From Phycisphaera mikurensis NBRC 102666 (GTDB lineage: Bacteria > Planctomycetota > Phycisphaerae > Phycisphaerales > Phycisphaeraceae): 32,000 nt of DNA. Location of the stretch: contig NC_017080.1 of the NCBI RefSeq assembly GCF_000284115.1, positions 720,001 through 752,000 of the forward strand. The letters run 5' to 3'. Positions 1-32,000 of the stretch are shown in pieces (within the stretch, counting starts at the first letter, position 1; the number at the start of each line of letters is the position of its first letter). Under the pieces are notes generated by a model that saw nothing but the letters and a program-made list of their open reading frames with translations, searched no databases and had not been told where the DNA came from. Both the position numbers and the translations under genes were made by a program.

Positions 1-566
1 TCGACCGCATCGTCGTCTCCTCCGACTCCGACGCGATGCTCGAGATGGCCGCCAACGCGGGCGCCGCCACCCACCGGCGGGCGCTGGAGTACTGCGACGA
101 GAAGACCCGCAGCTTCGGCGAGGTCGTCCGCCACATCGCCGAGAGCGTCGAGGGCGAGCACGTGCTCTGGGCCACCTGCACCTCGCCGCTCGTGTTCCCG
201 ACCGCCTACGCCCGGGCCTTCTCCGCCTACGAGCAGGCGCTCGCCGAGGGTTACGACTCGCTGATGTCGGTCTACACCTTCCGCCGCTACCTCTGGAACG
301 CGGAGGGCCCGCTCAACTACGAGCTGGGCCTCAAGCACGTGCCCTCGCAGCAGCTCCCGCCGCTGCAGTTCGTGACCGACGGCATCCTGATCGCGCCGCG
401 TCAGCGGATGATCGAGTGGTCCTACTTCCACGGCCCCAACCCGCACCGCTTCGAGGTCACCAAGCGGGAGGCCGTCGACATCGACGACACCCACGACCTG
501 CTGGAGGCCCGCGCCCTGCTCGACACCGACCCCTCGGTGATGGAACGCGACCCGTACTTCACGTAG
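1..566 (+). CDS. acylneuraminate/CMP-sugar cytidylyltransferase family protein (5' end outside window)
   Basis: The reading frame is open from base 3 (DRIVVSSDSDAMLEMAANAGA...), continuous with ORF 36..566. The pattern ..VSSDSD..A...GA...R......D, TSPL, DSLMSV and a C-terminal DIDD..D...A..LL is typical of NeuA/PseF-like cytidylyltransferases. GC3 is high. Confidence 0.7.
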   Translation, partial: DRIVVSSDSDAMLEMAANAGAATHRRALEYCDEKTRSFGEVVRHIAESVEGEHVLWATCTSPLVFPTAYARAFSAYEQALAEGYDSLMSVYTFRRYLWNAEGPLNYELGLKHVPSQQLPPLQFVTDGILIAPRQRMIEWSYFHGPNPHRFEVTKREAVDIDDTHDLLEARALLDTDPSVMERDPYFT

Positions 567-639
567 CGCGGTCGCGAGGCCGCTCCACGTGCTCGGGAGA
601 GAATCGCAAGGAGCGAGCGGGCGGTGCCGTGCCGCCGTG

Positions 640-1335
640 TCAGGCGGCGGGCGAGCGCGTCGCGACCAGGTCCGGGTGCCGCGGCAGCCGCTGCGCTCCG
701 TCGGGCAGCCGCGGCCAGCAGGTCAGCATCGCCCGGTAGAACCGCATCCGGTCGCTACGCGTGATCCCCGCCGCCGCCGGATCGGGCGCTTGCGATGCCG
801 CCGCGTTCAGCGTCCTGAGCAGCGTGAGCAGCATCGGCAGCGACATCATCACCAGCGGGATCCCGCGGGCCCCCCGGAAGCCGGGCGTGTCGAGGATCCG
901 CACCTCGTCGAGCCCCGCGCCCAGCACCAGGTTGCTCGCCTTGTGGTCCCGGTTGCGGATGCGCTGGTAGAGGATCTTCCCCGTCAGCACGCCCGCCTGC
1001 CGCGTCACCCGGTGCCGCGTCGCCGGGTCGTCCAGCCGGCCCGCCGCGACGGCGTCGTGCAGGCTCGGCCCCGCGTGCGGCGTCGCCACCCACGAGCGGC
1101 CCTGCTCGTCCACGCCCGAGGCGATCACCGGCACCGTCGGCACGCCCGCCGTCGCCAGCTTCTCCGCCCACTGCACCTCCTTCTGCGCCGGATGAACCCC
1201 CAGCCGCCGCGTCAGCGCCTGCTTCCACCGCGGGTGCTCGTAGCGCTTGAAGACCTCGTCGCCGCTGCGCCAGACCGTCGATCGACCGTCGCGCTTGAGG
1301 ACCTGGCCGTCGCGGGGGGGCGGGGGGAGCTGCAC
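640..1335 (-). CDS. lipopolysaccharide kinase (Kdo/WaaP/InaA) family protein
   Basis: This is the frame of ORF 640..1425. Supporting motifs are VLKRDGRSTVWR..FKRYEH.RW, EVQWAEKLATAGVPTVPVIA, RDHKASNLVL (catalytic-loop-like) and ILDTPG. The start is placed at GTG 1335 because the upstream 30 codons are a Pro-rich reading of a G-rich tract. The start is uncertain (1335-1425). Confidence 0.6.
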   Translation of the reverse strand: MQLPPPPRDGQVLKRDGRSTVWRSGDEVFKRYEHPRWKQALTRRLGVHPAQKEVQWAEKLATAGVPTVPVIASGVDEQGRSWVATPHAGPSLHDAVAAGRLDDPATRHRVTRQAGVLTGKILYQRIRNRDHKASNLVLGAGLDEVRILDTPGFRGARGIPLVMMSLPMLLTLLRTLNAAASQAPDPAAAGITRSDRMRFYRAMLTCWPRLPDGAQRLPRHPDLVATRSPAA

Positions 1336-1501
1336 GCGCGGAAGGTAGAGGCAGAGGGGCGCAGGGGCGGGGAGGCGGGGAGGCGGGGAGACGATCAGCT
1401 GAACCGACGCAGACGGCCGAAGCAAGCCGTCGCCTGCCCCTGCCTTGCTCTCTCCTTCGGTCTTCCTCCCGCTCTTCCCGCTGCTTTACCCTCCCGCCCC
1501 C

Positions 1502-2674
1502 GTGCGGATCTGCCTGTTCACCCCCACCTTCTATCCGCACGTCGGCGGCGCCGAGCTCGACGCCGACCTCATCGCCCGCGGCCTCGTCGCCCGCGGCCAC
1601 CGCGTCACGGTGCTGACGCAGAAGCTGAAGGCCGGCCCGCCGCCGGCCGACCTCCCGTACCCGGTGGCCTTCTACCGGCGGCTCTTCAAGCAGCACCGCC
1701 TGCCCGCTGCGCCCGCGCTCGCCCTGCACCGCCTGCACAAGCGGGAGCGATTCGACGCGGTGCTGGCCTTCTACAGCTACCCCTGCGGCTACGCGGCGGT
1801 GCGGTGGGGCCGCCGCGAGCGGCGGCGCGGCCGCGAGCGGCCCGGGATCGTGCTCTCGCCGCGCGGCGGCGACCTATACCCCCGCTTCCACGGGCTCAAG
1901 AAGCGGGGCGTGCCGGAGGTGATCGCCAAGGGATACCGCGCCGCCGACCGCATCGTCAGCATCAGCGCGTGGATCAGCGACCGCCTGCGGGAGGTCTGCG
2001 CCCCCCACGACACGCCGCCGACGACGGTGGTCTTCAACGGCCTCGACCTGGACGCCTGGGACGCGGAAGCGGCCGAGGCCCGGAAGCTCGCGCCGGTCAT
2101 CGACGGCCCCTTCGTGCTCCACCTCGCCCGCGTCGCGCCCGTCAAGCGGCAGGACCTCGCCGTGGACGCGGTGACCGAGCTGGCCGACGCGTTCCGCGCC
2201 CGCGGGCTCCGGTACGTCATCGTCGGCGAGGGCGAGCTGCTCGGGCCGCTGCGGAGCACCGTCGCCGAGCGCGGCCTCCAGGACGTCCTCTCGCTGCCCG
2301 GCACGATCGGCGGGCTCGAGAAGAGCTGGCTCTTCCACCACGCACGCTTCTTCTCGTCCACCTCCCGCGAAGAAGGGCTGGGCAACGTCACGCTCGAGGC
2401 CATGGCCAGCGGGCTGCCCATGCTCGCCAGCGACATCGGCCCGCACCGCGAGCTCATCGGCGAGGATCCCGCCACCTCCTGGGGCCGCCTCTGGAAGAGC
2501 GAGGATCTCCCCTCCTGCGTGGCCGCCCTGCGGGCGATGCTCGACGAGGACCTTGGCGTGCTGCGCGAGCGGGCCCTGCGGGAGCGGACCCGGTACACCC
2601 GGGCGGCGATGATCGACGGCTACGAGGCGGCGCTGGAAGCGGCCGTGGAGGACGCGGCGGGGGCTCCGCGGTGA
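1502..2674 (+). CDS. glycosyltransferase family 4 (GT-B fold, Glycos_transf_1)
   Basis: The N-terminus reads RICLFTPTFYPHVGGAE..ARGLVARGHRVTVLT. The C-terminal EEGLGNVTLEAMASGLPMLASDIGPHRELI is the classic E-x7-E region. GTG 1502 is chosen over TTG 1445, so the start is uncertain. Confidence 0.85.
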   Translation: MRICLFTPTFYPHVGGAELDADLIARGLVARGHRVTVLTQKLKAGPPPADLPYPVAFYRRLFKQHRLPAAPALALHRLHKRERFDAVLAFYSYPCGYAAVRWGRRERRRGRERPGIVLSPRGGDLYPRFHGLKKRGVPEVIAKGYRAADRIVSISAWISDRLREVCAPHDTPPTTVVFNGLDLDAWDAEAAEARKLAPVIDGPFVLHLARVAPVKRQDLAVDAVTELADAFRARGLRYVIVGEGELLGPLRSTVAERGLQDVLSLPGTIGGLEKSWLFHHARFFSSTSREEGLGNVTLEAMASGLPMLASDIGPHRELIGEDPATSWGRLWKSEDLPSCVAALRAMLDEDLGVLRERALRERTRYTRAAMIDGYEAALEAAVEDAAGAPR

Positions 2675-2927
2675 GGTTCTCCGGGTGCCGGGGTGCGTCC
2701 GGGCGGTCGCTTCGCCTCGTCGCGAAGGACGCGAAGGCACGGGGGCACGGAGCGGAAGCAGGAGCGATGGATCCGCGGACCGTCGCCGTTTTCCCGCTTT
2801 CCGAGCGGCGGTCCGCGGCGCTGGCTCCGCTTCTCCGGGCGGACCCGACGCCTCCGCTCCGCCTGCGGTCCGCAGGCCGCCGTGGACGGGCGCACCCGGC
2901 GGGCGGAGCGCTGCCCGGAGCACCCGG

Positions 2928-3818
2928 GTGAAGTTCATCTACACCCTCGTCGACGAGGCCGCCGGCCGGTACAGCGACCAGACGGCCGCCTCGGTCGCGT
3001 TCCTCCGTCACCTGCACCCGGCGGCGACGATCGACCTCTGGGCGGATCCACCGACCGAGCGGGCGCTGCGCGACGCGGACCACCCGCTCGCCGCAGCGGT
3101 CGACGCGCTCCACGCCGTCGACACCGGCATGGCCTCGGCCCCGCTTAGGAGCCGGTGGCTCCGCACCTCGCTCGCCCGGCTGGTCGACGGCCCCTTCCTG
3201 ACCCTCGACGGCGACACGCTCTGCGTGCAGCCGCTCGGAGAGATCTTCGAGACCGCCGAGCCCTTCGCCGCCGCCAGCGACTGCCGCGCCGCCGATCCCG
3301 CCCTCGCCGTGAACCGCAAGGCCCGCGCGATGTCCGACGCGATGGGCTGGCCGCCGGCGCCGCGCTACTTCAACGGCGGCGTGCTCTACTTCGACGGCTC
3401 TCGGCGAGCCGCGGAGCTCGGCGCCGCCTGGCACCGCCACTGGCTCGCTTTCGCCGTCGAACGCGGCGTCGCCCACCTCGACCAGCCCGCGCTCAACCAC
3501 GCGATCCAGGAAACCGGCGTTCCCGTCCGCGTCCTGCCCCGGCCCTTCAACGCCATGTTCCACGAGCGGCCGGCGCACCTGCGCGACGCCCGCCTCTGGC
3601 ACCTGTTCACCAGCGTCCACCCCGACGCGGCCGAGGCCGAGACCGTCTTCGGCGAGGCCGCCCGCCTCGCCCGTGCGGGGAAGCTCGACGCCGCCGCGAT
3701 CCAGCGGGTCATCGACCGGCGCTGGCCCTGGACCACCGACCGCTCCTTCCGCCGCCGCTGGGCCGCCGGCGACCGCCTCGCCGCCTTCCGCACGCTTCTG
3801 CCGGTCCGCGGCCGGTGA
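2928..3818 (+). CDS. glycosyltransferase family 8-like protein (putative LPS/glycan glycosyltransferase)
   Basis: This is the frame of ORF 2685..3818. The coding-like sequence begins at GTG 2928 (VKFIYTLVDEAAGRY). It has a DxD-like LDGDTL, a YFNGGVLYF motif and DQPALNH. The upstream 81 codons are Arg/Gly/Ser-rich and look noncoding. Confidence 0.55.
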   Translation: MKFIYTLVDEAAGRYSDQTAASVAFLRHLHPAATIDLWADPPTERALRDADHPLAAAVDALHAVDTGMASAPLRSRWLRTSLARLVDGPFLTLDGDTLCVQPLGEIFETAEPFAAASDCRAADPALAVNRKARAMSDAMGWPPAPRYFNGGVLYFDGSRRAAELGAAWHRHWLAFAVERGVAHLDQPALNHAIQETGVPVRVLPRPFNAMFHERPAHLRDARLWHLFTSVHPDAAEAETVFGEAARLARAGKLDAAAIQRVIDRRWPWTTDRSFRRRWAAGDRLAAFRTLLPVRGR

Positions 3819-3937
3819 CCCGCTCTCCGCCGCTGGGTGCCCGCGGGCTCACGCCGGTTTCGGCCGCCCCGGCGCCGCCCGCGACGCGGGGCGAACCGGG
3901 CGCCGGGGGGGCCCGCGGTCGCTCCTCCCGCCGGCCG

Positions 3938-4600
3938 CTACCGGCTCGCCCACTCCATGCCGCGGAGCACGATCTCGCGGGCGGTGGGGTCGTCGAAGTC
4001 CGCCGGGGTGTGCCCCCAAGCGGCGCAGAACACCCGGCCGCTGCCCCAGGTCTTCGTCCACGCGTAGGGCATCACGACGCCCTGGCGGTACAGGCTCGGG
4101 TCCCCCGCGGCCTGGTCGAAGGTCGTCGTGCACAGCACGCGATTGCCGGGGTCGTGGTGGCAGTAGTACTGCTCGGTCGGCCCGAGCGTGAACGACGCCG
4201 GCAGCCCCCGCGTGATCGGGTGGGCGCGGTCGGTGACCGCGACGTCGTAGGTCAGGTGCTCGTTGCCGGGGTGGGCGACCCACTGGGCCCCGGTCATCCA
4301 CTGGTAGTCGCAGTTCGCCCGGAACGCGTCGACCATGCCGCCGTGGAAGCCGGCGATCCCGCATCCGCCGCGGATCAGCCCGTCCATTGCTTCCCACTGC
4401 TCCGTGGAGATCTCGCCCATCGTCCAGACCGGCACGAGCAGGCCGAGGCCCTCGGTGGCGTCCGCGTCGGTCAGCGTGTCGAGCGTGTCCGAGACCGTCG
4501 CTTCGTGCCCCCGGTCCCGTAGCAGCCCGGCGAAGAGCTCGGCGCAGGCCGCGGGGTGGTGACCGTCCCAGCCGCCTTGGATGAAGAGGATCTTGCTCAT
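3938..4600 (-). CDS. ThuA domain-containing protein
   Basis: The internal ATG at 4600 gives a 220-aa protein, MSKILFIQGGWDGHHP...GIAGFHGG...HPITRGL...EQYY...WTKTWGSGRVFCAAWGH, which has the ThuA (trehalose-utilisation-like) signature. The 460-aa ORF-track extension upstream is rejected. Confidence 0.85.
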   Translation of the reverse strand: MSKILFIQGGWDGHHPAACAELFAGLLRDRGHEATVSDTLDTLTDADATEGLGLLVPVWTMGEISTEQWEAMDGLIRGGCGIAGFHGGMVDAFRANCDYQWMTGAQWVAHPGNEHLTYDVAVTDRAHPITRGLPASFTLGPTEQYYCHHDPGNRVLCTTTFDQAAGDPSLYRQGVVMPYAWTKTWGSGRVFCAAWGHTPADFDDPTAREIVLRGMEWASR

Positions 4601-4658
4601 CCGCGGACGGTACCGCCGCCGGAGCCGCGGGCCGCCGGTGCGGGCTAGCGTCCGGGCG

Positions 4659-4907
4659 ATGGCCCGCTCCTTCCCCCTCCGTGCGGCGGCCGCGGCCGCC
4701 GTGTCCGTCGTCGCCGCCGGCGCGGCCGCCTGCCCGCTGTGCGACACCGGCACGGGCGCCGAGGTCCGCGCCGGCCTGGTCGACGAGCACCTGCCGGTGT
4801 CGGTCGCGGCGGTGGCATTGCCGCTGGTCGGGGCCGGGCTTGCCCTGGGCGCCGTCACGCTGCTGCCCTCGTCGGGCTCCCGCGCCCGCGGACCGGAGGC
4901 CGCGTGA
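4659..4907 (+). CDS. small (82 aa) membrane/secreted protein with CPLC motif
   Basis: ATG 4659 gives MARSFPLRAAAAAAVSVVAAGAAACPLCDTGTG...VAAVALPLVGAGLALGAVTLL. It has an N-terminal hydrophobic segment, a CxxC motif and a C-terminal TM segment, with very high GC3. Its stop overlaps the next gene's GTG (GTGA at 4904-4907). Confidence 0.5.
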   Translation: MARSFPLRAAAAAAVSVVAAGAAACPLCDTGTGAEVRAGLVDEHLPVSVAAVALPLVGAGLALGAVTLLPSSGSRARGPEAA

Positions 4908-5434
4908 GCGAAACCGGCCGACGGTCCGCGGGCTCGCCCGCTCCGCCCGCGTCCGCCCGGGCCTCCGCCCGCCGGTCCCGCCGGCCGCTGGTGATCGCCG
5001 GCCTGCCGATCGGCATCGGCATGGGCGGCTTCGTCGACGGGATCCTCTTCCACCAGATCCTGCAGCTCCACAACATGCTCTCGGCGATCCGGCCGCCGGA
5101 CACGCTGGTGAACGTGGAGATCAACATGGTTTGGGACGGCCTGTTCCACGCGGGAACCTGGGCCTTCACCGCCGCGGGCATTTTCCTCCTGTTCCGCGCG
5201 GGCAAGGCCCCCGACGCCGCCTGGTCCGGCCGCACGCTCGGCGGGGCGGTGCTCGCGGGCTTCGGCCTCTTCAACCTGATCGAGGGCGTGATTGACCACC
5301 ACCTGCTCGGCGTGCACCACGTCGTCGAGCGGCTCGGCCCGAGCGTGTACGACTGGCTCTTCCTGGCCAGCGGGGTGCTGCTGCTCGCGGTGGGCGTCTG
5401 GCTCGTCAAGACCGACCGGCCCGCCGCCGCCTGA
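4904..5434 (+). CDS. DUF2243 domain-containing membrane protein
   Basis: GLPIGIGMGGFVDGILFHQILQLHNMLS and IEGVIDHHLLGVHHV match the DUF2243 pattern from memory. There are four predicted TM segments. The GTG 4904 start is inferred from the 4-nt overlap. Confidence 0.7.
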   Translation: MSETGRRSAGSPAPPASARASARRSRRPLVIAGLPIGIGMGGFVDGILFHQILQLHNMLSAIRPPDTLVNVEINMVWDGLFHAGTWAFTAAGIFLLFRAGKAPDAAWSGRTLGGAVLAGFGLFNLIEGVIDHHLLGVHHVVERLGPSVYDWLFLASGVLLLAVGVWLVKTDRPAAA

Positions 5435-5480
5435 TGCCGGGCGGGCCGGCGTCCCGCGGCCCGTCTACCCTCGCCGCGCC

Positions 5481-6410
5481 ATGAGAAGACGCGCGAACCG
5501 TCTGGTCCATCTGGCGGCCGTGGCCGCGGCGGCGGGCCCGGCGGGCGCCGCCACCGCCGAGGCTCCCGCGGCCGCTTCCGTGGCTCCCGCGCCGCCCGCC
5601 GCCGCGTCGACGCCGGAGGCCCTCGCCGCCGCCGACGGTCCGGACCGCGACAACGGGTGGTTCCCCGCCGGAACGCTCTTCCGCCCGTTCGCCGCCGACC
5701 GGCGGTGGCCCCGGTTCGAGGCGGGGCTGGAGCACTACGAGGGGTCCGCCAACCTCGGCAACGCCTACGCGGTGGGGCTTGGCGGCACCCTGCCTTTCTG
5801 GCGGGCGGAGTCGGGCGACCTGGAGGCGGGCCTGCAGGCGGGCGTCTTCTCCACCTTCGACCGGGACGCCCCGAGCCTCGACCTCTACAACAGCGACTAC
5901 GTCGCCGCGGCCTACCTCTCGGGCCTCCGCGGCCGCACGGCGTACCTCGTCCGCGTCCTGCACATCAGCACCCACCTCGGCGACGAGTTCGTCCTCGAGA
6001 ACCCGGAGGTCGAGCGCGAGAACTTCAGCATCGAGCGCTTCGGTGCCTTCCTCTCGCGGGAGTTTCTCCCCGCCGAGCCGCTGTCGCTGCGGGCCTACGC
6101 GGGGCTGGGCGTCCTCATCGGCGAGCCCAAGCCGACGGACTGGGGCCACGGCCGCGTGCAGTGGGGGCTGGAGGCCCGCCACCCCGCCGCCGGCAGGGTC
6201 GACCTGCTCGTCGCGGCCGACGTGCAGCACGAGGACGCGCGCGGCTTCCAGCCCGACCTCAGCGTCGTCGCCGGCCTCGAGCTGCCGACGGGCCGGCGCA
6301 ACACCGCGCTGCAGCTCCTCGGGACGTACTACATCGGCCGCAGCCCCAACGGCCAATTCTGGCGCGACAGCGTCCAGATCGTCGGCCTCAAGGCGGGCCT
6401 CGCCTTCTAG
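5481..6410 (+). CDS. DUF1207-like secreted/outer-membrane protein
   Basis: ATG 5481 gives MRRRANRLVHLAAVAAAAGPAGA, which is signal-like. LFRPFAADRRWPRF and HISTHLGDEF resemble DUF1207 signatures from memory. It ends in a beta-strand-like C-terminus, LKAGLAF. Confidence 0.6.
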   Translation: MRRRANRLVHLAAVAAAAGPAGAATAEAPAAASVAPAPPAAASTPEALAAADGPDRDNGWFPAGTLFRPFAADRRWPRFEAGLEHYEGSANLGNAYAVGLGGTLPFWRAESGDLEAGLQAGVFSTFDRDAPSLDLYNSDYVAAAYLSGLRGRTAYLVRVLHISTHLGDEFVLENPEVERENFSIERFGAFLSREFLPAEPLSLRAYAGLGVLIGEPKPTDWGHGRVQWGLEARHPAAGRVDLLVAADVQHEDARGFQPDLSVVAGLELPTGRRNTALQLLGTYYIGRSPNGQFWRDSVQIVGLKAGLAF

Positions 6411-6591
6411 AAATGCGCGGGCCGGGGTCGCGCACCCGCAAGTGCGGCCGGCCGCGGAAGCTGCACGCGGCGCGCCCCGTGTTTACCCTTAGGTTGCCAA
6501 GGGTGAACCCGCATCGCCGACCGCGGGCGAGAACCCCTCGCCCTCCACCTCTTGGAGTCGGCGGCGAATCTTTCTTACCCGAGACCTTTTC

Positions 6592-8139
6592 ATGCTCAGT
6601 GCTCGTGTTCGGTCGGGTGCGACGCGCCTCCTGCGGATCGGCGCCGCGGTCGCGGCGGTGGCCGCCGCTCCGGTCGCGGCGCAGCCGGTGAGCACGGTCG
6701 CCGGGCTGCGTGCGGCGGTGGCGGCGGCGTCCGACGGCGACGTCGTGGAGCTCGCCGCCGGCGACTACACGCTGGCGTCTTCGCTGCAGATCCGCTCGGG
6801 CGTGACGCTCCGCGGTGCGGGCACCGGGCGCACCACGCTGCGGGCGGCCGACGGCTGGCGGCCGGCCTTCGGCGGCAGCCTCGACGACGGAACCAACTTC
6901 CGGCGCCTGGATCCCTCCGCCTACCTCATCGACCTCGGCCGCGGCGTGAGCGATGGGGCGCGGATCGAGGGGATGACGCTCACGGGTGCGAACCTGCACG
7001 GGGCGGTGGCCGGCGTCGCCACCGACCGCTTGGCCTTTGAAGACCTGGAGGTCCGCGACTTCGGCTGGAGCGGGATCCGGCTGTTCATCTCCAACGACTC
7101 GGTCTTCCGCGGCAACGCCTTCCACAACGCCGGCGGCCGCGCGGGCGGGCCCGGGGTCAAGAGCGGTCCCACCGGCGGGGCGCTGAACCTCACGTACCTC
7201 AAGACCAGCGAGATCGCCAACAACCGCATCACCCGCGACCCCGGGAGCGACAACGTGTTCGGCGTGAAGGGGCGGGAGTTCCGCGACGTCGACGTCCACC
7301 ACAACACGATCGACACGAACTTCGCGATCGAGCTGCCCTTCGAGAACGACGAGCGGGTCACGATCCGCCACAACTTCCTCGACGGCACGGTCAGCCTGCC
7401 CAAGTTCGGCGGCGGCCGCGAGAACATCGGCCCCGAGGGCTCCGACAGCGCCTTCGAGATCCACCACAACGTGCTGACGCGGGCCTACTCCATCGAGGGC
7501 ACGCGCAACAACCTGGACGTGCACCACAACCTGTTCTCGATCGACCCCGACGACGACGGCGGCAACCTGATGTCCAGCTTCGGCGGCGGCTTCAAGGGCG
7601 TCGTCGGCGGGCCGGTGAGCTTCCGCGACAACCTCATCGACAACCCCGGCCGCGGCATTTTTTGGAGCGACGAGCCCCACGACAATTTCGAGTTCATCCG
7701 CAACCACGTGCGTCTCGACGAGAGCGAGCCCAACCCTTTCGGCACCGGCCTGTTCGGCTTCCGCGTGAGCCAGGACGACGGGGAGGGCGGCCGCTCCGAG
7801 ACAGACTTCTCCACCCTCACCCTCGCCGACAACCTCTTCGAGGTTCTTGGTGGGGAGGACGCCACCCGCGAGCTGTTCCGCAATCCCCAGAGCTTCGCGG
7901 CCCGCGTCGAGAACAACGATTTCGACGGCATCACCTTCACCGCGGCCCCCGAAAACTTCGACTTCGCCGCCTTCAACCCCGACACCGGCGCCGCCCGCGG
8001 CCCAAGCGGCCCGCTGGTCTTCCACGCCGGGGTCGGCGGCGAGTACGCCGTCGACGGCTTCTCCTTCACGCTCGTGCCCGAGCCGGCCGCGGCCGCGCTC
8101 GTGCTCGCCCCGCTGCTGGCGCTGCGGCGACGCCGCTGA
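6592..8139 (+). CDS. right-handed parallel beta-helix repeat protein with C-terminal PEP-CTERM sorting signal
   Basis: It has a signal-like N-terminus and a pectate-lyase-fold opening (GDVVELAAGDYTL...IRSGVTLRGAG). Repeated N/H-rich turns follow (HHNTID, IRHNF, HHNVL, HHNLF). The C-terminus is VPEPAAAALVLAPLLALRRRR. Confidence 0.85.
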   Translation: MLSARVRSGATRLLRIGAAVAAVAAAPVAAQPVSTVAGLRAAVAAASDGDVVELAAGDYTLASSLQIRSGVTLRGAGTGRTTLRAADGWRPAFGGSLDDGTNFRRLDPSAYLIDLGRGVSDGARIEGMTLTGANLHGAVAGVATDRLAFEDLEVRDFGWSGIRLFISNDSVFRGNAFHNAGGRAGGPGVKSGPTGGALNLTYLKTSEIANNRITRDPGSDNVFGVKGREFRDVDVHHNTIDTNFAIELPFENDERVTIRHNFLDGTVSLPKFGGGRENIGPEGSDSAFEIHHNVLTRAYSIEGTRNNLDVHHNLFSIDPDDDGGNLMSSFGGGFKGVVGGPVSFRDNLIDNPGRGIFWSDEPHDNFEFIRNHVRLDESEPNPFGTGLFGFRVSQDDGEGGRSETDFSTLTLADNLFEVLGGEDATRELFRNPQSFAARVENNDFDGITFTAAPENFDFAAFNPDTGAARGPSGPLVFHAGVGGEYAVDGFSFTLVPEPAAAALVLAPLLALRRRR

Positions 8140-8238
8140 TCCGCTCCGCTTCTCCAACTTGCACTCGCACCCACCTCCCGACCCGCCGGGCGCAGCCCGA
8201 GCGGCCGCGCGTCGAGACCACCGAGAAGCAAGCAAGAT

Positions 8239-8683
8239 CCGCGGACCGTCGACCTCCGGAGCCGCCTCGCTCGTCGGTCCGCGGCTGGGGCTTGGCGGCG
8301 TGCGGGCAGCGCTTCGCTCAATCGCGGAGGAGACAGAGGGAGAGGAGAAGGCAGAGCCGAGAGAGCGGGGGTTGCCCCGCCCTGTAGAAACCTCTGTTCT
8401 GCGTTCGCGGAACCGCACCTCGTGCGACGGAAATGTTGCCTTCGATGGCCGGATCGCCACGCGATCCGGGCCGGACTGCCGAGGAGCGTCATTCGAGCGG
8501 AAGGTCTGCGGCTTCAACGGGCCCGGTCTGCGTGGCAGACCGGCGATCGCGGGCATCGAATGACGCCTCCCCGACCGCGTGCGAAGGGGGCGTCACGATT
8601 TGGACCGTGCAGGTTTCTTGCGGGTTCGGACCGAAAGATCGGGGGTTGTCCCCGTTTCGGACCCGTTTCGGACCGCATGGGAT
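8239..8683. repeat. interspersed repeat family 1, copy A (~440 bp)
   Basis: Hand alignment to 9343-9785 shows the core 8275-8655 differs from 9384-9765 at only ~15 positions in ~375. It contains the hairpins GGATCGC-CAC-GCGATCC (8451-8467), CCGGTCTGC-GTG-GCAGACCGG and TGACGCCTCCCC...GGGGGCGTCA, plus a purine-rich tract GGAGGAGACAGAGGGAGAGGAGAAGGCAGAG. Confidence 0.9.
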
Positions 8684-8710
8684 CCGCTTCGGTTCGCGTA
8701 AGCTGAGGTC

Positions 8711-8935
8711 ATGCCGGCCGGCGTCCAGATCACCCCGAACGTGTGCCACGGCAAGCCCGTCATCGCAGGCACCCGCGTGTTGGTGTCCACGGTGCTCGGT
8801 GCGCTCGCGGGCGGGGATCCGGTGCAGGCGGTGGCGGATGACTACGGGTTGACGCCGGAGCAGGTCGCCGCGGCGCTCGCATTCGCCGCAGAGCTCGCGG
8901 ACGTGCCCACGCTGGCGTACGACGGGGCCGCGTGA
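8711..8935 (+). CDS. DUF433 domain-containing protein (antitoxin-like partner)
   Basis: The 74-aa product is MPAGVQITPNVCHGKPVIAGTRVLVSTVLGALAGGD...DYGLTPEQVAAALAFA, a DUF433 signature. GAGG lies just upstream. Its stop overlaps the next start (GTGA). Confidence 0.85.
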   Translation: MPAGVQITPNVCHGKPVIAGTRVLVSTVLGALAGGDPVQAVADDYGLTPEQVAAALAFAAELADVPTLAYDGAA

Positions 8936-9297
8936 ACTTCCTGCTGGATGAGAACTTTCCGAAGGCGGTGCGTCCGGCTCTGGAGCGGGCGGGTCATCGC
9001 GTGATTGACTTCCGTGAGGTCGGCATCCGCGGGTCCGACGATGAAGCGATCATGACGCTCGCGGCGCAGGAGGACGCCGTTGTGCTCACGACGGACCGCG
9101 ACTTCTTCCACACGCTCGGCCGGGAGCCCGGTCACCCAGGCCTCGTGGTGGTTGCGCTCAAGCAGCCGACGCGGGAAAAGATCCTCGCCCGCCTCACCTG
9201 GCTGATCGAGCGCGTCGGCGAAGACCACCTCCGCGGCCGTGCTATTCAGCTCCGCGACCGAGCGTGGCAGGCGTACCCGCCGCTGGACGAGGGATGA
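8932..9297 (+). CDS. DUF5615 family PIN-like (Mut7-C-like) protein (toxin-like partner)
   Basis: MNFLLDENFP...VIDFREVG.RGSDDEAIMTLAAQEDAVVLTTDRDF is the typical DUF5615 pattern. It is paired with DUF433 as in known two-gene modules. Confidence 0.85.
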   Translation: MNFLLDENFPKAVRPALERAGHRVIDFREVGIRGSDDEAIMTLAAQEDAVVLTTDRDFFHTLGREPGHPGLVVVALKQPTREKILARLTWLIERVGEDHLRGRAIQLRDRAWQAYPPLDEG

Positions 9298-9350
9298 ATG
9301 TTCCTGTCACCTTCGCGGACCGTCACCTTCGCGGACCACCTTCGCGGACC
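9296..9350 (+). repeat. GAATGTtCCTGtCACCTTCGCGG motif followed by 3 tandem CACCTTCGCGGAC units
   Basis: Read directly: gaatgttcctgtcaccttcgcggac cgtcaccttcgcggac caccttcgcggac. It starts at the stop codon of the DUF5615 gene. Confidence 0.9.
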
Positions 9351-9785
9351 AGACCGTCGCGGATTGCGGCCTCTCTGCCCGACGGTCCGCGGCTGGGGGT
9401 CGGTCGGCGTGCGGGCAGCGCTTCGCTCAATCGCGGAGGAGACAGAGGGAGAGGAGAAGGCAGAGCCGAGAGAGCGGGGGTTGTCCCGCCCTGTAGAAAC
9501 CTCTGTTCTGCGTTCGCGGAACCGCACCTCGTGCGCCGGAAATGTTGCCTCTGATGGCCGGATCGCCACGCGATCCGGGCCAGACTGCCGAGGAGCGTCG
9601 TTCGAGCGGAAGGTCTGCGGTTTCGATGGGCCCGGTCTGCGTGGCAGACCGGCGACCGCGGGCATCGAATGACGCCTCCCCGACCGCGTGCGAAGGGGGC
9701 GTCACGATCTGGACCGTGCAGGTTTCTCGCGGATTCGGACTGAGAGATCGGGGGTTGGCCGCGTTTTGAACTCGTTCTGAACTGA
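9343..9785. repeat. interspersed repeat family 1, copy B (~440 bp)
   Basis: This is a direct repeat of 8239-8683, in the same orientation and offset by ~1.1 kb. The same three hairpins are conserved, and GGATCGCCACGCGATCC lies at 9560-9576. Confidence 0.9.
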
Positions 9786-9862
9786 CACCTTCGCGGACCC
9801 TGCTTGAATGTACCTGACACCTTCGCCGACCTGACACCTTCGCCGACCGACACCTTCGCCGA
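9782..9862 (+). repeat. tandem (C)TGACACCTTCGCSGAC units including a GAATGTACCTGACACCTTCGCC motif
   Basis: There are four units, at 9782, 9813, 9830 and 9847. The full motif lies at 9806-9827. The array sits immediately downstream of the 151-aa gene's stop. Confidence 0.9.
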
Positions 9863-9896
9863 CCGGGAGTAGCCCGTGGCCAGGTGCCAAGAGATT

Positions 9897-10352
9897 CTAG
9901 GGACCTTCGAGATATGGCGTGCCCTCCGCCTCCCTATCCTCAAACGGGTTCGGAGAATTGACCATGATGCCTTGGGAGAACTGACAAGTCCTGCAAACGA
10001 CCGATGCCGTTACATGCGAACCGCTCTTCCGATAGTGGTTGCGGTGAATCTTGCCAAGGAACCGGCGCTCCTCATGCACCATCCAGCAGTTTGGGCAAAG
10101 CGGCCCCCCGGTCTGCGTCCAAGCAAGCCCGTTAATGACACGAACAGGGTCAGCGTCTCGGTTCGCGAGCTTAGTTTCTAATGCAGTCTTGTCTCGCTGA
10201 AGATCAATCATCGACTGCTGTGCCTCCAAGAGGGCGCGCTGATGAGCAATCGCTTCTTCTTGGAGCGGCAGAATCGCCGCATAGTCCTTCACCCGCACAA
10301 CGCTGCGGCAGAAGTCGAGTGCCATCTTGATGCCGGTAAGTGGATCGGTCAT
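9897..10352 (-). CDS. hypothetical protein, N-terminal coiled-coil plus C-terminal CxxC...CxxC zinc-ribbon-like domain (151 aa)
   Basis: The ORF is intact. It carries a heptad-like segment LQEEAIAHQRALLEAQQSMIDLQRDKTALETKLA and the cysteine pairs CPNC and CRTC. Its ATG overlaps the upstream ORF's stop (ATGA at 10349-10352). It lies in a GC trough. I recognise no family. Confidence 0.65.
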   Translation of the reverse strand: MTDPLTGIKMALDFCRSVVRVKDYAAILPLQEEAIAHQRALLEAQQSMIDLQRDKTALETKLANRDADPVRVINGLAWTQTGGPLCPNCWMVHEERRFLGKIHRNHYRKSGSHVTASVVCRTCQFSQGIMVNSPNPFEDREAEGTPYLEGP

Positions 10353-10522
10353 CGTGCCTTTCCGCCTCCTGCCTCCACCAGCGGTGCCACCAAGGCCTCG
10401 TACCGCTCGAAGAGGTGTTCGAAGCGGCGGCGTTCGTCGGGAAAGGGTTGGCGGCGGTAGCAGGCGTCGACGGCGCGGTCGAGGGTGGTGTGGGCTTTGG
10501 CAAGGGGGGCGGGGGTGGTCAT
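10349..10522 (-). CDS. 57-aa ORF resembling the extreme C-terminus of MmeI-family type IIL R-M enzymes (possible relic)
   Basis: This ORF is not in the ORF track (under 60 aa); I translated it by hand as MTTPAPLAKAHTTLDRAVDACYRRQPFPDERRRFEHLFERYEALVAPLVEAGGGKAR. The pattern AH..LD.AVD..Y.....F..D.ER...LF..Y..L matches the MmeI C-terminus as I recall it. ATGA overlaps occur at both ends. Confidence 0.45.
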   Translation of the reverse strand: MTTPAPLAKAHTTLDRAVDACYRRQPFPDERRRFEHLFERYEALVAPLVEAGGGKAR

Positions 10523-11202
10523 TCGTCCAGCGCCTCGACCTCGGCGTGCGGGTTCCGACGGTTGTAGAGCGTCACCATCTCGTCGATGTACTCCGACTCA
10601 GTGAACGCTTCGCCGGTGTCGGCGTTGTAAAGCTTCACCCACGCGCCCTCGCCGGACTCGTCGGCGGGGTTGAAGAGCATCATCGTGACGCTCTCGAACT
10701 TCTCGCCGGGATCGGTGTACTCCTCCCGGCCGGAGATCGTGCTCATCATCTTGAGAGCGCGGCGGAACGTCGACATCGGGCGGCCGGGCGTGACGTCGTC
10801 GTCGGCTGCGGCGGGAAAGGCGAAGAGGCAGCAGACGATGCTGTACGGGAATCGCATGTGCAGCGTGATCGCCTCGGTGCAGAGGTCGCCGAACCGGTTC
10901 TTCAGGTTCTTCGAGAACGGCGGGGCCGTGATGCTCTTCACGCTGACCGCGAGGAGCAGGCCGTGCCGCTCGTCGGAGAAGCTGACGTCCACCCGCTTCG
11001 GCCCCAGGCCGCCTTGGAAGGCCTTCTCGCCGGGCTGGCCGGGCAAGGGTCGGGTGCCTGTGAGGCCGCGGGCTCGGAGGGCAGACGCGAGGGCGGGTGC
11101 CACGGCGTGCGACAGTTTTTCGGCGTAACGCTTCTTCTCATGCGCGGGCGCGTCTTGACCCGGGAAGACTCCTGCGGCGATGACGGCGGAAACGAGGCTC
11201 AT
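10519..11202 (-). CDS. putative type II restriction endonuclease (PD-(D/E)XK-like), 227 aa
   Basis: It sits directly downstream of the methyltransferase and overlaps it (ATGA). A candidate catalytic core is KRVD72VSF...LLLAVS87VK89S, followed by NRFGDLCTEAITLHMRFPY. The specific family was not identified, and a XhoI/PaeR7I-like relationship is only a guess. Confidence 0.5.
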   Translation of the reverse strand: MSLVSAVIAAGVFPGQDAPAHEKKRYAEKLSHAVAPALASALRARGLTGTRPLPGQPGEKAFQGGLGPKRVDVSFSDERHGLLLAVSVKSITAPPFSKNLKNRFGDLCTEAITLHMRFPYSIVCCLFAFPAAADDDVTPGRPMSTFRRALKMMSTISGREEYTDPGEKFESVTMMLFNPADESGEGAWVKLYNADTGEAFTESEYIDEMVTLYNRRNPHAEVEALDE

Positions 11203-13049
11203 CGGGGGGGCGTCCCTGCTCGGGTGCGTCGCTCGCGGAGCGAGGCTGCGGCTTCGGCGAGCGTGGCAGCCTCAGGCGGCGTGAGCAGCTCCCGGTCGAC
11301 GACGGCGGTTGCGTCGCAGGCGCTTGCTCGGGCGGCCGCGTCAATGGAATCAAGGTCGACTCCTCTTAGGGCGGGGCCGGCGACGAGCACGCGCGCCGCT
11401 TCTCCGGGCTCGAGCTTCAGCATGCCCCCGCCGAGCCCATGGCCCTCAATCTCCACGGAAAGGCTTGTCAGCGAGGAACGCCACGCGGCGGCAAGCCGTT
11501 CCGCGGTCCAGCCGGATTCAGTGGCCGCCGGCTTCAAGCGGACGAGGTGCAAATTGTTGGGAGCCACCGCGGCCGCGGTGTTCGCCACGAGCCGCGGGGT
11601 GTCGCCGCTCATGTAGGTGAGGAAGGCGTCCGGCGGATCGCTCACCGGGACGGCGTGCCACGGGTGGCGGACGCGGCACTTGTACGCCTGATCGACCCCC
11701 AGCCGCTCACCTTCCTGCAGGTAGTCCATTGTGGGCCGGTCGAAGTTGGTGCCCGCGAGTCCACCCGGCGCGTGAAAGAGGAAGCCGGCGTCTCCCATTT
11801 CGCACGCGTTCTGCCAATCGCTTCGGGCAAACCGCAGGCCCCGCAGCGCCCGCCCCTTGCAGATCACCGGAAGGAGCCGGTCGGCGGGCAGACCGCGAGC
11901 GGCTGCTTCGGCGGGCGAGAGGTGGAAGTACCCGTTGTTCCCGCTGACGTAGCCGATGCCAGCGGAAGCGAGTGAGCGCAGGCGGTGCGTGCGGCGAGCC
12001 CCGCCATCGTCTCGGTCGGCTTCCCCCGCAAGCCGCTGATAGAGCTCACGGGCGTGCCCCGAGACGAGGAACGAGATCAGGCGGCTCTTCCCCGTGGCCA
12101 ACTCTTCCGCGGGGAGCGGCGTACTACCCACGCGTCGCGAGCAGGTGAGGCCGTCGAGGGCGTCGCTGTCGGGCAGATCGGCGTGGTAAACCTTCGCCGC
12201 ACCCGGCTGTTGGTTCCAGGACCGCCCGTCCGCGAGCAGCAGAACGCAGTCCTGGCTCAACTCCGGGAAGAGCCGTCGACGGAAGGTAATCACGTCGAGC
12301 CGATCAAACCCATCCACGAGGAAGCGGAGCACCGGCAACGCGTAGGCCGCGTGGAACAGCTCCATCGGGAGCACGAAGCCCAGCCGCCCGCCGGGCGCGA
12401 GGCAAGCCGCGCCGTGCACGGTGAAGGCGGCCCAAGAGCTGCAAAGACCATCGAGCCGAACCCCTGCCTCGCGAGCGCGAGCCCGGGCGGCTTCTCTCTC
12501 GCGACCTTTGAAGGACTGATAGCGGACGAAGGGCGGGTTGCCGACGACGGCGTCGAAGCCGCCGGCACGAAGCGATGGCTCGTCGAAGAAGCTGCCAAGG
12601 CGCAGGCGACTCCGATTCACGCCCGCGCCTGAGCGGGCGAGCACGGCCGCGTGCGCGTCCTCGTCGAGTTCGACGCCGTGTACGCAGGCGGATGCGTCGC
12701 CGCCGAGGTGCTCGATCCGCCGCGCCGCCGCGTCGAGGAAGACACCGCCGCCGAAGCTGGGATCAACCACTCGATCGTCCGCTCGGCGGATCGCCCAGCG
12801 ACAGAGAAACGCGGCGACGCCCTCGCCGGTGTAGAAAGCCCCGGAAGCCTTGTGGTTCGGCGAGAGCAGCGTGGCTGTCACGGCCGGAGGATACTCCGGT
12901 TCGGGAGTTGTCCGCTGGCACCGGCGTAAAGAGATCGTGGCGCTGGCGGCTTCTAGTCGTTCCAGAAGGACTGGCTCTCGGAACGCTCCCGCGCGGCGGC
13001 GCTCCGCTCGCGGGAGAAGGCGATGGCGCGCTGGCGGATCTCGTTCCAT
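11199..13049 (-). CDS. N6-adenine DNA methyltransferase, gamma class (TaqI/Eco57I-like) with C-terminal target-recognition region
   Basis: FYTGEGVAAF is FYTP-like. Motif I is VVDPSFGGGVFL and motif IV is VVGNPPFV, followed by GGRLGFVLP. The start is uncertain: ATG 13049 gives 616 aa and GTG 12881 gives 560 aa. With the 13049 start, the first ~33 codons are an out-of-frame reading of the MmeI-like stub. Confidence 0.85.
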   Translation of the reverse strand: MERDPPARHRLLPRAERRRAGAFREPVLLERLEAASATISLRRCQRTTPEPEYPPAVTATLLSPNHKASGAFYTGEGVAAFLCRWAIRRADDRVVDPSFGGGVFLDAAARRIEHLGGDASACVHGVELDEDAHAAVLARSGAGVNRSRLRLGSFFDEPSLRAGGFDAVVGNPPFVRYQSFKGREREAARARAREAGVRLDGLCSSWAAFTVHGAACLAPGGRLGFVLPMELFHAAYALPVLRFLVDGFDRLDVITFRRRLFPELSQDCVLLLADGRSWNQQPGAAKVYHADLPDSDALDGLTCSRRVGSTPLPAEELATGKSRLISFLVSGHARELYQRLAGEADRDDGGARRTHRLRSLASAGIGYVSGNNGYFHLSPAEAAARGLPADRLLPVICKGRALRGLRFARSDWQNACEMGDAGFLFHAPGGLAGTNFDRPTMDYLQEGERLGVDQAYKCRVRHPWHAVPVSDPPDAFLTYMSGDTPRLVANTAAAVAPNNLHLVRLKPAATESGWTAERLAAAWRSSLTSLSVEIEGHGLGGGMLKLEPGEAARVLVAGPALRGVDLDSIDAAARASACDATAVVDRELLTPPEAATLAEAAASLRERRTRAGTPPR

Positions 13050-13060
13050 GCGAGGGGCAT
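12953..13060 (-). pseudogene. 35-codon stub resembling the N-terminus of MmeI-family type IIL R-M enzymes
   Basis: Hand translation gives MPLAWNEIRQRAIAFSRERSAAARERSESQSFWND, then TAG. The family N-terminus as I recall it is ..SWNEIR.RA..F...W.......E.Q.F..DFF.VFG. The nuclease domain that should follow is absent. Confidence 0.5.
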
Positions 13061-13186
13061 GGGGTGACGCTAACGAGCGCGGATCGTGAAAGAAGTGGCC
13101 GCTTCGCCGGGCGAACGCCGTGGCATCCGAGGACCGAGGGGCCCTTGGTACAGAAGCCCTACGGTCTACGGTCGGCCGGGACGTGG

Positions 13187-13455
13187 CCCCACCGGCGCTC
13201 GGCTGCGCCGACGCCCGGATCGCACGCGATCCGGCTTTCGCGTCCGCTCCGCGGACCGTGGGCGGTCGGCGGCGTTCTCGCGCGGTCCGCGGCGTGAGCG
13301 GCAGCGGTTGCATTGCAACCGAACGCCGAAGCTGGATCGCCACGCGATCCAGACCGGGTCGATCCGAGGGTCCCGTCCGCCGCGGCTGGCATTCGTGGCG
13401 CTTCTGCGGGTCAACCCGGGAGGCTGCACACCCCACGCTCCGGGGCGCTCCTGGC
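13187..13455. repeat. interspersed repeat family 2, full copy
   Basis: The left part, 13187-13295, recurs at 13517-13628. The right part, 13249-13455, recurs at 17854-18065. It contains the hairpin CCGCGGACCG...CGGTCCGCGG (13249-13292) and GGATCGCCACGCGATCC (13334-13350). Confidence 0.85.
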
Positions 13456-13516
13456 GCCGCGGAGGTCGTGCGTGTAAACAGCGCGGGTCGCAGCGCGTCG
13501 CGGGTGGGAGCGCCGG

Positions 13517-13628
13517 CCCCGCCGCCGCTCGGCTGCGCCGACGCCCAAATTGCACGCGATCCGGGGTTCGCGTCCGCTTCGCGGACCGTGGGCGGTCGGC
13601 GGCGTTCCCGCGGTCCGTCCGCGGCGCA
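13517..13628. repeat. interspersed repeat family 2, partial copy (left module)
   Basis: This is a direct repeat of 13187-13295 (ccgctcggctgcgccgacgccc...gcacgcgatccgg..ttcgcgtccgct.cgcggaccgtgggcggtcggcggcgtt) at ~330-bp spacing. Confidence 0.85.
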
Positions 13629-13761
13629 GCGTGCTCGGCACGCCCCGCGTGCCGGATCCGGAATGTCGGGGGACGCGGGTTGGCGGGGGACGCGTCCCTT
13701 CGCCGCACCTTGTCCCTCCTTCACCCTTGACCCGCAGCTCCGGCACCGGCCGGCCTCGGCT

Positions 13762-14661
13762 TCACCGGCGTTTTTTCTCGCTCCAGGAGAGGGTCGCTTC
13801 CACCGGATGGTGGTCGGAGGGGAAGCGACCGTCGAAGGTCACGAGGTTGATCCTCGCGGACTCGACCTCGAAGTGCTCGCTGTGCAGAATCCAGTCGATC
13901 CGGGCGGTCCGCTGATTCTGCGGCTCGAACTTGTTGAAGGTGCCGGTCCAGCCGGGGTTCGGGTTGGCGGCCGCGAAGGTGTCGATCAGCACCGGCGGCT
14001 CGGAAGATCCCTCGGCGAGCAGCAGCCGGTAGGGCTCGCCCGTGAACGCCTTGGTGTTGAAGTCGCCGAGGACGAGCACGGGGCCCTCGCCGGCGATCCG
14101 CTTCATCCGCTCGCGCATCAGCCGGGCGCCGTGCACCTTGCTCTTGCCACCGATGTGGTCGAAGTGCGTGTTGAACACGTGCAGGGTGCGGCCGGTGGGC
14201 CGCTCCCGCAGCTGCACCCACTCCACACGCCGCGGCTGGTTCGAGTCCCAGTCGTCCCCGCCAAAGACGTCGGGCGTCTGGCTGATGTGAAACAGCCCGG
14301 CGTCGACGGACTCGAAACGGTCCGCACGCCAGAAGATTTGAGCCGACGCGGCCCGCTGCTGACGGCCCTCCAGGCCGTGCGTGCTCCCCGCGAGGGCATA
14401 GCCGGGCAGCCCCTCGAGGACGAAGGTCTCCTGGAAGGGCATCATCTCCTGGTAGCCGACGATGTCCGGGCCGAAGGCCCGGACCGTCTCGACCACGTGC
14501 TCCTTGCGGTGGTCCCAGTGATTCTCGCCGTCGTCGGCGGTGCCGAAGCGGATGTTGAAGGTCATGACCTTCAACGGCTGAAGCTCCGCGGCCGCGTCGG
14601 CAGTGAAGGCGCTGAAAAGCAAGACCAGGAGGCAGAGCGACGGGGCGGCGTGGCGGGTCAT
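13762..14661 (-). CDS. endonuclease/exonuclease/phosphatase (EEP) family protein, secreted
   Basis: The internal ATG at 14661 gives a 299-aa protein with a signal peptide (MTRHAAPSLCLLVLLFSAFTADA). Supporting motifs are VMTFNIRFG, GYQEM, NTHFDH, LGDFN and SDHHPV. Confidence 0.85.
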   Translation of the reverse strand: MTRHAAPSLCLLVLLFSAFTADAAAELQPLKVMTFNIRFGTADDGENHWDHRKEHVVETVRAFGPDIVGYQEMMPFQETFVLEGLPGYALAGSTHGLEGRQQRAASAQIFWRADRFESVDAGLFHISQTPDVFGGDDWDSNQPRRVEWVQLRERPTGRTLHVFNTHFDHIGGKSKVHGARLMRERMKRIAGEGPVLVLGDFNTKAFTGEPYRLLLAEGSSEPPVLIDTFAAANPNPGWTGTFNKFEPQNQRTARIDWILHSEHFEVESARINLVTFDGRFPSDHHPVEATLSWSEKKRR

Positions 14662-14683
14662 GGCTGCGGTCTGGCGGAGGGGA

Positions 14684-15496
14684 TCAGTCGTACGAGTAGA
14701 CGGTGCGGCCGCCGACGGTGGTCTTTCGCAGCTTCGGCTGGATCGCCATCCAACCGCCCGCGATGGGGTGGGGGTTCTGGTACCCGCCGACGTAGTTGTC
14801 GACCCAGTCCGAGCCGGAGGAGACCCAGGCGCTGTGGCCGTCGAGGTAGCCGAAGTTGGCGCCGGCCTCGCCGTGGTTGTTGCCGACGTCGGGGTAGTTC
14901 TCCTCGGGGTTGGTGGCGTCCCCGGGCGCGGGGTCGTCGGCGTCGGTGACCAGGAAGGCCGCCGAGAGGTTCTTGGGCTGGTCCAGCGTCTTGTACGGCA
15001 GGCCACCGGGATTGGCCGCGGTGACCGGCACCGGTTCCACGAGCGTGCCGTCGGGGTACACCGTGCCGCCGGCGTTGGCCTGCAGGAAGCCGAAGATCTC
15101 GTAGCTGTGGCCACCCCCAGCGTCGGCGGCGTTGCGGGCGTTGCGGGAGAGGTGCCGCTCGCCGGGCCCGGGCAGGCGCTGCAGCGGCGGGAGGCTCTCG
15201 TCGAGCAGCACGACGTTCTCCGTGCTCGGGCAGATCGCGACGTCCACCGAGGGCAGGTAGGACGGGTAGATGGTGTTGAAGCTGTCGTCGGTGATGCTCG
15301 CCTGCGGGGCGTAGGCCCCGTCGTAATCGACGGCCCGTGCGGCCATCGAGCTCACCAGCGAGCGGGTGTTGGCCGAGCACTGCATCCGGCGTGCCGCGTC
15401 GCGGGCGCTGCCCAGGGCCGGCAGGAGGATGCCGATCAGCAGCGCGATGATCGAGATCACCACGAGCAGCTCGATGAGGGTGAAGGCGGGTTTCAT
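14684..15496 (-). CDS. DUF1559 / prepilin-type N-terminal cleavage-methylation domain protein (type II secretion pseudopilin-like, H-X9-DG)
   Basis: The N-terminus is [47 protein letters not shown]. The C-terminal region has [20 protein letters not shown], the H-X9-DG motif. Confidence 0.9.
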
Positions 15497-15580
15497 CGGT
15501 GGGGCGGTAGGGGAGGGACCGTGGGAAGCCTCGCGCGCCGGGTTGCCGACGCGTGAGACGCGGATCAGGGACCGGAAGCT

Positions 15581-17080
15581 TCAGCCGGCGACGCGGCGAC
15601 GCGAAGCCAGCAGCAACGCCCCGGCCGCCAGCACAGCCGCGCTCGCCGGCTCGGGGATCAGGTAGGTCGCCCGGAGCACCTGCCCGTTCCCGCCGCTGAC
15701 CAGGTCCAGCGACCAGGCGCTCGCGTCGGCGGCCAGCAGCGTCGGCAGGGCGTCGATGCTGCTCGCGGTGAGCAGGTCGAAGGCGTCGCCCAGCGAGGGC
15801 GTCGCCCCCGCGGCGACGCCCATGTCCACGGTCGCTTGCGAGAGGAAGGCGTCGGAGGCCACGTCGACGAGGCTGATGCCGCCGCCGTCGACGTCGAAGG
15901 CCAGCGTCGCCCGGTCGGTGTCGGCCACGAAGAAGCCGCCGATGGCGATCGTCGCGTCGCTGCCGACGACGGCGAGGCGGCCGGTGTTGGCGGTGGTGGC
16001 GGCGAGGTTGAAGTTGCTGGTCGCGGCCACGGCGAAGTTGTTGGTCACCGTCAGCGTTCCGCCGGAGATGACGAAGTCGCCCACGGCGTTGTCGTTGTTG
16101 CCGACGAAGGCGGAGTCGGCGGCGAGGCTCCCGCCGGAGAGGTTGAAGGTACCGTCGCCGTTGTTGCCGATCAGCAGCGAGTTGCCGTAGGCCTGGCTCC
16201 CGCCGGTCTGGTTGACCACGCCGCTTCCGCCGAAGTCGTCGGCGAGGCGCAGGTTGTCGCCCACGGTCACGACCGCCGTGTCCGACACGTTGAAGACGCC
16301 GACGCCGGTGGCGCCGTTGCTCACGAAGATGTCCTGGCTGTCGGTGAAGAGGTCCAGCGTGCCGCCGGAGATCGAGTAGTCGCCGGGGCCGTTGGCGCCG
16401 ATGAAGACCGAGCCGGCGACCTTGGCGTCGCCGCCGGTCTGCGTGACGGTGCCGGAGCTGCCGACCCGATTGGCGATGATGATGTTCGCGTTGACGCGGG
16501 AGCCGACGTTCAGCTCGCCGGCGGAGAACTCGAAGCTGCCCGACCCGGCGCGACCCACGGTGAGGTCGCCGCCGGCGCCGCTGGACGCGGTGCCGTCGGA
16601 CTCGGTGCCGCCGCCGGAGAGGATGTTCACCGTGCCGCCGTCGATCACCAGGCGGCCGCTGCTGCCGGCGACGGTGTCGCCGAGGTAGAGGCCCTGGGCT
16701 GCGACGTCGTCGGCGTTGACGGTGAGCTCGCCGCCGGTCGAGACGATCAGCGTGCCGCTGCCGCCGGCGGTCGCGCCCAGCTGCACCACGTCGGCGACCT
16801 CCCCGGCTTGCGTGACACGGACGGTGCCGGCGTTGTCGATGGTCGCCCCGATCGCGGTCGAGAAGGTGAAGCCGTCGTCGGTGGTCGGGTCCCCGTCGGG
16901 ATCGGCCACCGTGGTGTCGAAGACGAAGGGCTGGCCGGCGGTCCAGTTGGCCTCGTTGGACCAGTCGCCATCGGCGGCGGTCCAGGCGGTCTGCGATGAA
17001 GCGAGTGAGGCCGGCAGGACCGCCAACAGCACCGCGGTGGAGTAGCGGGCGGAGGCAGGCAGCATGGAATGGGAGCGCAT
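15581..17080 (-). CDS. PEP-CTERM protein with ~10 autotransporter-like beta-strand repeats
   Basis: Recurrent G.G....GG.L.V units occur every ~25-30 aa (GSGTLIVSTGGELTV, SSGRLVIDGGTVNI, GDGTFNLSGGSLAA, and others). The C-terminus is IPEPASAAVLAAGALLLASRRR. The start is ATG 17080 or 17065. Confidence 0.8.
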   Translation of the reverse strand: MRSHSMLPASARYSTAVLLAVLPASLASSQTAWTAADGDWSNEANWTAGQPFVFDTTVADPDGDPTTDDGFTFSTAIGATIDNAGTVRVTQAGEVADVVQLGATAGGSGTLIVSTGGELTVNADDVAAQGLYLGDTVAGSSGRLVIDGGTVNILSGGGTESDGTASSGAGGDLTVGRAGSGSFEFSAGELNVGSRVNANIIIANRVGSSGTVTQTGGDAKVAGSVFIGANGPGDYSISGGTLDLFTDSQDIFVSNGATGVGVFNVSDTAVVTVGDNLRLADDFGGSGVVNQTGGSQAYGNSLLIGNNGDGTFNLSGGSLAADSAFVGNNDNAVGDFVISGGTLTVTNNFAVAATSNFNLAATTANTGRLAVVGSDATIAIGGFFVADTDRATLAFDVDGGGISLVDVASDAFLSQATVDMGVAAGATPSLGDAFDLLTASSIDALPTLLAADASAWSLDLVSGGNGQVLRATYLIPEPASAAVLAAGALLLASRRRVAG

Positions 17081-17427
17081 GGTCGTCTGGGTTCCGGAGG
17101 GTCGCTGGCGTGGCCGCGAGGGACGTGCGGGCGGGCAACGGCCCCGCCCGCGGGATTGGAGAGACTGTTCCGGATGCTGGTGAGGGCCCTGCGAGCGGCC
17201 GGTCAAGGAAGCGCTCGCTCCACGTGAAAGTGCAGTGAGTCAATGGCGCGCCTCCGCGGGGTCTTGAAGCCACGCCCCGCCGGTTCGCGTGTCGCGGCTT
17301 CTCGACGGCCTGCTGTTGGTTCTTGCCGACGCGGCCTTCCTGTCATGAGGACGCCCGACCCTCCCGGTCGAACGCTCTTCGCGGCCGGGGGAGCCGCTCC
17401 GCTGACGATGGCGTACCCGCCGTTCCT

Positions 17428-17503
17428 GGGGGAACGCCCTCGGTCGAGGGGGGAAACGCGCACCGCCTTCCGGGGAACGCCTACCGGTGCGCGGGGAACA
17501 CCC
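17428..17503 (+). repeat. four phased GGGGAAC(G/A)CC-like units (~20-23 bp spacing)
   Basis: Read directly: gggggaacgccc at 17428, ggggggaaacgcgc at 17448, ggggaacgcct at 17472 and ggggaacaccc at 17493. The array lies ~350-420 bp upstream of the PEP-CTERM gene's start. Confidence 0.7.
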
Positions 17504-17627
17504 TCCGTCGCTCGCGGCTTGACGTTGGGTCCAGGAGCGAGGAGCACGTCTTCGTCAGCGACGTTCCCCCCACCCTCAACGACCCCCGAATCGCCGCCTG
17601 AGCCCGCGAAGCGGGCGTTAGCGCACC

Positions 17628-17767
17628 GTGCGCAATCTTCCGATCGCCTCTGCGGGCGAGTCGTGCCCCTCGCTTCGTCGGCTGCATCGCCCTGCAGGGG
17701 CAGGGCTGCTTCGCCTCCTCACGAGGAACACGACTCGCGGACGCAGGCCGATCGGAAAATTGCGCAC
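17628..17767. repeat. 140-nt long imperfect inverted repeat (45-nt arms)
   Basis: The 5' arm is gtgcgcaatcttccgatcgcctctgcgggcgagtcgtgcccctcg. The reverse complement of the 3' arm is gtgcgcaattttccgatcggcctgcgtccgcgagtcgtgttcctcg, matching about 38 of 45 positions. The apex contains the palindrome CCCTGCAGGG. Confidence 0.85.
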
Positions 17768-17785
17768 GATGCTCTAAGCCGCGGC

Positions 17786-17815
17786 GGGGGTGGGGTGGGG
17801 GTGGGGGGTGTGGGG
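17786..17815 (+). other. G-quadruplex-prone tract (five G4-6 runs with 1-3 nt loops)
   Basis: Read directly: gggggtggggtgggggtggggggtgtgggg. Confidence 0.7.
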
Positions 17816-17853
17816 CACGGGCCATCACCGATGGGGGCGGGAAGAAGTGACCG

Positions 17854-18065
17854 CCGCGGACCGTCGAGGATTTGCGGCGTTCTCGCGCGCGATCCGCGGC
17901 GCGGGCGCCAGCGATCGCATTGCAACTGAACGCCGAAGCCGGATCGCCACGCGATCCAGACCGGGTCGATTCGAGGGTTCCGTCCGCCGCGGCTGGGGTT
18001 CGTGGCGCTTCTGCGGGTCGACCCGGGAGGCTGCACACGTCACGCTCCGGGCCGCTCTTGGCGCG
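17854..18065. repeat. interspersed repeat family 2, copy D
   Basis: It aligns by eye with 13249-13455 in the same orientation, at roughly 85-90% identity. GGATCGCCACGCGATCC lies at 17941-17957. Confidence 0.85.
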
Positions 18066-18137
18066 CATCCCAAGGAGGCCCGGGATTCCCCCGCGACGCG
18101 TTTTCGATTGTCCCGGCGATCGGCGGAGGGGCTTCGC

Positions 18138-18524
18138 TCAGCCCCGCTCGTGCGGGTTGGGATCCGGCTTGCGTGGATCGGTCGGCGTCGACGCGGTCGC
18201 GGGCATCTCGTCGATCACCGAGCGGTCCCACATCGAGGCGCCCAGCGCGTGCGCGGCGCGGGAGATGAGGTGGGAGGCGACCGGCGCGGTCAGGAACAGG
18301 AAGGCGATCACCAGCGCGGCCTGCAGGCCGGTGACCGCGTCGCGGAAGTGCAGGGCGACGGACACCATGATCAGGCCGATGCCCAGCGTGCCGGCCTTGG
18401 TCGAGGCCTGCATGCGCGTGTAGACGTCGGGCATGCGGAGGATGCCCACGCCCGCGAGCAGGCAGAGCGCGACGCCCAGGCCCAACGCCGCGTACTCTAG
18501 GACGTTGAGGCACTCAGCCGGCAT
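18138..18524 (-). CDS. mrpG: monovalent cation/H+ antiporter subunit G (MrpG/MnhG)
   Basis: GILRMPDVYTRMQASTKAGTLGIGL...TAPVASHLISRAAH is the MnhG/PhaG signature. It is the last gene of the overlapping operon. Confidence 0.85.
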   Translation of the reverse strand: MPAECLNVLEYAALGLGVALCLLAGVGILRMPDVYTRMQASTKAGTLGIGLIMVSVALHFRDAVTGLQAALVIAFLFLTAPVASHLISRAAHALGASMWDRSVIDEMPATASTPTDPRKPDPNPHERG

Positions 18525-18855
18525 TCTCGTTCCCCTTGCGTTCGAGGTACAGGGCGAAGGCGGCGGTGCCCATGAAGGTGAGCAGGGCCACCACGACGGC
18601 GACGATCACCAGCTCGGCCCGCTCGGAGACGACGGCGATCAGCGCCACGAGACCCACGGAGAAGAACGCCAGGAGGTCCAGGGCGACGACCCGGTCCGCC
18701 AGGCTCGGCCCGCGGAGGAGGCGGACGACGGCGAGCACCATGGCCACGCCGATCACGCCCATCGCGGCGTCGTGGATCGACAGGCCCGGTGCATCGACGC
18801 CCGCGCCGGCGGCATCTCCGAGCAGCCCGCCGGAGAGCAAGAGGAGGGCGCTCAT
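18514..18855 (-). CDS. mrpF: cation/H+ antiporter subunit F (MrpF/MnhF)
   Basis: The internal ATG at 18855 gives a 113-aa protein. VRLLRGPSLADRVVALDLL is the MnhF signature. There is an ATGA overlap with mrpE. Confidence 0.8.
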   Translation of the reverse strand: MSALLLLSGGLLGDAAGAGVDAPGLSIHDAAMGVIGVAMVLAVVRLLRGPSLADRVVALDLLAFFSVGLVALIAVVSERAELVIVAVVVALLTFMGTAAFALYLERKGNENAG

Positions 18856-19331
18856 CGCAGGATCCCCTTGATGCGGGCTTCGAAGCCGTCCTTCACCTCG
18901 GCCCGGACCGCGGCGGGGTCCGACGCGTCCATGGCGTGGACGTACAGCGTGTGGCGGTCGGGGGTCACGTCCAGCGAGAGCGTTCCCGGGGTGAGGGAGA
19001 CCAAGCTCGCGAGCGTCGTGATCTCCAGGTCGGAGAGGTCGTCGTCGAGCGGCACCGCCACGATGCCGGGCGACATCGCCCGCAGCGGGGACACCGTGAA
19101 GCGCATCATGCGGAGGTTCGCTTTCGTCAGCTCCCACCCGAACCACGCGGTGAAGGCCACCGCCGCGAACACCTTGTGGAAGTACGTCCCGCTGCCGAGC
19201 CCGAGGCGCCAGGCGGCGAGCAGGACGAGGTAGCCCGCGACGAAGCCCACGAGCAGCCCGCGCGGCGAGAGGTCGTCGAGCACGACGGCCCAGATCACCG
19301 CCAGCAGGAGGTTCCAGACGAGCGTCGTCAT
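18852..19331 (-). CDS. mrpE: cation/H+ antiporter subunit E (MrpE/MnhE)
   Basis: The internal ATG at 19331 gives a 159-aa protein. Supporting motifs are ANLRMMRFTVSP, TTLASLVSLTPGTLSLDV and LYVHAMD. Confidence 0.8.
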   Translation of the reverse strand: MTTLVWNLLLAVIWAVVLDDLSPRGLLVGFVAGYLVLLAAWRLGLGSGTYFHKVFAAVAFTAWFGWELTKANLRMMRFTVSPLRAMSPGIVAVPLDDDLSDLEITTLASLVSLTPGTLSLDVTPDRHTLYVHAMDASDPAAVRAEVKDGFEARIKGILR

Positions 19332-20989
19332 CGTTCCGTCCCTCCGACGCGAGGCGGCGGCGGAGCGCCCCGCGGCGACCGGTCCAGCGCCGCGTCGCGG
19401 TATGCCGTGCCGCCGATCAGCTGCTCCGCGCCTCGCTCCGCCAGCGCGATGGCCGGGCCCGCGAGCAGCCCGATCGCGACCGTCACCAGGGCGAGGAAGG
19501 CCGAGCCGGCCTCCATCCAGCCGCGGCCGCCGACCGCTTCGGCCTCGCGTCGGGCAAGCTCCGCCGCCGGGACCGCCGCCGTGTCGCCCGTCTCGGGCGC
19601 CGGCTTCCAGAACGCCCCCGACCAGATCTTCATCATCGAGAACAGCGTCATCACGCTGACCAGGAGCGACACCGCCACGATCGCCCAGGCCTCCGCCGCC
19701 AGGCCCGCTCGGACGAGCACGAACTTCGACCAGAAGCCCGAGAGGACCGGGATGCCCGCCAGCGAGAGCGCGGGGACCATGAACAGCGCCGACAGCCGCG
19801 GGCTCGCCGAGGCGAGGCCGCCGATGCGGGTTAGCCGCCCGGAGCCGCAGCGCCGCTCGATGATCCCCGCGACCAAGAACAGGTTCGCCTTCACCACGAT
19901 GTGGTGAAGCACGTAGAAGACCGCCCCGGTCATGGCCATCGCACCCGCCGCCCGCAGGGCCCCCGCCCGCTCCGGGTCCCCCGCCGCCTGCGCCGCCTCG
20001 GCCGCGGCGAGCGCCCCGCCGGCGATGCCGATGCCCATCAGCATGTAGCCGATCTGGCTGATGATGTGGAACGAGAGGATCCGCCGGACCTCGCCCTGCG
20101 CCGCGGCGGCCAGCACGCCGGTGACCATCGTGAGAGCGGCGATCCACGTCAACAAGGACGCGACCACCGCCGCGTCGGGGTGTCCCGCCGGGAACATCAG
20201 CGCCGTGAAGCGGATGATCACGTACACGCCCACCTTGGTGAGCAAGCCCGCGAACACGGCGGAGATGACCGGCGGCGGCGTGTGGTACGAGGCCGGCAGC
20301 CAGGCGAAGAACGGGAAGGCCGCCGACTTGATGAGGAAGGCCACCAGCAGGACCGCCGCCACCGGCGTGTAGCGCTGCGGCTCGGCGGCCCCCGCCAGCC
20401 GCTCGGCGAGCTGGGCGAGGTTCAGCGTGCCGAGCATCGCGTACGTCAACCCGATGCCCGCGAGGAAGAACATCGAGCCGACCAGGCTGAGCGTGACGTA
20501 GGTCAGCGCTCCCTTGAGCTGCGACCTCGTTCCGCCCAGGGCCAGCAGCACGAAGCTGGACATCAGCATCACCTCGAACCACACGTAGAGGTTGAAGAGG
20601 TCCGCCGTGAGGAACGCCCCCGACACGCTGGTGAACAGCCCGAGCATCAGCGGGTGGAAGCCCGCCGCCTCGCGTCGCCGGTCGATGCCGCCGAGGGCGT
20701 AGACCGCCGCCCCGACCGCCACCAGGCCGTTGAGCAGGACCATGATCGCGGAGGTGACGTCCGCGACGAAGGTGATCGCCACCGGGCTGGGCCAGCCGCC
20801 CAGCCGCGCGGCGAGCACCTGCCCGCCGGCGGCGCGGCGGAGCAGCTCCGCCGCCGCGAGCAGCAGCAAAACCGACGCGACCACGTTCGCCGCCCGCTGC
20901 ACCCGCACGTGGCGCCAGGCGGCCAGGCCGACCAGCGAGCCGAGCACCGGAAGCAGCACCGGCAGCGTGACGAGCAACTCGGGGCTCAA
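19328..20989 (-). CDS. mrpD: cation/H+ antiporter subunit D (MrpD/MnhD; NuoM/N-like)
   Basis: [48 protein letters not shown] and [11 protein letters not shown] support the call. The start is TTG, inside a TTGA overlap with mrpC. Confidence 0.9.
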
Positions 20990-21348
20990 GACGGGTCCCC
21001 CGGCGATGCCCGCGGCCGTTCCAGCGCGTCCACGTCGTCGCCCGCCACCTCGTACACCCGCTTCACCAGCACCGCGGCGTAGCCGACGATCGCGAAGGAG
21101 ATCACGATCGCGGTGAGGATCAGCGCCGGCGGCAGCGGGTCGGTGTGCCCGACGAGCAGCCGCTCCTCGCCGGGGCGGACCAGCGGCGGCGAGCCGCGCA
21201 GGAGCCCGGCGGCCACGAAGATGAGCATGTTCGAGGCGTGGCCCAGCAGGGCCAGCCCGATGAGCAGCTTCACGATCGAGCGTCGGAGCATCATGTAGAT
21301 GCCCGCCGCGTAGAGCAGCCCGACGGTGACGGCGAGGGCGAGGGTCAT
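20986..21348 (-). CDS. mrpC: cation/H+ antiporter subunit C (MrpC/MnhC; NuoK-like)
   Basis: The internal ATG at 21348 gives a 120-aa protein: [44 protein letters not shown]...[17 protein letters not shown]. Confidence 0.85.
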
Positions 21349-21794
21349 CGCGGGTCCCCCCCGGGCGTGGCCGCGGGCTCGGACCGCGGCCACTCCGCGA
21401 TCGAGAGGATCATCCACAGCACCGATCCCGCGACCGTCAGGTACACGCCGATGTCGAAGAACAGCGGCGTCCCGACCTTGACGCCGGGCACCGGCTCGGC
21501 GTCCGTCCACAGCGCCGCGAAAAGCGGCTGCCCGATCAGCGGGGCCGGCAGGCCGCTCAGCAGCGCCACCGCGAGGCCGGCCGCGGTGATCGCCTCCGGC
21601 CCCAGCGGGAGCAGCTGGCGGCAGCGGGCCGGGCCGTACGCCAGCATGTGCAGCAGGAAGGCGGCGGCGCCGGTGAGGCCGCCGACGAAGCCGCCGCCGG
21701 GCTCGTTGTGGCCGCGGAGCAGGATCACCACCGAGGCGAGCAGCAGCAGGGGCAGCAGACCGGTGGTGGCGGTGCGGAGGATGATGGAGTTCAA
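21345..21794 (-). CDS. mrpB: cation/H+ antiporter subunit B (MrpB/MnhB)
   Basis: This is the last 149 codons of the 958-aa ORF frame: [39 protein letters not shown]. The only plausible start is TTG 21794, inside a TTGA overlap with the mrpA stop. Confidence 0.75.
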
Positions 21795-24130
21795 GGCTCG
21801 CCCTCCCCGGCCGCGGCCGCTTCCCCGGCGTCCGGCCGCTCGCGGCGGGCGATGAGCAGCGTCGCCACGCCCATCCCCGCCAGCGCGAGCACGAACAGCT
21901 CCCCGAAGGTGTCGGTGGCGCGGAAGTCCACGATGATCACGTTGACGATGTTGCGGCCCTTGCCCGCGGCCACCGCCTGCTCGCTGAAGTACGACGAAAC
22001 CGGCTGCCCCATCCCGGTGTCCACCGCCAGCAGCACCAGCACCGTCATGAAGGCCCCGAACGCCAGGCTCAGCAGCAGGTCGACCGCCTTGCGTGAGCGC
22101 GACGTGTAGTTGCGGAACTCCGGCAGGTGGTAGAAGACCAGGACGAGGATGAGAACCGTCAGCGTCTCGATCGCGAACTGCGTCATCGCCACGTCGGGCG
22201 CCCCGAAGAGCAGGAAGATCAGCGCGGCGCAGATCCCCACCACGCCCAGGGCCGCGATGCTGCCCAGGCGGTGGCGGAAGACCGCGGCCGCCACCCCGCT
22301 GGCGATCATGAGCCCGACGAGGATGGCCTCGACCGGCCGGACCGCCCCGTGCTCGGGCAGCAGGGTGGCTGTTCCCATCCGGCCGATCAGCAGCGAGCCC
22401 CCGAGCACGAGCAGCCCGACGACGCAGGTCCGCACGTAGCCGGTCAGCGACCCGTGCTGGAGCAGCCGCGTCTGGGCCCGGCCCAGCGCCAGCACGCCGG
22501 CGAGCGCGGCGTCGAAGACCGCCGGCCCCTCTTTGGAGCGGTCCAGGAGGCCCGTCCCCCGCCGGAAGCCGCCGCGGAAGGCGTAGAGCACCACGCCGCC
22601 GAGCAGGGCGATGCCGGTCGGCCCGGCAAGTGCGGAAGGCGAGAACAGGTGCAGGCTCGACAGCTCCGCCTCGCCCGGCTGCCCGGTCACCGCGTCGGTC
22701 GCCGCCAGCACGATCGGGTCGGCGAAGAGCCCCGGGGCCACGCCCGCGAGCAGCCCCAGCGTCGCCAGGACCACCGGGCCCACGAGCAGCGCCGGCCCGG
22801 CCTCGCGGGTGCGGTCGGCGATCGGGTGGCCGGCGCCCGCGAACGGGCGGAAGGCCACGAGCAGCGCGGCGGTGACCATCCCCACGCCGGTGACCGTCAC
22901 CGCCACCAGCAGCGCCGTGTCCCACGGAGACGCCGCCAGCCCGCCCTTGAGCAGGTACTTGCCCGTGTAGCCGAACAGCGGCGGCACCCCCGCCAGCGAG
23001 AGCGCGCCGAGCACGGCGGCCGCCCAGGTCACCGGCATCTTCCGCAGCAGCCCGCCGAGGCGCTCGACGTCCTTCTCGCCGGTCTGGTGCTCGATGACCC
23101 CCGCGACCATGAACAGCGTGCCTTTGTAGAGGGCGTGGGCGAGCAGGAAGGTCACCGCCGCCGCGTCCCCGGGCACGCCCAGGCCCAGCAGCATCACCAT
23201 CGTGCCCAGGGCGCTGACCGTCGTCCAGGCCAGGATCCGCTTGAGCTTCGTCGATCGCGCCGCCAGCACCGCCGCGTAGACCATCGTGAAGCCGCCGACG
23301 AGCTTGAGCGTCCAGCTCCACTCGGGCGTCCCGCCGAGCACCGGCGTCAGCCGGGCGAGCAGGAACACACCCGCCTTGACCATCGTCGACGAGTGCAGGT
23401 ACGCGCTCACCGGGGCCGGCGCCTCCATCGCCCCGGGCAGCCAGAAGTGGAAGGGGAACTGGGCGCTCTTGGTGAAGCAGCCCAGGAAGATCAGCGCGAG
23501 GATCGCGAGGTACCGCGGGCTCGAGTTGATCTGCGGGCCCATCTCCAGCAGCTCGCTCACGCGGAAGGTGCCCGCCTCCAAGCCCAGCAGGATCACGCCC
23601 GCGAGCAGGGCCAGCCCGCCGCCGCCGGTCACGATCAGCGCCCGCATCGCCGCGGAGCGGGCCGCCTCCTTCTCGCGGTAGAAGCCGATGAGCAGGAACG
23701 ACGTGATCGACGTCAGCTCCCAGAAGACGAACAGGAGGACCAGGTCGTCCGCCAGGACCAGCCCCAGCATCGCCGCCATGAAGGTCAAGAGCGTCGCCAT
23801 GAACTTGCCGAAGCGGGCGTGGCCGCGCATGTACCCGCCCGCGTAGACGCACACCGCCGCGCCGACGCCGGTGACCAGCAACGCGAAGAGCAGCCCCAGC
23901 CCGTCGAGCCGCCACGCCAGCGAGATGCCCAGCGTCTCCACCCACGGGATCGGCTCCGGAGCGAGAACACGCCCCGCCGCCACGCCCCCGACCTGCACCG
24001 CGAACCACGCGAACCACCCCGCCGGCACCGCCGCCGCCACCCACCCCGCCCACCAGCCCGCCGCGCGCACCAGCCACGGCGCCAGGGCCGCGAGCGCGAG
24101 CAGCGAGATGACCGACAACGGCAACGCCAT
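21791..24130 (-). CDS. mrpA: cation/H+ antiporter subunit A (MrpA/MnhA; NuoL-like, with C-terminal MrpB-like domain)
   Basis: The 779-aa product has [56 protein letters not shown] and a C-terminal multi-TM extension. Confidence 0.9.
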
Positions 24131-24575
24131 GAAAAAAACCAGCTTCAGGGCCGCCGAACCGCCCGTATGCGCTCCGCCGGGAGCGCGGCGGGCACGGTTT
24201 CCGCCGCGTCCAAGCCTTCACCCGACCACCCTGCGCCCGCGGCGGCGGGGACTGTACAGCCTGCGGAACGCAGCAGCCCGGCGCCCCACCGGGGACCCGG
24301 CCTCACCAAGACACCCGCGTCCCCCACGCCCGCGGCGGCACGCGGTCCGGCCCGATGCCGCGGACACGCGACCGCTCGACGCCGGGTCCGCGGCAACGCG
24401 GCTCGGCTCGAAATTGCAGCGCATGATCCGATGGACAGCTTCTGCGGCAGGGGGTAGATTCCCCATACATGCCCGCAATGTGCGGGCACGCCTCCGGCGG
24501 CCGGAGCCCCGGCCAGTCGCCGGAGCGCGAGCGGGTCGGTGGCGATCGACTACCCCCTGGATCGAGAAAGCACCC

Positions 24576-25826
24576 ATGCCCAAGCACTCCCGCCTCACCC
24601 GCGTCTCCTCGTGGCTCGCCGCGGGCTTCGCCGCGTCGGCCCTGTCCGGCACCGCCGCCGCCGAGGATCTGTCGATGTACATGGTGGGCAACAGCCTCAC
24701 CGACCAGTCTCGGATCGACCGGGTCGCGAAGATCGCGGAAGGCCAAGGCCACGCGCTGGAGTTCGGCCAGCACATCATTTGGGGTGCGGGCCTCGGCTAC
24801 AACTGGCAGAACCGCTGGGTGCCCTCGAAGCTCACGGGCACCTACGGCGCGGCGGTCGACGCGCTGCCCGACCACGCGTGGGACGTCATCACGCTGCAGC
24901 CTTACGACCGGCCGCTGATCAACCCGTTCACGGGCGCGAACGACGAAGACATCGCTCAGGCGATGAACTTCATCGACCTGGCGATGCAGAACCCGGAGAA
25001 CGTAAACACCCGCTTCCTGATCCCGCAGTTCCAGCCTCAGAAGAAGATCACCGGGCGGAACGCGGCCGGCGAGCCGCAGTTCGAGCGGCCCGAGTCGGAG
25101 CCGGACTTCGACGCCTGGTGGAACCGGGAGTACACCGGCTTCTACGACCAGACTTTCTTCACCAGCAGCTACGCGGGCCTGCTCCGCGACGGCATCGAGG
25201 CCGAGTACGCCGCCCGCACCGAGGACACGGGGCCCAAGCCGGGCAAACCCATCGAGATCGTGCCGATCGGCGACGTGTTCTCGCACCTGCACCGGCTGAT
25301 CCGGGCCGACGGCCTCGAGCTGTCGTTCAGCGGCGGCGACGACGAACCCGACGCGACGCCCGGGATCGACGGCGCCTGGGACCTCTACGACGACGGCGTC
25401 CACCCCATCGAGGTCGGCGAGTACGCGGCGGGCATGACCTTCTACACGGTCCTCTTCGGGGAGACGCCGATCGGGCTGCCCGCCGGGGAGTACGACGTCA
25501 ACGACGAGGAGCGGGCGGCGGTGCAGGCGGCCGTCCGGTCCGTCGTTCTCGGCAGCCCCTGGGAGGGCGACGCGAACCTCGACGGCGTGGTCGATCAACG
25601 GGACCTCGACGCGATCATCGACAACTGGGGCTCCGAGAGCGTCACCTGGCAGAAGGGCGACTTCGACGCCAGCGGCCTGATCGACGTCGCGGACCTCAGC
25701 AACGTGCTGGACAACTGGGGCGGCGTGGGCGCGGCCGACCTCCGGGGGCTGGTCGTGCCGGAACCGTCTTCGGCGGCGATCCTGGCCCTGCTGGGCTTGG
25801 CCGCCCGCCGGCGCCGCTGCCGCTGA
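24576..25826 (+). CDS. secreted SGNH/GDSL-like hydrolase-fold protein with two dockerin-like repeats and a PEP-CTERM anchor
   Basis: ATG 24576 gives a 416-aa protein with a signal peptide. MVGNSLT is block-I-like and DDGVHP is DxxH-like. GDANLDGVVDQRDLDAIIDNWG and GDFDASGLIDVADLSNVLDNWG are the dockerin-like repeats. The C-terminus is VPEPSSAAILALLGLAARRRR. The hydrolase assignment is tentative. Confidence 0.75.
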   Translation: MPKHSRLTRVSSWLAAGFAASALSGTAAAEDLSMYMVGNSLTDQSRIDRVAKIAEGQGHALEFGQHIIWGAGLGYNWQNRWVPSKLTGTYGAAVDALPDHAWDVITLQPYDRPLINPFTGANDEDIAQAMNFIDLAMQNPENVNTRFLIPQFQPQKKITGRNAAGEPQFERPESEPDFDAWWNREYTGFYDQTFFTSSYAGLLRDGIEAEYAARTEDTGPKPGKPIEIVPIGDVFSHLHRLIRADGLELSFSGGDDEPDATPGIDGAWDLYDDGVHPIEVGEYAAGMTFYTVLFGETPIGLPAGEYDVNDEERAAVQAAVRSVVLGSPWEGDANLDGVVDQRDLDAIIDNWGSESVTWQKGDFDASGLIDVADLSNVLDNWGGVGAADLRGLVVPEPSSAAILALLGLAARRRRCR

Positions 25827-25891
25827 AGCGGGGCGGCGGGGTGCGTCTCGCCGGGGCGAGAAGGGGAGGCGGGGGAGGCGGGGGGAGACAC

Positions 25892-25928
25892 GGGACCAGG
25901 CCCCGCCGGGGCGGGTCCCGTTCGTTCC
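25892..25928 (+). terminator. candidate stem-loop terminator downstream of the 24576..25826 gene
   Basis: The sequence gggaccaggccccgccggggcgggtccc is followed by gttcgttcc. The T-tract is weak, so this is low confidence. Confidence 0.3.
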
Positions 25929-26093
25929 TGCGCGCTCCAGCCGGCGGAAGCGGGAGGAGTTTCTCCCGGGCCGGCGTGCCCGAGGGAGCCCGCCGCGCGG
26001 CCCCCTGAACAGGGGGTTGTGCGGGCGAGGCCGGTCCGGCATCCTGCGGGGGCCCGGCACCGCTTCCGTCCACCCTTCGAAGGAGACCACCCC

Positions 26094-26915
26094 ATGATGC
26101 GCACCCTCCACCGCCCGCCCGTTCTCGCTTGGGCCGCGACGATCGCCGCTTCGCTCGCACCCGCCGCGTCCGCCCAGAGCGGCCTGCTCGCCGGTGCCAC
26201 GGTCCAGCGGACCGTCTCGGTGCTCGCCACCGCCGAGAACGTCGGCCCCGACTTCGACCTCAGCGACGCCGACACCCCCGCTTCCGGGGTGGTGAGCGGC
26301 TTCGACCCGGTGCTGCCGGCGGTGTCGCGGTCGGCCAGCGCCGAGGTGCTGCCGCCCGTGGCCGGCGCGGGCGGCGCTAGCGCCGCGGCGTCGGCCACCG
26401 CCACCGCGGTCCGCCTCCCCGGCGGCGGCTCGGTGCGGGTCGGCGGCGGGGCCGAGGCGGTGGCCGACCTCGCCTTCCCGGGCAGCGCCTACCCGCAGCA
26501 GCGCGCGGACTCCCGCGCCACCGCCTCCTTCGAGACGCTGCTGCGGTTCGAGCTGACCCGGGAAGCCGACTACACGCTGTCCAGCCAGACGCTCGAAGCC
26601 TTCGACTTCTTCACGACGCCCGGCATCGACGTCGTGCTCAAGAACGAGGACACGGGGGCGGTGCTCTTCGCGGACACCTTCGGCCGCTTCTCCAGCCTCG
26701 ATCCACTCGAGGAGCTGTCCGCGTCGGGCGTGCTCGCCGCCGGCCGCTACGAGCTTAGCCTCCGCGGCGAGGCGGAGCGCCGGGGCCTGGACTTCACCAG
26801 CAGCCCCGTGGGGGCCACCGGCTTCGTCGCGTTCTCGGTGGTGCCCGAGCCCGCTTGCGCCGCGGCGTTGCTGCTGGGCTTGGGCACGCTCTGCCGCCGC
26901 CGTGATCGTGCTTGA
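26094..26915 (+). CDS. hypothetical PEP-CTERM protein (273 aa)
   Basis: AGGAG lies 8 nt upstream of ATG 26094. The signal peptide is MMRTLHRPPVLAWAATIAASLAPAASA and the C-terminus is VPEPACAAALLLGLGTLCRRR. Confidence 0.8.
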   Translation: MMRTLHRPPVLAWAATIAASLAPAASAQSGLLAGATVQRTVSVLATAENVGPDFDLSDADTPASGVVSGFDPVLPAVSRSASAEVLPPVAGAGGASAAASATATAVRLPGGGSVRVGGGAEAVADLAFPGSAYPQQRADSRATASFETLLRFELTREADYTLSSQTLEAFDFFTTPGIDVVLKNEDTGAVLFADTFGRFSSLDPLEELSASGVLAAGRYELSLRGEAERRGLDFTSSPVGATGFVAFSVVPEPACAAALLLGLGTLCRRRDRA

Positions 26916-26927
26916 ACCGGAGCGAAG

Positions 26928-27340
26928 CCGCGAAGGTGTCAGGTACATTCGATTCCGCTCCGGCCACCTTCGTCCTCAAGCCCCGCGTGGCCGGGGGGAA
27001 GCGCTGCGTGTCCGCCGACCACGTCCCTACCGCGGCGTGGTCCTCGCTCGGACGCTCGGGCTGCGCCCGACCGCTACACCGCCGGATCCGTGAAGGTGTC
27101 GATCCGCGAAGGTGTCAGGTACATTCGTTCGCGTTTTGCGACCGCGCTTTCTCCGACCCCCGCGTGGTCGAGCGGGGCGCTGTGCGTCCGCCGACCACGT
27201 CCCGGCCGCGGACCGTCGGGCGGGACGGCCCGGGAGGCTGACGGTCCGCGGATTCTGCCTTTCACGGTGTGGTACTTGCCCGGCCGCTACACCGCCGGAG
27301 GCGGTGAGCCACCGGTCTGGGCTGCGCCCGACGGAAGCGA
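26928..27340. repeat. two tandem ~176-bp mosaic repeat units, each opening with CCGCGAAGGTGTCAGGTACATTCG
   Basis: The identical 24-mer occurs at 26928-26951 and 27104-27127. Shared blocks are ccccgcgtgg, gtccgccgaccacgtccc, ccgctacaccgccgga and gggctgcgcccgac. The second unit contains the hairpin CCGCGGACCGTC...GACGGTCCGCGG (27206-27251). Confidence 0.85.
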
Positions 27341-27366
27341 GGCTTGGCACGTCCTGAAGGGCCGCG

Positions 27367-27684
27367 TCAGAACCGCTCGCGGCGGCAGACCTCGATGGAC
27401 TCGAGGTACACGACGCCGGAGTGATTCGTGAACAGCTCCTTGAGCGCCCGCTCGGCGATCCGCTCGGCCTTGGCGCGGTCGGTGGTGATCACCTCCACCT
27501 GCTGGTGGTCGAAGCCCTCCACGAGTGTGGCTCGGTCGGAGGTCGCGTGAAGGTGGTGGAGGCCCTTCCCGCCGACGGGCGTGAGGGTGTAGCCGTGGCC
27601 GCCGCAGGCCTCGATCAGGGCGCAGACGCGCTCGACCAGGAAGTGCTCCGCGATGAGGGTGACCTTGGTCGCCGGGTAGAGCAT
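27367..27684 (-). CDS. sbtB: PII-like signalling protein SbtB
   Basis: The 105-aa product has KVTLIAEHFLVERVCALIEACGGHGYTLTPVGGKG and VEVITTDRAKAERIAERALKELFTNHSGVVYLESIEV. It aligns well by eye with cyanobacterial SbtB (KLVIVTEK...GAKGYTV...GGKG...FEILTE...AGIIYI). It lies 21 nt downstream of sbtA. Confidence 0.85.
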   Translation of the reverse strand: MLYPATKVTLIAEHFLVERVCALIEACGGHGYTLTPVGGKGLHHLHATSDRATLVEGFDHQQVEVITTDRAKAERIAERALKELFTNHSGVVYLESIEVCRRERF

Positions 27685-27705
27685 GGTGGGTGGGGGGTGG
27701 GGGCC

Positions 27706-28737
27706 TCAGCCGCCGAAGACGAGCTTGCCCAGGGCGGCGAACAGGGGGATGCACAGGGCGATGGCGACCGGCGTGCCGACGCTGGTCGAGGCGCCGATGT
27801 AGGTGGAGGGGTTGGCCCAGGGGATGCCGGCGCGGATGGTGGGGGGGCCGGAGATGTCCGAGTTGCTCGCGGCGATCACCGCCAGCAGCACGACCCCGCC
27901 GGGGCTGAAGCCCACGGCGTGGTGGGCGATCCAGCCGAGCCCGAAGGCGATCAGCCCGTGAACGACCGGGCCGACCAGCGCGTAGAGCGCGAACCAGTGG
28001 GCGACCGCCTTGAGCTCCCGCAGGCGCGACCAGGCTTCCATGCCCAGCACCAGCATGAGCACCGAGAGAAGGCCGCGGAACACCGGCTCGTAGAAGCTCT
28101 GCAGCACCGACTCGGGCCGGGCGAGCAGGCCCAGCGCCAGGCCGAGGATCAGCGCCGAGAGCGCGGAGCCCTGCAGGCTCTCCTTCACGATCGCCCAGGT
28201 GTCGACCTTCCGCGGGGTCGGCTCGCCGTTTGCGTCCCCGGCTTCCCCCTCCGCCTGCTGCCGGTGCCGGGTGGCGAGCACGATCGCCAGCACCAGCGCC
28301 GGGATGTCCATGAACGGGTAGAGCGCCGGGACCCAGGCCTCGAAGGCGATGCCCTGCTCCTCGAGCATCACGATCGCGGCGGCCAGTGAGGAGGCGCTGA
28401 CGGCCCCGAACAGGCCCGCGGTGGCGAGCCCGTCCTCCCGCCGGATGCCCGGCAGCCGGGCGAAGACGGCCTGACCGAGCAGCACGATGAGCAGCCCGGT
28501 GACGACCGAGAACACCGCCGGCAGCAGCATCGCGAGGAGATTGGCCTCGCGGATCTCCACCCCGCCCTTCATGCCGATCTTCAAGAGCAGCACGAAGACG
28601 ACGAACTGGTAGACGGGGTTGGGGATGGTGAGCTTGCTGCCGAAGGCCGCGAGCAGCGCCCCGCCCAGGAGGAACGACAGCGTGGGCGACTGGAACTGGC
28701 TCAGGAACTGGCCGGCGAAGTCGAGCAGTGCGTCCAT
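27706..28737 (-). CDS. sbtA: sodium-dependent bicarbonate transport family permease (SbtA-like)
   Basis: The 343-aa polytopic protein has SFLLGGALLAAFGSKL.IP, LLLKIGMKGG and a central hydrophilic loop. A second repeat half carries SNSDISGPPT and YIGASTSVGTPVAI. The PII-like partner gene is immediately downstream. Confidence 0.8.
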   Translation of the reverse strand: MDALLDFAGQFLSQFQSPTLSFLLGGALLAAFGSKLTIPNPVYQFVVFVLLLKIGMKGGVEIREANLLAMLLPAVFSVVTGLLIVLLGQAVFARLPGIRREDGLATAGLFGAVSASSLAAAIVMLEEQGIAFEAWVPALYPFMDIPALVLAIVLATRHRQQAEGEAGDANGEPTPRKVDTWAIVKESLQGSALSALILGLALGLLARPESVLQSFYEPVFRGLLSVLMLVLGMEAWSRLRELKAVAHWFALYALVGPVVHGLIAFGLGWIAHHAVGFSPGGVVLLAVIAASNSDISGPPTIRAGIPWANPSTYIGASTSVGTPVAIALCIPLFAALGKLVFGG

Positions 28738-28897
28738 GGCGGTTCCCGGTCGGCCCGGCCACGCGCCGGCGGCGCCTGCGGGTGGTCGCGGCAGACAGTA
28801 TCGAGCGGCCGGTAAGCCGCAGCTTCGGCATCAACCTCGAGCTTCGCCGACACGGAGGCGCACACGAGAAACAAGAGCAAGCGCAGCGACGCGAGAG

Positions 28898-29233
28898 TCA
28901 CTCCGCGGAGCGGGACGATTCGTCCCCGACGGTGCCCTCCCACTTGGGGTGCCCGCCGCGGAGGGCGGCTTTGGCGAGGAGGTGACTGCCGATGGGGTTG
29001 GCGATGAAGACGAAGACGATCACGATCAGCGCCTTGAGGCCGACCTCGGCGGTGCCCAGGTGGAACACGGCGGCCAGCAGCATGCCCATGAGGCCCAGCG
29101 TGGGCCCCTTGCTGGCGGCGTGCAGCCGCAGGTACGCGTCGGGCAGGCGGACGATGCCCAGCGCGCTCACGAACATGAAGAACAGCCCGATCAGCAGGAA
29201 GAAGGCGACGACGAGGTCGATCAGCAGGCTCAT
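28898..29233 (-). CDS. mrpG: cation/H+ antiporter subunit G, second cluster (MrpG/MnhG paralog)
   Basis: The internal ATG at 29233 gives a 111-aa protein: LGIVRLPDAYLRLHAASKGPTLGLMG...ANPIGSHLLAKAA. Confidence 0.8.
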   Translation of the reverse strand: MSLLIDLVVAFFLLIGLFFMFVSALGIVRLPDAYLRLHAASKGPTLGLMGMLLAAVFHLGTAEVGLKALIVIVFVFIANPIGSHLLAKAALRGGHPKWEGTVGDESSRSAE

Positions 29234-29640
29234 CGGTGGGGCTCCTCCTGCAACGGGCGGTCCGCGGCCGCGGACCGCTGCCGGGCGCCGATGTACTGGG
29301 CGAAGCCCACGGTGCTGGCGAAGCCGACGATCGCGACGCCCAGGGCGGCGTCGAAGAAGGTGAGGTTGCGGAGGTAGACCGAGAGCAGGATCACCAGCGC
29401 CACCACGTGGAAGGCGAAGACGTCCGAGGCGAGCACGCGGTCGGCCAGGCCCGGGCCTCTCCAGAGCCGGTAGAGGCACAGCACCATGCCGGCGCAGATG
29501 CTCGCGAGGCCGAGCATCACCGCGGCGTACAGCGGCAGCGAGAGGGCGTTGGGGTCGGCGTAGGTCGCGGCTTCGGCGTCGGCGGCCGGGGCGGTCCCGG
29601 CCGCGGCGGCGGCGAGCAGGGCGAAGAGATCAGGCATCAT
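29230..29640 (-). CDS. mrpF: cation/H+ antiporter subunit F, second cluster
   Basis: LYRLWRGPGLADRVLASDV is the MnhF signature. The N-terminal ~35 aa is Ala-rich. The start is 29640 or 29637. Confidence 0.75.
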   Translation of the reverse strand: MMPDLFALLAAAAAGTAPAADAEAATYADPNALSLPLYAAVMLGLASICAGMVLCLYRLWRGPGLADRVLASDVFAFHVVALVILLSVYLRNLTFFDAALGVAIVGFASTVGFAQYIGARQRSAAADRPLQEEPHR

Positions 29641-30139
29641 CGAACACCTCCTCCTGCATCCGCCGCTTGAGCTCGTCGAGCTCGGCGACGGCGGCGTCGC
29701 GGTCCCGGGCGTACATGGCGTGGACGAGCAGCACGTGGCCGGGCGGGTCGCCGGGGCGGGGCTCGCAGAGGTCGATCGCGAGCGTGCCGGGGGTCAGCGT
29801 GATGGCGTTGGCGAGCGTCGTGACCTCCGCGTCGCTGAGCTCGCCGACGGGGTAGCGGATGAAGCGGGGGGTGCAGCCGGTCCGCGGCGTGATCACCTCC
29901 CAAGCGACCTGGAGGTTCGCCTCGATCAGGATTCTCATGAAGTAGCCGAGGAAGCGGACCAGCTCCCACACCCGGTGCAGGTACACGCCCCGGCCCGGCC
30001 CGGCGACCCGCTGGCACAGGGCGATCACGCAGAAGCCGATGGCGAATCCGATCGCGAAGTCCAGCGGGTGCCCCGAGCCGACCAGGCCCGCGTAGAGCAC
30101 CGCGAGGAACACGTTGAGCATGAACGTCCGCAGCATCAC
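29630..30139 (-). CDS. mrpE: cation/H+ antiporter subunit E, second cluster
   Basis: ANLQVAWEVITP, TTLANAITLTPGTLAIDL and LLVHAMY parallel the cluster-1 MrpE motifs. Confidence 0.8.
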   Translation of the reverse strand: MMLRTFMLNVFLAVLYAGLVGSGHPLDFAIGFAIGFCVIALCQRVAGPGRGVYLHRVWELVRFLGYFMRILIEANLQVAWEVITPRTGCTPRFIRYPVGELSDAEVTTLANAITLTPGTLAIDLCEPRPGDPPGHVLLVHAMYARDRDAAVAELDELKRRMQEEVFDDA

Positions 30140-31899
30140 TTCGTTCCTCCTGCGGAGGAACGAGGGGTCGTGCCCTCGCCGGTGTGGTGACTCCGCGGCG
30201 GCGGAGCCGCCGCTGCGTGTGTGGCGTCTGCATGCTCACCGGCGTGAGCCGAGGCGGCGGGATCCGGTGAGGATCCGTGCTTCCCATACGCCTCGGCTGT
30301 TGGTTTCCCGATCTTCGGCGGCGGGACGGGGGCGACGTCGATGACGGCCGGATCGGCGGGCAGCACGGCCCGCACATAGGCGGTGGGTTCGGCGAGGCCG
30401 GCGCCGGCCCTCTTCGCCAGGGCGAGCGCGGGCTCGGGGGCCAGGCTCATCCAGCCGGCGGCGACCAGCAGCAGCGCCACCGCGACGGCGCGGTGCCAGC
30501 CGCAGCGGGCGGGTGCGGGCGGCACGGGACCGGCGGCGGCCTCCGCCGGCTCCTCCGCTTCCGGGAACACCCAGAACACGCCCGCCCAGGCCCGCAGCAC
30601 CGCGAGCAGCGTGACGGCCCCGGTCAGGAGCGCGACCACGCCGAGCACCGGGTGCCCGGTCCCGAGCGCCTCCTGGACGATCAGCAGCTTCCCGTAGAAG
30701 CCCGACAGCGGCGGCAGGCCCACCAGCGCGAGCAGGATTGCGAGCAGGCCGACGGCCAGCCAGGGGTGGCCGCGGTGCAGGCCGCCGGGGACCCGCCCCC
30801 CCCGGAACCGGTCGGTGCCGGCCGCGGCCTCGAGCCGCCCGCAAAGGAGGAAGGCCACCGACACCACCAGCATCGACTGGACGCAGTAGAAGACCGTCCC
30901 GGCGAGCGCATCGGCGCTGCCGACCGCGATGCCGGCCAGCGCGAAGCCCACGCCGGTGAGGATCATCATGCACAGCACCATCCGCATCCGCGGGTAGGCC
31001 ACCGCCATCAGCGCCGGCACGAGCATCGTGGCGCCGGCGGTCAGCCCCAGCAGCGGGCCGATCGCGTCGGCGGCGTGGTTCGCCCCGAAGACCGCGGGGA
31101 ACAGCCGCGCCAGCGCGTAGACGCCGACCTTGGTCAGCACGCCGCCGAAGACCGCGAGCGTGGGCGTCGGCAGCGACGGGTAGACGTCGGGCAGCCAGAA
31201 CCACAGCGGGAAGGCACCGGCTTTGAGCGCGAAGACGATCAGCAGCGTGACCGACACCGCCGCGAAGCCCGCCGGCGGCTCGAAGCCCGGCTCCAGGAAG
31301 GTCCGGCACAGGTCCGCCACGTTCAGCGTGCCGAACATTCCGTACACCAGCCCCGCGCCGGTGACGAACAGCGTCGAGGCCAGCAGGTTCAGGAGCACGT
31401 ACTTGTACGCCTGGGCCAGCTGGACTCGCCCGCCGCCGAGGACGACCAGCCCGTAGCTGGCCATCAGCATCACCTCGAAGGCGACGAAGAGGTTGAAGAG
31501 GTCGCCGGTCAGGAACGAGAGGTTCACGCCCGCGACCAGGAAGGCGAACAGCGGGTGGAAGTACCGGCGTTGCAGCGTCTCGGGCAGCGCGGCCACCGCG
31601 TAGAGGTGCCCGCAGAACGCGACCAGCGCGGTGGACGCGAGCAGCATCGAGCTCGTCGCGTCGGCCACGAGGCTGATGCCCAGGGGCGCGGCCCAGCCGC
31701 CCATCTGGCTGGAGAGCACGGCGCTGACCGCATCCGGAGCGCTCGCCACCGCGTTCAGCAGCCACAGGCACAGCCCGAGATTCGCGACGAGCCCGACCGA
31801 GATCACGCGGCCGCACGCGCGTACGCGGGGCACCAGCGGCAGGCTGGCGATCCCCAGCAGCACCGGGAGCAGGACGGGGAGGACGACCCAGCGGTTCAC
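30136..31899 (-). CDS. mrpD: cation/H+ antiporter subunit D, second cluster, with Pro/Ala/His-rich C-terminal tail
   Basis: DLFNLFVAFEVMLMASY, AFPLWFWLPDVYPSLPTPTLAVFGGVLTKVG and a GTGA overlap with the upstream gene support the call. The protein is 587 aa. Confidence 0.9.
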   Translation of the reverse strand: MNRWVVLPVLLPVLLGIASLPLVPRVRACGRVISVGLVANLGLCLWLLNAVASAPDAVSAVLSSQMGGWAAPLGISLVADATSSMLLASTALVAFCGHLYAVAALPETLQRRYFHPLFAFLVAGVNLSFLTGDLFNLFVAFEVMLMASYGLVVLGGGRVQLAQAYKYVLLNLLASTLFVTGAGLVYGMFGTLNVADLCRTFLEPGFEPPAGFAAVSVTLLIVFALKAGAFPLWFWLPDVYPSLPTPTLAVFGGVLTKVGVYALARLFPAVFGANHAADAIGPLLGLTAGATMLVPALMAVAYPRMRMVLCMMILTGVGFALAGIAVGSADALAGTVFYCVQSMLVVSVAFLLCGRLEAAAGTDRFRGGRVPGGLHRGHPWLAVGLLAILLALVGLPPLSGFYGKLLIVQEALGTGHPVLGVVALLTGAVTLLAVLRAWAGVFWVFPEAEEPAEAAAGPVPPAPARCGWHRAVAVALLLVAAGWMSLAPEPALALAKRAGAGLAEPTAYVRAVLPADPAVIDVAPVPPPKIGKPTAEAYGKHGSSPDPAASAHAGEHADATHAAAAPPPRSHHTGEGTTPRSSAGGTK

Positions 31900-32000
31900 G
31901 TTCCACCTCCGGTGGAGGGTGAGGTCCGGCCGATGGAGGCCGCTGCCGGCCTCGCTTCGTCGACGGGCGTGGCCGCAAGGCCTCCGTCGAGCCCCGGCCC
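31896..32000 (-). CDS. 3' end of upstream gene, probably MrpC/MnhC of the second cluster (truncated by window edge)
   Basis: The frame is open from the window edge to TGA 31896-31898 (..GLDGGLAATPVDEARPAAASIGRTSPSTGGGT). Its stop overlaps the mrpD GTG. The identity is inferred only from operon order. Confidence 0.35.
   Translation of the reverse strand, partial: GPGLDGGLAATPVDEARPAAASIGRTSPSTGGGT

Follow-up and report, generated by a model that had tools for sequence, protein, structure and literature searches.

A hollowed MmeI-family gene refilled with an unrelated type II restriction-modification operon in Phycisphaera mikurensis: a probable case of recurrent intragenic replacement

Introduction

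Type IIG and type I enzymes undergo "domain movement" through TRD swapping, and defence islands and hotspots hold variable defence cargo flanked by conserved core genes. Allelic TRD diversity has been documented (PMC2853133), and two related papers treat defence islands and hotspots (PMC8791490, PMC12629846). An R-M system at one locus can also be replaced by an unrelated one; this allelic substitution was described by Furuta, Abe and Kobayashi (2010, PMC2853133), who reported, for instance, that in Rhodopseudomonas a type IIG gene stands where there had been a type II M gene, and that a type III system had given way to a type I + IV pair; their paper contains no case in which a different cassette is enclosed by the ends of the gene that it replaced. 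MmeI itself is a single-chain type IIL R-M enzyme (PDB 5HR4; Pfam MmeI_N, _hel, _Mtase, _TRD and _C), and pieces of its family are found on plasmids as short C-terminal ORFs annotated "type IIL restriction-modification enzyme MmeI": one beside an IS element (A. baumannii pD46-3, adjoining ISAba1/OXA-23), one beside resistance genes (Staphylococcus pasteuri, adjoining ars) and one of unclear origin (Serratia entomophila).

The window analysed here is a 32,000-nt stretch of Phycisphaera mikurensis NBRC 102666 (NC_017080.1, 720,001-752,000; coordinates below are those of the window). Its minus strand carries two stubs, one homologous to residues 1-35 of MmeI and the other to residues ~859-907, with another R-M system between them, so that only the two ends of MmeI are kept, as a gene remnant rather than an enzyme. 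As in allelic substitution, one R-M system appears to have been swapped for an unrelated one, but here the breakpoints fall inside the replaced gene, whose first and last codons bracket the newcomer, and a single gene family has undergone this repeatedly, with no fewer than eight different cassettes. As in TRD swapping, the inside of a single-chain R-M gene has been exchanged between outer parts that are kept; there, however, one homologous domain takes the place of another and the gene still functions, whereas here the whole catalytic interior gave way to separate genes and the host gene was destroyed. As in defence islands, variable cargo (R-M types II and IV, TA, NTPase) occupies a recurring position between conserved sequences, with a TA-like pair next to the window locus, but here the flanking sequences come from one defence gene, as its two ends, and not from core or mobile-element genes. 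The plasmid fragments differ in being one-sided: none comes with the corresponding N stub, and none has a defence cassette enclosed between two MmeI ends. The original prediction was aware of no description of either of its two readings of the locus; allelic substitution of R-M systems is described, as above, but we found no description of this intragenic form in the literature searched. We think it probable that the locus is what is left of a type IIL (MmeI-family) gene whose interior of ~830 codons was swapped for a complete, unrelated type II R-M operon, that such swaps are recurrent, and that the stubs have lasted as carriers of expression signals.

The MmeI-family stubs

The ORF coordinates and sequences first reported for this locus were all verified, as were the three stop-start overlaps at the M/R, R/57-aa and 57-aa/151-aa junctions: consecutive ORFs (11199-13724, 10519-11202, 10349-10522 and 9897-10352) are each linked by a 4-nt ATGA. 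The N-terminal remnant (12953..13060, minus strand) consists of 35 codons, translated as MPLAWNEIRQRAIAFSRERSAAARERSESQSFWND, followed by TAG, and corresponds to MmeI residues 1-35. Residues 1-35 of an intact Phycisphaerae homologue share 77% identity with it (BLASTP E 7e-17), and this homologue in turn can be aligned over its full length with MmeI in its crystal structure 5HR4 (E 5.7e-291). The 35-aa peptide has no Pfam match because it is too short, Pfam MmeI_N beginning only at residue 11 of intact proteins. The C-terminal remnant (10349..10522, minus strand), a 57-codon ORF that covers the last ~50 residues of the protein and that the NCBI annotation names "type IIL restriction-modification enzyme MmeI", matches Pfam MmeI_C (profile 36-82 of 83, E 5.5e-13, above the curated cut-off) and the PADLOC type IIG model PDLC03598 at positions 865-909 of 912.

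All 601 six-frame segments of the window were searched, filters off, with a custom HMM built from 14 intact homologues. Only two of them matched, the N stub at profile 1-35 (E 3e-13) and the C stub at profile 863-913 (E 1.1e-22); the next-best match had an E of about 9. The nuclease, spacer, MTase and TRD domains of MmeI are thus absent from the whole 32 kb by this search, and since the matches are confined to profile 1-35 and 863-913, roughly 830 interior positions are missing. The original prediction had identified the two peptides as MmeI-family termini lacking an interior of ~800 aa, and had proposed profile searches in which failure to match those termini would count against it; both peptides matched.

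Decay is visible at both ends. In the N stub, the conserved Trp (W19) of FSREW is replaced by Arg, and the terminal TAG stands where the close relative L031 has a sense codon, its stub frame remaining open until a TGA that overlaps the MTase GTG. After codon 35, the window has lost the FFxVFG codons and shifted frame (12916..12952, minus strand); this degenerate continuation would represent roughly codons 36-50 of the old gene, judging from its similarity to its counterpart in L002 (4/1000 shuffles), which is itself significantly MmeI-derived (0/1000 shuffles). The C stub lacks the conserved Arg of DRCYRR and differs from its nearest intact relative by 23 nonsynonymous and 8 synonymous changes (P 1.6e-4 vs the family ratio), which shows relaxed constraint and near-neutral change at the level of codons. 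By these signs, namely the premature TAG, the indels after codon 35, the lost Trp and the nonsynonymous excess, the stubs look like pseudogene remains. The C-stub ATG was made at the junction, its A coming from the last R codon and its TG(A) doubling as the R stop codon.

The N stub belongs to a conserved segment. The first 35 codons and the 20 nt upstream evolve more slowly than synonymous sites and show more conservation than expected at the neutral rate, and the stub peptide is largely kept across the window, L031 and L002. The ~20 nt that abut the stub ATG (13061..13080, minus strand), presumed to be the former 5' UTR/RBS of the MmeI gene and to form the operon head now, are common to these three loci but not to intact genes of other lineages; blastn homology upstream of the stub starts at 13075 and 13073 against L031 and L002, and the window-L031 alignment is lost ~20 nt upstream of the ATG. 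A search for a sigma-70 consensus at the operon head found none. The window/L031 and L002 N remnants form one sublineage (84-90% nt identity, the common upstream 20 nt, nested deletions), yet have different cassettes, M+R in the former and Mrr-like in the latter, and different flanks. The nearest DNA relatives of the window N stub are other stubs, L002 (89%) and L005 (83%), against at most 79% for intact genes.

The inserted cassette

The first gene of the cassette encodes a gamma-class N6-adenine DNA methyltransferase of 560 aa (11199..12881, minus strand). Its real start is most likely the GTG at 12881; the gene caller gave the same 560-aa product, of which the 841-aa ORF at 11199-13724 is an upstream extension. 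Motif I DPSFGGGVFL (12764-12735) and motif IV GNPPFV (12542-12525) are present as initially reported, and the proposed TaqI/Eco57I-like class proved to be of the Eco57I/N6_Mtase type, with Pfam domains N6_Mtase, Eco57I and M_Eco57I_C (an Eco57I-type C-terminal recognition domain) and a full-length match to stand-alone type II models (PADLOC MTase_II, E 5.6e-93). Comparison with L031 (dN/dS 0.19, dS 0.34) shows a codon-level signature of purifying selection on the MTase since the split from the L031 organism; the replacement itself is older than that split.

The R start overlaps the MTase stop through the ATGA, and the 227-aa R product (10519..11202, minus strand) is the conserved partner of the MTase and a presumed restriction endonuclease. 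It has 610 homologues, ~60% identical among those listed and none with a Pfam domain, and in L001 and L032-L036 this gene always directly follows the MTase; invariant residues include D72, D77, K89, D106 and E110, and S87 is nearly so. Its AlphaFold model has a pLDDT of 90.5 and an alpha/beta core. The suggestion that it is PD-(D/E)XK-like was not borne out, with no sequence match in Pfam, NCBIfam, PADLOC or PDB no significant Foldseek match, and no significant sequence or structural match to any known nuclease; a nuclease fold is only putative.

Four other contexts (L032, L033, L034/35 and L036) hold the M+R pair with no MmeI stubs around it, and the stubs are therefore not part of the M+R system. 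This disposes of an alternative raised at the outset, that the terminal peptides are ordinary components of such two-gene systems. The cassette edges are sharp: blastn homology to L033 runs from 12915 to 10519 and ends at the R stop codon, R C-termini of homologues end at about the same position, and MmeI_C homology resumes at 10521, exactly where cassette homology ends. On the left, the edge at 12915 adjoins the decayed N remnant, and the cassette's own 5' leader (12882..12915, minus strand) is kept upstream of the MTase start in the stub-less L033 and L036.

Recurrence in Phycisphaerae

Intact MmeI-like genes of 916-955 aa, with all five MmeI Pfam domains, are common in Phycisphaerae; we found 14 complete ones (10 in the genome scan, 4 in the metagenome scan). 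In other members the interior is replaced by Mrr (L002), C5 MTase + XamI (L003/4), C5 MTase + Eco29kI (L005), XhoI + N6_N4 MTase in reverse orientation with both termini kept (L010), XamI + an Eco57I-like N6 MTase (L017) or GmrSD (L025), and a bare C remnant adjoins a RES-Xre pair in L030 and a KAP NTPase in L019/20, whose downstream genes are also found in L021, where the gene is intact. Both MmeI ends are kept in the window, L005, L010 and L017; in L025 MmeI sequence lies on both sides of the cassette, but the contig starts at residue 156 and the extreme start is outside it. Breakpoints fall at residues 35, 36-45, 60, 124, 201 and 219-260 on the N side and at 792, 809, 819, 864, 867 and 883 on the C side; they differ between cassette types and thus point to independent events. 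Judged by these sequences, the window is one instance of a recurrent pattern in which members of one MmeI subfamily have independently lost their interior and taken up defence cassettes of at least eight kinds. In 4/4 co-oriented cases the 3' junction lies 0-20 nt from the last stop codon, and C remnants are open to the native stop at every locus examined, over the last ~40-55 codons.

Origin and persistence of the stubs

The first reading in the original prediction, a resident MmeI-like gene with its interior replaced by a foreign two-gene cassette, is well supported by the true MmeI termini, the stub-less M+R pairs and the sharp cassette edges, although "resident" is inferred from the stubs alone, as no syntenic P. 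mikurensis relative with an intact allele at this locus was retrieved. Its further proposal, that the termini acted as recombination handles, is not shown: the breakpoints differ, and the termini are not the best-conserved DNA of the gene.

We posit that illegitimate or homology-assisted recombination placed the cassette in a defence gene whose loss was cheap because R and M activities reside in one polypeptide. The five ORFs (stub, M, R, stub and 151-aa) follow one another with 4-nt overlaps or short gaps between them and would be read as a single transcript that starts at the 5' end of the former MmeI gene. M would methylate adenine in a specific site and its 227-aa partner would cut unmethylated copies, while the stubs, without an enzymatic role, may persist as carriers of expression signals: the 5' stub and its upstream 20 nt could supply the promoter-proximal region together with a leader ORF that leads into the M start, and the 3' stub a ribosome-binding context for the 151-aa gene. 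The L031 stub ORF, which reaches the TGA over the M GTG, and the slow evolution of the 35 codons and 20 nt would favour a leader; the early TAG of the window weakens strict translational coupling to M, and the missing promoter consensus counts against the expression-signal idea. Nor does this idea explain the retention of both termini around the reverse-oriented L010 cassette or the placement of the 3' junctions so close to the last stop.

Alternatively, the cassette could have landed in a dispensable defence gene that random deletions then trimmed, with roleless termini and with recurrence reflecting defence islands as DNA sinks. Variable breakpoints, the indels, frameshift and stop after codon 35, the relaxed C stub and the frameshift in the longer C remnant of L003 all fit such attrition, as do the TA pair and dispersed repeats next door and the bare C-terminal MmeI fragments that IS and other rearrangements commonly leave on plasmids of other phyla. 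It does not predict, however, the survival of both the extreme start and the extreme end in four loci, the constraint on the N-terminal segment or the open C remnants, and we regard it as possible but doubtful.

The termini might instead be homology arms through which stub-flanked cassettes are exchanged by double crossover into any MmeI-like gene, with new junctions arising rarely by illegitimate events. One case is a pair from one metagenome, intact L024 and GmrSD-replaced L025, in which the first 70 nt are identical, the 33 nt that follow as far as the cassette ~80% identical and the C part 83% identical; at 80% identity, an identical stretch of 70 nt has a chance of 1.6e-7. The 70-nt identity lies at the two contig starts, however, and in part reflects assembly-graph branching. 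Two cassettes and two sets of flanks within one N-remnant sublineage, and a window N stub whose two nearest DNA relatives are other stubs, would also follow from exchange, but host relatedness could account for the stub similarity, the L002 and L032 organisms having repeat families in common with P. mikurensis. The end of window-L031 homology ~20 nt upstream of the stub ATG is weak evidence, since the L031 upstream flank is 100 nt only and the window intergenic DNA is rich in dispersed repeats. The N stub's conserved ends and variable centre mimic the intact family; yet the breakpoints differ from one cassette type to the next, so the junctions have separate origins, and as DNA the termini are moderately conserved (0.65-0.72) compared with the MTase motifs (0.76-0.83). 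Homologous exchange at the termini is thus only hinted at, by the L024/L025 mosaic and the sublineage with two cassettes, and such a reusable slot is an unlikely explanation.

A functional split architecture, the second original reading, in which both stub peptides (35 and 57 aa) would still be produced and act together with M and R, for example as adaptor helices or regulators, could draw on the ATGA-chained ORFs, the open last ~40-55 codons and the largely kept N-stub peptide, but is highly improbable given that stub-less M+R modules are the rule, that unrelated cassettes are also accompanied by stubs, that the stubs carry the TAG, indels, lost Trp and Arg and 23 vs 8 C-stub differences, and that the C-stub ATG is a junction by-product.

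The downstream ORF and its surroundings

The last gene of the chain (9897..10352, minus strand), whose ATG overlaps the C-stub stop, encodes 151 aa with a coiled coil and a CxxC...CxxC pattern, and its GC content is 0.57-0.59 vs ~0.69 around it. This ORF is nearly an orphan, with merely 2-4 homologues in two very large protein libraries. One homologue, 55% identical, lies 8 nt after a degenerate MmeI_C-like end in L037/L038, and the ORF probably stood next to the MmeI gene, on its downstream side, before the interior was replaced. No integrase or transposase was found near the locus. A TA-like pair adjoins it, dispersed repeats are abundant in the intergenic DNA of the window, and repeat families are common to P. 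mikurensis and the L002 and L032 organisms.

The two stubs are the ends of an MmeI-family gene

In this window of the Phycisphaera mikurensis NBRC 102666 chromosome, the minus strand from 13060 to 9897 reads as a compact series of ORFs: a 35-codon ORF ending in TAG (13060-12953; the N stub), a 71-nt gap, a 560-aa methyltransferase gene running from a GTG at 12881 to 11199, a 227-aa ORF (11202-10519), a 57-aa ORF (10522-10349; the C stub) and a 151-aa ORF (10352-9897). ATGA overlaps join the last four, and a gene caller gives the same four products on L001, an independent assembly of the same sequence. The likeness of both stubs to the extremities of MmeI, noted in the original prediction, proves correct. 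A profile HMM built from 14 intact relatives and run filter-free on all 601 six-frame segments of the window matches the N stub over profile positions 1-35 (E 3e-13) and the C stub over positions 863-913 (E 1.1e-22), with no third match (next E about 9), and tblastn with intact proteins across the window likewise finds the two termini only. The N stub shares 77% identity with the first 35 residues of L009, an intact homolog from Phycisphaerae (BLASTP E 7e-17); L009 has all five MmeI Pfam domains and aligns over residues 1-921 with residues 1-907 of crystallised MmeI (5HR4; E 5.7e-291). In the C stub, Pfam recognises positions 36-82 of the 83 in MmeI_C (E 5.5e-13; 49.4 bits, the cut-off being 27), and a PADLOC type IIG model is matched over 865-909 of its 912 positions. 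Pfam, MmeI_N included, gives zero matches to the 35-aa N stub, which is too short. Judged by these alignments, the 35-aa and 57-aa ORFs are MmeI-family termini.

Because the HMM recovers only the two stubs in the window, the interior of the MmeI gene is truly gone. The single chain of about 920 aa typical of MmeI, with its nuclease, helical spacer, methyltransferase and TRD domains, is absent, and the stubs are separate ORFs lying 2.4 kb apart. Also missing are the catalytic residues of the MmeI nuclease, which we take to lie around residues 70-82 of the N-terminal domain: the N remnant stops at residue 35 and is degenerate to about residue 50 at most.

The enclosed gene pair is a module of its own

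The methyltransferase has its motifs in the gamma order, X - I (FxGxG) - IV (NPPF), as GAFYTGEG, DPSFGGGVFL and GNPPFV; it matches Pfam N6_Mtase, Eco57I and M_Eco57I_C, so that a recognition domain is present, and matches stand-alone PADLOC MTase_II models over their full length (E 5.6e-93). Motif order and both sets of models bear out its initial assignment, made on DPSFGGGVFL and GNPPFV, to the gamma N6-adenine methyltransferases. Against L031, a relative with the same stub and gene pair, its dN/dS is 0.19 (dS 0.34), which indicates purifying selection on the methyltransferase since the two split.

A homolog of the 227-aa protein, 215-232 aa long, lies directly 3′ of the methyltransferase gene in L001 and in the stub-less loci L032, L033, L034/L035 and L036, with a 4-nt overlap, an abutting junction or a 30-nt gap (L032). 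Searching L032-L035 by tblastn with intact MmeI proteins reveals no MmeI fragment, and L036 has no stub in the 200 nt upstream or 56 nt downstream that its contig holds. Since the pair occurs elsewhere without stubs, it forms an autonomous module to which the stubs do not belong; the original prediction had set out, as its own possible refutation, that the stubs might be ordinary parts of such two-gene systems, and the stub-less pairs of L032-L036 rule this out. At L032, which comes from an organism carrying the repeat family of the window, the pair (1-2830) adjoins two GmrSD_N genes, and a HicA/HicB pair and a D12-class methylase lie within 6 kb; such surroundings are those of an ordinary defence island.

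Our search places the 227-aa protein in a family of 610 members (P0014-P0133 among them), about 60% identical among the matches listed, and no homolog among the matches listed has a Pfam domain. No Pfam, NCBIfam or PADLOC model covers the family, and it has no relative in the PDB; NCBIfam searches with the methyltransferase and the 227-aa, 57-aa and 151-aa proteins find nothing. Its AlphaFold model (pLDDT 90.5) has an alpha/beta core, for which a Foldseek search of the PDB gives no match at E <= 0.001 (HindIII comes up at E 0.2-0.3), and a sequence-profile search of the PDB also returns nothing. The family has D72, K89 and E110 without exception and S87 almost without exception, a pattern that could be read as a D...SxK...E variant of the PD-(D/E)XK site. 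The partner is a putative nuclease and its family a candidate uncharacterised restriction-endonuclease family; with more than 600 proteins and no Pfam, NCBIfam or PADLOC model, it is a good place to look for a new kind of restriction enzyme.

Junctions between cassette and remnants

DNA homology to the stub-less cassette of L033 spans 12915-10519, from 34 nt 5′ of the methyltransferase start to the last base of the stop codon of the 227-aa ORF; the homologs of this protein terminate at about the same residue, and MmeI_C homology to many loci begins at 10521. The right junction therefore coincides, within a few nt, with this stop codon, where both the L033 homology and the C-termini of the homologs end. 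The 57-aa ORF owes its ATG to the junction: the A is supplied by the last codon of the 227-aa ORF, of which the TGA is also the stop. On the left, MmeI homology spans 13075-12955, and the 37 nt at 12952-12916 look like further decayed MmeI sequence. Their counterpart in L002, where an N stub precedes an Mrr-type enzyme, is significantly similar to intact genes (matched in 0 of 1000 shuffles) and has lost the 12 nt of the FFxV codons; in the window and L031, the alignment to L002 needs further gaps of 5 and 4 nt, and the step from the window to L002 (4 of 1000 shuffles) is weaker than that from L002 to intact genes. The version in the window and L031 looks like a further-deleted form. L031 has the same cassette and the same junction, at 87.6% DNA identity to the window. 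A breakpoint shared by the window and L002 was considered as a site-specific signal and rejected, since L002 is still MmeI-derived, with its 12-nt deletion, after FWND.

Hollowed MmeI genes recur across Phycisphaerae

A search with the concatenated stubs brought up other short MmeI_N- and MmeI_C-like ORFs. At L005 an MmeI_N stub is followed by a C5 methylase, an Eco29kI endonuclease and an MmeI_C stub; at L003/L004 a C5 methylase and XamI precede an MmeI_C stub, with no N remnant in the 200 nt present upstream of the L003 cassette; and at L002 the N stub is followed by the Mrr-type enzyme. Scanning one genome per species and the JGI metagenomes with the C-stub alignment gave 25 loci, of which the 15 from genomes are all from Planctomycetota or Phycisphaerae MAGs, bar one labelled only "bacterium"; a scan of viral contigs with the same alignment found no relatives and no sign that phages carry the subfamily. 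Complete, intact genes of 916-955 aa occupy 14 of the 25 (L006, L008, L009, L011-L016, L018, L023 and L027-L029), contig ends cut five (L007, L021, L022, L024 and L026), and the remaining six are hollowed or reduced. L010 keeps N residues 1-219/260 and the C part from 819 on either side of XhoI and an N6_N4 methylase, which are encoded on the opposite strand; L017 keeps residues 2-124 and the C part from 883 around a frameshifted XamI and an Eco57I-like methylase; L025, whose contig begins at residue 156, has N sequence up to 201 and C sequence from 792 around a GmrSD enzyme; L030 has a 39-aa C remnant after a RES-Xre pair; and in L019 and L020 a KAP NTPase adjoins a C remnant. Of the 14 species-level loci of the genome scan that could be judged, 4 are hollowed or reduced.

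In the window, L005, L010 and L017 what survives is the very beginning and the very end of the gene, and L025 has MmeI sequence on both sides of its cassette. As the breakpoints differ from case to case, the hollowings are independent events and not one inherited oddity: within one bacterial class, this MmeI subfamily has been cleared out and filled anew, with at least eight kinds of cassette. L019/L020 share downstream genes with L021, which has an intact gene; apart from these three the loci have no conserved neighbours, their flanks differ, and no relative syntenic with the window locus came up, so that no intact allele could be placed at the window's own locus.

Taken alone, the feature in the window is well explained as a pseudogene with a predicted live R-M operon inside; the interest lies in the recurrent pattern, which is worth following up. 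Defence islands and hotspots are well known, and turnover of defence genes is usually described as a change of cargo that is carried by mobile elements or flanked by conserved core genes; in this case, in contrast, the conserved brackets are the two ends of one defence gene. Furuta et al. 2010 (PMC2853133) documented both the exchange of one R-M system for another at the same locus and recognition-domain swaps in type IIG genes, and L019/L020, with a remnant and a KAP NTPase where L021 is intact, would be a partial example of such allelic substitution. The literature, within a coverage that was incomplete and makes any absence weak, yielded no account of defence cassettes bracketed by MmeI termini; as far as we found, a single-chain R-M gene whose opening and closing codons enclose unrelated cassettes, repeatedly within one family, is undescribed.

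C-terminal-only MmeI fragments also occur on plasmids of other phyla: next to ISAba1/blaOXA-23 on Acinetobacter baumannii pD46-3 (L040, 5968-6360), next to an ars operon in S. pasteuri (L042, 5971-6375) and near GIY-YIG/SIR2 genes in S. entomophila (L041, 5590-6519). These are one-sided, whereas the window has both MmeI ends. All three, like the 57-aa ORF, are annotated "type IIL restriction-modification enzyme MmeI", and such labels on short remnants inflate R-M counts.

Decay and residual constraint in the stubs

The N-stub ORF of L031 stays open until a TGA that overlaps the methyltransferase GTG, 24 codons beyond the TAG of the window, and the window stub has lost the otherwise conserved Trp of FSREW. 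Between the C stub and its nearest intact relative there are 23 nonsynonymous as against 8 synonymous changes, which gives P 1.6e-4 when judged by the family ratio, 0.22. When the C remnants of every replaced locus are taken together, their pN/pS is 0.18 as against 0.21 in intact genes, a test with little power since the nearest intact genes are far removed in sequence (pS about 0.47); among the remnants only the window's own stands out. By these measures the stubs are mostly no longer functional. The notion of a split or re-assorted enzyme whose terminal helices are still translated, the second of the two readings first offered for this locus, is therefore unlikely: the window stubs have decayed, through the early TAG, the Trp loss and the nonsynonymous excess, and stubs flank quite different, unrelated cassettes.

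Against this picture of decay, the N stub has changed unevenly. Between the window and L031, its outer 72 nt differ at 4 positions and its central 33 nt at 12 (Fisher P 1e-4, for a partition made post hoc); the outer parts lie well below the synonymous divergence of the adjacent methyltransferase gene (P <= 9e-5), and about 20 nt upstream of the stub are common to the two loci. We read the slow outer parts as a sign of constraint on a translation start or a promoter-proximal region heading the operon; another explanation would be recombination with other alleles. A promoter and terminator scan found no sigma-70-like site and one terminator-like match, inside the methyltransferase gene and below the shuffle expectation, and an Rfam search of 8000-14000 at E <= 0.1 found nothing.

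How cassettes may enter and why the ends may stay

In type IIL enzymes R and M share one chain, so that an MmeI gene is expendable without post-segregational killing. We posit that illegitimate or homology-assisted recombination within such a loss-tolerant gene would have introduced the cassettes, that the gene ends would have been retained as carriers of expression signals, and that later spread through the remnants is possible. Retention for expression is supported by the 151-aa ORF, whose homolog also trails an MmeI_C-like end and whose ribosome-binding context would lie in the last codons of the C stub. A regularity runs through all four co-oriented cases: MmeI sequence picks up again 0-20 nt past the last cassette stop, and a leader of 30-130 nt is kept.

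The original prediction had proposed that a foreign two-gene cassette replaced the interior of a resident MmeI-like gene, with the conserved termini as recombination handles; the replacement is supported, and a role of the termini as handles is hinted at by two observations. The termini are not the best-conserved DNA of the gene: their mean pairwise identity is 0.65-0.72, as against 0.76-0.83 at the methyltransferase motifs, and such moderately conserved DNA offers no obvious preferred crossover sites. The first hint is a pair of loci from one metagenome, L024 (intact) and L025 (replaced), which agree at every base over 70 nt and at about 80% over the 33 nt that follow, as far as the cassette; their C parts (L025 2307-2727) are 83% identical. 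This mosaic suggests recombination inside the N-terminal remnant, or else an assembly-graph branch between two strains; the two contigs (1-110 in each) start at the same nucleotide. The second is that the remnants of the window/L031 and of L002 belong to one sublineage and have different cassettes and different surroundings. Together they hint at homologous exchange through the remnants.

A broader reading, which we consider rather unlikely, is that MmeI-family genes would serve as reusable defence slots, in which the ends (the first 35-60 or so codons with the promoter-proximal region, and the last 40-120 or so) are kept as expression and homology arms, and compact cassettes, with a leader of 30-130 nt and essentially no 3′ tail, are swapped by recombination. 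Were it true, type II, type IV, toxin-antitoxin and other modules would replace each other inside the shell of a dead gene and could spread to any genome that still holds an MmeI-like gene. If the pattern is more than neutral decay, it offers a testable model of how defence genes gain expression and spread without integrases, by promoter and leader capture or by homology arms.

A site-specific mobile cassette (integron cassette, transposon or integrative island) finds no support: there is no integrase, transposase or flanking repeat pair at the cassette, no repeat pair brackets 10519-12915, and there is no room for an attC-like site between the stop of the 227-aa ORF and the C stub. The neighbouring genes encode an EEP-family protein, a pseudopilin, a DUF433/PIN pair and a beta-helix protein.

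The 151-aa ORF and neighbouring repeats

The 151-aa ORF (9897-10352) has a GC content about 10 points under that of its surroundings and, in word-indexed and exhaustive HMMER searches, only 2-4 relatives and no indication of function. Its only clear homolog (55% identity; L037 1-606, L038 1-604) starts 8 nt past a degenerate MmeI_C-like end, the decayed ending reading …LDRAVDHYYRPAPFADGAGRFEHLF…; because this homolog also trails an MmeI_C-like end, the ORF is probably an old downstream partner of the MmeI gene.

Just 3′ of the 151-aa ORF, the motif (C/G)GCGAAGGTGTCAG occurs in four tandem copies (9782-9860). It recurs at 9304, 26929 and 27105, with 8 matches in the window against 0.4 expected, and is present in the metagenome relative L002 (10499-10685); it looks like a REP-like dispersed intergenic repeat. 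Farther downstream, a 300-nt direct repeat, 95% identical (8287-8586 and 9396-9695), brackets an insert of about 810 nt (8587-9395) that encodes a DUF433 + DUF5615/PIN_10 toxin-antitoxin-like pair (8711-8935 and 8932-9297), which looks like an insertion accompanied by a long duplication of its target. Parts of the 300-nt repeat match 27151-27258 in inverted orientation, and the repeat may be a member of a dispersed family. Dispersed repeats with no Rfam match make up most of the 700 nt upstream of the N stub; they include a 98-nt unit present twice (13185-13282 and 13515-13612; 91% identity) and a 182-nt unit (13276-13457) with a second copy 4.6 kb away (17883-18064; 90% identity); L032 contains 46-nt matches to the repeats of this region.
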